Below, in pieces: positions 1 to 64,000 of a DNA stretch of 64,000 nucleotides (the first letter of the stretch is position 1; each line of letters starts with the position of its first letter). Location of the stretch: positions 146,719 through 210,718 of the forward strand of contig CBEUCH010000006.1 of assembly GCA_965541585.1 (NCBI GenBank). Reading direction: 5' to 3'. The notes under the pieces are model-generated. The model searched no databases. It worked only from the letters and a program-made list of their open reading frames with translations, and was not told the DNA's origin. Position numbers and translations under genes: made by a program. The stretch comes from an uncultured bacterium. GTDB taxonomy: Bacteria > Zixibacteria > MSB-5A5 > UBA10806.

Positions 1-22
1 TGATCTGATAAATGGAGGCTCT

Positions 23-1315
23 ATGAAGAAATTCTGTGTTTTGATGCTGCTTTTTCTGCTTCTAACATCGCCGGTTCTGGCCGGCAAAACCACCTTCCAC
101 ACGCTGGACAACGGTATGGAGGTGATACTCAAGGAGAACCATGCCGTATCGCTGATATCCTCTGTGGTGGTGGTCAAAGCCGGCAGCAAATACGAAAACG
201 ACCAGAACAACGGGTTTACGCATCTATTGGAGCATATGCTTTTTAACGGCACCGAGACCAAGACCCGCGAGGATATCACCGAGGGGATCAAAAACTACGG
301 CGGCTATATCAACGCATTCACGCGCCAGGAGATGACCGGCTACCTGGTGGTCATGCCGACGGAGTTTATCGAACAGGGACTCGATATACAGTCGGACCAG
401 CTGTTCAACTCCATATTGCCTGCAGACGAATTCCCCAAGGAGCGGGATATAGTTGCGGAGGAGATCAAGAAAGACAACGACATGGAAAGCTCCGTGGCGT
501 ACGACTATTTCAACTCGGTGATCTTCCAGGGTACGCCCTACGCCTTGCCGGTGATCGGATATGACGAAACCATCAAATCCGTCTCACGCGACGAGGTGAT
601 GAGCTATTACAAAGAGTATTACGTACCGAATAATATGATCGCATTCTTCAGTGGAGATTTTGAAACGGGGAAGATGCTCAAACTGGTGGAGAGATATTTC
701 GGGAAATATCCTCGCGGCGAGACGCCTGCGCTTGAGGAGTTCAGTATATCACCGCCCTACAGGACGAAGGTTCATACCAAAAGCTTTCCCTCCAGAGTAA
801 CCTATATCAACATCTCCCTCCCGGGCCCGTTGTATAGCGATCCCGACTATTTCGCTTTCGATGTCCTCTCGCAGATACTCGATTCCGACTCTTCCCCGTT
901 GAGCAAAGCTCTCACCGGCGCCGGCGATCCGTTGGCTACCGATGTTTCGGTGAGCCTGGCCATGCAAAAAGAGTTTACCATGATGGATATCTCGATCAAG
1001 ACCAACGATAAGAAAAATATAAAGCCTATTGTAGCCAAGACGATCGAAACGCTGACAGCCTTACCTGAGACGGAGTTTAACGAAGATGATATCCGCAGGG
1101 TGGTCGTACCCAACAAGGTTTACGAGATAAAACTCGAGGAGAAGCTTCATTATTACGGTATCATGAAGGCGCCGTATCTGGCCACAGCCGGATTTGAATT
1201 TCTCGAAAGCTATATAGACAATCTCTCGGATGTGACGCCTGCTGATGTAAATGGAATCGTGCAAGAATACTTTTCCAAACCTGAATACGTGGCCTGCGCC
1301 CTGGCGTCCAAATAG
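23..1315 (+). CDS. M16 family zinc peptidase (pitrilysin/insulinase-like), catalytic subunit, signal peptide
   Basis: Inverted zinc motif HLLEH followed by NAFT; N-terminal signal peptide; GGAGG RBS upstream. Confidence 0.92.
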   Translation: MKKFCVLMLLFLLLTSPVLAGKTTFHTLDNGMEVILKENHAVSLISSVVVVKAGSKYENDQNNGFTHLLEHMLFNGTETKTREDITEGIKNYGGYINAFTRQEMTGYLVVMPTEFIEQGLDIQSDQLFNSILPADEFPKERDIVAEEIKKDNDMESSVAYDYFNSVIFQGTPYALPVIGYDETIKSVSRDEVMSYYKEYYVPNNMIAFFSGDFETGKMLKLVERYFGKYPRGETPALEEFSISPPYRTKVHTKSFPSRVTYINISLPGPLYSDPDYFAFDVLSQILDSDSSPLSKALTGAGDPLATDVSVSLAMQKEFTMMDISIKTNDKKNIKPIVAKTIETLTALPETEFNEDDIRRVVVPNKVYEIKLEEKLHYYGIMKAPYLATAGFEFLESYIDNLSDVTPADVNGIVQEYFSKPEYVACALASK

Positions 1316-1324
1316 GAGGTGGAG

Positions 1325-2686
1325 ATGAGACGGATAATAGAAATGAAATTTCAGATAGCAACAGCGTTAGCGGCCATGCTTTTTCTATCGCTTTGTATCA
1401 ATTCCTGCGGCACTAAGACCAATTATAACAAATTCGTGCGAGAGGTGCTTCCGAACGGGCTGACTCTCATCATAAAATACAATCCCGACAGCCGTGTATT
1501 CGCCATAAATATCCTGGGGAGAAACCGCAGCGCCACCGAAGCCGATGGCAAGGACGGTATCACCGATTTCGTCAACCGGATGCTGGTGAACGGAGCCGAC
1601 GGCATGAACGCCGAAGAAGTGCAAAACAGGATGGACGATCTCGGAATTGATATCACCGCCAACGACATTCCGTATATTCCTTATGACGACCGTTACACCA
1701 CGCGCAGCTACTCATTCATTAAATTCGAGACTATCGACGAATACTCTGAAGCCGGTACGCGGCTATTGTATCAGATAGTGGCCAAACCGGACTTCCCCGA
1801 AGACGAGATAGAGAAAACCAAAAAGAAGGTTATGGGACTTCTGGGGATGAGATCAGGCTCCACTTATCAGAACGCCCGGAATGAATTCTACGGGAAGTTG
1901 TTCGAGGGACATCCCTTCGCAAAGACCGTCATGGGAACGCACGGAACTGTTATGAGATTCACTCGCGACGATCTGGTTACTCATCATCGGAGTTTCTACG
2001 CTCCCGGGAATATGATCATGGCGGTGGCGACAAATATCGATCCGGATACTGTGAAAAGCTGGATCTATTCTACATTCGGCCAGATGCCGGTGGTAGAGCA
2101 AGAATATCAGAAGCCGGCAATACCCGAAAAACCGTCGGGACTGGTGGAGGTCCATCATGAAATGGATAAAGAACAGATTTATATTTACCTTGGGGGGCTG
2201 ACGCCCGGTCTTGAGTCTCCCGATGCCGCGGCCATGCATATGGCTTCTTCAATATTATCGACTCGCATGAAGCTTAACCTGCGCGAGGAGCAGGGGCTGG
2301 CTTATTCTGTCGGCATGGGAATACAGTTTATGCCGGAATTCGGATGGACTATTGTTTCCATGGGGACGAGCTATGAGAATTACAATATCGCCCGGGACGG
2401 TCTGATGGCGGAGATTGATAAGCTGAAATCTGAATTGCCCACTGATGATGAATTGAAAAAGGCTCAGAACTCAACCTGGGGTTCGATGCTGCTGGCGAGG
2501 GCATCGAGGATAAACCAGGCGTACTACATGTGCAAAAACGAGTTTCTGGGTGTCGGCTATGATTACCAGGACGATTACCTGGCGAAGATTCGGCGAGTAA
2601 CTGTTGAGGATATCCAAAGGGTGGTCAAAGATTATTTCGATACCGAGAACATGGTGATCGCCACCGCCGGCAAGATAGTCGGTTAG
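1325..2686 (+). CDS. M16 family peptidase, non-catalytic subunit, probable lipoprotein
   Basis: M16-like sequence (LPNGL, LREEQGLAYSV) without HxxEH; lipobox-like INSC; start at ATG 1325 or 1343 (track start GTG 1319). Confidence 0.85.
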   Translation: MRRIIEMKFQIATALAAMLFLSLCINSCGTKTNYNKFVREVLPNGLTLIIKYNPDSRVFAINILGRNRSATEADGKDGITDFVNRMLVNGADGMNAEEVQNRMDDLGIDITANDIPYIPYDDRYTTRSYSFIKFETIDEYSEAGTRLLYQIVAKPDFPEDEIEKTKKKVMGLLGMRSGSTYQNARNEFYGKLFEGHPFAKTVMGTHGTVMRFTRDDLVTHHRSFYAPGNMIMAVATNIDPDTVKSWIYSTFGQMPVVEQEYQKPAIPEKPSGLVEVHHEMDKEQIYIYLGGLTPGLESPDAAAMHMASSILSTRMKLNLREEQGLAYSVGMGIQFMPEFGWTIVSMGTSYENYNIARDGLMAEIDKLKSELPTDDELKKAQNSTWGSMLLARASRINQAYYMCKNEFLGVGYDYQDDYLAKIRRVTVEDIQRVVKDYFDTENMVIATAGKIVG

Positions 2687-2713
2687 AGTAAGGGCGAATT
2701 TGATTAAATCAAT

Positions 2714-3586
2714 TTAGATCCGGTCAAGTTCTGTATCAATTGAAATACCCCGCCCTCCGAGTCCAATCAATTTTTGATTGCCGGCAGGCGGGGTTTTGAA
2801 TTCTCCGGGATCGACAACGTAAAGAGTAACTCCCATTTCAAGGGCTGCTTTACCAGCATGCATAGTTCCGCCATCGATACCAGCCTCCACCACGATTATA
2901 CCCTTCGATAAAGCGCAGACAAGCTTGTTCCTCACCATCGCATAAGCAGAACTCCAGGGGCTGTTAGGATGAAACTGTGATATCACCAGCGCCTCATCTC
3001 TTGGGAATTCGGACAATCCGCTTGCCAAAAATTGTTTTATTCCTGAAGATAAAACTATAATGGTTTTAAGGTCGTTCTCTATGGCTGAAACATGTGCTGC
3101 CTTATCGATGCCCGCGGCACCCCCTGAGATTATAGGGACATCATAACCGGCCAATCCTTTGATTATTCTTTCCACCAGATTGAAGCCCTCATTTGAGGCT
3201 TTTCTTGAACCGACGATGGCTAAACCCTGCTGTGAAAGCAGTTCTCTATTCCCATAAACGAACAGTAAAGGTGGCGCATCGATATTGAGTCTTTTAGTGA
3301 GAGCCTCAGGATAATCTTGAGAGTCTATAGAGATAATCTCAACATCGGCTTCAATAAGGGAATCGAACTCGACCAACGCTCTGTCACCATCGACATCTTT
3401 TAATGCCTGGCAATCTCTTTCTGTCAAATCAGGGAAAAGGGATCGCATCTGTGATACATCCGATTCTAGAAAACGATCAAACCCATCATCTACAATATTT
3501 TGAGCGCGTAGAATTCTGCTAATTTTTCGTGGCCCTATTCCATTAGCACAAAAGAGCCTATAGATATCGCGTTCGGAGATTGCCAT
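2714..3586 (-). CDS. dprA: DNA-processing protein DprA/Smf
   Basis: YPEAL...PPLLFVYGN, AIVGSR, SGGAAGID, RNKLV, VVEAG..GGT motifs. Confidence 0.92.
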   Translation of the reverse strand: MAISERDIYRLFCANGIGPRKISRILRAQNIVDDGFDRFLESDVSQMRSLFPDLTERDCQALKDVDGDRALVEFDSLIEADVEIISIDSQDYPEALTKRLNIDAPPLLFVYGNRELLSQQGLAIVGSRKASNEGFNLVERIIKGLAGYDVPIISGGAAGIDKAAHVSAIENDLKTIIVLSSGIKQFLASGLSEFPRDEALVISQFHPNSPWSSAYAMVRNKLVCALSKGIIVVEAGIDGGTMHAGKAALEMGVTLYVVDPGEFKTPPAGNQKLIGLGGRGISIDTELDRI

Positions 3587-4173
3587 TATCTTCTGGTCCT
3601 TGTTTTTGTAATAGTCAAAACATATATTGATTTGACTCCGGCTTCCCTTCGTAGCACTCTGGCGCCTTCATTGAGAGTCAGGCCTGAACGGTAGAGATCA
3701 TCGAACAGGAGGACTGCTTTATGCTCAAGCTTTCTGGATCTCACGGCGAACATATCTTTCACCAATTCTGCCCTTTGTCGAAAATCCTCTATTTCCTTCA
3801 TGGGCGGAAGTCGTCTCGCCATTCTTATAATTCTTGTTTCTACCGGCAAGCCAGTCAGTTTGCCCAACCTCTTACCAATTGAGCGAACCGGCTGAAAGAA
3901 TAGACGAAATCTGGATGGCGGAATCGTCACGATATTATCGATTTCTTGAAGAATTCCTTTTTCTTTTAGAAACTCAATGGCCACGGCGGCAAGTTTTCTG
4001 GCCAGCCACCATTCACGTCTGTACTTCAATCTGTAAAGGATCTCGCCTATGGGGGTTCTTAGGGTGTGATAACTGTTCTTCGATTCATTGTAGCGACTTG
4101 AAATCGTATGAAAATCCATCGCCCATCCGGCTATCCAATTCCCTTTCAATTCTTGAATGTTGGTGGCTATCAT
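3586..4173 (-). CDS. ComF-like phosphoribosyltransferase-domain protein
   Basis: PRPP-binding loop VLLFDDLYRSGLTL, LKY and IPPS motifs; no zinc ribbon; stop overlaps dprA start (TAATG). Confidence 0.85.
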   Translation of the reverse strand: MIATNIQELKGNWIAGWAMDFHTISSRYNESKNSYHTLRTPIGEILYRLKYRREWWLARKLAAVAIEFLKEKGILQEIDNIVTIPPSRFRLFFQPVRSIGKRLGKLTGLPVETRIIRMARRLPPMKEIEDFRQRAELVKDMFAVRSRKLEHKAVLLFDDLYRSGLTLNEGARVLRREAGVKSIYVLTITKTRTRR

Positions 4174-4308
4174 TTTGACATCTATGATATTTGAGACATC
4201 ATCTTAAGTCAATAGTATAAGTAAATAATGTCGGAACAGTCAGCGTCAATAAATACAAAACGAGGAGACTCCGGCTCTCAGTTCAACTTAAGCCCTGATC
4301 TCTTTATG

Positions 4309-5322
4309 TCAGATGATCCGCTCTATCTTGCGGTCAGCAAAGGAGAAATATCGCTCGACCTCGAAATGCTCTCTGCCATCGACCAAGACAACCGGGTATA
4401 TCAGATAATTAAGAGGATCTGAAAGCCCCTCCACTTCGAGTGTTATATCGCGGCCGATGGTGAATGCCACCCTGTTCTCATCGAGGCTGCCGAAGAAGAA
4501 TTCGGTTTTCTCCGGATTCTTGCTGGCTTCGGAGGCGTCCACCGGAACCCAGCCGAGCTCATCGGTGTAAAATTCGGCCCAGCAGTGGTATCCCGCTATC
4601 TCGCCCTCTTCTCTGTCCTCCGGCAGCGGGAATCCCATCACGAACCTGGCCGGTATGCCGCTGGCGCGGGCCATACCGATGAAAAGCGAATGAAAATCAG
4701 TGCAGTTACCGGCTCTGGTGTCGCAGGCGTAGATGGCATCCCCGCGACCCCAGCCGACACCGCTCTTGTCGTATGTCATTGTGGCGACGATATTATCATA
4801 TATAGCGCGGGCCTTTTCCAGATCGGTCATGCCCTCGCTGACAACCTTTTCCTTCTCCTCCAGGACGGCGCCGTCCAGCGGGATGAGTTTATCCGGTGAG
4901 AGGAAGCGGGTAAGCATGAGTTCCGACGGTCTGTCTATCTCTTTTAATGAGCCATCGAGGGCAGAATAGTTTTTCCGGTTCGCCAGAAAGGTCATTTTTG
5001 CCTGAAAGCTCTCGCCCACGCTCTCACCACCCAGGTCAATTCTTAAAATCTTATTGCCGTATTCGTTGTCGGTTAAGTAGACATAGGGAGACGCGCTATC
5101 AATCTTGATATTCGAAATAATCTGGTGATAGTCCGACTGCGGAACGGGAATCAATACGCTGACGTTCTCGGCGTCCGGAGGTATGTTGTTCACCTCCACC
5201 ATATAAGCAAACTCAATAGTTCTGCCGGAATCGTCGGTGGAGAATGGTTTCGTTAGAATACCGTATGCTATTACGCCCGCAACCAGGATAGATATAATTA
5301 TCACGGTTCCCTTCACCTTCAT
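4309..5322 (-). CDS. Transglutaminase-like domain protein, N-terminal membrane anchor
   Basis: Catalytic triad motifs GNCTDFH, YHCWAEFY, GWVPVD; start chosen at RBS-preceded ATG 5322. Confidence 0.88.
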   Translation of the reverse strand: MKVKGTVIIISILVAGVIAYGILTKPFSTDDSGRTIEFAYMVEVNNIPPDAENVSVLIPVPQSDYHQIISNIKIDSASPYVYLTDNEYGNKILRIDLGGESVGESFQAKMTFLANRKNYSALDGSLKEIDRPSELMLTRFLSPDKLIPLDGAVLEEKEKVVSEGMTDLEKARAIYDNIVATMTYDKSGVGWGRGDAIYACDTRAGNCTDFHSLFIGMARASGIPARFVMGFPLPEDREEGEIAGYHCWAEFYTDELGWVPVDASEASKNPEKTEFFFGSLDENRVAFTIGRDITLEVEGLSDPLNYLIYPVVLVDGREHFEVERYFSFADRKIERII

Positions 5323-5758
5323 CGCTCGCACCTCTCCGTTAAAGGCCTTCATTCCCAATCTCGATTCTTGAACAAGCCCGGCATCTCAAAAGTTCCAATC
5401 ATAGGATATCAATAAGCGGGAAGACCTAACCTGATTGTAAGAGCATTTTTCTGGACGATCATCTTGCCTTCCTGGACCCGCGATTTCTACGCCGTGATTA
5501 GAATGAAGCAATCTGGCGAAGTCGCAGGTGCGAGGAGCATTGGATTAGACTTTATTTTTAGAAGAGAAGCAAGAGAAAATTAAACCAGATGAGGAAACAC
5601 CGGTAATAGTAGCTTCAAATGTCATCCCCCGCCATACTCCATCAAATGGATTTCACCGTTCCCTCGGAGTCGGTGGTGCCGCCAAAATCATGATCGCTGC
5701 GGAACAAGCGGTATGCCAGCGTGGTTAATCTTAAGAACGGAAACCCGGGGTTTAACCT

Positions 5759-6802
5759 ATGGCCAGGATAATTTCTACAGCGATCGCACCTCCCTCTTAC
5801 AGGGTTTCGCAGGATCAGGCGAAAGAGTTTGCCCGCCATCATTTTTCATCCGGGCTCGAAAATATAGATGCCCTGCTGCCCATCTTTGAACATGCTGGAA
5901 TCGAGAGCCGCTATTTCTGCGTGCCCCCGGAATGGTTTCTAACCTCGAAGGATTTCCGGAAGAAAAATGAGATCTATATCGAATGGGCCACGAAGCTGGC
6001 TGAGGAGGCGTCCCGGAAGTGCCTGGAAAGTGTGAATGTAACGTCCGATGAGATCGATTATATCATTTTCGTTTCGACGACCGGACTTGCCACACCGTCG
6101 ATCGATGCCCGGCTGATCAACATTATGAAGATGCGCTCGGATATCGGCCGTGCGCCGGTGTGGGGTTTTGGTTGCCTGGGCGGAGCCGCCGGTCTGTCGA
6201 TGGCCTTCAATTATATAAAGGCCTACCCGGATTCAAAGGTATTGGTCGTGGCAGTGGAGCTATGCGGCCTGACATTTCAGTATGGCGATTTTAGCAAAAG
6301 CAACTTTGTGGCGACCGCCCTCTTTGCCGACGGCGCAGCAGCGGCTCTTATTGCAGGTGAAGGTGACGGCCCTGAGATTATCGCCACCGAAAGCAGGATC
6401 TGGCCGGATTCTCTCGATGTCATGGGCTGGAATTTCTTGAATGATGGCATGCAGGTGGTGTTCTCAAAAGCCATTCCCGCTATTGTGAGCAGATATGCAC
6501 ACGAAAATATATCCGGCTTTCTTGTAAATAACGGATTATCACTCGCTGATCTGGAGTACTACCTGATCCATCCCGGCGGCGTGAAGGTGATAGAGGCATA
6601 TGAGCGATCGCTTGGTATTAATTCCCGGAAGCTTCGGCTATCCCGGGAAATCCTTAAGAATTACGGAAACATGTCGTCGGCTACGATCCTCTATATTCTC
6701 GATAGTTTTCTACAATCTGATGGGATGGAGCAGGGGAACTTTGGTCTGATAACATCACTCGGCCCCGGTTTTTCTTCAGAATGTCTGCTGTTTAAGGTAT
6801 AG
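5759..6802 (+). CDS. Type III polyketide synthase (chalcone/stilbene synthase-like)
   Basis: Cys-His-Asn triad in GFGCLGG, HPGG, GNMSS; LFADGAAA; GPGF. Confidence 0.92.
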   Translation: MARIISTAIAPPSYRVSQDQAKEFARHHFSSGLENIDALLPIFEHAGIESRYFCVPPEWFLTSKDFRKKNEIYIEWATKLAEEASRKCLESVNVTSDEIDYIIFVSTTGLATPSIDARLINIMKMRSDIGRAPVWGFGCLGGAAGLSMAFNYIKAYPDSKVLVVAVELCGLTFQYGDFSKSNFVATALFADGAAAALIAGEGDGPEIIATESRIWPDSLDVMGWNFLNDGMQVVFSKAIPAIVSRYAHENISGFLVNNGLSLADLEYYLIHPGGVKVIEAYERSLGINSRKLRLSREILKNYGNMSSATILYILDSFLQSDGMEQGNFGLITSLGPGFSSECLLFKV

Positions 6803-6841
6803 CTCCGGGAAATATGAAGTGAAACCTGTCGGCTGCTCTGG

Positions 6842-8800
6842 TCAGTCTTCCTCGTATTTTGCTTTCAAGGAGTCTATCACGGTGGGATCGGCCAGTGTAG
6901 CTATATTTCCCAATGCGGAACCGTCGGCGATGTCGCGCAAGAGCCTTCGCATTATTTTTCCGGAGCGAGTTTTGGGAAGATCGGCGGTGAAGATAATTTT
7001 CTCGGGCACTGCAAATTTGCCTATCTTCGTTTTGATCCATTCCGCAAGCTCATTTTCCAGTTCATCGTGCATCTCTACCCCGTCACACAGCGTAACGAAT
7101 GCCGCCAGCGCCTGGCCCTTGATTTCATGTTTTATCCCGATTACCGCTGATTCCGAAACCGCCTTATGTTCAACGAAAGCGCTCTCAAGCTCAGCAGTAC
7201 CGATTCTGTGCCCGGATACGTTAACAACATCATCGACACGTCCGAGTATCCAGAAATAGCCATCCTTATCTTTCTTGGCGCCGTCGCCGGGAAAATAAAT
7301 GCCGTCCCATTTGGACCAGTAAGTTTGCCTGTATCGGTCGGGATCACCATAGATCCCCCGAAGCATTCCGGGCCAGGGTTTCATGATGGCCAGTAAGCCG
7401 GCGTCTGCCGGTTGGCCGTCCTCGGTTAATACATCAGCCTCAATTCCGAAGAAAGGCAGAGTTGCGCTGCCCGGCTTGGTCGTGATACAGCCCGGCAGTG
7501 GCGTAATCATGATACCACCGGTTTCAGTTTGCCACCAGGTATCAACGATTGGGCATTTTTCACCACCTATATTCTCGTGATACCATATCCAGGCCTCCGG
7601 ATTTATGGGTTCTCCCACGGTTCCCAGAAGCCGAAGCGAACCGAGGTCGAATTTTTGCGGCCACTTACTGCCCCACTTCATAAAAGTCCGGATTGCAGTA
7701 GGGGCTGTATAAAAAACATTGACTCCATATTTCTCGATCAAATTCCAGAACCGCCCTCGATCCGGCCAGTCCGGAGTGCCTTCATACATTACGCAGGTTG
7801 CGCCGTTGGCAAGCGGCCCATAGACCAGATAGCTGTGCCCGGTAACCCAGCCGATATCGGCAGTGCACCAGAAAACGTCCTCAGGCTTAATATCAAAAAC
7901 AAATTTCATAGTTAGATAAGTGTAGACCATATAGCCGCCCGTAGTATGGATGATTCCCTTGGGTTTGCCGGTGGTCCCGCTGGTATAAAGCAAGAACAGC
8001 ATATCCTCGCTGTCCATTTCTTCAGCCGGACAGGTCATCGAGACGCCATCGACGATACTATGATACCAGTGGTCGCGTCCCTCTTTTATATGACATGGAA
8101 AGGTGCTGTGATCCGATCTGCGAACAACCACGACATCGCTGACGCAGTCGCAATCGGCTATGGCCTCGTCGACAATATTTTTCAATGGCAAGACCTTTCC
8201 CCGTCGCCAGCCTCCATCCGACGTGATGATGATTTTTGCCTGGGAATCCAAGACCCGGTCACGAATAGACTCGGCGGAAAAACCGGCGAAAATTACCGAA
8301 TGTACGAGCCCCAGTCGAGCGCAGGCCAGCATACTGATAACGAGCTCGGGTATCATGGGCAGATATATTGCAACCCTGTCCCCTCTCTTGACTCCAAGGC
8401 CCTTCAAGGCGTTTGCAAAGCGATTTACTTCGCGGGCCAGATCCCAATAGGTCAGCACTCGCTGATCGCCGGGCTCGCCCTCCCAGATTAAGGCGGCTTT
8501 ATTGCGAATGGATGATTGTAGATGCCTGTCAAGGCAATTATATGCGATATTGGTCTTACCATTTTCGAACCATTTGTAAAAAACTCCATCGTCAACATTC
8601 AGAACTTTATCCCATCTGGAAAACCAGTGAAGCTCCTCGGCTATCTCTCCCCAGAATTTCTCGGGATTTTCGATGCTGTGGCGATAGAGTTTCATATATT
8701 CATCGAAAGTTTTCATATGACTTTTCCGTCTGAATTCATCCGACGGCTCAAACCGTCTGGTTTCATCAGATACGGTTACGAGATTGCCGGTGTCTGCCAT
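6842..8800 (-). CDS. acs: Acetate--CoA ligase (acetyl-CoA synthetase)
   Basis: YTSGTTGKPKG, DTWWQTETGG, PKTRSGKIMRRLL; start 8800 (RBS) or 8830. Confidence 0.97.
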   Translation of the reverse strand: MADTGNLVTVSDETRRFEPSDEFRRKSHMKTFDEYMKLYRHSIENPEKFWGEIAEELHWFSRWDKVLNVDDGVFYKWFENGKTNIAYNCLDRHLQSSIRNKAALIWEGEPGDQRVLTYWDLAREVNRFANALKGLGVKRGDRVAIYLPMIPELVISMLACARLGLVHSVIFAGFSAESIRDRVLDSQAKIIITSDGGWRRGKVLPLKNIVDEAIADCDCVSDVVVVRRSDHSTFPCHIKEGRDHWYHSIVDGVSMTCPAEEMDSEDMLFLLYTSGTTGKPKGIIHTTGGYMVYTYLTMKFVFDIKPEDVFWCTADIGWVTGHSYLVYGPLANGATCVMYEGTPDWPDRGRFWNLIEKYGVNVFYTAPTAIRTFMKWGSKWPQKFDLGSLRLLGTVGEPINPEAWIWYHENIGGEKCPIVDTWWQTETGGIMITPLPGCITTKPGSATLPFFGIEADVLTEDGQPADAGLLAIMKPWPGMLRGIYGDPDRYRQTYWSKWDGIYFPGDGAKKDKDGYFWILGRVDDVVNVSGHRIGTAELESAFVEHKAVSESAVIGIKHEIKGQALAAFVTLCDGVEMHDELENELAEWIKTKIGKFAVPEKIIFTADLPKTRSGKIMRRLLRDIADGSALGNIATLADPTVIDSLKAKYEED

Positions 8801-9001
8801 GGCCTTCCTCTCCTCTCGTAGAGCAGCCATAATATTTATAGCGAAAATAAGTTACACTCAACTGCTCATATCGACAATTTAAAAATATTACTTATACTTA
8901 GCAACAGATTTTATTGCCGGACAAAAGACCGGGACGCGTCGATGTAATTTTGCCGGCAGAGTGCTGTCTGTTTATAATTCCGGGAACAGCGCTGAATGCC
9001 T

Positions 9002-10993
9002 TTACCTCTTTCCCTTTAAATGCCTGTCAAACCATTTCAGAATCCATTCCAAGCGCACCATTCGTCTATCGGGACGGCCGCAACGTGAGAGGCCATGCGG
9101 CTCGCCGGGAAAACGGATCATCTCGACTTTCCGTTTCAGCTTTTTGAGCGATACGAATAGCTGCTCGGCCTGCTCGATGGGGCATCGCAGATCCTGTTCG
9201 GAGTGAATAATAAGAAGAGGGGTCTTGATTTTGGCTACATGTTTTATGGGAGACATCTCCCACCAGCTATCGAGATTTTTCCAGGGAGAACCTTTTATCT
9301 CGCGGTCTATATCGAAACCGAAATCGGATGATCCGTAAAACGAGACGAAGTTGGTAACCGATCGCTGGGTCACCGCTGCCTTGAATAGATCGGTATGCGT
9401 GATGATCCAGTTGGTCATATAGCCGCCGTAACTGCCTCCTGTCACACCCATCCTTTTTTTGTCTATGTATTTTTGCGATGCCATGTGGTGTGCCAGCGAC
9501 ATGCAATCTTCATAGTCAAATTGTCCCCAGGCGTTGATTATTACCTCGGCGTGCTTTTTTCCGTAGCCCTGTCCTCCGCGAGGATTACCGTAATAAACCA
9601 CGTATCCCCTGGCGGCCAGATACTGCATCTCGTGGAAAAATGTATAGCCGTACTGCACCGTGGGACCGCCGTGTATCTGCAGGATGGACGGATACTTCTT
9701 TTTCGTAGAGAAATTCGGCGGTTTGATAATCCAGGCGTGAATCGGATAGTTGTCGTGGCCGCGGACGATCATCTCCTCGGGCTTTTGAACATTCAGATCT
9801 TTAAAGAGCTTATCATTAAGGCGGGTCAATCGTTTCGGTTTTGAGTTTCCGGATGTATCGGATATGAATATCTCGGCCGGGGTTGTCCATCCGGAGATGG
9901 TCGAGACGATGTATTTTTTTCGCCCGGCAAGAGAAAACGCGGTCACGTGCAGTTTTCCGCCGATAACTCTCGATAAACGCCTCCCCGATGATCTCACCTT
10001 ATAAAGTCGGGTGGCGCCATTCTCGGAGACCTGGAAATAAATCTCTTTCCCATTGGCAGACCAAATCGGTGCTTGAGCCCAATGAACTTCCGCGGTATCG
10101 GAGATAGTAAGATCCATCGCCATTCTGTCCAATTTTGAGATCAGATCTACCGCTTTGCCGCCCTTGACCGATATTTTCCAGATATGTTCGTTCTCTATAC
10201 CCCAGGCGCCCTGCGGCTTATCGTTGCCGATGAACGCGATTTCCTTACCGTCGGGGGAGGCCGACATCGCCTCCACCGGACCTTCGGGTTTTTTGAGTTT
10301 TCGAGGTGTTCCTCCATTCGCAGAAACCACGAAAATATCGTCTTTCATGGTTTCTACATCGGGATGACGCTGAACATTGGTGATATAGGCGATTTTCTTG
10401 CCGTCGCCGAGCCAGACCGGTCCCCGTTCCCCATTCTTGCCACCGCTAATCCGGGTTCCTTTGCCGTTCTCCATATCATAAACATAGACATGCCCGCGAT
10501 CCTGCGGAAAGAAACCGGCATTATCGAGCTTATAGAATAACCTTGTGATGTGACGGAACACCGGTTCCTCTTTTTTCCCGTGCCTGTCCTTGGGAACCTC
10601 GTCGTTCTTCGCAAAAACACAGAGAATTTTCTTGCTATCGGGCGATACTGAGATATCGGAATACGACCCGTCATTGCCGACCAATAGCTTCGCTTCACCT
10701 CCGGATGTCGGCATCTTGTAGATGCCCTTTTTTTCTCCCCGTTTGGATATGAACACGATCCAGTTACCGTCGGGGGAGAAAACAGGGTTTGAGTCTTTGA
10801 CATCGCCGAACGTGTACTGCCTGAGATCCGTGCCATCGGCATTCACCATAAATATATGCGAGTAGTAATCTTTTTTGTCCTTCGCTACAACTTCCATGGT
10901 GAACATGATTTTGGATTCGTCCGGTGAGATCACTACGGTCCGCACGAACTTCATTCTTAACAGGTCTTCGGCTGTGATTTTCTTATTTTTCAT
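9002..10993 (-). CDS. S9 family peptidase (acylaminoacyl/dipeptidyl peptidase) with beta-propeller
   Basis: GGSYGG nucleophile, HGGP, DLRCP, EPHG; PD40-like SPDG repeats; AAGGAG RBS before 10993. Confidence 0.93.
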   Translation of the reverse strand: MKNKKITAEDLLRMKFVRTVVISPDESKIMFTMEVVAKDKKDYYSHIFMVNADGTDLRQYTFGDVKDSNPVFSPDGNWIVFISKRGEKKGIYKMPTSGGEAKLLVGNDGSYSDISVSPDSKKILCVFAKNDEVPKDRHGKKEEPVFRHITRLFYKLDNAGFFPQDRGHVYVYDMENGKGTRISGGKNGERGPVWLGDGKKIAYITNVQRHPDVETMKDDIFVVSANGGTPRKLKKPEGPVEAMSASPDGKEIAFIGNDKPQGAWGIENEHIWKISVKGGKAVDLISKLDRMAMDLTISDTAEVHWAQAPIWSANGKEIYFQVSENGATRLYKVRSSGRRLSRVIGGKLHVTAFSLAGRKKYIVSTISGWTTPAEIFISDTSGNSKPKRLTRLNDKLFKDLNVQKPEEMIVRGHDNYPIHAWIIKPPNFSTKKKYPSILQIHGGPTVQYGYTFFHEMQYLAARGYVVYYGNPRGGQGYGKKHAEVIINAWGQFDYEDCMSLAHHMASQKYIDKKRMGVTGGSYGGYMTNWIITHTDLFKAAVTQRSVTNFVSFYGSSDFGFDIDREIKGSPWKNLDSWWEMSPIKHVAKIKTPLLIIHSEQDLRCPIEQAEQLFVSLKKLKRKVEMIRFPGEPHGLSRCGRPDRRMVRLEWILKWFDRHLKGKR

Positions 10994-11272
10994 CACTGCT
11001 CCTTGAAAGGCTCGAAACAACGAATTCTTTTTACTCAACTTCTCTATCCTATAGCCGTGGCTTGAAAAAAGCAAGCAAAGAGTCGCCGTACCAATTAGCG
11101 TCCTGCCTGAACATCGTTATAGTCATCGCTTTTTGCGGACAAAATTACGGCTTGAAACGGCCATCAGCATTAGTTAGATTCTGCGGACTATTTTGTGAGA
11201 TTGACTCTCAAGTTTCCCGGCGGGGTTCGGAATGCGAGTAAGTCTAAAATCGACAGGTAAAGGATTCTAATA

Positions 11273-12169
11273 ATGAGCACACAAATTCCCTACCTTGGCC
11301 AGGCCTTCGCTCTCCTTGCAGCCGTGGTCTGGGCATTCGCAGTCATCCTGTTCAAGAAAAGCGGCGAGACGGTTCATCCCATCGCTCTGAACTTTTTCAA
11401 AAGCATTCTGGCCCTGGTTCTGCTGATTCCCACCATATTTCTCTTTGGAGAACCGGTCAGGGGATTATTCTCTACAAATGAGTATCTGCTTTTGCTTGCC
11501 AGCGGCGCCCTGGGTATAGGGCTTGCCGACACCTTCTTTTTTAAAAGCCTCAACCTTTTGGGAGCAGGGCTGTCGGCAATAGTCGATTGCCTCTACAGCC
11601 CCTTTATTATCGGGCTTTCGGTACTATGGCTGGCGGAGACTCTGAATCTGCTTCAGGTCGCCGGAGTGATAATGATTATCTCTGCAGTCCTGACCATACG
11701 CAAGGCGAATGATAAAGGGAGGATCAGCCGTCATGACCTGCTGTGGGGAATTTTCTGGGGCGTCATGGCCATGGCCACCATGGCGGTCGGGATCGTAATG
11801 ATAAAACCACTCCTGAACCGATCCCCTCTACTCTGGTTGACGGAAGTCAGAGTCATGGGGGGAGTGGCCACATTAGCTCTCGTGTTGCTGTTTCACCCGG
11901 GGAGACGCGAAATTGCCACGCCGCATTTAACCTCGCGTGGCTGGATGTATTTGATCTCCAGTTCATTCCTGGGAGCCTATCTGGCTATGATCGTCTGGCT
12001 GGCGGGGATGAAATTCACCATGGCGTCGATCGCCGCGGCGTTGAACCAGACCAGCAATATTTTTATCTTCATCTTCGCCGCTATTTTCTTAAAAGAACCG
12101 ATCACGCCCAAGCGTACAGCGGGGATCATTCTGGGGGTCGCCGGCGCCTTTTTGGTTACGTTCGGTTAG
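11273..12169 (+). CDS. DMT/EamA family transporter
   Basis: About 10 hydrophobic segments in two repeats ending LAE/LKE. Confidence 0.88.
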   Translation: MSTQIPYLGQAFALLAAVVWAFAVILFKKSGETVHPIALNFFKSILALVLLIPTIFLFGEPVRGLFSTNEYLLLLASGALGIGLADTFFFKSLNLLGAGLSAIVDCLYSPFIIGLSVLWLAETLNLLQVAGVIMIISAVLTIRKANDKGRISRHDLLWGIFWGVMAMATMAVGIVMIKPLLNRSPLLWLTEVRVMGGVATLALVLLFHPGRREIATPHLTSRGWMYLISSSFLGAYLAMIVWLAGMKFTMASIAAALNQTSNIFIFIFAAIFLKEPITPKRTAGIILGVAGAFLVTFG

Positions 12170-12267
12170 TGTAGCGTTGAATAAGGAGAGAGAAAATTCT
12201 ATTGATTTACCCGGGTCGATGTCTGTAATTTATATCAAATGCCGCATCTTGGGAATGTTAAGCCTGA

Positions 12268-13428
12268 GTGTGCAATCGATCCAATGTATTGAGAATTCAG
12301 ATGATCTCTATTAAAATACTTGCAAGGACAATTCCCGTAAATTGTATAATGCCGATTTTCATCTGCATAAGTTTAACGGGTGCGTCAAAATCCTTATCTG
12401 CATCTGAGGACACGATCTCCGTTGACACCCCGGCATTTGAAAAGAGAAGTTTATCGATATTGCCGATAATATTCTATTCACCTCAAACGAAACTCGCAGC
12501 CGGCGTTTTGCCTACATATATATATCGTAGCTCTGCGGAGAGCAGGCCATCCAGCGTAACATTTCCCGCATACTATACACTTAATAAGCAGATATCAATC
12601 TCGATAGAACCTCAAGTTTATTACAGGAACGGCCAGTATCGGTTGTCCGGCCTGTTGTATTATCAGAAATGGCCGGACCTGTTCTATGGCCTGGGGAATG
12701 CAACGTCGGTTGACGATGAAGAGGAATACACCACCAGGTCAGCCGGAGGGTCGATGCATTTACAGAGGCGTTTCGGATCGAGTTTATATTTCGGTGTTAT
12801 AGGCGAATTGTCACATAGTGAACTTATTGAGATCGAGGACGAAGGGATTCTGGCCGGCGGTGCTGTAACGGGCGCGGAGACCGGCACGGTCAGCGGCGCT
12901 GGAGTCTCGATAAGCTGGGATAGCAGGGATAATATTTTCTTTCCAGGGAACGGAAGCTACCATGTTGTCTCCGCCGCCTCTTACGGCAGCGTTCTGGGCG
13001 GCGATTATTTTTATAACGGATTTACTGTCGATCTGCGACAATATGCGGCACTCGATTCCAATAAGATCATCGCGGTCCAGGCATACGGAAGCTTTACCGA
13101 CGGTGATCCGCCTTTTGGATGGTTGCCCCGGCTCGGCGGAATAATTCGAGGATACTATCCCTTGAGATACATTGATAGAAGTCTGCTGGCCTTCCAGGTG
13201 GAATACCGGATGCACCCGGTGTGGAGGAGATTTGGTATAATAGGTTTTGCCGGGATAGGAGCGGTAGCCGATGGATTGTCGGATTTCAGATCGGACTATT
13301 TCAAATTCGCCGCCGGAGTCGGCATACGCTATCTGTTCATACAAGCCGAGGGGTTGAATATTCGGTTCGATATCGGATTCGGCGAGGAGTCATCGGAAAT
13401 CTACTTTAATATCGGCGAGGCCTTCTGA
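12268..13428 (+). CDS. Omp85/BamA-TamA-like outer membrane beta-barrel protein without POTRA domains
   Basis: DSRDN, IRGY loop, GVGIRY, terminal IGEAF; true start probably later (12301 or 12349). Confidence 0.8.
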   Translation: MCNRSNVLRIQMISIKILARTIPVNCIMPIFICISLTGASKSLSASEDTISVDTPAFEKRSLSILPIIFYSPQTKLAAGVLPTYIYRSSAESRPSSVTFPAYYTLNKQISISIEPQVYYRNGQYRLSGLLYYQKWPDLFYGLGNATSVDDEEEYTTRSAGGSMHLQRRFGSSLYFGVIGELSHSELIEIEDEGILAGGAVTGAETGTVSGAGVSISWDSRDNIFFPGNGSYHVVSAASYGSVLGGDYFYNGFTVDLRQYAALDSNKIIAVQAYGSFTDGDPPFGWLPRLGGIIRGYYPLRYIDRSLLAFQVEYRMHPVWRRFGIIGFAGIGAVADGLSDFRSDYFKFAAGVGIRYLFIQAEGLNIRFDIGFGEESSEIYFNIGEAF

Positions 13429-13578
13429 GATAAATGACCGGCCGCAAAAAATATCCTCGAAAATACCTATAAACATTCTGACCGATTTTTCGTAGGTGAG
13501 ATGGGTATGTCAATCTGTGAATTTCCACGTGTCTGAAATTGAAAATTTAAGCGATTTTCCCAATTAAGGAGGAAGGCG

Positions 13579-14772
13579 ATGAGAAAGTTTTTGTTGGCAA
13601 CGATCATGGTCATGGCCCTGGCCAATTTGTGTTTTGGCCAGACAATTAAGAAAGAATTCGATATCGGAATGGGCAATGAGCTGGTACTGGATCTTGGGAC
13701 CGGCGGCGGAATATATATCTCAGGCTGGGATGAGGAGAAAGTAGCGGTCAAGGTTCATATATCCGGCGTGGATGAGGATGATTATGATCTGGATTTCGAC
13801 GCAGGATCTTCGAGTATCAAGATTAGCAGTGATTATAGCAGTAGATGGGGACGGCACGACGGTGATTTCGAATTCGATATCAAGGTCCCGGAGAGATTTG
13901 ATATAGAAATTGAATCTTCAGGCGGTAGCGTTCACATCACCGGTGTCGAGGGGGAGATCAGCGGCAGTACGGCGGGCGGCGGTCTCGTCTTCTCAAAGGT
14001 CAGCGGCGATATAGACTTCCGGACGATGGGAGGGGAGATCACGGCATCCGAGGTAAAGGGACAGCTCAGGCTCGAAACTATGGGCGGCGGTATCACAATC
14101 ACCGATTCCGAGGCTGACGGCAGGGTCTCGACTATGGGCGGCAATATCCTGATGGAGCATGTTAAAGGCAACCTCAAGGGTTCCACCATGGGGGGCAATG
14201 TAACTTATAGAGATGTCAGCGGCAGATCTAATAGATCGTCGAAAAGGTCCAATGGGGACGAAGTGCATGTTTCCACCATGGGAGGCGATATCCACCTGGA
14301 TGACGCTCCCCAGGGAGCAAATCTCAACACCAAGGGAGGCGATATAACGGTCCGTTCGGCAGGTAAGTTCGTGAAGGCCAAAACCTTCGGGGGAAACATA
14401 GAGATCGACGAGATAGACGGCTGGGTAAATGCCTCGACATTGGGGGGCGACGTCACAGTCATTATGACAGGCGATCCCGATGAGGGTCGTCGTGATATCG
14501 AAATCTCCTCGCTGGGCGGCGAAATCACGCTGACCGTGCCCCCCGATCTATCCATGGAATTCGATATCGAGCTGGCTATAACCAAAAACTCTCACAGGGA
14601 TTACGAGATAATCAGCGATTTCGATATGAAGCAGGAAAAAACCAGAAAGTGGGATCGCAGCCACGGCAGCAAACGGAAATATATTTATGGCACCGGCACA
14701 GTTGCAGGCGGCAAGAACAAAATCGAAATCAGCACCATCAACGGGAATATCTATATAAAGAAGGGAACGTAG
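13579..14772 (+). CDS. DUF4097-like beta-strand repeat exported protein
   Basis: Signal peptide; many T(M/L)GG-x-I repeats; C-terminal STINGNIYI; strong RBS. Confidence 0.82.
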   Translation: MRKFLLATIMVMALANLCFGQTIKKEFDIGMGNELVLDLGTGGGIYISGWDEEKVAVKVHISGVDEDDYDLDFDAGSSSIKISSDYSSRWGRHDGDFEFDIKVPERFDIEIESSGGSVHITGVEGEISGSTAGGGLVFSKVSGDIDFRTMGGEITASEVKGQLRLETMGGGITITDSEADGRVSTMGGNILMEHVKGNLKGSTMGGNVTYRDVSGRSNRSSKRSNGDEVHVSTMGGDIHLDDAPQGANLNTKGGDITVRSAGKFVKAKTFGGNIEIDEIDGWVNASTLGGDVTVIMTGDPDEGRRDIEISSLGGEITLTVPPDLSMEFDIELAITKNSHRDYEIISDFDMKQEKTRKWDRSHGSKRKYIYGTGTVAGGKNKIEISTINGNIYIKKGT

Positions 14773-14795
14773 GTTCAATTTACATATAGACTCAG

Positions 14796-16193
14796 TTAAG
14801 ATTTCGTGGCATAAAAAGGTTTCCACTTCTCCGCCGCCGGCTTCGACGTTACTAAGCTTACCACTATCAAGCCGAGCAACGATATTAAAAGCGCCGGATA
14901 AACTGTCGGTATCCCCCACGGCCTGCCGGAGACCTCCCAGATCAGCGTCATGGCCATTCCCCCTGCCATCGATGAGACGCCGCCATAAGCGTTGGCCCGT
15001 TTCCAGAGGAACGCCGCCAGCACCGCCGGTGTTATACCCACTCCATACATGGTGTAGGCATATAATGCCATCTCCAGAATCCGGGTGAAAAATTTAACCT
15101 GCATAAATGCGAAAAGGCCGAGCAGAACAACCACTATCCTCGAATAGAGTATAATCCGCTTCTGCGATGCCTTCGGATTGATGAATCTTTGATATATATC
15201 GCGGATTATGTTGGTCGATGGCACCAGGAGAAAAGAATCGGCCGTGGAAACGATGACCGCCACAATGGCTGCCAGTAGAAGGCAGCCGATCACCACCGGC
15301 AACCCGAATTTGACCGTATGCAGAATCACCATTTCGGATTCGATATCCATGAAAAGTGAACTGCCTATAATTGCTATGATGACTATCAAAATCTCTATGA
15401 CAATCGTTCCGACTATCCATCCGATCACCGATCTTTTAGCCGTTTTTTCATCCCTGGCCGAGAAAAACCGCTGGTACATGCCGGATTCGCCCAGAAGCAG
15501 GAGCATCGTCGGCAGGGAATAGCCCATCGCTTCCATCAATGACATATTTCCCAGCAGCTGGAAATGAGATTCGGGAAGCCTGGCGGCTATTTCTTCCCAG
15601 CCCCCGGCCCCGTTTAAAAGAAAGGGCAATGCTATAAACAGACCGATTATCATGATGGCGCCGTTAACTACATCGGTATAGGCAACCGAGATCAGACCCG
15701 CCAGCACGGTATAGGCGATGACGAATACGGCGGTGATGATTATCCCCGTATCAACCGGGATACCTGTTACCAGGTTCAACACCATCCCGCCGGCCCTGAA
15801 CTGGTAGCTGACTATGGCAGTATAGGCGATCACCGTGACCAGCGTGCCCAGCATACGGGCGTATTTGTTATATCGTGCTTCGAGTATATCAGGGACAGTA
15901 TACTGAGCGAAGGCGCGCACGCGCCCCGCAATGAGATAGAGTATTATTATGGCAATCCAGACTCCGGCATCGAACCAGAGCGCCGGGAATCCTTTATCGT
16001 ATGCCAGGCCGGCGCCTGCTATTATGGAACCCGACCCGATCCAGGTTGCCAGCAGCGTACCGACCAGTACTTTCGATGAGAGCCGTCTGCCGGCAACCAT
16101 GAAGTCATCCTGTGTCTTTACCTGCCTGCTTCGATAAGCGCCGACAGCGATCAATATGAGCAGATATGAAATGATGACCCAGAAATAGATCAT
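14796..16193 (-). CDS. Sodium:solute symporter family protein
   Basis: DFMVAGR, ATWIGSG, VAYTD, QRFFSA, STADS motifs; multiple TM segments. Confidence 0.92.
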   Translation of the reverse strand: MIYFWVIISYLLILIAVGAYRSRQVKTQDDFMVAGRRLSSKVLVGTLLATWIGSGSIIAGAGLAYDKGFPALWFDAGVWIAIIILYLIAGRVRAFAQYTVPDILEARYNKYARMLGTLVTVIAYTAIVSYQFRAGGMVLNLVTGIPVDTGIIITAVFVIAYTVLAGLISVAYTDVVNGAIMIIGLFIALPFLLNGAGGWEEIAARLPESHFQLLGNMSLMEAMGYSLPTMLLLLGESGMYQRFFSARDEKTAKRSVIGWIVGTIVIEILIVIIAIIGSSLFMDIESEMVILHTVKFGLPVVIGCLLLAAIVAVIVSTADSFLLVPSTNIIRDIYQRFINPKASQKRIILYSRIVVVLLGLFAFMQVKFFTRILEMALYAYTMYGVGITPAVLAAFLWKRANAYGGVSSMAGGMAMTLIWEVSGRPWGIPTVYPALLISLLGLIVVSLVTSKPAAEKWKPFYATKS

Positions 16194-16386
16194 GTGGGGT
16201 TAATAGGGCTGATCCATCCCGATGTCAAACGATTAAGATCGAAGCTGTGGTTTCCAGTAAGCCGGGTGCCTTTTTGTTTAAACACATCTTGACCGCTATC
16301 GAAGTAATTTCCTACTTTAGGTCGGCATAGTGCGGGGACCGATAGGAGTCGTCCAATATCGACAGTGAACCTGAGAATTCGGGAGA

Positions 16387-16959
16387 ATGACGATGAAAAC
16401 AAGATGCGACTGGGCCAATTCGAATGATCTTATGATTCGATATCACGATACCGAATGGGGTGTGCCCCTGCATGACGATCGGAAGCTGTTCGAGTATCTA
16501 ATTCTGGACGGTTTCCAGGCGGGATTGAGCTGGTCGACAATCATCAATAAAAGAGATAATCTCAAGGCGGCGTTCGATGATTTCGATCCAGCCAGGATCT
16601 CAGGTTATGGCCGAAGGAAGATCGAAACCTTATTGAAGGATACCGGTATTATACGAAACAGACTGAAGATCGAGGCCTCGATCACAAACGCCAGGGTGTT
16701 TATGGATATCCAGGCGCAGTTCGGTAGTTTCGATAAATATATCTGGCAGCTTGTCGGCCATAAACCGATTGTTAATAAATGGAGAAAGATGAAGGATATT
16801 CCGGCCAGTACAACCGAATCCGATGCCATGAGTAAGGATCTAAAAAAGCGAGGCTTTAAATTCGTCGGCACAACAATTTGTTATGCCTTCATGCAGGCGG
16901 CCGGGATGGTCAACGATCATATAATATCCTGTTACAGGTATCGCGAGGTAATGGAATGA
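16387..16959 (+). CDS. tag: DNA-3-methyladenine glycosylase I
   Basis: RCDW, YHDTEWG, QAGLSW, IIRNRLKI, GFKFVG, NDH..C. Confidence 0.96.
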   Translation: MTMKTRCDWANSNDLMIRYHDTEWGVPLHDDRKLFEYLILDGFQAGLSWSTIINKRDNLKAAFDDFDPARISGYGRRKIETLLKDTGIIRNRLKIEASITNARVFMDIQAQFGSFDKYIWQLVGHKPIVNKWRKMKDIPASTTESDAMSKDLKKRGFKFVGTTICYAFMQAAGMVNDHIISCYRYREVME

Positions 16960-17429
16960 ACGATCAAAATAAGACGGCCGTTTCGGCCGGTTCAAAGGTG
17001 AGCCTAAGAGAAATCACTAAAGATACTGTCAGAACAATTTGCGATCTTAAGGTGGCCGATTCGCAGCAGAAGTTCGTCGCCCCCAACGCGGTCTCCATCG
17101 CGCAGGCCTATTTTTCCGATAAAGCGTGGTTCCGTGCCATCTATGCAGATGATTCGCCGGTTGGCTTTCTCATGCTCGAAAAAGATACCGAGAAGCCGGA
17201 ATATTTTCTCTGGAGGATGATGGTTGACGATAAGTATCAACGAATGGGTTTTGGATATAAAGCAATGATCCTGCTGATAGATTATGTGAAGACACTTCCC
17301 GATACCACTGAATTTATCACATGCTGTGTACCGGGCGAGGGCAGCCCTGAGGGATTTTATCGAAAACTCGGTTTCGAAAGAACAGGCGAAATGGATGGTA
17401 TCGAAGTCGTAATGCGTCTGGCGCTTTAG
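16956..17429 (+). CDS. GNAT N-acetyltransferase (spermine/spermidine acetyltransferase-like)
   Basis: Q-FVAPNAVSIAQA, YQRMGFG, FYRKLGF; ATGA overlap with tag stop. Confidence 0.88.
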   Translation: MNDQNKTAVSAGSKVSLREITKDTVRTICDLKVADSQQKFVAPNAVSIAQAYFSDKAWFRAIYADDSPVGFLMLEKDTEKPEYFLWRMMVDDKYQRMGFGYKAMILLIDYVKTLPDTTEFITCCVPGEGSPEGFYRKLGFERTGEMDGIEVVMRLAL

Positions 17430-17437
17430 ATCTACAG

Positions 17438-18235
17438 TTATTTCATAAATATCAACAGCCGCAAAACATCAAGATAATCGGTACAGTCATATCTTACCGT
17501 ATGAGTCCCGTCAAGCCGTGCACCCGGATAAAACGATGTTTTATACGCCAGCCTGTTGTCCTTGTATAAGACCTCCACTTCGAATTTGTCGGGTAAAGGA
17601 ATCTCACATTTTGACTTATCACCGCTTAGGGCCTTCTTTGCAGCCTCTTTAATCCTCTTTGCGGCTAGATTGGGATGAATGCTGATATTTGATGTACCAA
17701 GGCCCTCGCTAACGGCGAGGGTATGAATATGGGGATTAACGTTTTTCGCCTCGTCGCATATACCCTTATCTCCGGTAATCATGACAACCGGCACTCCGAC
17801 TGATGCGGCGGCATAGGCGTTGATTAGAAATTCCGAGGCAAACCGATCGTTGATCTTAATATGCATCGAGGAACCTGTAAGAGTGTGCGCCAGCGGATTT
17901 GTATCAGAACCGGCGCGCGAGTGATATCCTGTAAATACCGCTGCGTCATAAGATTCATCGATCCCTTGAACCATTGAGAATGGATGCCCGCTCCATTCAC
18001 GCAGGATTTTCACCTCCTCGGGCAGTCTTGACGCTATAATATTCCTGCCGGTATCGTGAGCGTCGCGGACGAGTATCTCGGTCGCTCCCGCCTCGATCGC
18101 GCCCTCGCAGGCGGCTACAACCTCGGCCGTCATCTGTTTTTGAAAATCAGCATAGTCCGATTTGCTCTTTAAGGTCTCATCCCAGTGGGTGATGCCGGTG
18201 GTGCCCTCGATATCCGCGCTAATGTATATTTTCAA
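17438..18235 (-). CDS. dppA: M55 family D-aminopeptidase
   Basis: ISADIEG, DAH, GYHS, AHT motifs. Confidence 0.9.
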   Translation of the reverse strand: MKIYISADIEGTTGITHWDETLKSKSDYADFQKQMTAEVVAACEGAIEAGATEILVRDAHDTGRNIIASRLPEEVKILREWSGHPFSMVQGIDESYDAAVFTGYHSRAGSDTNPLAHTLTGSSMHIKINDRFASEFLINAYAAASVGVPVVMITGDKGICDEAKNVNPHIHTLAVSEGLGTSNISIHPNLAAKRIKEAAKKALSGDKSKCEIPLPDKFEVEVLYKDNRLAYKTSFYPGARLDGTHTVRYDCTDYLDVLRLLIFMK

Positions 18236-18283
18236 ATCGCTCTCCTTCCATCTTCAAACCACGATAGCGCATTATAACCTTTA

Positions 18284-19063
18284 TTATCTCGATGTGAAAA
18301 TCGATTCTTCGTATTCATGGATCTTTTCGAAGCCCAATTTGCGGTAACATTTAATCGCCGGATGGTTGGCTGCGCCGACGTTTAAAGTTACCAGTCTTCC
18401 CTCGGAGACAAGTTCGTCAACCAGACGGGATGTGACAGCCGTGGCCAGCCCCCGGTTGCGATAGTCCGGGTCGGTGACGATATTGCCGAGCACCGAAATA
18501 TTGTATTCATCGGAGTACACATGTATACCACTGACGGCTACTATCCGGCCGCCATCGAAATATCCAAAATATTTCCCCGTCTGCAGCAGGCGAACATCAA
18601 AGTAATTCCCCGGATATGAGCGATCGTATAGATCTTTCAGATCCTCACTATTCGATAGATCCAACCTGGCTATTCGATCGTCTGAGACATTCGGTCGATT
18701 GCCGGCAGGCGGTTCCAGCTTCATCTTATGATGGGTTCCCAGCGACTCCTCGGTGAAACGCCTTAGAAGAATGGGACGATAATCTCTTTGAAAATGGCAG
18801 TAGAACCGGCCGGGCAACACCGGTAGAAGTTCGTCCAGAAGGTCATCCAGACCATGCCCGATTCCGAATGCCTGGACCGTGGGAACGGCCAGACCGTCAT
18901 AAATCAAGATCGATTCACTGATCTCTCCCCTGCCATCGAGGTTCGATGCCCACAGACAATCGTCGAAGTAGAAATCATCCAGATCGCCTATATGATACCC
19001 GAATAGAACAGGATCCTTCTCAAAGTGGCGATAAAGGAGATTTTTGTCCGTCGGGTATTCCAT
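18284..19063 (-). CDS. GNAT family N-acetyltransferase (C-terminal GNAT domain)
   Basis: GNIVTDPDYRNRGLA, NHPAIKCYRKLGF; start estimated. Confidence 0.85.
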   Translation of the reverse strand: MEYPTDKNLLYRHFEKDPVLFGYHIGDLDDFYFDDCLWASNLDGRGEISESILIYDGLAVPTVQAFGIGHGLDDLLDELLPVLPGRFYCHFQRDYRPILLRRFTEESLGTHHKMKLEPPAGNRPNVSDDRIARLDLSNSEDLKDLYDRSYPGNYFDVRLLQTGKYFGYFDGGRIVAVSGIHVYSDEYNISVLGNIVTDPDYRNRGLATAVTSRLVDELVSEGRLVTLNVGAANHPAIKCYRKLGFEKIHEYEESIFTSR

Positions 19064-19302
19064 AATTACCTTAGCAATATGCTGCCCGGGCGCTCCAAAT
19101 GTCAACAGAGTAGCTATCCCCTTTGCCCTGTCTAAATGATACGCAATTCGATGGAGTTATCCATAAATATAGGGTAAATCCCATAGTTTGGACAATCAGT
19201 CGTGGGGCAAGCCCTTGAACCCGAAAAAAACTTTCCATTGTAATTCACTGCGGGTCAATTAGTTATATGAGCCCATCAGACGTCTTAGCTTGTGATTCCA
19301 AC

Positions 19303-19318
19303 AGGTATGACTCTTGCT
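19303..19318 (+). promoter_or_regulatory. Putative sigma-54 promoter of the pilin operon
   Basis: AGGTATGACTCTTGCT, GG-N10-GC spacing, about 40 nt upstream of the first pilin gene. Confidence 0.45.
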
Positions 19319-19358
19319 TCCTACCTCTATCCGGATGGTAAAAAGCGAGGTGGAAACG

Positions 19359-19715
19359 ATGATGAAAATATCAAAAAAGCAGGATGGCTTTACTCTGATA
19401 GAGGTTATGGTCGGCATGATTATTCTGTCTTTAGGCCTGCTACTTCTGATGCCGATGATGGTAACCTCCATGCAGGCCAACGATTTTGCCCGGGGCGCTA
19501 CGGAGGCCTCAATGCTGATCAAAGACAAGATGGAGGAGTTGAAGAACATGGATCCTCCGACGTCCGGAGTTGATACATTGGGCACCGCGGAGCGAACCTG
19601 GGCTGTCTCCAATGCGGGCTCGAATCTCTGGCGTCTCGATGTTACCATTTCCTGGACCGACCGCCATGATCTGGGCCATTCGAACACCGTTTCATCATAC
19701 ATGTCAACAAGGTAG
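19359..19715 (+). CDS. PilV-like type IV minor pilin
   Basis: Prepilin motif QDG^FTLIEVMV; GAGGTGG RBS before ATG 19359. Confidence 0.88.
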   Translation: MMKISKKQDGFTLIEVMVGMIILSLGLLLLMPMMVTSMQANDFARGATEASMLIKDKMEELKNMDPPTSGVDTLGTAERTWAVSNAGSNLWRLDVTISWTDRHDLGHSNTVSSYMSTR

Positions 19716-19723
19716 GTGATACA

Positions 19724-20548
19724 ATGTTACGCATTAATTTAGATCTAAGCTCAATCAAGGGATTCACCATAATTGAATTGCTGATCGCCCTGTTTCTGGC
19801 AGGCATTGTAACGTCGGCTGCCATGGGTATCTATATCACCCAGCACAAGCAATTGATCGTTCAGGATGAAATCTCCGATATGCAGGCCAGCATAAGAGCG
19901 GCGGCGGTCGAGCTAAGCACACAGATCCGCATGGCAGGATATAATGTCCCCGAGAGTATCCCCAAGCTGGAGGCTTACAACACCAACCCGGATACCATAG
20001 TGATCACCTATGACGCCGGTAACCTGGAGGGTGTGCAAATCGAGCACGACATGCCGCAACCTTCCGCAGAGCTTCGATGCGACGGCCATGATTTATCAGG
20101 GATAAATGATGGTGATTGGGTTTATATATATGATCCCACCACAAACTACGGGGAATTTTTCGAGATCACCGAGGTTCAATACGGTTCCAGCCATATCCAA
20201 CATCGCACCATGCGTCTTGACAGGCGCTATCCCGCCGGTAGCTGGGTTATCAAACTGAATCATTTTAAATTCTATATTGATAATTCGGACACGGAGCATC
20301 CCAACCTCATGGTGTGGGCGCCGGGGATGGGAGCGCAGATATATGCCGAGAACATAACCGGCTTCAATATTCAGTATGTATTATCCACGGGAGCCGTGGT
20401 GGATATTCCTCCAATCCCGGATATGGTCCGCGAGGTAATCATCGATCTCGACGCCCGTACGGATAAGGCGGACGATGAATTTGAGACTCCCTACAGAACC
20501 AGAAGCCTGACAACCAGGGTTATGGTGAGAAATCTTGGAGTCGGTTGA
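19724..20548 (+). CDS. PilW-like type IV minor pilin (copy 1)
   Basis: KG^FTIIELLIAL, IRMAGY, C-terminal VRNL. Confidence 0.88.
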   Translation: MLRINLDLSSIKGFTIIELLIALFLAGIVTSAAMGIYITQHKQLIVQDEISDMQASIRAAAVELSTQIRMAGYNVPESIPKLEAYNTNPDTIVITYDAGNLEGVQIEHDMPQPSAELRCDGHDLSGINDGDWVYIYDPTTNYGEFFEITEVQYGSSHIQHRTMRLDRRYPAGSWVIKLNHFKFYIDNSDTEHPNLMVWAPGMGAQIYAENITGFNIQYVLSTGAVVDIPPIPDMVREVIIDLDARTDKADDEFETPYRTRSLTTRVMVRNLGVG

Positions 20549-20644
20549 GGAATTAGAATGTCGTCAATTCAAGTGATAGAAAAGTATATGAGCATTTTTC
20601 GATTCGTTGGCTTACCGTCTTTCCTAAAAGGGGGGGAATAAATT

Positions 20645-21856
20645 ATGAAAATATCCAGAAGATTAACAGGTAATTCGGAATCGGGCATCGTCCTGATTGT
20701 CTGTCTGGCGTTGCTTCTGATGCTGTCATTGATAGGGGTGGCATCGATAATGACCTCCAGTACCGAAATGGATATCTCGGGCAATGCACAGCAACAGACC
20801 GCCGCCTTCTATCTGGCCGATGCGGGCGCAGAGAGGGCTGTGGCAATTCTCCAGGACAGCAGTGACTGGCGCTACGGATTCTATAACCAGCCTCTGGGAA
20901 ATGGCGTGTATAACGTCATGGTTTTCGATAGCCTGTCGCTTCCCTACCTGGGCAGAAACCTGCTGGTGAGATCAACGGGTACGGTGGAAGGCGCCGAGAG
21001 CACCATAGAGGTACTAATCGGGCCGGATTATAAATCGAAGTTTAACTATGGCGCCTATGGAAGAGATGATTTTAAGATGATGGGCGGCGGCTTGATCGAT
21101 TCCTGGGACAGTGGTCTCGGCACCTACGCTTCCCAGGCGATAAATGGACCCGATGGTGGCGGAAATATGTATGCTAATGGAAACGCCCGAATCGGCTGCA
21201 ACGGAATTATAAAATTCGCCGGCAGTGCCCAGGTGCACGGCGATGCCGAGGTCGGGCCCACCGGCATATTTGATCTTGGCGGGGGTTTATACGGTGATAC
21301 CACAAGACTGGCTACGCCCATTGTCTTAGACAGCATTCCGGCAAGCGAAATGGCGGATGCGCAGGCAGCTAATGATGCCTCCACGAACATGAGGACAACC
21401 GGCGGCGCCGTCTACGACCCGGTCACGCACGCGCTGACGTCGTCCAACGCGGACGACAGCATGATCTTCAGTTCGGGAACCTACTACTTCTCCTCCGTCG
21501 ATCTCAAGGGAACAATGGTGATTGAGCCGGGAGCCCAGGTGTTCATCTATACGGACGGTATATGGGATGGAAGCAGCGGTTCTATGGTAAATCTCGACGG
21601 AGTTCCTTCCAATCTGCATATCTACTCCACGGCGAGTGTTTTCAATATCACCGGTGGCAGCGCCGTATGCGCCGCAGTGTATGCTCCTGAGGCACTCATC
21701 ACAATCACCGGCGGCAGTGAGTTTTACGGTTCCCTGCTGGGCAGGGAATACGATAACGGCGGCGGCACCAATCTCCATTTCGATGAGGCCTTACTGCGCC
21801 TTGTCGATGAAGACTTTATCGTGGGGTTTAAAATAATCGGCTGGAATGAGTTGTAG
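20645..21856 (+). CDS. PilX N-terminal domain pilus assembly protein (copy 1) with beta-rich C-terminus
   Basis: ESG^IVLIVCL (no Glu5), AFYLADAG; C-terminal VYAP...LHFDEAL. Confidence 0.85.
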   Translation: MKISRRLTGNSESGIVLIVCLALLLMLSLIGVASIMTSSTEMDISGNAQQQTAAFYLADAGAERAVAILQDSSDWRYGFYNQPLGNGVYNVMVFDSLSLPYLGRNLLVRSTGTVEGAESTIEVLIGPDYKSKFNYGAYGRDDFKMMGGGLIDSWDSGLGTYASQAINGPDGGGNMYANGNARIGCNGIIKFAGSAQVHGDAEVGPTGIFDLGGGLYGDTTRLATPIVLDSIPASEMADAQAANDASTNMRTTGGAVYDPVTHALTSSNADDSMIFSSGTYYFSSVDLKGTMVIEPGAQVFIYTDGIWDGSSGSMVNLDGVPSNLHIYSTASVFNITGGSAVCAAVYAPEALITITGGSEFYGSLLGREYDNGGGTNLHFDEALLRLVDEDFIVGFKIIGWNEL

Positions 21857-21916
21857 TCGGTCATCCAGCGTTTGAAACGGATGATGTGAAAAAGATTTAG
21901 CGTATTGCATTAGCGA

Positions 21917-21960
21917 CCCGGGGAAGCCGGCCTGATGAGGCGATTTCCCCGGGCTTTTTT
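21917..21960 (+). terminator. Rho-independent terminator after the first pilX-like gene
   Basis: CCCGGGGAA...TTCCCCGGG stem followed by T6. Confidence 0.75.
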
Positions 21961-22186
21961 ATTAACCACCAGACATCGTAATTGTCCATAATTCGAAAGG
22001 TTGATTCCGGCTGCTGGGGTAGTTTCATAATGTAACATTGATTATATGGCAATGATATTTAATCTTACCGCCATGATCGTTTTTTGGCGAAGCTTCCGAC
22101 TATGTTTAATGAAGCGATATTTATAGAGCGATGACAGCCAGGATTCTCCGGCGACTGGCGCCATCCATAAGCTGAGGAGACGAAAG

Positions 22187-23005
22187 ATGATTTATGCAAA
22201 TAATCAGCGCGGCTTCACTCTGGTAGAGCTGTTGGTCGGGCTTCTTGCAGCGGCCGCCATTACTTATGCGGCGATGTCTTTATACATCACCGAACATAAT
22301 CAGCTCCTGGCCCAGGAGGAGATATCCGATATGCAGGCCAATATCCGCTCGGCGACGGAGATGCTGGCCTCGGCCATACGCAAGGGAGGATTCAATCTTC
22401 CGGAGACTCTTACCCCCATTGAAACAGACGACACCGGTCCGGATACGATAACCGTTACTTTCGATTCGGGGGCGCTGGTCGCCATTAAGTCAAGATATGA
22501 TATGGTCTCCCTGACTGATGAGCTTCGATGCAATAACGGCGACGATATCAGCAAATTGTATGAAGGCGACTGGGCATATATCTACGATGCCGACGCTAAC
22601 GTCGGCGAGTTCTTCGAGGTCACCCGCGTTCTGGCAGGGCCGCCCCGCATTCAGCATATCACCATGGCATTATCGCGAAACTATCTCGCGGGCAGCGATC
22701 TTCTGAAAATCAGCCGGATCAAGTTCTTTATCAGCCCGAATGATGATTCAACCAGTTCGAATCTGATGATCCAGACATACGGCTCGCAGCCCGAGATTTT
22801 CGCGGAAAACATAATCGATCTTAACTTCAGATATTTCCTGGAAAGTGGCGCCATCGTCACTCAGACAAATACGCCGAGTCTAATCAGGATGGTGGAGATA
22901 GATGTCGTCGGAAGGACCGCGTCTGCGGATACTGAATTCTTCCAGGAACATCGCACCAGGAATTTCACTCTACGGGTTAAGGTGAGAAATCTGGGAGTCG
23001 GTTGA
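22187..23005 (+). CDS. PilW-like type IV minor pilin (copy 2)
   Basis: RG^FTLVELLV; paralogous to 19724..20548 along its whole length; identical VRNLGVG end; GAGGAG RBS. Confidence 0.88.
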   Translation: MIYANNQRGFTLVELLVGLLAAAAITYAAMSLYITEHNQLLAQEEISDMQANIRSATEMLASAIRKGGFNLPETLTPIETDDTGPDTITVTFDSGALVAIKSRYDMVSLTDELRCNNGDDISKLYEGDWAYIYDADANVGEFFEVTRVLAGPPRIQHITMALSRNYLAGSDLLKISRIKFFISPNDDSTSSNLMIQTYGSQPEIFAENIIDLNFRYFLESGAIVTQTNTPSLIRMVEIDVVGRTASADTEFFQEHRTRNFTLRVKVRNLGVG

Positions 23006-23217
23006 TCGCAACCAGGGTCCTTTCAAAGATAAGCTGATCCCCTATAATTGAAAACAATACCAATAGCATAGATCGATTTTCGGCCTCTTTTGATCGGTAT
23101 GGGATTATTCCCACACTACAGTGTTTGCAGACTATATTTCTCAACATCATGCGGGCGACAGCCTTTGACCACAGTCGTAACTCATTGTTGCCGACCATGT
23201 TATTGTTTCAGGGAAGT

Positions 23218-23233
23218 TGGCATCCCCTTTGCA
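23218..23233 (+). promoter_or_regulatory. Putative sigma-54 promoter of the second pilX-like gene
   Basis: TGGCATCCCCTTTGCA, near-consensus TGGCAC-N5-TTGCA, about 50 nt upstream of the ATG. Confidence 0.6.
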
Positions 23234-23281
23234 AGTATTTGTTGTTGAATAGAAAGCTATTTCAAGAAAGCGGGGTTTGAA

Positions 23282-24967
23282 ATGAAAAGCAGTATTACTT
23301 GCATGACCGGCTCCAAAGGCCAGAGGGGAATGGTTCTCATCGTCTGCCTGATAGTCTTGCTCATGCTTTCGCTAATCGGGATCGCGTCGATTACCACCTC
23401 CAATACCGATATGACCATAGCCGGCAATGAGATGAATCAAACGGGCTCGTTCTATGCCGCAGAATCCGGCCTTGAACTGGCTGCCTCTGCTATCATAACC
23501 AGCTACCTGACCACGGGAAATCCGCCGAGCCCGCTTCCGAGCGGAGAAGAGACGGTGGGATCGTTCCAGTATAGCTACAATGTTACCGACCAAGGCCCGC
23601 CTGTCAACGCCACCCTGAACGATGGTGCCTATAAGAACCTTTACGGGCTTGTAAAAACATTCGATATTGGGTCTGCCGGCTTCGATAACGGGCAGGAATC
23701 CGCAATAATGCTAAATATGTCTCTGCAGGACGCCCTCATACCGATTTATCAGTTTGCAGTCTTTTATGAGAACGATCTCGAGATGGGTCCCGGACCTGAT
23801 ATGATACTGGACGGACGAATACATTCTAACGGCGACATATATCTGCAATCTGGTAATAATCTCCATATCGGTTCGTATCTGACAACGACGGGAAATGTCA
23901 TTCACGGTAGCAAACCGGGTAGCGGGCAGGGTACATCCTCGGGGAACGTTTTCATCAGGGATAACGACGGCGATTACCAGAATATGAGGAATTCCGACGG
24001 CACGTTTCTGGATTCAAGCGATCCCGATTGGGTCAATAGCTCCCTTTCGCGCTGGGGTGGAAGTGTGGAGGATAGAAACCATGGCATTACCGATTTATCA
24101 ATGCCCGTAGTCAGCGACGGTCCGACCACCGATCTGATCGACAGGGGCGCCGGCAATTCCGACAGCTATGAACACCAGGCCGGGTTGAAGATTGTCGATG
24201 GTCGCGCGCTGTATCGTCAGGGGGATGGAACGTGGCTGGATGTGACATCGGGTTTCATATCATCGGGAGTCATTTCCGACGGCGATTTCCACGATGGTCG
24301 CGAGGGCATGGACGTTCACTCCCTCGATATCGATATCGGCGCCCTGGCCGGTTCCGGATATTACCCCACCAACGGGATTATATATACATCACAGCTGCGC
24401 GGCTACGGTTACGTGACGGCGGTGAGGTTGACAAACGGTTCGGCTTTGCCCTCGGGTTTAACTGTGGCTACCGATAATCCGATGTATACCCTCGGAGATT
24501 TCAATACGGTCAGCAAGAAGCCGGCTTCCCTAATGGCTGATGCTATTACTATCCTGTCAAATAACTGGGATGATGGCAGTAGCGGGCAGGGTCTGGGAAA
24601 CAGAACCGCAACGAATACGCAGGTTAACGCCTGCTATATGACCGGTAACACCGAGACAGGTTCGGAGGGAAACGGTTATAATGGCGGTCTCGAGAACCTG
24701 CCGAGATTTCTTGAGAACTGGAGCGACGCAACATTCAAATGGAGGGGATCGGCTGCCAGCCTATGGTATTCGAGGCAGGCCACCGGTGCCTGGTCCCAGG
24801 GATCCTACTACAGGGCCCCGTATCTCGACTGGGCATTCGATCCTGATTTGCTCGATCCCTCGAAGCTGCCACCGGGTGCCCCAATGGTTAACATCGTGCT
24901 GAGAACGAGCTGGAGGCAGACGGTCATTCATGATTATCAGGGTCAAGATCTATTGAGTGAATACTAG
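23282..24967 (+). CDS. PilX N-terminal domain protein (copy 2) with a different, larger C-terminal domain
   Basis: QRG^MVLIVCL, SFYAAESG; C-terminus with GRIHSNGDIY and NLPRFLENW. Confidence 0.85.
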   Translation: MKSSITCMTGSKGQRGMVLIVCLIVLLMLSLIGIASITTSNTDMTIAGNEMNQTGSFYAAESGLELAASAIITSYLTTGNPPSPLPSGEETVGSFQYSYNVTDQGPPVNATLNDGAYKNLYGLVKTFDIGSAGFDNGQESAIMLNMSLQDALIPIYQFAVFYENDLEMGPGPDMILDGRIHSNGDIYLQSGNNLHIGSYLTTTGNVIHGSKPGSGQGTSSGNVFIRDNDGDYQNMRNSDGTFLDSSDPDWVNSSLSRWGGSVEDRNHGITDLSMPVVSDGPTTDLIDRGAGNSDSYEHQAGLKIVDGRALYRQGDGTWLDVTSGFISSGVISDGDFHDGREGMDVHSLDIDIGALAGSGYYPTNGIIYTSQLRGYGYVTAVRLTNGSALPSGLTVATDNPMYTLGDFNTVSKKPASLMADAITILSNNWDDGSSGQGLGNRTATNTQVNACYMTGNTETGSEGNGYNGGLENLPRFLENWSDATFKWRGSAASLWYSRQATGAWSQGSYYRAPYLDWAFDPDLLDPSKLPPGAPMVNIVLRTSWRQTVIHDYQGQDLLSEY

Positions 24968-24993
24968 GTTCAGCAGAAAATAAGAGATAGCCG

Positions 24994-25027
24994 GCGGGCG
25001 GCCGATTCGGGCCGCCCGTTTTTTTTT
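24994..25027 (+). terminator. Rho-independent terminator
   Basis: GCGGGCGGCC-GATTCG-GGCCGCCCGT hairpin plus T-run. Confidence 0.85.
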
Positions 25028-25105
25028 GAAACCGGCCTCACCGCGCAAAAGGGCTTCACTTTTATAAAGTTCGATACTACATTTGATCCGGCGTAAGGAG
25101 AATAT

Positions 25106-25264
25106 ATGCTGGTCGGGATTTTTCTAATCTGCCTGGGGGCCTTATTTATACTGAGCAACCTCGGATTGCTTTATGGCGGCGTGGGCAGGTACATATTACC
25201 GATATTGCTGATCGCCATGGGTGCGTCCATTGTATTCAAGAAGATGCGTGGCACTAATTCGTAG
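25106..25264 (+). CDS. Small two-helix membrane protein (52 aa, DUF5668/LiaF-TM-like); not in ORF track
   Basis: AAGGAG RBS; MLVGIFLICLGALFILSNLGLLYGGVGRYILPILLIAMGASIVFKKMRGTNS. Confidence 0.75.
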   Translation: MLVGIFLICLGALFILSNLGLLYGGVGRYILPILLIAMGASIVFKKMRGTNS

Positions 25265-25402
25265 AATTGAAAATCCACGGGCACCGTTGAAGTGATTTCC
25301 TCATTGAAAATCCGGTCGTTTCCGGGTTTTCCCGCAATTCCCGTTCTTCAGAAAATGAAACCGTCTGCGGGCCATCTTTTGTTTACCAATCGAGGATAGC
25401 TG

Positions 25403-26224
25403 ATGATGTTGACTTCGAGGGGGGATGAGGTTACAATAGATAAGATGAGCAGGATTATTATATCCAGCAGGAACCGGATAATTCTTGCGGCATTGGCTTT
25501 GCCTTTACTGATCCTCTCCTGCGATACCAGAGGCTCGGTGGTTTCACGGTCCAGAGAGACGGCGTCCTTCTCCGTTGATATGACTGTGGTAAAGGGTCAT
25601 TCCGGAGGAACAAACATTGTAGAGATAAATTTTGATCGCGATGGGGTCCCCTTTTCGGATGCGTCAATAACTCTGGAAGGCCGGGCCATCCCCTCAATAG
25701 GTGGCGGCCTCTATTTTATCGATAGCCCGATTTTCCTTATCTCTTCTGGTTTGAACCAGATTACTTTTGCAAGCGCGGATGATGATTACTCGAAGAGCGT
25801 ACCTATTTTGATGCCCGACAGCTTTGCAGTGACGACCGTCAGTCCGAGGTACAACTCTAATGCGGACGCCGTTACCGTCAGGTGGTCGGCATCCGGGGGC
25901 GCTACGGGTTACATACTTGCGGTCGCTACAGATAATTATTTTGAGGACGACACAATCCCTCTGAGAAGAATTCTGCCGGGCAGCAATACGACTTTCGTGA
26001 TCCCCGATACGACCTTCGAGGACTTCTATGGCGACATCATCTACGGCGTATATTACATCTATCTGATCGCATTCAATGAAGGTTTCGGCCCATACAGCGG
26101 TATCCGGTTCCCGGTGCCGGAGGGGCTACCCCGACGTGCAATCTCCGATCCGTCCGGTTTTCTGCAATATGGCACGGCGGCGCCTCTGGATTCAATCATG
26201 GTCCGTCAGTTTACGCTTCGTTGA
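25403..26224 (+). CDS. Hypothetical lipoprotein (beta-sandwich/FN3-like)
   Basis: Lipobox LILSC; VTVRWSASGGATGYILAV; start probably 25445. Confidence 0.7.
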   Translation: MMLTSRGDEVTIDKMSRIIISSRNRIILAALALPLLILSCDTRGSVVSRSRETASFSVDMTVVKGHSGGTNIVEINFDRDGVPFSDASITLEGRAIPSIGGGLYFIDSPIFLISSGLNQITFASADDDYSKSVPILMPDSFAVTTVSPRYNSNADAVTVRWSASGGATGYILAVATDNYFEDDTIPLRRILPGSNTTFVIPDTTFEDFYGDIIYGVYYIYLIAFNEGFGPYSGIRFPVPEGLPRRAISDPSGFLQYGTAAPLDSIMVRQFTLR

Positions 26225-27216
26225 AAAGGAAAAGGAAGCTGAAAAAGAATCTAGCGATTCGTAAAGAAAAGCAGCAATCGGCGCCCAGGGGCCGTGCTGT
26301 CTTCGACGAGTTGTCTGGTCTTGTAACGGAAGAAACCAATCCCGCTGCTGAAAATCTCCATCGCCTCTCAACCACCGGCCTGCTACGTTTGATAAACCGT
26401 GAGGACGCTATAGTAGCAGATGCGGTCGCCCGCGAAATACGGTATATCGCGAGCGCTGTTGAGATGGCCCTCAGAACCTTCAGGAGTAAGGGGCGCTTGT
26501 TTTATATGGGCGCCGGAACCTCCGGGCGTCTGGGAGTGCTGGATGCCGCCGAATGCCCGCCGACGTTCGGCACGGACCCCGAAATGATCCAGGGAATTAT
26601 AGCCGGAGGTCATCGATCGTTGATTCGTTCCAGGGAGGGTGCAGAGGACAATATAGCAGCGGCGATGGCGGATATCAAAGAGCGTAAGGTGAGAACCGGA
26701 GATCTTGTTATAGGTATTACCGCTTCCAGCAGAACACCCTATGTCCTGGAGGGTTTAAGGGAGGCGAAAAGAAGGGGAGCCAGGACGATTTTTGTCTGCT
26801 GCAACCCCAGAAAGGATGTTCCCCGAGGATTTGATCTGGCGATATGCCCGGTCGTGGGGCCCGAGATCATTGCCGGATCATCGAGAATGAAGGCCGGAAC
26901 CGCCCAGAAGATGGTGCTCAACATGATCACGACCGCTGCCATGATCAAGACGGGTCGTGTGTTCCGCAATCGAATGGTCGATCTGCAGGCAGCTTCAGAG
27001 AAACTGAAAGAGCGCTCCAAAAGGGTAATCATGGAGGTTTGCGGCGTTGATTACGAAGGAGCGGAAAAGCTTATTGAGCGATCTGGAGGATCGGTCAAAA
27101 CCGCCATCGTCATGTTTGAAGCGGATCTGGGCAAAAAAGCGGCCGAGGTGCGACTTAGGGCTGCGGAAGGCTTTGTCCATAAGGCGATTAGACCAGCGGG
27201 ACGATATCGAAAATAG
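26221..27216 (+). CDS. murQ: N-acetylmuramic acid 6-phosphate etherase
   Basis: GAGTSGRLGVLDAAECPPTFG, EGAED, GSSRMKAGTAQKMVLNM. Confidence 0.96.
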   Translation: MKRKRKLKKNLAIRKEKQQSAPRGRAVFDELSGLVTEETNPAAENLHRLSTTGLLRLINREDAIVADAVAREIRYIASAVEMALRTFRSKGRLFYMGAGTSGRLGVLDAAECPPTFGTDPEMIQGIIAGGHRSLIRSREGAEDNIAAAMADIKERKVRTGDLVIGITASSRTPYVLEGLREAKRRGARTIFVCCNPRKDVPRGFDLAICPVVGPEIIAGSSRMKAGTAQKMVLNMITTAAMIKTGRVFRNRMVDLQAASEKLKERSKRVIMEVCGVDYEGAEKLIERSGGSVKTAIVMFEADLGKKAAEVRLRAAEGFVHKAIRPAGRYRK

Positions 27217-27356
27217 GCCTTGCTCAGGAACCATCCACGACTTTAGAGGAATACGCGGGATCGCCTCAGTTGCAATTTGAAAAGACAGCCTGTATTCTTT
27301 TCTAATCAACATTTTTTGGCAGCCGAAATCAACATTAGAGACCAGTATAACATAAA

Positions 27357-29174
27357 TTGCAGGAGGCCATCGACAGGCATTTGCTGTCGCCTATGGAAAA
27401 GTATATCGAAATAACGGATAACGATTTGGCAGAGATCTCCGAGCCCGCGATAAGGCGTGTGGCCGACGTTTTCAACATGTTTATAAAAACCGTCAAGGCC
27501 AAGCTTGTTTATCCGGCATCATCCAAACTACCTCAACAGTTCAAAGACGAGTTTTTTGCCGCGCTCACCTTGTTGCTTGAGGAGTTCGAAGAGATCGCGT
27601 TCAAGATTGACGCCGACTCCATCCTCTATCATGGTCACGACGTATACAAAGCCAAAGGCAAGGCGGATAACTTCGCCCATCCTTTTTTTCGTGATGGAGT
27701 CGTTGAATTTAGATTTAAGAATGGTATTACACTTGAAGAGCTTGAAGAATTCGTGAATATAACCTCCCGAATTATGAGATCAGTTCTGGTGGATGATGAT
27801 CTGGCAACCCTTCTCTGGGAGGCGGGATTCGAGCATATCTCCTATGAGCTGATGGACGATTTTTTGGATCTTGAGACATTCGAATACGGAACGGATGATA
27901 TAAAGACCGGCAAATCGCCGTCCAGTGACGATATGAGAAAGCTCTACGAAAAAGAGATAGACATCAGCTTCACAAATGAAGATTTCGATCTCGACTCGGA
28001 GAAGAACAGATCGAAAGAAACTGCCGGGGGCTATCGCAATGTAGAAAATCAGGTCGCTGAATTCATAAATAATATCGCCGAGTATGATGAAGCTGATAAG
28101 GCGGCCATCGCCGGAGTTTTGTCGGCCGAGGCATCTTTTGATTTCATTAAATACGCCGTAGACATATCCTTCGAGATCCTGGGTTTTGAGACGGACAATG
28201 CTGGCTATAATGAATCACTTGATCTGATTGCCAAGGTTGGCGGCGATTTTATCAGGGCCGGTGATTTCAGGTCGGCTATGACGCTACTGGAGAGGACCCG
28301 GGAACTGGAGCAGGTTTTAAAGAATCTTGGTGATCCCAAGCAGGAAAAAATCCGCGAATTCATAGAACGCTTTGCGGCATCCGAGAGAATCAGGGATATA
28401 ATGGAGATCTTGAATAAATCAAATGATATCGTATTTGCGGAAGTCACTAACTATCTAAAGATGCTTTCCTGGAAGGCCATCGATCCCCTGGTCTGGGCGC
28501 TGGGCGAATTGAATCATTATCCTGCGAGGCGAGCCGTTTGCCAGGCGCTCGAGATACTGGCGGTGGATCATGTTGATTTTCTGGGCAAAGGAACCGAGAG
28601 TCCAAGATGGTATGTCGTTCGCAACATCGTTTCTATACTTGGGAAGACAGGTGACCCCAAGGTTCTGGACTATTTTAGAAGAACAATCGGGCATCCCGAT
28701 CTAAGGGTCCGTAAAGAAACAGTAATCTCAGTCGCCAAGATCAATGTACCGGAAGCAGCTGATTTCCTTATAACGGCTCTGAATGACGAAGATGAGAAAA
28801 TTCAAACACTGGCTCTCAAGGAGCTTGTAGGCAAGAGAATAGATAAAACCTTCGATACTATTCATAAAATCATCAGGCATAAAAGCTTCAAGAATCGTTC
28901 AGCTGAACAGATAAAGGAATTCCTCGAGGGATTTGCCGTTCTTGGTGGCCCTAACGCATTTGAGCCATTAAAGAGGATCATAAAGCGCAAGACATTTATA
29001 ATCACTGAAAGGGATAAGCGCCTGAAAAACTATGCTGTTCGCGCCCTCGGTTTTGTCGGCAGTATGGAAGCGACGCGGCTGCTGGATAAAATCTCTCAAT
29101 CCAGAAACCGGGCGCTGGCGGATACAGCCAGAAGGACCATCAACAGGCAGCCGAAGGGAGATAACCTTGTTTAA
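27357..29174 (+). CDS. HEAT-repeat domain protein
   Basis: C-terminal HEAT/PBS repeats (RWYVVRNIVSILG, HPDLRVRKE); start 27357 or 27393. Confidence 0.8.
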   Translation: MQEAIDRHLLSPMEKYIEITDNDLAEISEPAIRRVADVFNMFIKTVKAKLVYPASSKLPQQFKDEFFAALTLLLEEFEEIAFKIDADSILYHGHDVYKAKGKADNFAHPFFRDGVVEFRFKNGITLEELEEFVNITSRIMRSVLVDDDLATLLWEAGFEHISYELMDDFLDLETFEYGTDDIKTGKSPSSDDMRKLYEKEIDISFTNEDFDLDSEKNRSKETAGGYRNVENQVAEFINNIAEYDEADKAAIAGVLSAEASFDFIKYAVDISFEILGFETDNAGYNESLDLIAKVGGDFIRAGDFRSAMTLLERTRELEQVLKNLGDPKQEKIREFIERFAASERIRDIMEILNKSNDIVFAEVTNYLKMLSWKAIDPLVWALGELNHYPARRAVCQALEILAVDHVDFLGKGTESPRWYVVRNIVSILGKTGDPKVLDYFRRTIGHPDLRVRKETVISVAKINVPEAADFLITALNDEDEKIQTLALKELVGKRIDKTFDTIHKIIRHKSFKNRSAEQIKEFLEGFAVLGGPNAFEPLKRIIKRKTFIITERDKRLKNYAVRALGFVGSMEATRLLDKISQSRNRALADTARRTINRQPKGDNLV

Positions 29175-30630
29175 CCGTTCGGTAGAGGATATTAAGAAAA
29201 GGCAGAGGAATCTCGAGGCATCTCTCGAGGATCTGGGTCACAAGCTGGTCAATGTCCTTTTCGCGACCTTTAAGATCGCGACGATGTACGAACCGAATAA
29301 CAATCGCTATATCGATCAGAGCGGTAAGCTCCGTGCGGTCCTCGATAAAATATTCGACGAGGAACCCGATTTTGCTCTCGTAGCCAGAGGAGGATACCTC
29401 TTCCTATCCGAAGTCAGGCTCAAAGCCGATCGTGACAGCGACGCCGCCACAACGTATTTTCTCGAGAACTGGCCTGCGTTGGGGCTTTCGGGATTTTCCT
29501 TTTTCCAGGGTCTGGATCCGAGAGAACTTGACAAGTTCGTATTCTTCATCAGCGGCTTTAAACCGGGTGAAGATAGAGATGAGAATTATCAGTCTATCAA
29601 GCAACGGCTGGACGATCTTCGGATAGAGAAAATCGCGTTGATAAAATATACACCGGAGGATGATAAGCCGGTCGATGAAGAGGAGAAGAACAAGATTCGG
29701 GCCAGAGCGCGTAAGACGTTCTTCTCGGCCCTGGCTGTAGTTCAAAGTAATGCAGGCCAGGCGCGCAATCAGGGTAGCATAAATATCGCCAAAACCAAAA
29801 GGGTGGTTCAGGGTCTTATAGATATCATAATTGAAGATGAAGCCGCCCTCATGGAAATGACAACATTGAGGAATTTCGATGACTACACATACATCCATTC
29901 TGTAAACGTCTGCGTTCTCTCCTTGGTACTCGGATATCATCTCGGGCTGGATCGCAGAAGAATGTCTCATCTGGGAGTTGGTGCCCTGGCCCATGATATA
30001 GGCAAGACCAGTCTTCCCATCGATCTGGTCAATAAACCAACGGAATATGATGAATACGACTGGCAGTTGATGCGAAAGCATCCTGTATTTGGCGTCAAGT
30101 TTCTCTATAAGACCAGGAAGGTGGAGGAGACCACGGTGCAGGCATCGACCGTTATCTTCGAACATCATATCGGATATGATGGTTCCGGTTACCCGGAACT
30201 TCTCAATAGAAGAAAACCGACCCTTTATGCTCGTATCGTGGCCATTGCTGATACATACAACGCCATGACCTCCGGAAGGGTTTATCATCGAGAAAAGTAT
30301 CTTCCCGACCAGGCGATTGCCAACATGGTAAACCGCGTCGGCAAATCATACGATCCGATTCTGCTGAAGGTGTTTGTTAACTCTATCGGGATTTATCCGG
30401 TGGGAACGGTTGTGGCCTTGTCGTCCAGAGAAATAGGTATCGTGGCGAGGAACAAGCCGGAGGACCCCGAGCACCCCGAGGTTAAAGTTATAGGTGATGA
30501 TACAGGGCTTTTCGATGTCGGCGAGGTTAAGGTAATCGATCTCTCCGACGAAAGCGGAATCTCCATAACCAGGATCATAGATGGTGAGAAGTATAATATT
30601 GACAACGCAGAATACCTGCATTCTGGCTGA
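29167..30630 (+). CDS. HD-GYP domain phosphodiesterase
   Basis: YTYIHSVNV, HDIGK, EHH, DGSGYP, IADTYNAMTS; probable TTG start at 29167 after an AAGGGAG RBS. Confidence 0.9.
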   Translation: MFNRSVEDIKKRQRNLEASLEDLGHKLVNVLFATFKIATMYEPNNNRYIDQSGKLRAVLDKIFDEEPDFALVARGGYLFLSEVRLKADRDSDAATTYFLENWPALGLSGFSFFQGLDPRELDKFVFFISGFKPGEDRDENYQSIKQRLDDLRIEKIALIKYTPEDDKPVDEEEKNKIRARARKTFFSALAVVQSNAGQARNQGSINIAKTKRVVQGLIDIIIEDEAALMEMTTLRNFDDYTYIHSVNVCVLSLVLGYHLGLDRRRMSHLGVGALAHDIGKTSLPIDLVNKPTEYDEYDWQLMRKHPVFGVKFLYKTRKVEETTVQASTVIFEHHIGYDGSGYPELLNRRKPTLYARIVAIADTYNAMTSGRVYHREKYLPDQAIANMVNRVGKSYDPILLKVFVNSIGIYPVGTVVALSSREIGIVARNKPEDPEHPEVKVIGDDTGLFDVGEVKVIDLSDESGISITRIIDGEKYNIDNAEYLHSG

Positions 30631-30733
30631 TCTCGCCGCTGGGGTTCATAAATCTCCTTTGCTATCGTTCCAATACCCACATTCTTAATAACAGGATTGA
30701 CAAATCCTAATCTGACTCAAATATATTTTAGCC

Positions 30734-32515
30734 ATGATAACTATGAAACGTCTGGACGCCTCCTTTCGCAGGATCGGCGAGAAGGCGAGGTTTTCGGAAA
30801 ACACGTATCTCATAATCATAGCACTTATCGTCGGGGTCTCGACCGGCCTGGGGGCGGTTATGTTCCGCTGGCTGATCTTGACCTTCAGTAATTTCTTTTT
30901 TGGCCACGGAATCAACTGGCTGATACCTTTGATTCCCATGGCAGGAGGACTTCTGGTCGGCCCGATCGTCTATTTTTACGCAACAGAGGCTAAGGGGCAT
31001 GGAGTACCTGAAGTCATGGCGGCCGTGGCGCTGAAATCCGGTGTTATAAGACCCCGGGTGGCGGTAGCCAAGGCTGTGGCCTCGGCGATCTGTATCGGCT
31101 CAGGAGGTTCGGCCGGAAGGGAAGGCCCCATAGTGCAGATTGGAGCCGCTATCGGGTCAACCGTGGGAAAGCTCTTCAAATTATCGGGCGATAGAGTCAA
31201 GATTCTGGTGGGATGTGGCGCGGCAGCCGGGATCTCGGCTGTGTTTAACGCTCCTATAGCCGGCGTTATCTTCGCGCTGGAGGTTATTCTGGGTGATTTC
31301 ACAATCAGGACATTTTCCCCGGTGATTCTCTCATCGGTTCTATCATCAGTTGTTTCTCGCGCTTTGTTGCGTGATCAACCGGCCTTCATAGTCCCACCGT
31401 ATCAACTGGTCTCGGCCTGGGAGATACCTCTCTACATTTTGTTAGGCGGCTTCGCTGGTATTGTGGCGGTGATATTTACCAGAACGCTTTATATGTCAGA
31501 GGATTTTTTCGACCATAAGGTGAAAATCCCCGCCTATCTGAAGCCGGCGCTCGGAGGGTTACTGCTCGGATTTGCGGGTCTCGTAGCGGTTAAGCTGAAT
31601 TACGCAGGCTTCACTTCCCTTTCGGCCCCGGCCATCTTCTCCGACGGTTATGAAGCAATTGGCTCGGTGCTGGATGGAGGTGGAATCTGGTTTACGCTTC
31701 TGGCTTTAGTTGTATTAAAGATCCTGGCCACAAACCTCACCCTCGGCTCGGGAAATTCAGGAGGAATATTCGCGCCATCTCTATTCATGGGCGCCATGGC
31801 CGGCGGCCTTTTCGGTATCGCGGTCCACTCTTTGTTTCCCGGCGTCACCGCGCATCCGGGCGCCTACGCCCTGGTGGGAATGGCGGCTGTAGTTGCCGGT
31901 ACGACCCACGCCACCATTACGTCGATTCTTATCGTTTTCGAGATGACCAAAGATTATCGAATTATGCTGGCTTTGATGATCGCATGTGTCTTCTCGACTT
32001 TGGTGGCCAGGCGGTTGTTGCATCCCTCCATATACTCAATGAAGTTAATCCGGCGGGGGATCAGATTAAGAGGCGGCCGCGATGTCAATTTGCTGGAGGT
32101 CATAAAAGTGGGCGACATTATGCAGCGCGATTTCAAAACCATTCCCATGCATACCAACCTGCATGCCCTGCTACGGTATCTCGAGGGATCGACCGAGACC
32201 ACGCTGCCGGTTGTGACACCTGAAGGCAGATTGTACGGTATGATATCGTTTCAGGATCTGAGGACCGTTTTAACAAGGCATGAGGTCGACGCTCTTGTGA
32301 TTGCCTCAGATATCGCCACCCGGGAGATCGTATCCATAACAGAGGATGAAAACCTCAACCAGGCGCTGGAGAAGTTTGGAATGCGCGATTTCGATCTTCT
32401 GCCCGTAGTGGAGAAGAACGATCCCACGAGAATTAAGGGGGTAATACATAAATCTTATGTCATCAGCTACTATAACAAGCGTCTCATGGAGCGGATGGTG
32501 GCAGAGGAGGGGTGA
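30734..32515 (+). CDS. ClC chloride channel / H+/Cl- antiporter with CBS domains
   Basis: GHGVPEV, GREGP, GGIFAP; C-terminal CBS pair. Confidence 0.94.
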   Translation: MITMKRLDASFRRIGEKARFSENTYLIIIALIVGVSTGLGAVMFRWLILTFSNFFFGHGINWLIPLIPMAGGLLVGPIVYFYATEAKGHGVPEVMAAVALKSGVIRPRVAVAKAVASAICIGSGGSAGREGPIVQIGAAIGSTVGKLFKLSGDRVKILVGCGAAAGISAVFNAPIAGVIFALEVILGDFTIRTFSPVILSSVLSSVVSRALLRDQPAFIVPPYQLVSAWEIPLYILLGGFAGIVAVIFTRTLYMSEDFFDHKVKIPAYLKPALGGLLLGFAGLVAVKLNYAGFTSLSAPAIFSDGYEAIGSVLDGGGIWFTLLALVVLKILATNLTLGSGNSGGIFAPSLFMGAMAGGLFGIAVHSLFPGVTAHPGAYALVGMAAVVAGTTHATITSILIVFEMTKDYRIMLALMIACVFSTLVARRLLHPSIYSMKLIRRGIRLRGGRDVNLLEVIKVGDIMQRDFKTIPMHTNLHALLRYLEGSTETTLPVVTPEGRLYGMISFQDLRTVLTRHEVDALVIASDIATREIVSITEDENLNQALEKFGMRDFDLLPVVEKNDPTRIKGVIHKSYVISYYNKRLMERMVAEEG

Positions 32516-32574
32516 GATTTTAGATGTAGATACGGATTTTGATTATGACATTTTGACTTTTTGAAGAGGAAAGA

Positions 32575-33384
32575 TTATTTCAGGAAAACGCTGATAACCT
32601 TATTAAACTCCTCCGGCGCCTCCAGATTTACCATATGCGCGGCGCCGCTTATTATTACGAGTTCAGAATTAGTTATATCGCGATTAAGATAATGGGCGGC
32701 GTCCAGTAATTGTGAATCCTGTGCCCCTGCGACAATAAGTGTCGGCTGTTTTATCTCATTCAATCTGGCTCGCCAATTTTCGGTGGATGGCGTCGCCTGG
32801 CGTGCAGTCATCATGCATAGAAGGTAATCGGGGTTGTGGCGTGCGATCATCCTCTCCCATACAGGACGGCTCTCCGGGTTACGCTTAAATATGTTATCCA
32901 CCAAGGGGCCGCTTAAAAGTCCGATCTCCTCGGCCCAGGCGTTCACGCCACGCAGGCGGAGAATATTTAGCTCCTGCTGCTGAAGCTCGGTCTCTTTTTG
33001 TGCTTTCGGACGGCCTGACGAGGGCAGAATCGATGATACCATGATCAGCCTTGTTACAATATCCGGCATCTCGTAGGCGATACGGAATGCCACCGGCCCG
33101 CTCATGGAAAATCCCAGAATTGTTACTTCGCCCGGATCGAGCGATTCTATGATGCCGATAATATCTTCGGCCATTATCGAACCCGACCAGCTCTTTCCGC
33201 AGGAGGACTGTCCGAATCCCCTCAGATCGACAGCGATAACCTTATGAGATTTTGCTAAAACGGACTTTTGGAATTCCCACATGGTGCTGTTAAGCGCATA
33301 GCCATGGAGAAGAACCAGTGGCGGCCCATCGCCGGTGATCTCATAATAAATGACGGCGTCTTCGGCATCGTAAAATGGCATCAC
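32575..33384 (-). CDS. Alpha/beta hydrolase
   Basis: LLHG, DLRGFG, GFSMSG nucleophile elbow, GAQD, AAH; ATGA overlap with recX stop. Confidence 0.9.
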   Translation of the reverse strand: MMPFYDAEDAVIYYEITGDGPPLVLLHGYALNSTMWEFQKSVLAKSHKVIAVDLRGFGQSSCGKSWSGSIMAEDIIGIIESLDPGEVTILGFSMSGPVAFRIAYEMPDIVTRLIMVSSILPSSGRPKAQKETELQQQELNILRLRGVNAWAEEIGLLSGPLVDNIFKRNPESRPVWERMIARHNPDYLLCMMTARQATPSTENWRARLNEIKQPTLIVAGAQDSQLLDAAHYLNRDITNSELVIISGAAHMVNLEAPEEFNKVISVFLK

Positions 33385-34031
33385 GAGTCCTCGGATTCAT
33401 CAGCCAGAACGGTTTTGACGGCGCTGTTAATGGTATCCCATGAGAATCCCTTGCCTCTGAGGAAACTGATCAGGCGGTTTCTGGCTTTATCGGCGGGAAG
33501 ATGCTTCAATGATCTGAGTTTTTTTTTGGCCAGTTCCATCACCGCATCTTGCTCATCAAAGCCTTCAAGCTCCATTTCGATAGCGAGCTCGGCCATCTCT
33601 TTGTCGATCCCTTTCTCCCATAGTTTCTGCTTCAGATACAATCGGGATTTAACTCCGCGAGCCATCTGGGATCTGATAAACGCCGCTGCGTATCTGGAAT
33701 CGTCGAAAAAGCCATAGCGCTTCAATTGGGCCATGGCATCATCTCTTATGGCAGGCGATCGCCTCTCGGCGGATAGTTTTCGCGTCAAATCCCTCTCCGA
33801 TATCATGCGGCGGGATAGAATCTGCATGCCCCTGTGCTTTAACCATGCCAGGTCTGCATGCTGATTGATCCGCTGAAAACGAGCATCGGAGATGATATCT
33901 CCAACTCTCAAACTGTTTTTATGGATGGTTTCTTCGTCGATAAGAAAAGGCGGTTTGCCCTTGATCTTCAGTTCAAACCACCCTTTTTTCCTCTTGACCG
34001 GTTCTATTCCGGCGATCAGTAATTCGGCCAA
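33381..34031 (-). CDS. recX: Regulatory protein RecX
   Basis: SERDL..KL, DDSRYA, LWEKGI, LRGKGF; directly downstream of recA. Confidence 0.9.
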   Translation of the reverse strand: MAELLIAGIEPVKRKKGWFELKIKGKPPFLIDEETIHKNSLRVGDIISDARFQRINQHADLAWLKHRGMQILSRRMISERDLTRKLSAERRSPAIRDDAMAQLKRYGFFDDSRYAAAFIRSQMARGVKSRLYLKQKLWEKGIDKEMAELAIEMELEGFDEQDAVMELAKKKLRSLKHLPADKARNRLISFLRGKGFSWDTINSAVKTVLADESEDS

Positions 34032-34050
34032 TCAGGACGCCCCCAAATAA

Positions 34051-35112
34051 TTATTTTTTCGTTTTCTCTTTTTCCGGCTTTGATGCCGCGGGCTCCTTTT
34101 GAATAGTCGGAGGAATCATCCCCAGGCACTCACGGATCCTGGCGTATACGTCCTTTGCCAGATCCCGGTTTTCCGTAAGGTAAGCTATGGAGTTATCCCG
34201 GCCCTGGCCGAGACGTTCCTCTCCACAGGAATACCAGGTTCCGGATCTCTCGATGATACCATGCTTTGAACCGAGGTCGATGAGCTCGCCCATCCTGGAG
34301 ATCCCTTTGCCATAGATGATATCGAATTCGGCATCGCGGAACGGTGGAGCCACCTTGTTTTTGACCACCCGGACCCTGGTTCTCGAACCGGTGACCTCGC
34401 CTCCGTCCTTCAGCGTGGCTATCTTGCGGATATCCAGCCGGACCGACGAATAGAATTTTAGCGCGTTGCCGCCGGGAGTCGTCTCCGGATTGCCGAACAT
34501 GATCCCGATCTTCATCCTGATCTGGTTGATGAAGATAACACAGGTCTTCGATTTGGAGATGGTGCCCGTCAGCTTTCTCATGGCCTGCGACATCAAGCGG
34601 GCCTGCAGACCCATATGCGAATCCCCCATCTCGCCCTCGATCTCCGCCTTGGGAACCAGGGCAGCCACGGAGTCGATGGCGATGAGATCGATGGCGCTGG
34701 AGCGAACCAGCGTTTCGGTAATATCGAGCGCCTGTTCGCCGGTATCGGGCTGACTGATCAGCAGGTTTTCGATATCGACACCCAGAACCCTCGCATAAGC
34801 AGGATCCATGCAATGTTCGGCGTCGATAAAGGCAGCGATACCGCCCAGCCTCTGGGCCTCGGCCAGAATATGCAGCGCCAGCGTGGTCTTCCCGGATGCC
34901 TCCGGCCCGAATATCTCCACCACCCGTCCGCGGGGTACCCCCCCGATGCCCAGTGCGACGTCGAGCCCGATGGAACCGGTCGGTATGGATGGTATCTTCA
35001 GATCGCCGGGGTCATCACCCAATCGCATAATCGAGCCCTTGCCGAACTGTCGCTCGATGGATGTCACCGCCATCTCGAGGGCTTTCTTTTTCTTCTCGTC
35101 GTTATCGCTCAT
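34051..35112 (-). CDS. recA: Recombinase RecA
   Basis: [32 protein letters not shown]. Confidence 0.99.
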
Positions 35113-35152
35113 TTATGCCCCTTCGTTAAAATTTTTCAAATCAACCGTCATG

Positions 35153-35181
35153 ATTATAAAATATACTGTTCAGATGTGCAA
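35153..35181 (-). promoter_or_regulatory. recA sigma-70 promoter with overlapping candidate LexA box
   Basis: Minus strand TTGCAC-17 nt-TATAAT; imperfect palindrome TGTTC-AGAT-GTGCA at 35167-35180. Confidence 0.7.
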
Positions 35182-35273
35182 GTGTTTTTTCGCCGTCATC
35201 ATAAGATTTTTATGACACGATCTGACAGTATGATATTGTTGACTTCTCCCCTTACTCTCTAATAATAAATAAG

Positions 35274-35834
35274 TTACAGCGATATAGCCTCGAGTTTAGT
35301 GTATTTGGGGCCGGCTGGAGAGAGGTCCGATTTGAATATGCTGACCTCATTTACGCCGAATGGCTGCGATTCATACCGGGTCTTCTCTATTTGAGCTAGA
35401 AGCTGATCGAGGCCTTTTGGGAATTTCACTCTGCCGATGGTCAAATGCGATGAAAACGGTTTGTCCCCTTTCCCGAAACCGGACTCGATAGTCGCCTGTT
35501 CCACCTGAGCGGCCAGGCTTTTGAGCCTGTCAATGCCTGAACCGGAGCCGATCCAGATCACCCGCGGCCTTCTCAGATTCGGGAAAGCCCCCAGACCTGA
35601 TAATGACAGATCGAACCCGCCGAATCCCTCGGTGTTGCCTTTTATGCTGTCGGCGAGCGACGGCACCGATTCTTCCGGGATATCGCCCAGAAACCGTAAT
35701 GTCAGGTGCAGGTTGGCCGCCTTCACCCAGCGGATATTGGCGTTGAGCTGCCGGAAGCCCGCGATCATCTTATCGATTTCCATCTTGATCTGTTGGGGAA
35801 GATCGACCGCTATGAATGTGCGTATGTCTGCCAT
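35274..35834 (-). CDS. thpR: RNA 2',3'-cyclic phosphodiesterase (2H family)
   Basis: RTFIA, two HxT motifs (HLTL, HLTI), GAFP...RVIW. Confidence 0.93.
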   Translation of the reverse strand: MADIRTFIAVDLPQQIKMEIDKMIAGFRQLNANIRWVKAANLHLTLRFLGDIPEESVPSLADSIKGNTEGFGGFDLSLSGLGAFPNLRRPRVIWIGSGSGIDRLKSLAAQVEQATIESGFGKGDKPFSSHLTIGRVKFPKGLDQLLAQIEKTRYESQPFGVNEVSIFKSDLSPAGPKYTKLEAISL

Positions 35835-35997
35835 TAGTTTAATATATACGAGGGCTTTTGAGATTCAAGGGGAAAAAGGAATAATAAAAATCTCCCATGG
35901 TACTCCTAATGCAGAAATACAACACCATCCTATCTTTGTAGGAATAACAACTTTTTTCTAAATAGGAGAGTTATTTACCGCCTGGGATGAATCGGCT

Positions 35998-36549
35998 TTA
36001 GAAGGCAGTTTTTAGAACTTCCCCATTTATCAATTCAGTTAGCCTTTTGATCCGCTTATAACGCAGGACATTTCTGTTCCAAGGTCTATCATAAACTATG
36101 ATCTCCATGTCGCTGGGAATTAGGTCGACGTAACCGAGATAATCTTCCACCAAACACCCTGGGGGAATATCAATATATTCTTTGCCATACTTGTTTACGA
36201 AATATAATTCATGATAATGAATTTTGTTCCGTGCAAGCCAATCTATCGTAACCTGTTTTAAATGAGGAGGTCTACTTGTTAATACCGAAACGATATGATG
36301 GTGGTTTAGAAATTCAGTTACCCTCGAAGCGCCAATTTCTTTTTCGATATTGGTGAATAATTCATAATCGCTATATATCGAATCCCATATTTCCCACATG
36401 TCTGATTGTGTAATTCCATATATTGTATTGAAATCGTAAACCACAAAGTCCCTGTATGTCTTCTTAATAGATAGACGTTTATTAAAATAATCTATAAATA
36501 CCTTATAGCTTTTTGACAAGCAATTATCAAGATCAATATAAATATTCAT
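35998..36549 (-). CDS. HAD-superfamily 5'(3')-nucleotidase, NT5C-like
   Basis: IDLDNCL (DxD), LTSR, VED, RPWN; ATGA overlap with the radical SAM gene stop. Confidence 0.8.
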   Translation of the reverse strand: MNIYIDLDNCLSKSYKVFIDYFNKRLSIKKTYRDFVVYDFNTIYGITQSDMWEIWDSIYSDYELFTNIEKEIGASRVTEFLNHHHIVSVLTSRPPHLKQVTIDWLARNKIHYHELYFVNKYGKEYIDIPPGCLVEDYLGYVDLIPSDMEIIVYDRPWNRNVLRYKRIKRLTELINGEVLKTAF

Positions 36550-37373
36550 CGCGTCTCTCTCGCTATGATTTGCCCACAACCCATTTCTTTTTGTACCCCG
36601 GCGCTTCGAAATACCTTACAGGGTACTTTTTCCATACAAAGTCGATTTTCCCATTTCTTAATATTCCGAGATACCAAAAACTCATCACTATTAGGATAAG
36701 AAAGCTTTATATAACCACATGCATTTATGATCTCTTTTCCTGTTAATAAAGCAGAAAGATCTTGGTCGCTGTCATTTAAACCATCTATTAAACAAATATT
36801 AAAAGAAACCCGTCTAAATGGAATCTCCTCGTAGAAGATCTTGGCTACTCTTAAAAGTCTACCGTAATCACTCGGAATGCCAAGCATCTTTTCCCTTCTA
36901 TCATTTACGGCGGTATGCAAGGATATCTGAAGTCTCACTTTCTCATTTCGTACAGCACTAATAACGTTGTGAATGTCTATTTTTGGAAGAATTGTAGAGA
37001 TACCGATTGAGATATTGTCTAATTCAGCGAGGGAGTTAATGAGCTTAAGTGTATTGTCTATGTTGCACATTGGTTCGCCAACACCCATCAAATCTATCTC
37101 AATGCGGCTATCCGACCTACGGCCGCAATTTTTATCTAAGATTTCTATTTGAGCATTAATTTCATCGATAGATAAGTTACGCAGGAATCTTGTTTTGCTA
37201 TTTGAGCAAAATACGCAATTAAAGGGGCATCCAATTTGTGATGAAACACAAAAGATATGCTGGTAGTCATCTCTATACGGTAGAAAGAGATAGGCACATT
37301 CTACTGTACCGTCGCCAAAATCCAAAGCGTATTTTCTATTAACGCCTAAACTAACCGTACTAACCACAATCAT
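36546..37373 (-). CDS. RlmN/Cfr-like radical SAM enzyme lacking the N-terminal domain (275 aa)
   Basis: FCVSSQIGCPFNCVFC, MGVGEP, ISLH, C-terminal GCGQ; ATGA overlap with dGTPase stop. Confidence 0.85.
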   Translation of the reverse strand: MIVVSTVSLGVNRKYALDFGDGTVECAYLFLPYRDDYQHIFCVSSQIGCPFNCVFCSNSKTRFLRNLSIDEINAQIEILDKNCGRRSDSRIEIDLMGVGEPMCNIDNTLKLINSLAELDNISIGISTILPKIDIHNVISAVRNEKVRLQISLHTAVNDRREKMLGIPSDYGRLLRVAKIFYEEIPFRRVSFNICLIDGLNDSDQDLSALLTGKEIINACGYIKLSYPNSDEFLVSRNIKKWENRLCMEKVPCKVFRSAGVQKEMGCGQIIARETR

Positions 37374-38497
37374 ATCTGAGCTACGGGATAAATAAACTGT
37401 TGGTATTTTCTTAGAATATAGCGATCCGTCATGCCTGATATGAAATCAATTAATAAGACACGGTCAATGTCATTATGCATCTCTAACGATCCATTTCCTT
37501 CTTTAATATAGCGTTCAAACCCCCTTTCCTCGGCACCGGCTATTTTCCGCTGGGTATAATTTAAATAGAAATCGAATACTTTTCGTACAATACTCTTTGC
37601 CTCTTCATATCTGCTTTTAATTCGTGGATCATAGTGTATTTTCTGCTCAATTATTTTAGTCCATGTCAACGCCATCAGGGCGGCACAATGAGGTTCCATT
37701 ACCAAATAGGGTTTCCCATGGTTGTCAGTAATCTGCCCGTAGTTCTCCAGGTTGTATTTGATAAATCTATTGATTATTGTTTTAAGTCGGATGTGTAATT
37801 CTGGGTCAAGGACTCCCAGAGCCTCCTTATCTAAGTCCGAAATCTTAATGTCCATATAAGACAACGTAAATTGGTTCTTATTTTTAATAGATTCCAACTC
37901 CCCTACTTTGTCTATAATATCTGACTTATCAGCGTCTTCTATATCGTGCGTAAGATATGCCATATCATCGGCGAACCTTATAACTTGACCTTCTAATGTA
38001 AGCGGTAGGTTTTTGGAAAAATCGGAATAATCAAGACGGTGTTTTCGTATACCATCAAGCGTTTCGGGCAGAAAGGATCTTCCGTATTTTGATCTAATTC
38101 CCGTAGCTATCTTATAACTATTTTCCGGGTGACTCCATTCTTTCAATGAAATGCCATGCTCCTTGACGATACTATCAAGGGCTTCCTCACCTGCATGTCC
38201 AAAGGGCGCGTGACCTATGTCGTGGCCTAGCGCCATTGCCTCAGTCAAATCAACATTCAGTTCAAGGACCCTCGCAATATTCTTAGCAATTCTCACGACC
38301 TCGAAAGTATGGGCTAAACGTGTTCGGACATGGTCATCTTGCGGTGTGGTGAAGATCTGTGATTTGTGAGCGAGTCTTCTGAAAGCATTTGAATAGATTA
38401 TTGCATCACCTTCCCTCACATATATGGATCTAACGTTATCAGCTTCGTAAAGCTCATCCCCTGTATTCGACCTGAATTCTGCGAGGTTCTTCAGCAT
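37370..38497 (-). CDS. dgt: Deoxyguanosinetriphosphate triphosphohydrolase-like HD protein (dNTPase)
   Basis: FRRLAHKSQ, RTRLAHTFEV, GHDIGHAPFGHAGE, ADDMAYLTHDIED, DFISGMTD; GGAGG RBS before ATG 38497. Confidence 0.9.
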   Translation of the reverse strand: MLKNLAEFRSNTGDELYEADNVRSIYVREGDAIIYSNAFRRLAHKSQIFTTPQDDHVRTRLAHTFEVVRIAKNIARVLELNVDLTEAMALGHDIGHAPFGHAGEEALDSIVKEHGISLKEWSHPENSYKIATGIRSKYGRSFLPETLDGIRKHRLDYSDFSKNLPLTLEGQVIRFADDMAYLTHDIEDADKSDIIDKVGELESIKNKNQFTLSYMDIKISDLDKEALGVLDPELHIRLKTIINRFIKYNLENYGQITDNHGKPYLVMEPHCAALMALTWTKIIEQKIHYDPRIKSRYEEAKSIVRKVFDFYLNYTQRKIAGAEERGFERYIKEGNGSLEMHNDIDRVLLIDFISGMTDRYILRKYQQFIYPVAQI

Positions 38498-38575
38498 ACA
38501 ATCCTCCACCAGGCGTAAATAAGGAAATCTAAAGCCCGGGCATTTCGCAGGAATTACGATTGGTTCTTCCTTTAC

Positions 38576-38604
38576 AATATAAAGAGCTATCTCTGCTTTT
38601 TCAA
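38576..38604 (-). promoter_or_regulatory. Putative sigma-70 promoter of the dGTPase operon
   Basis: Minus strand TTGAAA-17 nt-TATATT. Confidence 0.55.
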
Positions 38605-38680
38605 TAGCAATCTTTCATCTCGTTACCAAGCGGGGGCCTATACCCAGTATTGAAATCGCCGAACTATATAGAGTGGGTTC

Positions 38681-38720
38681 TCATATCCTCGGTGGCTTTA
38701 TCCCCAGTTTACGCAGGTAA
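38681..38720 (-). repeat. 40-bp duplicate of the 3' end of the DinB-family gene (40893-40932)
   Basis: 37 of 40 nt identical; encodes YLRKLGIKPPRI* versus YLRILGIKPPRI*. Confidence 0.85.
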
Positions 38721-38777
38721 GCGTGCATCAAACTACTCAACAGAAATTGACAGCCGTTCGAGATGCCGGTGCCTTGA

Positions 38778-39536
38778 TCAGAAATCAATGTCTGTAAAAG
38801 CAGTGTTATGTGTGAAGCTGACATCCAGGCCTTCCGCCATGCCGGTAGCCATCACCCGCCAGGCATGATCGATCGGCGGCGCGTCGTACCTCCCGTTACC
38901 GTTGAGATCGGCGTAGAAATCGATCTGATATTGAGCGCCGCTCTGGATGATATCCCTGATCTCGATATCGAAATCGTGGTTGGGGATGGTATCGAGGCGA
39001 TACTGCCCCACGGTCCTTCCCGATTCGGTGTGGATAACCTTCATCTCGAAAAGCTGCCCCAAATGGGGATTAAACCCGAATAGATCCAGGCGGAATTCAG
39101 AACCAAGATCGGAGTACGAAGGTTCATCGATATCCGTGAAATCTGTATTATGCGAGAACGTTACCTCGACTTCGCCGGTCGCAGGAAGGTCTAATCTCCA
39201 GGCGTGGTCTTCCGGCGGAGGATCGTAGGAATCAGTCATGTTGAGGTCCGCGAAGAAATCAAGCCTGTGGGGCCCCTCGGGCACCGATGATTTCATGACC
39301 ATATCGATCTCTGCCGATGGAAGAGGATCGAGAATAACTTGAGCCTGCAGTTGGTTTCCGCTGGAAACTACTCTAAGTTCCACCAACTGGCCCACATGCG
39401 GAGACATATCCTGTAGATGCAGGGTCATGTCCCGGTTATCAGACGAAGGGGGTGGGGGCTGGGTCGTATTATTATCGTCACAGGCAACGATTACGAGCAA
39501 TAAAGACATTGAAAGACCAAACATCACGTTTTTCAT
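38778..39536 (-). CDS. Lipoprotein with two tandem homologous domains
   Basis: Lipobox VIVAC; repeats PHVGQLVEL...DFFADLN...DHAWR...HNTDFTDI and PHLGQLFEM...DFYADLN...DHAWR...HNTAFTDI. Confidence 0.8.
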   Translation of the reverse strand: MKNVMFGLSMSLLLVIVACDDNNTTQPPPPSSDNRDMTLHLQDMSPHVGQLVELRVVSSGNQLQAQVILDPLPSAEIDMVMKSSVPEGPHRLDFFADLNMTDSYDPPPEDHAWRLDLPATGEVEVTFSHNTDFTDIDEPSYSDLGSEFRLDLFGFNPHLGQLFEMKVIHTESGRTVGQYRLDTIPNHDFDIEIRDIIQSGAQYQIDFYADLNGNGRYDAPPIDHAWRVMATGMAEGLDVSFTHNTAFTDIDF

Positions 39537-39715
39537 AAAACCTCTCTTGTTACAGTAAGCAAATCCTTCGTTTTCCACTTTTTTACAGCAGTAAAAGCCT
39601 GCCGGTTTCCCTAATCGAGAGTGATAACCATTTTCAATATATGAAAGTTCCCGGCCCGGTAAACGAAAAGGTTGATTCTCAATATGAGATGCCGTCCGAA
39701 ATTTCGTTTAGCGAC

Positions 39716-40735
39716 TTATTTTAAATCAGTATCAGTATCGCGGAAGACGTTGCTTACGCGTAAAAGGCTGTCAAGATAACCGGCGTTCTCCGAAACATGC
39801 CGCAGCTTGTCTTCGCCATACCCCCGTTCGACCGCGGCCGCCGCCACGCGTCCCTGATTATTGTAGAGGACATCGGGTATATAGTTCGATAAAGAATCAT
39901 CGTACGCCTCTAAAGGCGATATGATTTCCCAACCCTTCTTCCGCAGAAAATTAACCAGATCATCGATGTACAAAGCGGCCAGGTCATTTTCGTGCAGTAA
40001 TAAAACATGATTCGGCGAATAGCCGAGCGCGTCACGGGCCATTTTATCGTAGAATTGGATAGCGCCCCATAACATATCGACATAGATTTTCCCGAGAGCC
40101 ACGGTATCGATCTCCATACCGTTCTCGGCCGCGTCCCGGCATTTCCGGTCGATGTACCAGTCCCAGGTGTCTATAGTAACGTAGCCATTGCGATATCCGA
40201 GCGAATCCAGAGCTTGACGTATACTGTCTCTCACCGGTACCGTCCTGCCCTCGTCAAGCATAGGATAACGGAACAGTGGCACAAATGTCGAGAATTGCCG
40301 CAGGCTGTCATCGGCACCGCGAATATCCGAAATATACGATACACATCCTGAATCATCGGGTCGACGATGAGAATGACTGTGGTTGCCCAGAAGATGGCCG
40401 GCTTTTGCGTATCGCTCAAGACGATTATGGCCATCATTGTAGGGAAGATTTTCCGTAATACAATAAAAAATCACCGACGGTACAGCAACATCATTTAGTT
40501 GTCTGATAAATCTATCAGTCCGCTTCGCCCCACCGAAAAAAGCGCCCTTGCCGCTGGGAGCGTCATCGAAGCTCAAACAAAGGCGGCCGATCGGAGGTTC
40601 TTCAGTAGAGCCTTTTCCGGGCTTTTTATCTTCTCCCAGGGCTGACTGAAATTCTCCCGCCGGGGAGGCAATTATTACCATTAAGCAAAACAGGATCAAA
40701 CACATGTTTAGTCCCGTCAGTCTGGTATGTGTCAT
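39716..40735 (-). CDS. Polysaccharide deacetylase family protein, exported
   Basis: SFDDAP, GNHSHSH, FRYP, DW, LLLH NodB motifs. Confidence 0.88.
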   Translation of the reverse strand: MTHTRLTGLNMCLILFCLMVIIASPAGEFQSALGEDKKPGKGSTEEPPIGRLCLSFDDAPSGKGAFFGGAKRTDRFIRQLNDVAVPSVIFYCITENLPYNDGHNRLERYAKAGHLLGNHSHSHRRPDDSGCVSYISDIRGADDSLRQFSTFVPLFRYPMLDEGRTVPVRDSIRQALDSLGYRNGYVTIDTWDWYIDRKCRDAAENGMEIDTVALGKIYVDMLWGAIQFYDKMARDALGYSPNHVLLLHENDLAALYIDDLVNFLRKKGWEIISPLEAYDDSLSNYIPDVLYNNQGRVAAAAVERGYGEDKLRHVSENAGYLDSLLRVSNVFRDTDTDLK

Positions 40736-40818
40736 CTATCCCGGATTGTCACTATATTATCATCCTTGTGGGTACCGTCTGGTTTCTCTGAAGTAGTACT
40801 ATCGTAACTGACGGATTC

Positions 40819-40847
40819 GGTGTCGAGTGCAGAGACTCGACACCACC
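40819..40847. repeat. REP-like palindrome
   Basis: GGTGTCGAGT-GCAGAG-ACTCGACACC followed by ACC. Confidence 0.55.
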
Positions 40848-40892
40848 AAGATTGTCATCATGTTATCATCCTAGTGCACGCCATTTTTCGTA

Positions 40893-41360
40893 TCATATCC
40901 TCGGTGGCTTAATCCCCAGTATGCGCAGGTAATGGTTTATCTGGCTGCGGTGGTGAATATCGTGTTCGAAGAGATGCAGGAATATCCAGTAGCCGGTAAC
41001 CACATTGTCACGACCGAATTTGCTCATATCGTATTTGCCCTTCAGCACCTTCGGCGCACGGGCGAAGAAATCGCCCAGCCGTTTCCAGTGCGAATCGAGA
41101 AGGCCGGCGATCTCCGGTTTCGGCAGGCTGGGGCAGGGCGTGTAATCAGTATATTCCTTACCATTGATAATTGCGCTGAGCCACCAGTCGGAGCCCTCGG
41201 CGATATGCATGAAGATATTACCAAGCGAGATCATCTTCTCCGCCGGCGCCCAGTCGAGTTTGTCATCAGGTGTAATTTCAAGCGCTTTCATAAGTGGAGG
41301 TTTGATCTCGTCGAACCAGAATTTTGTCAGCGTATTGAGTTCGAATACGTTTTCAGGCAT
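40893..41360 (-). CDS. DinB family metalloprotein
   Basis: HIA, HDIHHRSQI..YLR..GI.PP. Confidence 0.88.
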   Translation of the reverse strand: MPENVFELNTLTKFWFDEIKPPLMKALEITPDDKLDWAPAEKMISLGNIFMHIAEGSDWWLSAIINGKEYTDYTPCPSLPKPEIAGLLDSHWKRLGDFFARAPKVLKGKYDMSKFGRDNVVTGYWIFLHLFEHDIHHRSQINHYLRILGIKPPRI

Positions 41361-41383
41361 TTTATTTCCCTTTTTGACGATCA

Positions 41384-41427
41384 GAGATCGCTTCGTCGTC
41401 TCACTTTGTTCGACTCCTCGCGATGAC
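41384..41427 (-). repeat. GTCAT(T/C)GCGAGGAG...GAAGC(A/G)ATCTC-type palindromic repeat element
   Basis: Minus strand GTCATCGCGAGGAG..GACGAAGCGATCTC; related copy at 43139-43170. Confidence 0.6.
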
Positions 41428-41430
41428 GTT

Positions 41431-42963
41431 TTAGTTCAGTCGTAACGGCATCCCTCCCATTTTCGATTCGACGGCATCCAGGATGGCATTATCGCGCACC
41501 AGATCGGCGATCTTGTTTATATCCGGATATAACACGCGGTCGGTTTCGAGAAATGATACGTGGTCGCGGATCAGCTCATAGACGATGCGGCTTCCCTTGC
41601 CCGGTTTTTTTGGTTTTCTGAAATCGAATGCCTGCGCCGCGCAATACATTTCGATAGCAAGCACGGCGCCGACATTTTTCAAAATCTCCGTGCATTTTCT
41701 GACCGCCACGGGTGCCATCGCTACGTGGTCTTCCTGGTCGGCGGAAACCGAGATCGAATCGACCGTGGCCGGATGAGACAAAACCTTGTTTTCGGAGACC
41801 AGTGCGGCGGCGGTATACTGCGCCACCATCAAACCGGAATTCAGACCGTGTCCTTCAACCAGGAAATCCGGCATTCCGGAAAGTGCGGGATTTAAGAGGC
41901 GGTTGGTATGCCGTTCGGATAAGTTGGCCACCTCCGACATGGCGATACATAAGAAATCCATCACCATCCCGATCGGCTGGCCGTGGAAATTGCCCCCGGC
42001 GAGGTAGAGATTCTCATCCGGGAAAAACAACGGGTTATCGGCCGATGAGTTTATTTCGGTCTCCACCTGTTCTTTTGCATAATGCCAGCAATCTACCGAC
42101 GGCCCCAGGACCTGCGGCGTGCAGCGCATGGAGTAACCGTCCTGCACCTTGCCCGATTTATCGGCGATTATCTCGGAACCGGCCATGAGCTGCCTTAGAT
42201 TGTGGGCCACGGCATTCTGTCCTTTGAATGGACGGGAGGCGTGCAGGACTTCGTGGTATGCTTTCGGCACCCCTTTCAATGCGTCAATGGTCATAGCCGC
42301 AGCGATGAAGGCATTTTTCAAAAGGCGGCGGGAATCCTGCAAGAGCAAAGCCGCACCGGCGGTAACCATCTGGGAACCGTTTATAAGGCCGAGACCTTCT
42401 TTGTAGGAAAGGTCAACCGGCTCGATGCCCGCCTGCTTCATTGCCTGGCCGCCGTCGATCAGCTTGCCTTTATAGTAGGCTTGCCCCTCGCCGATACAGA
42501 CCTCGGCAAGTTGCGACAATGGGGATAGGTCTCCCGATGTCCCCACAGATCCCTTTTCATAGACAAATGGGGTGACGCCCTTATTGAGCATATGGATGAA
42601 GATCTCTGCCGTGGAATACCTTACGCCGGAATGCCCGCGTGCCAGCACGTTAGCCCGAAGCGCCATAGCCGCCCGCACGACATCCTCGGGTTGCGGATCG
42701 CCGGTGCCGGCGGCGTGGCTGTAAATGATATTCTTCTGCAGTTGCGCACCCTGTTCAGGGCTGACCCTGATGCGGGAGAATTCGCCGATACCGGTGGTGA
42801 CACCGTAGATCGCCTCCCCCGATTCGACCATCTTTTCAACCACGGCGCGGCATTTCTCGATTTTCGCCCGGGCATCATCGGAATAGCCGACTTCCGCATT
42901 TTTGCGGGCAATATCCTCTGTCTTTTCTATGGTTAACGTTTGTCCGTCTATTAAAACAGTCAT
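41431..42963 (-). CDS. hutH: Histidine ammonia-lyase (aromatic amino acid lyase family)
   Basis: YGVTTGIG, YSHAAG (HAL-type SH), GSVGTSGDL MIO loop, QDGYSMRC, GGNFHG, QEDHV; AAGGAG RBS. Confidence 0.88.
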   Translation of the reverse strand: MTVLIDGQTLTIEKTEDIARKNAEVGYSDDARAKIEKCRAVVEKMVESGEAIYGVTTGIGEFSRIRVSPEQGAQLQKNIIYSHAAGTGDPQPEDVVRAAMALRANVLARGHSGVRYSTAEIFIHMLNKGVTPFVYEKGSVGTSGDLSPLSQLAEVCIGEGQAYYKGKLIDGGQAMKQAGIEPVDLSYKEGLGLINGSQMVTAGAALLLQDSRRLLKNAFIAAAMTIDALKGVPKAYHEVLHASRPFKGQNAVAHNLRQLMAGSEIIADKSGKVQDGYSMRCTPQVLGPSVDCWHYAKEQVETEINSSADNPLFFPDENLYLAGGNFHGQPIGMVMDFLCIAMSEVANLSERHTNRLLNPALSGMPDFLVEGHGLNSGLMVAQYTAAALVSENKVLSHPATVDSISVSADQEDHVAMAPVAVRKCTEILKNVGAVLAIEMYCAAQAFDFRKPKKPGKGSRIVYELIRDHVSFLETDRVLYPDINKIADLVRDNAILDAVESKMGGMPLRLN

Positions 42964-43138
42964 ACTGTCTCCTTTTAAAGATCGCGTCACACCCGAATTC
43001 AGCAATTCCGGCTGCGGGTGCGGATAATATGCATTTTTCGGGATGCAATAGCAAGGAGAGTCGGGGGCTACGCTTCCTGGATCTTAATTACTCTGTTGTC
43101 AAATCCTATGGAGATTTTACTTATATCCTATTATGAGC

Positions 43139-43170
43139 GTCATTGCGAGGAGATGGCAACCAAGCAAGCT
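43139..43170 (+). repeat. Degenerate second copy of the GTCATTGCGAGGAG repeat
   Basis: GTCATTGCGAGGAGATGGCAACCAAGCAAGCT. Confidence 0.5.
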
Positions 43171-44832
43171 TTATTTCAACAACACCATCTTAATACTTTC
43201 CGAATACTCTCCCGATTCCAGCCGGGCAAAATATACGCCGGAAGGAAAACCGGCCGCATTCCAGGTGGTAGTATATCGGCCTGCTTGTTTTTCACCTTCG
43301 TATATCGTCGCTACCTGCTGGCCGAGGAGGTTATAGATGGAGAGGGTGACCTTACCCGTTTGCTTCAAGCTATAGCCAATTTGGGTAGCTTCGTTGAAGG
43401 GGTTGGGGTAGTTTTGAAAGAGGAAAAACTCTGATGGTTTTTCTCCTCCCTCTTCAATAGCCGTCATTACGCTGGTCATTGCGTTTATTCGTCCTGCGCC
43501 CAACAGGCCTTCATAGCCAGGATTAAGGTGGTCGATTGGATCGGCGGAAACTTCGATCAATTGTTCGATCTCATCATTTGAAAAGTCCGGGAAATGAGTT
43601 CGCAAGAGAGCGGCCAAACCTGCTGTCAAGGGGGAGGCATAAGAGGTGCCGGAGCCTAGTTCGTAATCGTCATCACCCCATGTTATCCAGATATCGACCG
43701 CGGGGGCACAAATATCTACCCATGTACCGTATGATGAAAAATTGGCCTTAACATCATCTTGATCCGTACCCGCGGCGGCCATGACATGCTCGTAAGCGGC
43801 CGGGTATTTCTCCTGGTCGTGTCCGCTATTGCCTGCGCCGGCGACAATGAGAACGTCCTCCTCCCAAATGGCGTTTATTATATTCTGCTGGTACTGGGCA
43901 TAAATATCGGTCGCCCATGAGCAATTGATAATCTGAGCGCCGTTATCGGCGGCGTATATCATCCCCTGATAATAATATTCTATCTCCATAGACCAGAGCC
44001 TGCCCTTAACGCACATTATGCGGGCTGAAAATCCCATTCCCGCCCCCAAAATCCCGTTATCGGTAACCTCCGAGGCGCATCCGGCGACACCTGTGCCGTG
44101 CAGCGATGTATCCGGCATGGGGTAATTATCATCCTGTCCGAAATCCCATCCGACAACATCGTCAATAAAACCGTTACCGTCGTCGTCTATGCCATTGAGA
44201 TCCTCGTCATCGATTGTTCCATTGGAATTAAGGTCTTCCTGTTCGTTAACCCAGATATTGTCTGAAAGATCTATATGGTTCCAGTTAACGCCGTTATCGA
44301 CAATAGCGATCACCGAATATCGGGTGGTATCGCCTCGAACCGTGTCCCAGGCTTCGAGAGCGTGAGTTCTGGTCAATTGCCATTGTTGATCCAGAAAGGG
44401 ATCGTTCGGCTCGTATAGAAGTTCGGATATAGTGTAAGGTTCAGCCATTTCGATATTGGGATCATTATTAAGCGTTTTTATAATTGATAGAGGATTTATC
44501 GCGTCGGCGAAAGTGAATAAGTAAATTTTTGAAACTTCCCGAATCAAAGCCGTCTTTCGTAATGTGCCATTATAGAACGGCTCGACCTTTACAATTTCGA
44601 ATTTCCTACAAAGCCAGTCAACAGAACTAACACCGGTTACCGCGTAACCGTCAGAACTTATTCCTGTTTGATACGGCGGCGCTTCGGGTCTGTTTGTAAC
44701 TACGATTATATTGTCTACATACTTTGCGTCATTTGGTAGCTCCCCTTTTATAGATAAATCGGAACCCGCCTGGTTATAAGGAGAAGCCGATATTATTATA
44801 CTAAGAATACCGGTAATTATCGTTCTGGTCAT
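43171..44832 (-). CDS. S8 family serine peptidase with C-terminal secretion/FlgD-Ig-like domain
   Basis: AIVDNG, HGTGVAG, GAGN, GTSYASP; C-terminal QNYPNPFN...SGVYFARL. Confidence 0.92.
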   Translation of the reverse strand: MTRTIITGILSIIISASPYNQAGSDLSIKGELPNDAKYVDNIIVVTNRPEAPPYQTGISSDGYAVTGVSSVDWLCRKFEIVKVEPFYNGTLRKTALIREVSKIYLFTFADAINPLSIIKTLNNDPNIEMAEPYTISELLYEPNDPFLDQQWQLTRTHALEAWDTVRGDTTRYSVIAIVDNGVNWNHIDLSDNIWVNEQEDLNSNGTIDDEDLNGIDDDGNGFIDDVVGWDFGQDDNYPMPDTSLHGTGVAGCASEVTDNGILGAGMGFSARIMCVKGRLWSMEIEYYYQGMIYAADNGAQIINCSWATDIYAQYQQNIINAIWEEDVLIVAGAGNSGHDQEKYPAAYEHVMAAAGTDQDDVKANFSSYGTWVDICAPAVDIWITWGDDDYELGSGTSYASPLTAGLAALLRTHFPDFSNDEIEQLIEVSADPIDHLNPGYEGLLGAGRINAMTSVMTAIEEGGEKPSEFFLFQNYPNPFNEATQIGYSLKQTGKVTLSIYNLLGQQVATIYEGEKQAGRYTTTWNAAGFPSGVYFARLESGEYSESIKMVLLK

Positions 44833-44839
44833 CTTTTTC

Positions 44840-46159
44840 CTACTTCAAAAGCACCATCTTAATACTCTCTGAATACTCTCCGGCCTCCAGCCGCGCGAAA
44901 TAGACGCCGGAGGGAAAAGTCGTCGCATCCCATGTGATTTTGTGTTGGCCCGCCTGCTGGTCGCCTTCAAACATTGACGCTATCTGTTGGCCCAGTAAAT
45001 TGTAGATGGTTATTGTAACCGATCCGGACCGGGGAAGCATATAGCTCAGGGTGGTTGCGGCATTGAATGGGTTGGGGTAATTTTGCAATAAGCCGCACGC
45101 CATAGGGATTATTGGGGGATGCTCTTCCCTGATATCGGTGGGGACAGCTTGGCCGCCGTAGGCGCCCATGTCGCTTCGCTCGTATCCTAGGCCCCAGTCG
45201 CAGTCGAGCAGATAATCGAAGATAGACGGATCGCCGGCATCTATGCAAGGGGAATCATACGGATCGCCGCAGGCGGTGGACATGAGATGGTAATCATCGT
45301 TTTCGGGATTACGGAACAAGGGGTCGATATCGATATTCCCCTCGCCCTCCCAACCGCCCATAATATCGCAATAAGTCACCGATGATTGACCGTTCATATA
45401 TATTTGATCCACGTTATTCCATATTATATTATTTTTTGTAGTATTATTATTTCCCGACAAACTGATGCCCCTGAACTCATTATTGCAGATAGTATTATTA
45501 ATTACAACCCCATACGAATACCAGCAAGAAATACCACCGGTGCTCAGATGGAGCATTGACGTGGCCGTGTTATCGATAATGAGATTATTACGTATTATTG
45601 GACTTCCCCCACCGCATAAAATCCCTCCCCCGTCGCCAAAATCCCATTCTGTAGCTTCATTGTTACGGATTATATTATCTTTAATTAAGGGGCTTGAATC
45701 ACGACAATTAATTCCGCCGCCTTGACCTATATTTCCCGCAGCTGTGTTTTCAGTAATAATATTATTAGAAATTGTTGGGCTACTGTCTTGACAGTAAATC
45801 CCTCCCCCCTCACTTGAATAGCCATGTGTTAAAGTAAGCCCCACCAGCATCGCAGTTCTATCTTCTCCACCTGAGAATGTCACGACGCTCCCCGATGAAT
45901 CACCATCTATTACAGTTGATGAAACGTAAGAAGTGTCACCGGTAGTTAAAAACAATGATCCAAGCACAATATTATGCCCGTTGAAATTAATATTCTCGAT
46001 ATAAGTGCCCGGCTGAACCAGCACGGTATCGCCGTCCGAGCTGGCTGAAATGCCTCCCTGTATGGTTGAGTAATCATCGGGGATGTTGATGATCGTCGCC
46101 ATAGCGGACGAAGAGGCAATAGCAACGAAAACCGGCACGGGAATTAAAAGCCTTTTCAT
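44840..46159 (-). CDS. Right-handed beta-helix repeat protein with C-terminal secretion domain
   Basis: IPDDYSTIQ..I, GDTVLVQPGTY, GGGI.C repeats, SPCIDAG, DMGAYG, QNYPNPFN. Confidence 0.88.
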   Translation of the reverse strand: MKRLLIPVPVFVAIASSSAMATIINIPDDYSTIQGGISASSDGDTVLVQPGTYIENINFNGHNIVLGSLFLTTGDTSYVSSTVIDGDSSGSVVTFSGGEDRTAMLVGLTLTHGYSSEGGGIYCQDSSPTISNNIITENTAAGNIGQGGGINCRDSSPLIKDNIIRNNEATEWDFGDGGGILCGGGSPIIRNNLIIDNTATSMLHLSTGGISCWYSYGVVINNTICNNEFRGISLSGNNNTTKNNIIWNNVDQIYMNGQSSVTYCDIMGGWEGEGNIDIDPLFRNPENDDYHLMSTACGDPYDSPCIDAGDPSIFDYLLDCDWGLGYERSDMGAYGGQAVPTDIREEHPPIIPMACGLLQNYPNPFNAATTLSYMLPRSGSVTITIYNLLGQQIASMFEGDQQAGQHKITWDATTFPSGVYFARLEAGEYSESIKMVLLK

Positions 46160-46452
46160 TATATCCTCCTTGCGAGGTATTTTCCTAATTGCCGATCGCA
46201 GATGAAAATTACTTTACCTATTAATATAGATAATTGATTCTATAAGAATGTCAAGGGTTTTCGGTTTCGCTGAAAGTCCAAGCCATCCGGCCCCGGATGC
46301 GAAAGAGAGAGCTTGCTTCTAATCGATGTATCTTCTATATTGACAGGTTGACCGCTAAGTGATGGCAAGCGGCTTGAAAGTAGAGGCAAAGATCAGTCTT
46401 GATACAGTCAAAGCGATGCAGAAAAAGGTAATTTGTTAGAGGATAGATAATT

Positions 46453-49308
46453 ATGCCCCCCGCAAATATAGTTGTCAAAGGTGCCAGGGAACATAACCTT
46501 AAAAACATCGACGTCACCATCCCGCGCTTCAAGTTAGTGGTGATAACAGGATTGTCGGGCTCCGGGAAATCATCCCTGGCTTTCGACACCATCTATGCCG
46601 AGGGGCAACGACGATACGTGGAATCGCTCTCGGCCTACGCCCGCCAGTTCCTGGGTCTGATGGAGAAGCCGGATGTTGATTTTATCGACGGTCTCTCGCC
46701 GGCCATTTCCATAGAGCAGAGATCGTCCGCTAAAAACCCCCGTTCAACAGTGGGAACGGTAACCGAGATATACGATTACCTTAGACTTCTCTATGCCCGG
46801 GTCGGCACGCCGTATTGTTACAAGTGTGGCCGGCCGATAAGCCAGCAAACCGTTCAGCAGATAGCCGATTCGGTCATGGAGCTGCCCAAAAACAGCCGTA
46901 TTCAGATCCTGGGGCCGCTGGTTCGTGGACGCAAAGGCGAATACCGGGAAGTTTTCGAGGAGATCAAGCGTGAGGGCTTCGTGCGGGTGCGTGTCGATGG
47001 CAAGGTGCATGATATCGAGGATAAGATAACGCTCGACAAGAAGAAAAAACATTCCATCGAAGTTGTAGTCGATCGCCTGGTAATCAAAAACGGCGTCGAG
47101 AAGCGGCTGACCGATTCCCTGGAGACGGCCTTGAAGTTGGGGGCCGGCCTGGTGGTCATAGGGCAGGTTGGCAAGGGCGATCTCGTATTCTCCGAGAAAT
47201 ACGCCTGCCAGGATTGTGGCATCTCATACGAGGAACCATCACCCCGGATGTTTTCATTCAATTCTCCGTTCGGAGCCTGCCCGACATGCTCCGGCCTGGG
47301 ATATAACATGGAGATCGATCCCGAGCTGGTTGTTCCCGATAAATCGCTATCCATAGCGCAGGGAACCATCGCCCCTTGGGGAATCCCGCGAGGATCGTAT
47401 TATTTCGGGATGCTGCGAGCGGTTGCCGCACATTTCGATTTCTCCCTGCGAAAACCGTTTGAAAAACTGTCCGGGAAGATCCAGAAGATAATCCTCTATG
47501 GTTCGGGACGGGAGGAGATAAAGTTTTCATGGGAACACAGTAACGGCCGCGGGCTCTGGGAACATTATAACAAATTCGAGGGTGTCATCGGCAATCTCAA
47601 ACGGCGATATAGACAAACCAAATCCGCAGGCATCAGGGAATGGATCGAGAAATTCATGTCGATCAAGCAATGTATCGATTGCGATGGCGCCCGGCTGCGG
47701 AAAGAAGCTCTGGCTATCAAGATTGATGGTAAATCGATATCGGAGGTCACCTCCTACTCGGTTAAGCAGGCAGCCGTTTTATTTAAAAATCTCAAACTCG
47801 ATATGAAAAGAAAAACCATCGCCCGACAAATCTTAAAAGAGCTTAAGGAGCGCCTGCATTTTTTAATCAATGTCGGCCTTGACTACCTGACTCTGGATCG
47901 TTCCGCTATGACGCTCTCGGGGGGCGAGGCCCAGCGGATCAGGCTGGCCACGCAGATCGGTTCGCGGTTGACGGGAGTTTTGTATATCCTGGATGAACCC
48001 TCCATCGGACTGCATCAGAGAGATAACAGACGTCTTCTCGATACCCTGATTTCATTGCGGGATATCGGGAATACGGTGTTAGTTGTCGAACATGACAGGC
48101 AGACCATCGAACAGGCCGATTACGTGATCGATCTCGGGCCGGGCGCCGGCAAGCATGGCGGCGAGGTAGTTGCGGAAGGCACGCCGAAAAATATAATGAG
48201 ATCGACAAAATCTCTAACCGGCAAGTACCTCTCGGGAAAACTGGAGATACCAATCCCGAAGAAACGTCGCAGAGGCACCGGCAAACGGATAAAGATACTG
48301 GGGGCTACAGGCAACAACCTAAAAAAAATAGATATCGAGTTTCCGCTTGGTAAGTTCATCTGCGTTACGGGCGTATCGGGCTCCGGCAAATCGACACTGG
48401 TAAACGAGACATTGTACCGGATATATTCGCGGGAGCTTTACGGATCAAAGAGGCCCCCCCTGCCGTATGGCGGGATAATCGGGCTGGATAAGATCGATAA
48501 GGTGATCGATATCGATCAATCGCCCATCGGCAGGACACCGCGGAGTAACCCCGCCACCTATACCGGCCTCTTCACTCCTATCCGCGATATATTCTCTCAA
48601 CTCCCGGATTCCAAGGTCAGAGGTTACGGTCCCGGGCGGTTTTCATTTAACGTCAAGGGCGGTCGGTGCGAGGCCTGCGCCGGCGATGGTATCATTAAGA
48701 TCGAGATGCATTTTCTGCCCGACGTTTATGTGCGATGCGAGGCCTGCAAGGGAAAACGTTACAACCGCGATACGCTGGAGATCAAATACAAGGGCAAATC
48801 GATCGCCGATATTCTCGATATGACCGTGGAAGAGGCCCTGGAGTTTTTCGACCGCATACCGAAGGTGAAAAGGAAACTGGAGACGCTGACCGGTGTCGGC
48901 CTGGGATATATACATCTGGGCCAGCAGGCGACAACCTTGTCCGGCGGCGAGGCGCAACGGGTGAAGCTCTCCACCGAGCTCTCCAAGGTCGCTACCGGTG
49001 ATACACTTTACATACTCGACGAACCGACCACGGGATTGCATTTCGAGGATATCAAGATGCTTCTCAACGTCCTGGACACGCTCGTCGCCCGCGGCAACAC
49101 GGTGATCGTGATCGAGCATAATCTTGATGTTATCAAGACCGCCGACTGGATAATCGATCTCGGCCCCGAGGGGGGCGACGGCGGCGGCCGCCTGTTGGCC
49201 ACCGGCACCCCGGAGAAGGTGGCGAAGGTGGAGGGAAGCTATACCGGGCAGTTTTTGAAGAAGGAGCTGGGGGAGCAAGACAAATCGGGAGCTACTGGAA
49301 AAAAATAG
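46453..49308 (+). CDS. uvrA: Excinuclease ABC subunit A
   Basis: Two Walker A motifs ([16 protein letters not shown]), two LSGGEAQR, zinc fingers. Confidence 0.99.
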
Positions 49309-49393
49309 TATTTGCAGTTGCAGTTCCGTTTTTATTATATTAGCTAAAGATAATACTGAATAAAATAACTTTTGATTTAGTTGACAGACCGGA

Positions 49394-50254
49394 ATGTGTA
49401 CAGCAGATAAAAAATTCTGTAAATGTGGGAGTGAAAAACCATATGTAGATTGTTGCGAACCGTATTATTCTATGTTGGATCTTAACAGTGATGAATTGGA
49501 ACCACTATTAATTGATTGGAGATTACGCTATGGCTTTGCGACTTGCGAAGGATTTCACAAGAGAGCGTCAACATTTTCCTTTAGGATTTCCATATATCTT
49601 GACTCTATTATAAATAAGTATTTGCCCTTAGGATACTTAGAGAATCGTGATGATGATACTGATGAAACAATAATATCCATAAAACATAATATCTTATTAG
49701 GCCTGTTTGGAGCTTATTCCTGCCTTTCTGAAGGTCTTTTTATTCAAAGCGGTATATTGTTGCGTTCTGTAGTTGAGGACTGTTTTATATTAGTAGATAT
49801 TTTTCTAAATCCGGATCAACTTAGAAGAGTCCTAGACAATAAGTATTCAACCAGCAAATTGCTGTCTCGCATAAAAAATGAAATTCCTGCAGAATTAATT
49901 GATTATTATGGTTATTTTTCGGCGAACTTCTCTCATTTTGGAGCAGTCCATCCTGCTCCATATAGGCCCAGAGCGTGTTACGAGGACAATTGGGTTCTTG
50001 TTCTTGGAATAGAAAATCTAATTCGAGCAATCCTTACATTTCATATATCATTAGAGAGGATATATTTTAAACAAACGCGGGATCCATTTTTTTGGGAAAA
50101 AGATGTTCATAATAATCGATTATGTTTTAATGGTGATAATATTGTCTACGATTGGGTAAATAAATTAATAAAGGAATTACAAAAATCTTTCCCCCCAGAT
50201 GAGCGAAAAAATGGATTTGAATATACCGAGAAAAGTTATAAACTCAAGAAATAG
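49394..50254 (+). CDS. SEC-C motif protein with helical (HEPN/DUF5677-like) domain; AT-rich
   Basis: CKCGSEKPYVDCC SEC-C motif; ILLRSVVE and YGYFSANFSH; visibly low GC. Confidence 0.7.
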   Translation: MCTADKKFCKCGSEKPYVDCCEPYYSMLDLNSDELEPLLIDWRLRYGFATCEGFHKRASTFSFRISIYLDSIINKYLPLGYLENRDDDTDETIISIKHNILLGLFGAYSCLSEGLFIQSGILLRSVVEDCFILVDIFLNPDQLRRVLDNKYSTSKLLSRIKNEIPAELIDYYGYFSANFSHFGAVHPAPYRPRACYEDNWVLVLGIENLIRAILTFHISLERIYFKQTRDPFFWEKDVHNNRLCFNGDNIVYDWVNKLIKELQKSFPPDERKNGFEYTEKSYKLKK

Positions 50255-50272
50255 CTTTTTAGAATACTGCGG

Positions 50273-50300
50273 GTACGGGCGTATTGCAATACGCCCCTAC
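50273..50300. repeat. GTAG-type REP palindrome
   Basis: GTACGGGCGTATTGCAATACGCCCCTAC, near-perfect palindrome. Confidence 0.7.
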
Positions 50301-50322
50301 AACGTAATATTGAAATTCCAAA

Positions 50323-50607
50323 ATGTCCGAAAACGATAACACCCCCACAGAATACCCCATAGACGGCACCCTGGATCTGCATACGTTCCAACCGAAGGAT
50401 GTGAAACAACTGGTGCCGGATTATATAGACGCCTGCGTAGAGAAAGGAATATATCAGATCCGGATCATCCACGGCAAGGGGACCGGGACGTTACGGCGAG
50501 TGGTTCAAAGCATTCTTGCGAAACATCCCGCGGTTGAACGATTCCAGCATGAGAGTGGTTCAGGCGGCAGCTGGGGCGCCACGGTGGTCGATCTGAAAGA
50601 GAATTGA
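50323..50607 (+). CDS. Stand-alone Smr/MutS2 C-terminal domain protein
   Basis: LDLH, IIHGKGTGTLR, GSWGATVV. Confidence 0.9.
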   Translation: MSENDNTPTEYPIDGTLDLHTFQPKDVKQLVPDYIDACVEKGIYQIRIIHGKGTGTLRRVVQSILAKHPAVERFQHESGSGGSWGATVVDLKEN

Positions 50608-50674
50608 TATATTATAGCCTGCAGCCGACGGGTTGGTTTTTACTTTCGAGGATAGATATTGTCGCGATAAATTG

Positions 50675-51187
50675 TTAAAAGCGGCGTTTTTTCTTTTGCG
50701 CTTTTAGTTTTCGACGCAACTTCGCCCAATGCTCCTCGGCCAGTATATATCCGATACAACGCGGCGATCCGCAGCGGCAAGGATGATCCTCATGGGCATC
50801 GTAGTCATAGCCGTAATTATATGATATCTCCTCGCCCTTCTTTATATCCCGCATGGCGATGATCCAGATACGACCGCGGATAATATCGGTCTCGCAGTTG
50901 AAATCGCAGGAATGGTTTATATATTTGGCGGTGTTCCACCATACACTGCCGTCTATATCGTGACGTTTATTTAATGTGAAAATATAAACGATTCCTTTTC
51001 CGTTGTTCCCGTACTGCGATTTCTCCCAGGCGATTTCGTACCTGCGATCGGATTCGACCTTGGTGATTCTATCACCGACATATTCAATAACCCGTGTCCC
51101 CTCCGGGATATCGGTTCTGGCGAATACGCCGGTGCCATGAATCCTTGATTTTCTGACAACGATGTATGGCGATGTCATCCTTTTCAT
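50675..51187 (-). CDS. SET domain lysine methyltransferase
   Basis: IHGTGVFA, YINHSC, GEEISYNY, post-SET CRCGSPRC. Confidence 0.92.
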   Translation of the reverse strand: MKRMTSPYIVVRKSRIHGTGVFARTDIPEGTRVIEYVGDRITKVESDRRYEIAWEKSQYGNNGKGIVYIFTLNKRHDIDGSVWWNTAKYINHSCDFNCETDIIRGRIWIIAMRDIKKGEEISYNYGYDYDAHEDHPCRCGSPRCIGYILAEEHWAKLRRKLKAQKKKRRF

Positions 51188-51308
51188 TTATTTATCCCTC
51201 TGCGAGCCAATCATTGCCGGTCTTCATAACCTTATTTATAAAATTCCCCCGGGATGTTACGCCGCATCTATCCCGAGGGAATAATAGCTCAGTTAGAAGA
51301 AAGCGCAA

Positions 51309-53591
51309 TTACTTTATCAACGTCATCTTGTTAACGGCGGTTTTTTCTCCTGCGGTCAGCCTGTAGAAATAGACGCCGGAGGGTACGGTATCGCCGTTCC
51401 AGAGCAGCTCATGCTCTCCGGCGGCCGCATAACCGGTCAACAGGGTCTCTATCTTCTGGCCGAGAATATTGAAAACCTCCAGCCGCACGGTTGCCGGGTC
51501 GGCCAGCCTGAACTTGATGATGGTGGAATTGTTGAACGGGTTCGGATAATTGCCGATTAACGCGAAATTCGACGGCGTTTGTACATCGTCATCGGTAACA
51601 TCCGTAGGCTGTCCGATAATCACGACATATTCCTGATCGTCAGTATCATTCGACGAATCGGTGCATTCGATTGTAAAAGCGAATTCCCACTCGGTTGTGG
51701 GGATTCCGGTTATCTCACCGGTGTTCTCGTTCAATGTCAAACCGGTTGGCAGACTGCCGTCGGTAACCTCGAACGAATAGGGATCATTGCCTCCCCGGGC
51801 TTCGATAAGAGCTTCGTATTCTTCCCCGAGATCACCGTCAGGCAACTCGGTGGTAACGATGTTCATTTCGTAGCTTTCAGAATAGGCGCTTCTCAAGATC
51901 CAGTCGTCGATATCGAACTGCAGCGACGTGGGATTACCGCTCACCACGAATCGGAAATCGTCCTCGCGGCTGTCGTTCCAGACGGTGATCATCGTGTCCA
52001 CTCCCTCTATCCTGGGATAGACCTTGATCGGCATCGTGAAAACCTCTGGAGCCGGCGATCCCTGTGTCTGGCTGATATGAAGAAAGACTTCGTGACGCCC
52101 GTTGTCCGTTTCCTCGCTCATCCAGGAGTATCTATAAATCGGGCGGTTCCTTCCCCAGACCCACTGATCGAAAAACCAGCCCAGATCGGCGCCATAGTAC
52201 TCCTCCATGATATGCTGGAACTCACGAGTCTGAATTGTACCGTACTGATGGTCGGGATGATTGGCATATGCATACATGCCATCGAAGAAAGCGTCATCCC
52301 CCATCACTCCCCGGAGTATATGCAGAACCCATGAGCCTTTGTCATAGACAGTATTGCCGTCGAATAGAGGATTGGGATCGTAAATCGGGCCGCTGGGATC
52401 ATTGACGTCATTGTTGTATCGCATGTAGTTTAAATAGGCATTATGACCCTGAAGCTGTTCTGTCCATAATGCCTCCAAATAAGAAGCAAATCCCTCGTTC
52501 ATCCAGATATCGGGCCAGGTATCACAGCTTATCATATCGCCGAACCACATATGCGCTAATTCATGGACCAGTATCCAGTCGTAGGCATGGTCTCCCCGAA
52601 TCAGCGCCCTCCCATAGCTGGTATTACACTGGTGCTCCATGGCGCCGCCCCAGGGGAATATGGAATGCCCGTATTTTTCTCTTATGAATGGGTATTCGCC
52701 GAATAAATCTGCTAAGATTCCCATCGCCTCCGCCGTGATACTCAGATCTTCGACGGCCTCGTCAAAATGCTCGGGATAAACGTAGTTGACAATCGGCATG
52801 GAGTCGCCCTCGGCGTAGTAATACCAGTCGGTGAAGCTCTGATAATTGGTTATGGCCAGCGAGATCAAGTATGTTGTGATAGGATAAGAAATATGCCAGC
52901 TAAAAGTCCGGGTGCCGTCACCATTATCGATTTCGCTGACCAGGGCACCGTTGGATGTGGCAACCAGGCTATCGGGCACCGTGATTATGACATCCGCGGA
53001 GTCGCCCTTATCATGAGGAATATCCTTGCAGGGCCACCATTCGCGAGCGCCCTCCGGTTCCGACAGGGTGGAGATTATGGGCTGATCAGGGTGCTCATCG
53101 TCACCGTGCTCATCCCAGCTGAACGACCCCCAGCCGCCTCCCGGCGGATGACCACCATAGTAAATCACCGTTGTGAATTGCTCCCCCGTGTCGTAAACAC
53201 GATCCAGGGTGATTTCAAGAACGCTGCCCTGGTGGGAAAAAGCAGCAGGATTGCCATACAATCTCACCGAATCGACATCCATGGCATAGTGCAGGTCATA
53301 CTCTACCGATGACAGACCATCGACAACAGACTCCGATGTCATGGTGACCTTGCCGGTAATCGATTCTCCGGCAATGTCGGTGACGTCGATATCCAGCTCC
53401 CAGTATTTGACATCGTAATCGGATTGATCAAGCAAGAGGCCCTGCTCCTGCCGCTCCATAAGCTTTTGATAATAAAGGGATTTCATCTTCCACTCGGCAT
53501 CGCGGAATTCATCATGGCTAATCTCCTGGGCGAAAAGCGCGGCCGAAAAGGAAAGGATCAAAATACCCGCAAATAACAGCTTCGATTTCAT
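51309..53591 (-). CDS. M1 family aminopeptidase with putative Ig domain and C-terminal secretion domain
   Basis: GAMEH, HELAHMW-x-NEGFA, YDKG; LPTGLTL Ig motif; GNYPNPFN. Confidence 0.92.
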   Translation of the reverse strand: MKSKLLFAGILILSFSAALFAQEISHDEFRDAEWKMKSLYYQKLMERQEQGLLLDQSDYDVKYWELDIDVTDIAGESITGKVTMTSESVVDGLSSVEYDLHYAMDVDSVRLYGNPAAFSHQGSVLEITLDRVYDTGEQFTTVIYYGGHPPGGGWGSFSWDEHGDDEHPDQPIISTLSEPEGAREWWPCKDIPHDKGDSADVIITVPDSLVATSNGALVSEIDNGDGTRTFSWHISYPITTYLISLAITNYQSFTDWYYYAEGDSMPIVNYVYPEHFDEAVEDLSITAEAMGILADLFGEYPFIREKYGHSIFPWGGAMEHQCNTSYGRALIRGDHAYDWILVHELAHMWFGDMISCDTWPDIWMNEGFASYLEALWTEQLQGHNAYLNYMRYNNDVNDPSGPIYDPNPLFDGNTVYDKGSWVLHILRGVMGDDAFFDGMYAYANHPDHQYGTIQTREFQHIMEEYYGADLGWFFDQWVWGRNRPIYRYSWMSEETDNGRHEVFLHISQTQGSPAPEVFTMPIKVYPRIEGVDTMITVWNDSREDDFRFVVSGNPTSLQFDIDDWILRSAYSESYEMNIVTTELPDGDLGEEYEALIEARGGNDPYSFEVTDGSLPTGLTLNENTGEITGIPTTEWEFAFTIECTDSSNDTDDQEYVVIIGQPTDVTDDDVQTPSNFALIGNYPNPFNNSTIIKFRLADPATVRLEVFNILGQKIETLLTGYAAAGEHELLWNGDTVPSGVYFYRLTAGEKTAVNKMTLIK

Positions 53592-54134
53592 CGCATCCTC
53601 GACTTTTTAAGTTAAAAAAACGAAAACCATTTACGTTTCCAATATATAAAATAATGCCGATTTGTCAATTCCTATAAGCAACGTGCGGCAACCATAATGG
53701 GCGACAATTGATAACTGTTATCGCCTGGACACAAAAGCAGATGCCGCGGGGAAGAAAAGAAGGCTGACGATTTGAGCACGACCCTGCCGATGATATCGTA
53801 CTGGGTGGAAGAGAGGGGAAAAGGTATGTCTATGGCCACTATGATGGCCACATATATTCGAGGACGATCGCCTATGCTTTGGAATATAGAGACAGATATC
53901 TTTGACTGGAGTTCCGGACGGCAGTGGGCGTGAGTGAAATACGCGAGGCTGAAGAGCATATATTGCAATCTCTTAGGTTTAAATAAGCCCCTGGGGTCAT
54001 GGGGCGCATCCCGGGAAAAGGGCCGTAGATTCCCGGCCCGCCCGGCAAATTACATCATTTTGGTTTGCTTTGGCCATATATATGACATCGTTTTTACTTG
54101 ACAACGGAAGAGTAAACGATAGATTAACCCGTCT

Positions 54135-55973
54135 ATGAAGCGACCCGGAATTGAGACAGACAGTCAACTATTTTATAGTGCACATACATTCCATATCCCG
54201 GTGATGGGTACAGGATTCACGATTGACACCCCGTTACGCGTAGCGAAATACGGAATCTCGTCGGTGATCTCGCTGGTGGATGATGTTCTGATCGAGCAAA
54301 TTCGGAAATTCCATTGCGAAAGAGAGAATGAGCCATACGAAGAAATCACCAATCGCGGCGAGGACGCTCGCGCCCGCCGCATTACTGCCTACCTGGACCT
54401 TGTGAACTGCCTGGTCAGTCGTCAGGTTAGGGAATTGCAGGCATCGCCTTTCGAAGAGGGCAGTGAGATAACCCGTTATTACAAGATGCTTCCGGAGTCG
54501 CATCTCAAGCGGATCTACTATGATATGCTTGCAACCGCTGATCCAGCGGAGAAAGTCAGGCTGCAGGAGATGCTCCGGCGCTATGCCGTGCCGGGCAACA
54601 TCAACGTCAATATCTTGACTAAACTGGACCGCGACGTTTACCGCAATGGTAGAAAACTCTCGCCGGAACACAGTGACGCCATCTCGGCCTTGCGGGGTTA
54701 TGCCAACAGCGCTTTGCGCTCCTCCATCATTTTCTCGGCAGGCATGAACCAGCGCCTCTATGGATATATCGCCAAACTCGATGACTTTTTTCACGATGAA
54801 AATTGTGTCCTTAAAAAGAAGATTGTCCTGAAAGTAAGCGATTACCGCTCAGCTATCGTGCAGGGCAAATACCTCGCTAAACGGGGACTCTGGGTATCAG
54901 AATATCGTATCGAATCAGGCCTCAATTGTGGCGGTCACACCTTCGCCACGGCCGGTCACCTGATGGGGCCGATCCTGGAGGAATTCAAACAGAAAAAGAC
55001 AGAACTCATTGAGAAGCTCCACGCCATCTATACCAAGGCGCTTGCCGCAATAGGCCGATCACGGAACGAGGAGCCGCACGATTTACGTATCACCGTACAG
55101 GGAGGTATCGGCACCACCAGTGAGAACGAACTCCTGCTGAAATACTTCGAAGTCGATGGCACCGGTTGGGGCACGCCTTTTCTGCTTGTGCCAGAGGTGA
55201 CCAATGTCGACGAGCTACACCTGAAGAAGTTGTCCACCGCTGAAGACCGGGACGTTTATCCAAGCGACAGTTCGCCCATGGGGATTCCTTTCTGGAATCT
55301 GCGGTCCTCGGCGAGCGAAGATGCCCGCCGCCAGCGGATCAAGGATGGTAGGCCCGGTAGCCGCTGCCCGAAGGGCTATCTGGTTTCCAATACGGAGTTC
55401 ACAAAAATTCCGATCTGTCACGCCTCCTACGCCTATCAGAGGCTCAAGCTCAAACAGCTTCTGGAGGAGGAACTTCCGGCGAAGAAGCGCTCCGCGCTGG
55501 AGGGCAACGTGCTTGGTAAATCCTGCATCTGCCATGACCTGGCCGGCGGCGCAGCCTTGAAAACCGGCATCGATAAGGATGCCGATCCCGCAGTCTGTTG
55601 CGGCCCTAACATTGTGAATTTCTCGATGATGGCAACTCTGGATGAAATGGTAAGCCACATCTATGGGCAGATATCGCTTTTGACTCGCCCCGATCGTCCG
55701 CATATGTTCATCCGGGAACTTACACTCTACGTCGATTATCTCCGCAAGGAGATCGAACGAATCTCCCTGGATCTGTCCGCCCGAACCCCGAAATACATCC
55801 GTGAATTCAAGGAGAACCTGCTCAGCGGTATTGAATACTACCGGGGGCTGGCGGAAAAGTTTGTCGAGGAAAAACAGAAGCGTTTCCTGGATGATCTCAG
55901 AGACTTAAGCGAGGAGATCGAGCAAATTAAGCTTTTGCCTGCAGTGGAAGTCTGCGCTGAAATTGGTTCATAG
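54135..55973 (+). CDS. Hypothetical protein, possibly a flavin-dependent TIM-barrel enzyme with a Cys-rich region
   Basis: 612-aa ORF; IPVMGTG, ESGLNCGGH, VQGGIG, GWGTPFL; several Cys in the C-terminal half. Confidence 0.75.
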   Translation: MKRPGIETDSQLFYSAHTFHIPVMGTGFTIDTPLRVAKYGISSVISLVDDVLIEQIRKFHCERENEPYEEITNRGEDARARRITAYLDLVNCLVSRQVRELQASPFEEGSEITRYYKMLPESHLKRIYYDMLATADPAEKVRLQEMLRRYAVPGNINVNILTKLDRDVYRNGRKLSPEHSDAISALRGYANSALRSSIIFSAGMNQRLYGYIAKLDDFFHDENCVLKKKIVLKVSDYRSAIVQGKYLAKRGLWVSEYRIESGLNCGGHTFATAGHLMGPILEEFKQKKTELIEKLHAIYTKALAAIGRSRNEEPHDLRITVQGGIGTTSENELLLKYFEVDGTGWGTPFLLVPEVTNVDELHLKKLSTAEDRDVYPSDSSPMGIPFWNLRSSASEDARRQRIKDGRPGSRCPKGYLVSNTEFTKIPICHASYAYQRLKLKQLLEEELPAKKRSALEGNVLGKSCICHDLAGGAALKTGIDKDADPAVCCGPNIVNFSMMATLDEMVSHIYGQISLLTRPDRPHMFIRELTLYVDYLRKEIERISLDLSARTPKYIREFKENLLSGIEYYRGLAEKFVEEKQKRFLDDLRDLSEEIEQIKLLPAVEVCAEIGS

Positions 55974-56047
55974 CCCTGATTGCTCTCCGATTACCTTATT
56001 CAACTATCTAATGAAGAACCGCCGATCTCTCTAATTTCGGCATTCCG

Positions 56048-56209
56048 ATGATTCTATATGATCCGAAAGCAAGCGTCATCGGCTGGCTGGTGTTAATGAT
56101 TTTTATAGCGCCGTTTTTGCAGCTTCTGGCTACGGTTTTCAAGGATATATGGTGCCGGGTGGAGAGGGAATTAATTCAGGTTAATAAGCTGGGTGGTCGA
56201 ATCTTTTGA
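56048..56209 (+). CDS. Possible small membrane protein or gene remnant (53 aa)
   Basis: MILYDPKASVIGWLVLMIFIAPFLQLLATVF...; one hydrophobic helix; no clear RBS. Confidence 0.25.
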   Translation: MILYDPKASVIGWLVLMIFIAPFLQLLATVFKDIWCRVERELIQVNKLGGRIF

Positions 56210-56485
56210 GCACGAGACTAGGCCCATCACGGGCAGTAAAAAAACAGCATTAACGATATCGCTTTCCGTGTCATAATCTTATTCTCCTAAGAACAGATCC
56301 ATAATCTAAAAGAGATTCAATTCAGGCAAAGGCCTGCAATTTATCCGACTAATATAGGGATACGGATTTATTCCGTGGAGGTTTCGCGGTTATATAGGCC
56401 GGATTTCAAATAAGCCCGACACAATAAAAAGCTAATTCGGCCGGTAATTTCAGTATGAAGCGAGACAGCCGCGGTTCTGAGTTTT

Positions 56486-56797
56486 TTACTTAACAGGCCC
56501 GCGAGTGATTGCAGTTATCTTGTCCATTACATCAAACTGCTTTACGCTCATTTCACTGAGCGCCGGATGACTGCTGACGGCAGCGGCAAGCGGTCCTTCG
56601 AGGAAAGTTGTCAGAGAGGCCGCATCGTTGAAGAAATAGATTCCTCCCGCTTCACTTTCGGTTTCGTTCATTAGCCAGATTTTCCATTGCAAACCGTCAA
56701 CCGCCGCGAATTTGTCCGCCAGCGGAGACACGGCCTGCTCATACTCTGCTCCCGAAACGTTAAATTTAAAATTTAGCTGTAGAATTTTCCCGGCCAT
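56486..56797 (-). CDS. YdhR family putative monooxygenase
   Basis: LQLNF, GLQWKIW, EAGGIY.F, ITRGP; AAGGAG RBS. Confidence 0.85.
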   Translation of the reverse strand: MAGKILQLNFKFNVSGAEYEQAVSPLADKFAAVDGLQWKIWLMNETESEAGGIYFFNDAASLTTFLEGPLAAAVSSHPALSEMSVKQFDVMDKITAITRGPVK

Positions 56798-56884
56798 CGT
56801 TATTTCTCCTTATGTTTTTTTGATTTTCACATTGTACGTCATAAGAATATTTTGCAATGTTTTATTAAGATGAACAACTGTTTT

Positions 56885-58210
56885 TTATTTTAAAAGTATC
56901 ATTTTTTTCGTTTCTTTATAATCCCCGGCTTGAATCCTGTAAAAATAAATGGCGGATGGTCTGTTTTCTGCATTCCAGACAACCTGATGATATCCGGCAG
57001 ACTGCCTTTCGCTGAGGAGCGTTTCAATCTTACGCCCTTTTATGTCGTAAATCGTGATCTCCAAATCGGAGGCCTCATGTAAAGTATAACGTAAGGAGGT
57101 TGAGGCATTAAAAGGATTCGGGTAGTTGCCCAGCGTCGAAAACTTTTCGGGAATATTCTCGGGATCATCGACAGAGACCGGAATTTCCCAATCGAGGAAA
57201 TAGACATCATCATAGTAATATTCGTAGTTATGGGCTCCACCGAAAATAGTCGCCCGATGATCGGCAAAATCGCCGATTATGGTTGTGAACCTTCCCCTCG
57301 GTGAAGGTATCTGACCGGTGGGTATGAGTTCGGTATACTGAATTGAATCGAGATCTATCTCCCAGAGATCGCTCAGGCCTGGTCCGGGGTAGGAGGAAAA
57401 TCCGGCGAAGAAAAGGGCCCTGTTATTGCGCTTATCATACAAGAGAGGGCAGTAGCCTCTTGCAATCGGGTGCGGTGGATCCGGGTCGTATGCGGTCCAG
57501 GTTCCAGTGTCAAGATCGAGTACCCATAGTTCGTCAATATATTCCGGACCCGGTCGATAACCCCCGTATACCAGCATATTGGGACTGTCCTGCAATATCA
57601 GGATCGGCGCCCCTTCTCTCGGCGTAGGCGGAGTATTCTCATATTCTAAATTTCTCCAGGTGTAAGTTTCGAGATCCAGAATCCAGGTTGTATTATACCT
57701 TTCCCAGCCCCAGCGGCCGCCGAACATAACCATTTCGTGGGCGCTCCAGCGGTAGGTGGCATAATTACACCTTGTGGGCGGCGGCCATTCGCCGGATGGT
57801 TCTATCTGTTCCCAGAGCATGGTGTTAAGATTAAGAACCCACAATTGATCCGTTATGTCTCCGCCCGGATATGTGACGCCGCCAAAGATTACCATTGAGG
57901 TATCGTCAGGATTATAAATGGCGCAATGAGACCGAAGTACGAGCGGCCCGTTATTTTCCGGTATTAACTGAGTCCATTCCATGGTAACAGGATCGAGCGA
58001 CCATAAATCACCCAGCGTCTCTCCGAAACGAGCTCCAGCATAGATAATCATCCTATCATGAGCATAATCGTGGATCGCAGTATGGCATATGCGGCCGGGA
58101 GGCGGAGCGTTCTGCACCTCGCCGTAAGTCCAGTGCTCGTTTTCAGCATACACTCCGGCGAATGAGGTAAGCGTGATCAGGCAAATAATAATGACGCTGC
58201 GGGCTGACAT
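56885..58210 (-). CDS. Kelch-repeat beta-propeller protein with C-terminal secretion domain
   Basis: Six FGG..D/ELW..W repeats; signal peptide; GNYPNPFN. Confidence 0.88.
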   Translation of the reverse strand: MSARSVIIICLITLTSFAGVYAENEHWTYGEVQNAPPPGRICHTAIHDYAHDRMIIYAGARFGETLGDLWSLDPVTMEWTQLIPENNGPLVLRSHCAIYNPDDTSMVIFGGVTYPGGDITDQLWVLNLNTMLWEQIEPSGEWPPPTRCNYATYRWSAHEMVMFGGRWGWERYNTTWILDLETYTWRNLEYENTPPTPREGAPILILQDSPNMLVYGGYRPGPEYIDELWVLDLDTGTWTAYDPDPPHPIARGYCPLLYDKRNNRALFFAGFSSYPGPGLSDLWEIDLDSIQYTELIPTGQIPSPRGRFTTIIGDFADHRATIFGGAHNYEYYYDDVYFLDWEIPVSVDDPENIPEKFSTLGNYPNPFNASTSLRYTLHEASDLEITIYDIKGRKIETLLSERQSAGYHQVVWNAENRPSAIYFYRIQAGDYKETKKMILLK

Positions 58211-58327
58211 CTTTTCCCCCTTGTTCATAGGGTGATAAGTAGCCTTTTCCCCGGTGCCTTTCAATGCTGTATTGCTGCATGACAATATACATTCACTAAT
58301 TATGCGTGTCAAGGGAAATTGCCAAAA

Positions 58328-58369
58328 GCCCCCGAACTGTATCGATTGCAGATCACTAAATTTGAGTTT
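58328..58369 (+). repeat. Degenerate copy (R0) of the cassette-delimiting repeat
   Basis: GCCCCCGAACTG...TTG...TTTGAGTTT aligns without gaps to R1 and its tail. Confidence 0.45.
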
Positions 58370-58400
58370 CACCGAGTTAGACATCTCGATAAGGAGTCAG

Positions 58401-58862
58401 TTATTCCTCAAGCTGCACGATCGCCGTGAAAACTTCATCTTCTCCAACGACCCGGCTTCTATGACCCTTGCCGGTAGTATCCTCAACAAGCGTGACGCTT
58501 CCCGGTCCAAACCGCCTGATTTCACCGTCGCTAACCTCAGCCTCTATTGTCCCGGATAAATAGAAAAAGATCTGTCTTTTTGGCGTGGGATGCCAATCTC
58601 CATTCCAGCCCGGAGGCACATTTGCGAACCCGAATCTATTCGCCGGAGAGAAGCTGGAAAGATTTATCGGCGGCGCCGGCGGTGCGAAATCCACCGGTAA
58701 GAATTCTATTTCAATATCTTCAAAATGCGATTCCCCGTTTTCATCGGCATAGACTCGCACATATTTCATTTTATTGTCTCCTTCGGTTTGGCTATGTTTA
58801 CAGCATGACAAAAAAATTAAAATAGCTATTAAAATAATATTAATGACAGCTTTGAACTTCAT
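58401..58862 (-). CDS. Cupin domain protein
   Basis: DENGESHF, WHPTP.RQ, EDTTGKGH; the long form has a lipoprotein signal (FLSC); alternative RBS-preceded start at 58769. Confidence 0.85.
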   Translation of the reverse strand: MKFKAVINIILIAILIFLSCCKHSQTEGDNKMKYVRVYADENGESHFEDIEIEFLPVDFAPPAPPINLSSFSPANRFGFANVPPGWNGDWHPTPKRQIFFYLSGTIEAEVSDGEIRRFGPGSVTLVEDTTGKGHRSRVVGEDEVFTAIVQLEE

Positions 58863-59788
58863 CCGGCTTGTCTCCGGAGCCAGACCCCGATTCTCGAGAC
58901 GACCAGATCCACCGGCTCGACTCCCGGCAGCAGGGTCGACGTGACATCAGGGTATTCCTTGAGAACGGCCTCGGCGAACGAGGATCTGGATTCTGTCCAG
59001 TCGACTATCTCATAGGGGCCGTTTTCCATGAGGATCTTCCACTCCCGGAGTGTCTGGTGATTCAGCGTCTTTAACCGCGCAAGCCGTCTGTCGCCTGTAC
59101 GCTTGCCCTCGTTTTCCGCCACGAAGCGATGATATTCATGTAGCGGGAGACGCGAATGAGCCCATGGTATATCGACCAGGCCCCGCTTGTGGCAACCCCG
59201 GATCCAGCAGAAAGGATCGATCTCGTGATAAATCATTCCTCGCGGCCGAATCACCCGCGCCATCTCCTCCAGGGCATTCTCGACAGGTTGAATATGTTCG
59301 AGCACGGAGCGGGAGAGGATCAAATCGAAACTGCAGTCGGGGAATTCCATCTGCGTCGCCTCCATCGTCAGGAGTTCAACGCGACTGCTCTTAAGGCACT
59401 CTTCAAGGCTTTTGCCGGCACCCATCGTTTCGAGCGCCCCGGCAACCACCCGACGTATGGATTCTGCCTTTTCGTCCCGCCTGTTCAGCCGCAGGTCGAG
59501 ATCGATTCCAACTGCGCGCTTCACAGCCTGCAGGCCGAACAGCATGGTATTGAGACCGTCGCCGCAGCCGACTTCCAGAACCTCGGAATTCTCAAGACTG
59601 CCGTACCGGCGGGTAACGTTCTCGATTAAACGGTTTCCGCGTTTGACCCTTTTTGTGATTGCCCTGGCGTAGTCATCGTCGTTCCAGCCGCTCCGGGGGG
59701 TCACGCTCTTTCGATATGACAGTGCGCGGTTGCGAAAACCGGCAATCACTCGCAGTTCACGGCCGTCCTCTCGGGTGAAGGTCTTCAT
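58859..59788 (-). CDS. Class I SAM-dependent methyltransferase
   Basis: VLEVGCGDG, FDLILS, VLEHI, EMARVIRP.G. Confidence 0.88.
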   Translation of the reverse strand: MKTFTREDGRELRVIAGFRNRALSYRKSVTPRSGWNDDDYARAITKRVKRGNRLIENVTRRYGSLENSEVLEVGCGDGLNTMLFGLQAVKRAVGIDLDLRLNRRDEKAESIRRVVAGALETMGAGKSLEECLKSSRVELLTMEATQMEFPDCSFDLILSRSVLEHIQPVENALEEMARVIRPRGMIYHEIDPFCWIRGCHKRGLVDIPWAHSRLPLHEYHRFVAENEGKRTGDRRLARLKTLNHQTLREWKILMENGPYEIVDWTESRSSFAEAVLKEYPDVTSTLLPGVEPVDLVVSRIGVWLRRQAG

Positions 59789-59837
59789 GGTTCGGCGAAA
59801 ATATAATACATATTTGTAGATTATAAGATATAAAATG

Positions 59838-59864
59838 CTCCCCGAATTGAAAGAATTGCGAACC
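59838..59864 (+). repeat. 27-bp direct repeat R1
   Basis: CTCCCCGAATTGAAAGAATTGCGAACC. Confidence 0.9.
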
Positions 59865-59980
59865 ATTGGATTTGAGTTTGAGAGGCAGGGATCATACCAT
59901 GTAAAGTAGGGATGGACATGGATGATTACGGGCCATTCGGATAGGGATGGCAATCGGTAAACCGTGAAACATTTTTTAGC

Positions 59981-60009
59981 TTGACAGATATTACGCAAAA
60001 CGATATCAT
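59981..60009 (+). promoter_or_regulatory. Sigma-70 promoter of the dockerin-like gene (second copy at 61159-61187)
   Basis: TTGACA-17 nt-TATCAT in both copies. Confidence 0.65.
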
Positions 60010-60052
60010 AATTTAGATTACGTAGATAACTCTCTTTATCAGGGAGGTCGAT

Positions 60053-60379
60053 ATGAAACGAGTTATAGTATGCTTTCTTTTGGTTCTATGGCTATTCTTT
60101 GCTGGCGGCGCGGGCGCGCAAATTGCTTGTATACAGATATGGGAAGACTGCTTTTGGCAGCCTCCAAATGAGCTACCCAGTGTGATAGAAATGATCACTA
60201 TCTACAGAGGATTTATGGAGCCGGAGCATTACTGCGATTGCGGTCCCAGTGGAGATCATTTCCCGCTCTGCACCGACATTAACGGTAATTGCATTGCAAT
60301 GGAGCTTTCAGACGTTGTCCGTCTGATTGCCGCTTATCGGGGACCCTCCGGGCTAATAATGTGCCCCGACTGCTTGTGA
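60053..60379 (+). CDS. Small secreted Cys-rich dockerin-like protein (copy A)
   Basis: Signal peptide ending AGA; EF-hand-like DINGNC...SDVV; terminal CPDC; GGAGGT RBS. Confidence 0.75.
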   Translation: MKRVIVCFLLVLWLFFAGGAGAQIACIQIWEDCFWQPPNELPSVIEMITIYRGFMEPEHYCDCGPSGDHFPLCTDINGNCIAMELSDVVRLIAAYRGPSGLIMCPDCL

Positions 60380-60412
60380 GGATTTGGCAAGAAAACGGAT
60401 ATTTACTTTGAG

Positions 60413-60439
60413 TTCCCCGAATTGAAAGAATTGCGGACC
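60413..60439 (+). repeat. 27-bp direct repeat R2
   Basis: TTCCCCGAATTGAAAGAATTGCGGACC. Confidence 0.9.
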
Positions 60440-60440
60440 T

Positions 60441-60923
60441 TTAGTTTGGAGTATTCTCGTTTGAAATAAGAGCCGTATTCTCGGCTAACTGGTCGATATG
60501 AGCGACAATACGCCCATAGGTGTGGGTGTAACAGTCGTAGCAGTGTTCGTTTAAAACAAGGGAATCCATACTTATGCGGTCGATAATCAATTCAAATGGA
60601 TAGTTCTCGATGATCACTACGTAGGCGGTATCGCTCTGCCAAACTGCCTTTTTTACGACATTGTAATGCTCGTGGTAGGTCGTGGAATCATTGATCCACT
60701 CGTCATAAATTGAATTGACGTGGAAAGAAAGACCCCTATCATAATCAACGGAATCTGCATAAATATATTCCCCCGCGAAGCCGCCATTTGAATAGCGCCA
60801 CGCCCAGTCGCCGATCAGCAATTGAGCGACATCCGGCTCCGTTGGCCCTTTATCGCATCGGGCAACTGTCAGAACGCAGGCCGCGAGAACAAAAATCGCT
60901 ATCGCTCGTTTTGTGATTTTCAT
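60441..60923 (-). CDS. Hypothetical lipoprotein (lipocalin-like beta-barrel)
   Basis: Signal with lipobox-like Cys; LIGDW.W..S.GGFAG; LVL...CYDCY...Y.R. Confidence 0.75.
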   Translation of the reverse strand: MKITKRAIAIFVLAACVLTVARCDKGPTEPDVAQLLIGDWAWRYSNGGFAGEYIYADSVDYDRGLSFHVNSIYDEWINDSTTYHEHYNVVKKAVWQSDTAYVVIIENYPFELIIDRISMDSLVLNEHCYDCYTHTYGRIVAHIDQLAENTALISNENTPN

Positions 60924-61015
60924 TAGATCCCCCAAAATACAAGATTCACGATATAAGACACACCGGATAATACCATCTTTACGCGCAATTATGGTACATA
61001 ATATTTGGAATTTTA

Positions 61016-61042
61016 TTCCCCGAATTGAAAGAATTGCGAACT
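61016..61042 (+). repeat. 27-bp direct repeat R3
   Basis: TTCCCCGAATTGAAAGAATTGCGAACT. Confidence 0.9.
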
Positions 61043-61231
61043 ATGGGATTTGAGTTCGAGAGGCAGAGATCATACCATGTAAAGTAGGGATGGACATGGG
61101 TGATTATGGGCAATTCGGAGAGGGATGGCAATTGGTAAGCGATGCAACAATATTTAGCTTGACAGATATTATGCAAAACGATATCATAATTTGGATTACG
61201 TAGATAACTCTCTTTGTCGGGGGAGGTCGAT

Positions 61232-61558
61232 ATGAAACGAGTTATAGCAGGCTTTCTTTTGGTTCTATGGCTATTCCTGGCTGGCGGCGCGGGCGCGCAA
61301 CTTGATTGTCAGGAAATACGGGAATACTGCTTTTGGCAGCCTCCCCATGAGCTAACCGATGTCGTAATAATGATCGCTATGTACAGGGGATTCGATGAGC
61401 CGGAGCAATACTGCGATTGCGGTCCCAGTGGAGATCATTTCCCGCTCTGCACCGACATTAACGGTAATTGCATTGCAATGGAGCTTTCAGACGTTGTCTG
61501 TATGATGAGGGCTTTTCGGGGAGACCCCGGGCCAGGAATGTGTCCTGATTGCTATTGA
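61232..61558 (+). CDS. Small secreted Cys-rich dockerin-like protein (copy B)
   Basis: Paralog of 60053..60379, same length; GGAGGT RBS. Confidence 0.75.
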   Translation: MKRVIAGFLLVLWLFLAGGAGAQLDCQEIREYCFWQPPHELTDVVIMIAMYRGFDEPEQYCDCGPSGDHFPLCTDINGNCIAMELSDVVCMMRAFRGDPGPGMCPDCY

Positions 61559-61591
61559 GGATCTGGCACGAAAACGGATATTTACGTTGAG

Positions 61592-61618
61592 CTCCCCGAA
61601 TTGAAAGAATTGGGAACT
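61592..61618 (+). repeat. 27-bp direct repeat R4
   Basis: CTCCCCGAATTGAAAGAATTGGGAACT. Confidence 0.9.
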
Positions 61619-61672
61619 AAGAGATTTCAGATAGGAAAATATTAATTATAAGCGTAGACAAAGCATTAGTTG

Positions 61673-62011
61673 TTAATCTTCTTTTATAATTTTTATTTCA
61701 TAGTCATACCCTAAATAATCTCGGTAAGGATCATAAATAGAGACCCGACCATCGGCAAGACGGAAGTCATCGACAAATGTCCAAGACCACTGGCTTCTAT
61801 CGGATGATATATAAACTTGGACTACATCTTCATCGTCTATATAAAAACTGTAGATCTTGCAAAAACTGCCGTCGTAATCGCCATTTGCGATTATTCCAGA
61901 TAGAAGAATAGTTGTTGTACCTCTGGGCCCTTCAGGCCCTACAGGCCCTTGTTTTCCCTCGCATGCAAATGCTAAGAGTGTGATTACCAAAAGAAAGCTT
62001 AGCTTTTTCAC
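61673..62011 (-). CDS. Small lipoprotein with short collagen-like Gly-X-Y stretch
   Basis: LAFAC lipobox; GKQGPVGPEGPRG; GGAGG RBS before GTG. Confidence 0.75.
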   Translation of the reverse strand: MKKLSFLLVITLLAFACEGKQGPVGPEGPRGTTTILLSGIIANGDYDGSFCKIYSFYIDDEDVVQVYISSDRSQWSWTFVDDFRLADGRVSIYDPYRDYLGYDYEIKIIKED

Positions 62012-62250
62012 AATTCCTCCCCGGTCTTAAGTTTTACATGAAAATTGGTTTGCTGGAAGTAAATAAATAGAGGTGTTATGTATTAAGCAAGAGAATTCTT
62101 AACGCAGGGAAGGTGATGACCCAAGCCGGATCGCCTTTCTTTTTTTGGGAATGGAACCGCATCTTGATTCTGCCGCCAACGATGTAATCACAGCATAAGA
62201 TTTTCAGGAGTATATCGTGCGGCAGCTCGGGAATTTCGAGTTTGCGGCGG

Positions 62251-62589
62251 TCATTTTTCGGCCAATTTTTTAATTGTATTAGATATTTTAGCCGCACCGC
62301 CTGCAACCAAGAGTGATATATATCCGCCGAAGAAGCATATTGAGGCAGCTATTACGGCGAACCAGGAGACGCCAGACGAAGCACCGACTTCTTCTGAACC
62401 GGCCGCCAAACATATGATTGCAAGAAGGATACCGATTATAAAAGCGATAATGCCTGCGGCATAACTTTCTTTAACGAAATTATGCGGAACGTCAATTATC
62501 TCATTACACTTATCGCACTTCAGCGATTCCGAAACGAGATCATCGATTTGAATTTCTGCCCCGCATTCTTTACAATTGAATTTGAACAT
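62251..62589 (-). CDS. Zinc-ribbon membrane protein, hypothetical
   Basis: CKEC...CDKC followed by two TM helices. Confidence 0.7.
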   Translation of the reverse strand: MFKFNCKECGAEIQIDDLVSESLKCDKCNEIIDVPHNFVKESYAAGIIAFIIGILLAIICLAAGSEEVGASSGVSWFAVIAASICFFGGYISLLVAGGAAKISNTIKKLAEK

Positions 62590-62594
62590 AATTT

Positions 62595-63077
62595 TTATAT
62601 GATTTTTTCGGTTAAAAGGATTGCGCCCGATTTGGTGTCCTGATAGAGAATTTGGAAAGTAGCCAACTCCATAAGTCTATCGGTTCTATATCTAATGCCA
62701 AGTTGATAAGCGATTCCTTTTGTATAGTATAGATAGCTAAAAACCGTTATCCCTTTAGCCTCCTGCTCAGCCTCTTCATAATCATAACCCTCTATTTGTA
62801 ACATTGCATTTGTGACGATTACTTTTCTCTGTCTATTATTGGATCTGTAAAATCCCTTTTCCTTTAGATACGATTTTATCCCTGCACTATGAGCCTTAGC
62901 AGATTCAATTGTTCCGGTATAATTCGTCAGAGGGGCAGATGGAATATTAACTACTGGTATGCTCGATTTGGCTTTCGTTGGATTATATTCATATGCTTTC
63001 TTCGTCGGCGACAAATTAATAGCCACAATAAAGGCCAGCACACAAAATCCGATAAATAAAGCAATTAATTTTTTCAT
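62595..63077 (-). CDS. Hypothetical membrane-anchored protein; AT-rich
   Basis: N-terminal hydrophobic helix; GGAGG RBS. Confidence 0.65.
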   Translation of the reverse strand: MKKLIALFIGFCVLAFIVAINLSPTKKAYEYNPTKAKSSIPVVNIPSAPLTNYTGTIESAKAHSAGIKSYLKEKGFYRSNNRQRKVIVTNAMLQIEGYDYEEAEQEAKGITVFSYLYYTKGIAYQLGIRYRTDRLMELATFQILYQDTKSGAILLTEKII

Positions 63078-63133
63078 TTTGCCCTCCTGAGTTCTCTGTT
63101 AATCTTCTTTACCAGCGGGTTCAGGCAGTTCCT

Positions 63134-63161
63134 GTAGGTCGGGTTGCGGAGAAACCCGACA
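63134..63161 (+). repeat. GTAG-type REP-like hairpin
   Basis: GTAG-GTCGGGTT-GCGGAGA-AACCCGAC-A. Confidence 0.6.
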
Positions 63162-63339
63162 ATATTGATGATGGATAAAACAATGCAGGGGTAAAATAGA
63201 CTAATTGATCGGGAAATGTCAACCCATTTGAGATGCTAATGGGGTTGTCTCTAATTGCGGGCAGCCATGTAAGACGGATTCGGAAAACCGGACATCCTTA
63301 CAAGCTATTGTTAATATTTAGATTAGTGTGAAATATAAA

Positions 63340-63435
63340 GCACCCTCGTCCGGATTCGAATCAAACAGATCCTTTGGACCAATCCCGGTAAGGGGGTGTT
63401 TCATCCCGGTTTTGGCGGGACTCTACCAGCTAAGC
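63340..63435 (-). pseudogene. Degenerate tRNA-like element
   Basis: Minus strand GCTTAGCTGGTAGAG (D-arm-like), TCCCGCCAAAACCGGGA hairpin, and TTCGAATCC (T-loop-like). Confidence 0.55.
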
Positions 63436-63681
63436 CTCTGGATTCAAGAATCTTCTGATACCTCTCTTTTTTATCTTTTTCTCTTGAACCATCGCCTCTG
63501 ATCGCGAGGAAAATTCCTGTCTCCACACCAGAATCCATGGGCCCGAGAATCGTTTGGTGGTCTTCGTCGCCGTATAAGCGGGATCGTTATGCTGATCGAT
63601 ACGACGTTCCAGATCATTCGTCGACCCGCAGTAATGTCTTCCATCAGCTTCGCTTTTAAGAATGTAGGTCCAGAATGGCAT
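63430..63681 (-). CDS. Small stand-alone GIY-YIG nuclease
   Basis: WTYIL...HYCGST..LERRI.QHN, RSEAM..E..IK. Confidence 0.9.
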   Translation of the reverse strand: MPFWTYILKSEADGRHYCGSTNDLERRIDQHNDPAYTATKTTKRFSGPWILVWRQEFSSRSEAMVQEKKIKKRGIRRFLNPEA

Positions 63682-63723
63682 ATGCGGATGGATGCAAATC
63701 CTAATGGATCCTGAAATAAAAAA

Positions 63724-63796
63724 CGCCTCAGGCTGGACTCGAACCAACGACCCAGTGGTTAACAGCCACTTGCTCTGCCAACTGAGCTACTGAGGC
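63724..63796 (-). tRNA. tRNA-Asn(GTT), CCA not encoded
   Basis: Complete cloverleaf GCCTCAG..GCTC/GAGC..AGTGG CTGTTAA CCACT..GTTGG TTCGAGT CCAGC CTGAGGC G. Confidence 0.95.
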
Positions 63797-64000
63797 GTAT
63801 TCTGTTTTCACCTCAACGCCCCGGTGGTTAATCCCGCCTTCGGCGGCACTCTACCAGCTGAGCTACCGAGGAGTGTTTTTCATTCACTTTTATTTTTGTC
63901 TCGTTCTCGTCAGCGGCCCGGTGGTTAATTCCGCTTGCAGCGGAACTCTGCCAACTGAGCTACTGAGGCGTATTCTGTTTTCACCTCAACGCCCCGGTGG
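63773..64000 (-). repeat. Array of truncated tRNA-Asn-derived copies with hairpin substitutions
   Basis: Partial copies at about 63820-63872 and 63917-63969; exact 55-bp repeat at 63773-63827 and 63946-64000; continues to the window edge. Confidence 0.85.

Follow-up and report, generated by a model that had tools for sequence, protein, structure and literature searches.

A possible anti-phage cassette pairing a dGTPase-like enzyme with a short RlmN-like radical SAM methylase and an NT5C-family protein in an uncultured Zixibacteria bacterium

Three overlapping genes in the window (the whole 64,000-nucleotide stretch of DNA that was analysed, from an uncultured bacterium of the phylum Zixibacteria) encode an HD dGTPase-like enzyme, a radical SAM protein of the RlmN/Cfr type and an NT5C-family HAD protein. 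Their tentatively preferred explanation is a horizontally acquired anti-phage cassette that works through a methylated-nucleotide signal, combining a logic like that of the Clover system with what would be a new chemistry. The genes and the candidate control sites ahead of them are as follows.

38497-37370, minus strand: HD dGTPase-like gene, 375 aa, from Pfam/TIGRFAM profiles
37373-36546, minus strand: radical SAM gene, 275 aa, naturally short RlmN/Cfr-type (class A)
36549-35998, minus strand: NT5C-family HAD gene, 183 aa, 5'-(deoxy)nucleotidase family, DxD at residues 6-8
38503..38507, minus strand: Shine-Dalgarno sequence GGAGG, 5 nt ahead of the dGTPase ATG at 38497
38604-38576, minus strand: candidate sigma-70-like match TTGAAA-17-TATATT, 10/12, 79 nt ahead of the ATG

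All three genes are intact, and the two ATGA stop/start overlaps described in an earlier sequence-only reading were seen at both junctions. The ATG at 38497 agrees with the start of a 374-aa orthologue of the dGTPase, while the GTG at 38509 given by the ORF finder makes the protein 4 aa longer. The promoter that the same reading assigned to the trio is present as a sequence and is among the four best of the 15 such sites in the region, but these sites are not enriched there, with 11.5 +/- 3.6 found in shuffles. The trio was also said to be more AT-rich than its flanks, which is borne out by GC contents of 0.41, 0.38 and 0.34 for the dGTPase, radical SAM and NT5C genes compared with 0.49-0.57 for five flanking genes; across 2.5-kb windows the trio's GC of 0.383 was matched or undercut by only 9 of 1389 genome windows. 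The thpR-recA-recX genes reported downstream are in place, recA and recX being named from sequence without a family search. The cassette occupies a variable slot in the genome; in two runs, contigs of close relatives spanned both flanks without the cassette, none of them joining across its site, and a search of 284 further Zixibacteria genomes at E<=1e-30 did not find it. Two further searches were non-discriminating, as canonical RlmN outscored the query itself when the phylum was searched with the broad profile A3, and a DUF7768 search returned 0 of 151 genomes and likewise zero in the controls. The AT-richness and sporadic distribution are tentatively attributed to horizontal acquisition. 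Rfam gave no match, and no tRNA was found at the cassette locus or at a second methylase locus, L068.

The separate canonical rlmN and dgt that the earlier reading had proposed looking for were both found in the genome alongside the cassette copies, ruling out the cassette genes as its sole rlmN and dgt. That reading had described the radical SAM protein as truncated, a description that does not hold, since orthologues share its length and start and 77 of the 153 proteins in the methylase tree are short; a pseudogene was ruled out on the same evidence. Its account of the motifs was accurate. The class A catalytic residues E25, C42, C49xxxC53xxC56, M96GVGEP and C266 are kept, equating to RlmN E105, C118, CxxxCxxC, M176 and C355, whereas the N-terminal RlmN domain is absent, with a Pfam match to Radical_SAM without RlmN_N, no match to PF21016 (the RlmN N-terminal helical domain) and the cluster motif at residue 49 as against about 100-125 in full-length proteins. 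The protein scored 114.9 bits with TIGR00048 (RlmN), below the cut-off of 290 and compared with 391.6 for the genome's own RlmN, and 68.6 and 74.1 bits with the Cfr models TIGR04432 and NF000424, below their cut-offs of 550 and 530. Its predicted structure (pLDDT 94) gave RlmN-type proteins in all of the top ten Foldseek rows (TM 0.80-0.84). With residues and predicted fold conserved in this way, class A methyl-transfer chemistry would be possible for the short enzyme. Viperins are radical SAM enzymes that make antiviral ddhNTPs by sugar dehydration; the cassette methylase is of the same superfamily and would likewise, on the present proposal, work on a free nucleotide for defence, but its fold matches theirs at only TM 0.54-0.60, it carries the class A cysteines, and the reaction proposed for it is a two-cysteine base methylation.

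The putative catalytic pocket and surface of the short methylases differ from those of full-length proteins. The median core net charge is +1 in short methylases (n=74) and +9 in full-length proteins (n=73), an Arg kept in 97% of full-length proteins is lost, and pocket changes include Phe for Arg at 255, Lys for Asn at 223 and Asn for Glu at 192. The window's methylase has an extra LxYR loop carrying R34, and its E92 and D94 stand in the places of N172 and V174 in RlmN and of S151 and S153 in Cfr; comparison of the Cfr/RlmN determinants assigned neither C2 nor C8 specificity. Judged from these alignments, the radical SAM protein belongs to a broad family in which absence of the N-terminal domain is natural, with an altered pocket and a less basic surface, and unlike RlmN and Cfr it is both accessory and operonic. 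Its substrate is probably a free nucleotide and not rRNA or tRNA, and the methylated position is most likely purine C8 or C2. A methylase still acting on RNA (rRNA, tRNA or phage RNA), protecting or reprogramming translation while the dNTP-depleting pair forms a second arm, is unlikely. A phage RlmN/Cfr homologue reportedly acts on rRNA, and phage homologues of the short methylase, one of them among tRNA genes, are known, all without any dGTPase. The RlmN fold and a Cfr model in which most rRNA-contacting basic residues sit in the core domain also suit such an activity, as does the fact that RlmN and Cfr act on RNA, in common with all characterised class A enzymes named in the passages of a review. 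However, the lost N-terminal domain, basic charge and conserved Arg speak against it, and the fusion to a dGTPase and the pairing with dNMP enzymes or a GAF protein call for a small-molecule link.

The HD protein scored 166.3 bits with TIGR01353, above the cut-off of 152.35, and keeps the catalytic residues H63, H92-D93, D177 and the H101/E104 dyad, as well as the deoxyribose residues Q47, Y181 and D185 of ordinary dGTPases. Its N-terminal helix is absent, and its alignment to E. coli dGTPase covers the N-terminal part, with the guanine-selecting E400, R433 and R442 lying outside it. The accessory dGTPases, five in number, group together (SH-aLRT 99 and 98, from a quick mixture tree) in a clade that long-branch attraction may be inflating. 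A regulatory-pocket Arg present in 117 of 117 other dGTPases compared is missing from all five; in the cassette enzyme it corresponds to A32, which stands where the DRDR motif ends in Arg. The position aligns without gaps with R38 of the inhibitory-signal pocket of CloA, assuming an inferred 2-residue numbering offset, and R38 belongs with R29 and R34 to the Arg triad of the p3diT pocket (bioRxiv 10.1101/2025.07.09.663793). The other CloA pocket positions checked, R29, R34 and D37, correspond in the same ungapped alignment to cassette R23, R28 and D31, such that three of four agree. With a phosphate-binding Arg gone, the regulatory pocket may have lost its function instead of being re-tuned.

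Clover consists of the dGTPase CloA and the Pol-beta nucleotidyltransferase CloB (bioRxiv 10.1101/2025.07.09.663793), and the resemblance is that an HD dNTPase has for its genetic partner an enzyme that could produce a nucleotide ligand, with the HD motif and H/E dyad kept. In contrast to Clover, the cassette has a radical SAM methylase and NT5C as partners with no Pol-beta CloB adjacent, a third gene encoding a hydrolase, and an HD protein that is shorter by about 100 aa and whose similarity to the PDB chain used for CloA is weak (E 3e-11). Relative to stand-alone anti-phage dGTPases, the enzyme is a homologous HD triphosphohydrolase with intact catalytic residues, but it falls below the NF041026 cut-off (148.4 bits against 400), is tied to a methylase partner and derives from a short housekeeping-type group in the tree. 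The PADLOC dGTPase match was set aside as evidence of defence, as the model scored the housekeeping copy at 344 bits and the cassette copy at 189.

One refuting outcome named in that reading, a trio not co-conserved elsewhere, was not borne out, since on one other contig the three genes are kept in order; the closest homologues of all three genes (68/54/58%) have consecutive accessions on a single MAG contig labelled Bathyarchaeota. The link between methylase and dGTPase returns at about 30% identity in a fusion protein (P0138) and a second operon (L053). Five other contexts are known in total, three of them on short contigs, and at L068 the dGTPase is absent from the 372 bp upstream and yfbR lacks overlap coupling. 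No dGTPase-type gene was present at 33 of 35 screened short-methylase loci, and the link is therefore confined to a sub-group of methylases, itself defined after the contexts were inspected. Methylases linked to a dGTPase are spread over three distinct branches of poor resolution, and the window's branch is weakly joined (0.787) to a GAF-linked one. In that related branch, the methylase is followed by a hydrophobic-helix and GAF protein at 12 of 28 metagenome loci (GAF structural match Z 12.7, rmsd 3.7 A over 161 residues), by analogy possibly the layout of a small-molecule synthase with its sensor-effector. Complex prediction for the dGTPase and methylase gave a score of 0.01, which answers neither way.

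The NT5C protein matched PF06941 at 29 bits (cut-off 24.8; orthologue 37.7 bits) and retains D6-x-D8. A sequence search of the PDB found no relative of it, and matches to unrelated repeat proteins were set aside as chance. The gene after the methylase encodes NT5C in two contexts, a YfbR 5'-deoxynucleotidase in L068 and an NDT-like protein in L053, so that, by family assignment, deoxynucleotide enzymes unrelated to NT5C take its place in other contexts. Membership of the three enzymes in one nucleotide pathway, as the sequence-only reading had proposed, gains from the fusion, the second operon and this non-homologous replacement. One such pathway, which is somewhat unlikely, would yield a C-methylated dNTP that poisons viral polymerases in the manner of viperin, with the HD and HAD enzymes stripping phosphates to protect the cell or to release a methylated deoxynucleoside or base as an OxsAB-like antimetabolite. 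Two phosphatases would then converge on one nucleoside, consistent with the NDT-like and YfbR replacements; two accessory HD enzymes have Gly in place of the deoxyribose-stacking tyrosine of E. coli dGTPase, suggestive of a changed substrate, and fusions to NUDIX or DUF2608, or a place in clusters resembling biosynthetic ones, are seen among other short methylases. The precedent is OxsA/OxsB, a radical SAM and HD phosphohydrolase pair that releases a modified nucleoside; unlike it, the cassette pairs a dGTPase-type HD enzyme, where OxsA is YfbR-like, with a 275-aa radical SAM protein lacking a B12-binding domain, where OxsB is cobalamin-dependent. The ordinary deoxyribose residues of the window's HD enzyme and the lack of a transporter argue against such a pathway, and the membrane-GAF partner of the related branch suits signalling better.

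In the ESM Atlas, the clusters nearest to the methylase and to NT5C are in both cases mostly viral. Phages with modified genomes, such as S-2L, offer an analogy in which the methylase would supply a modified dNTP for DNA and the HD and HAD enzymes would clear away its canonical counterpart; a synthase with a canonical-dNTP hydrolase and a dNMP phosphatase is that design. Base replacement of this kind is nevertheless very improbable, given that the cassette has no kinase or polymerase, the dGTPase-linked contexts found are cellular, none of 48 viral dGTPase loci carries a short methylase, and no viral methylase locus has a dGTPase or NT5C match. Initial viral scans gave weak or full-length matches, with the exception of L022; a genome-contig scan gave one locus, L023, which is canonical RlmN; and when plasmids and phages were searched with the methylase and with the fusion, no single record spanned both domains.

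The defence role first suggested remains putative. No defence genes, integrase or terminal repeats were found around the cassette in the window, with short two-copy matches at most, and PADLOC favours the housekeeping dGTPase; on the other side, one of the five other contexts, L030, adjoins QatA- and CapP-like genes and is the sole one beside a recognised defence gene. The missing defence neighbours and the few contexts would also fit a metabolic or house-cleaning cassette outside defence, or a loose association without a single pathway. This is improbable, given that the genes are coupled by overlaps, that a fusion exists, that the dGTPases have a clade of their own, and that the cassette is sporadically distributed and low in GC. 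A literature search, covering mostly titles and the beginnings of abstracts, returned no pairing of a short RlmN with a dGTPase.

Under the tentatively preferred methylated-nucleotide signal, the short class A enzyme would methylate an sp2 carbon of a free (deoxy)nucleotide base by the RlmN two-cysteine mechanism. The product would act on the partner HD enzyme, predicted to be a deoxy-specific dNTP triphosphohydrolase; the probable site of action is the N-terminal pocket between subunits, which is remodelled in this dGTPase clade. As in Clover, the effect would be either to trigger or to restrain dNTP depletion. NT5C might then dephosphorylate the methylated monophosphate or ordinary dNMPs, resetting the signal or completing depletion, a role proposed because of its family and its replacement by other dNMP and deoxynucleoside enzymes. 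A broader and more doubtful possibility is that short RlmN-like enzymes are a widespread and so far unrecognised family of second-messenger synthases of C-methylated nucleotides, with interchangeable effectors such as the dedicated dNTPase clade of this cassette and the membrane-GAF protein of the related branch, with NT5C, YfbR and NDT-like proteins as erasers and with phage copies beside NAD-salvage genes as counter-defence.

Many proteins automatically annotated as '23S rRNA (adenine2503-C2)-methyltransferase' are probably not RlmN. A family member tied to dNTP hydrolases would extend class A chemistry to free nucleotides. If the second-messenger family is real, its product would be an immune signal of a new class, and no earlier class A radical SAM methylase acting on a free nucleotide turned up in the literature searched, as far as its titles and abstracts extend. 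The three cassette proteins are small and soluble, with evident catalytic residues; the system could reveal either an immune signal or an antiviral nucleotide that is new, and bears on how cells restrain toxic dNTPases.

The cassette consists of three genes on the minus strand, as follows:

38497-37370, minus strand, dGTPase-like gene (375 aa; Pfam HD and HD_assoc above cut-off)
37373-36546, minus strand, short methylase gene (275 aa; Pfam Radical_SAM above cut-off)
36549-35998, minus strand, NT5C gene (183 aa; Pfam NT5C above cut-off)

Both of the ATGA stop/start overlaps by which the sequence-only reading had these genes chained are present, Pfam likewise gives no RlmN_N domain in the methylase, and the cassette is more AT-rich than its flanks as had been claimed (GC 0.41, 0.38 and 0.34 versus 0.49-0.57 in five flanking genes); of the genome's 1389 windows of 2.5 kb, 9 are as low in GC. 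The start codon of the dGTPase-like gene is an ATG that follows GGAGG by 5 nt, in agreement with the start of the orthologue. The proposed TTGAAA-17-TATATT promoter match is present at a suitable position, but matches of this kind do not exceed chance in this region (15 vs 11.5 +/- 3.6). A promoter-like TTGAAT-16-TATATT lies ahead of thpR at 35868-35841, and no site resembling a terminator was found in the stretch from the cassette to thpR. Elsewhere in the window, an AT-rich gene (49394-50254; GC 0.34, 286 aa, Cys-rich N-terminus) directly follows a 951-aa uvrA-like gene, named from sequence.

The case that would have counted against the proposal, that these are the genome's only vertically inherited rlmN and dgt, did not hold, as a separate full-length RlmN (C5) and dGTPase (C30) are present, both with GC at the genome average and passing NCBIfam cut-offs that the window's methylase and dGTPase copies do not reach. 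With the window's methylase as query (E<=1e-30), none of the phylum's 284 other genomes gave a match (1/285 including itself). The DNA upstream of thpR was unlike the cassette in the loci of seven relatives, in two of which thpR adjoins a gene placed 5 kb away in the window, and the contigs of a close relative (one public run) match both flanks, then enter unlike DNA at 35822 and 38777. Among relatives, window positions 35834-41360, upstream of thpR, form a variable slot. At the cassette borders there were no terminal repeats, no integrase or tRNA, and no Rfam match. Co-conservation of the trio was borne out by the top non-self matches (68%, 54% and 58%), which have consecutive accessions in identical order on one 3737-bp contig. 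That contig, whose gene order is known from the accessions, is labelled Candidatus Bathyarchaeota, which may be wrong for so short a MAG contig; its methylase is 202 aa, against 275 aa for a cluster mate from a different assembly. The cassette is intact, acquired and conserved.

A profile search for the methylase family returned 150 proteins, to which three were added; the cluster motif falls before residue 75 (short form) in 77/153, and short proteins lie mostly outside the full-length RlmN group, with a few within it. The modelled methylase (pLDDT 94) best matched RlmN (TM 0.80-0.84; viperins, 0.54-0.60). It keeps the three cluster cysteines and E25, C42, M96 and C266, the last four equivalent to RlmN E105, C118, M176 and C355, which carry the methylation mechanism (PMC9692996). 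The metal ligands, H/E dyad and deoxyribose residues of the window's dGTPase match those of E. coli dGTPase (PMC6511015), and judged by residues both enzymes are catalytically competent. Median core net charge was +1 in short (n=74) versus +9 in full-length proteins (n=73), a comparison that left out five short and other rows >420 aa and whose p-value is confounded by kinship and GC. In the LxYR group of short methylases (n=15; an added LxYR loop), R (97% of 77 full-length rows) is replaced by F (100%) at 255, and the further swaps are N223K, E192N, I225S and A149Q. Residues near the target base are unlike both RlmN and Cfr (determinants in PMC12887959), so they do not permit a C2 versus C8 call. 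The cassette falls outside RlmN, Cfr, viperin and OxsAB by their membership tests. The methylase substrate would probably be a free nucleotide; methylation of RNA is unlikely.

The accessory dGTPases (window, P0012, P0013, P0138 and L053) form one branch (SH-aLRT 99 with 62 rows; 98 with 46 rows under a mixture model), after the removal of first 13 and later more rows that were near-duplicates, had doubtful starts or lay on long branches. The branches are long; two of the five were found via the methylase rather than by dGTPase similarity, and all contexts except that of P0013 are known. None of the five has the final Arg of the DRDR motif, which the other 117 of 120 matches keep, and P0138 and L053 have Gly at the deoxyribose-stacking Tyr. 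Clover, which pairs the CloA dGTPase with a nucleotidyltransferase, is the most similar system in its working, but the cassette has no such nucleotidyltransferase and is not a Clover system. In CloA, the arginines that hold the inhibitory signal are R29, R34 and R38 (bioRxiv 10.1101/2025.07.09.663793). Window dGTPase residues 23-60 match a CloA-type chain (31-68) without gaps, and with an offset of two these arginines would correspond to R23, R28 and A32. The words 'methyltransferase' and 'nucleotidase' do not occur in the available portion of a survey of dGTPase fusions (PMC13519002), and no description of the methylase, dGTPase and NT5C combination was found in a literature search that mostly excluded subscription papers. 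The cassette is real and, as far as searched, undescribed.

P0138 is a short LxYR methylase fused to a dGTPase. A metagenome motif scan gave 76 loci, of which 28 encode a short-family methylase; they are no family-wide sample since the pattern was taken from the window's branch. At L053 (partially duplicated in L101), overlap-coupled genes with GC below the flanks encode a dGTPase, a methylase and a 128-aa protein matching the nucleoside 2-deoxyribosyltransferase family (E 3e-10). The L068 methylase, third-closest to the window's (39%), is followed 68 nt on by a gene for the 5'-deoxynucleotidase YfbR, whose substrates are dNMPs (PMC8177086), with no dGTPase within the 372 bp upstream. At L030, a 172-aa frame upstream weakly resembles the C-terminus of the accessory dGTPase (E 0.002, the top non-self match among 2345 frames); a second HD protein lies downstream, and the locus also has CapP- and QatA-like genes. 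Across six LxYR contexts, window included, a dGTPase occurs in four, a possible remnant in one and none visibly in one, and some deoxynucleotide hydrolase in all six; a dGTPase-type gene is absent from 33/35 screened loci, counting near-duplicates and short contigs. The methylase-dGTPase link recurs, and the deoxynucleotide enzymes of the cassette are interchangeable. A non-defence role is quite improbable. The tree gives no support for dGTPase-linked methylases as a single clade.

In 12/28 metagenome loci (10 distinct aligned), the place of the dGTPase is taken by a protein of 330 aa that has hydrophobic helices at the N-terminus and a GAF domain at the C-terminus (Z 12.7; every Foldseek row is weak, at E>=0.01, yet of the same fold). 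The helices, low in model confidence, suggest a membrane location, and no substantial match to a family or in PADLOC was found. This two-gene module, methylase first, occurs at L031:2097-3996, L029:5683-7628, L093:23-2009 and 9 more loci, and is by itself a candidate signal-effector system. Short methylases are also fused to NUDIX (P0222, labelled Heimdallarchaeaceae) and DUF2608 (P0261, labelled Chlamydiales), and lie in biosynthesis-like clusters (L058:822-9793, L075, L097:5608-10373 and L052:1191-7576) beside Trp/Tyr-tRNA-synthetase-like genes (two in L058, one in L075), a TPP enzyme (L097) or further radical SAM enzymes (L052).

Phages carry short methylase homologues without dGTPase or NT5C, and none of 48 viral dGTPase loci has a short methylase. 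Nicotinamide/nicotinate phosphoribosyltransferase (NAD salvage) lies beside or near the short methylase in 3/9 distinct viral loci:

L026:3185-5882, viral NAD-salvage and short methylase locus
L185:8459-10025, viral NAD-salvage and short methylase locus
L188:4472-8085, viral NAD-salvage and short methylase locus

L185 and L186 each have two different short methylases and also what is, by annotation or similarity, an ADP-ribosylglycohydrolase. Marine T4-like viral contigs encode full-length RlmN (364 aa; L016:4697-5791, L017:5770-6864).

Against the proposal of a defence system, the cassette has no recognised defence genes near it in the window, and the PADLOC match is uninformative; an anti-phage role is nonetheless somewhat favoured. 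A pathway with a toxic product is rather doubtful, and DNA base replacement very improbable. Ranked ahead of all rivals, though tentative as a whole, is a reading in which the methylase would signal to the dGTPase.
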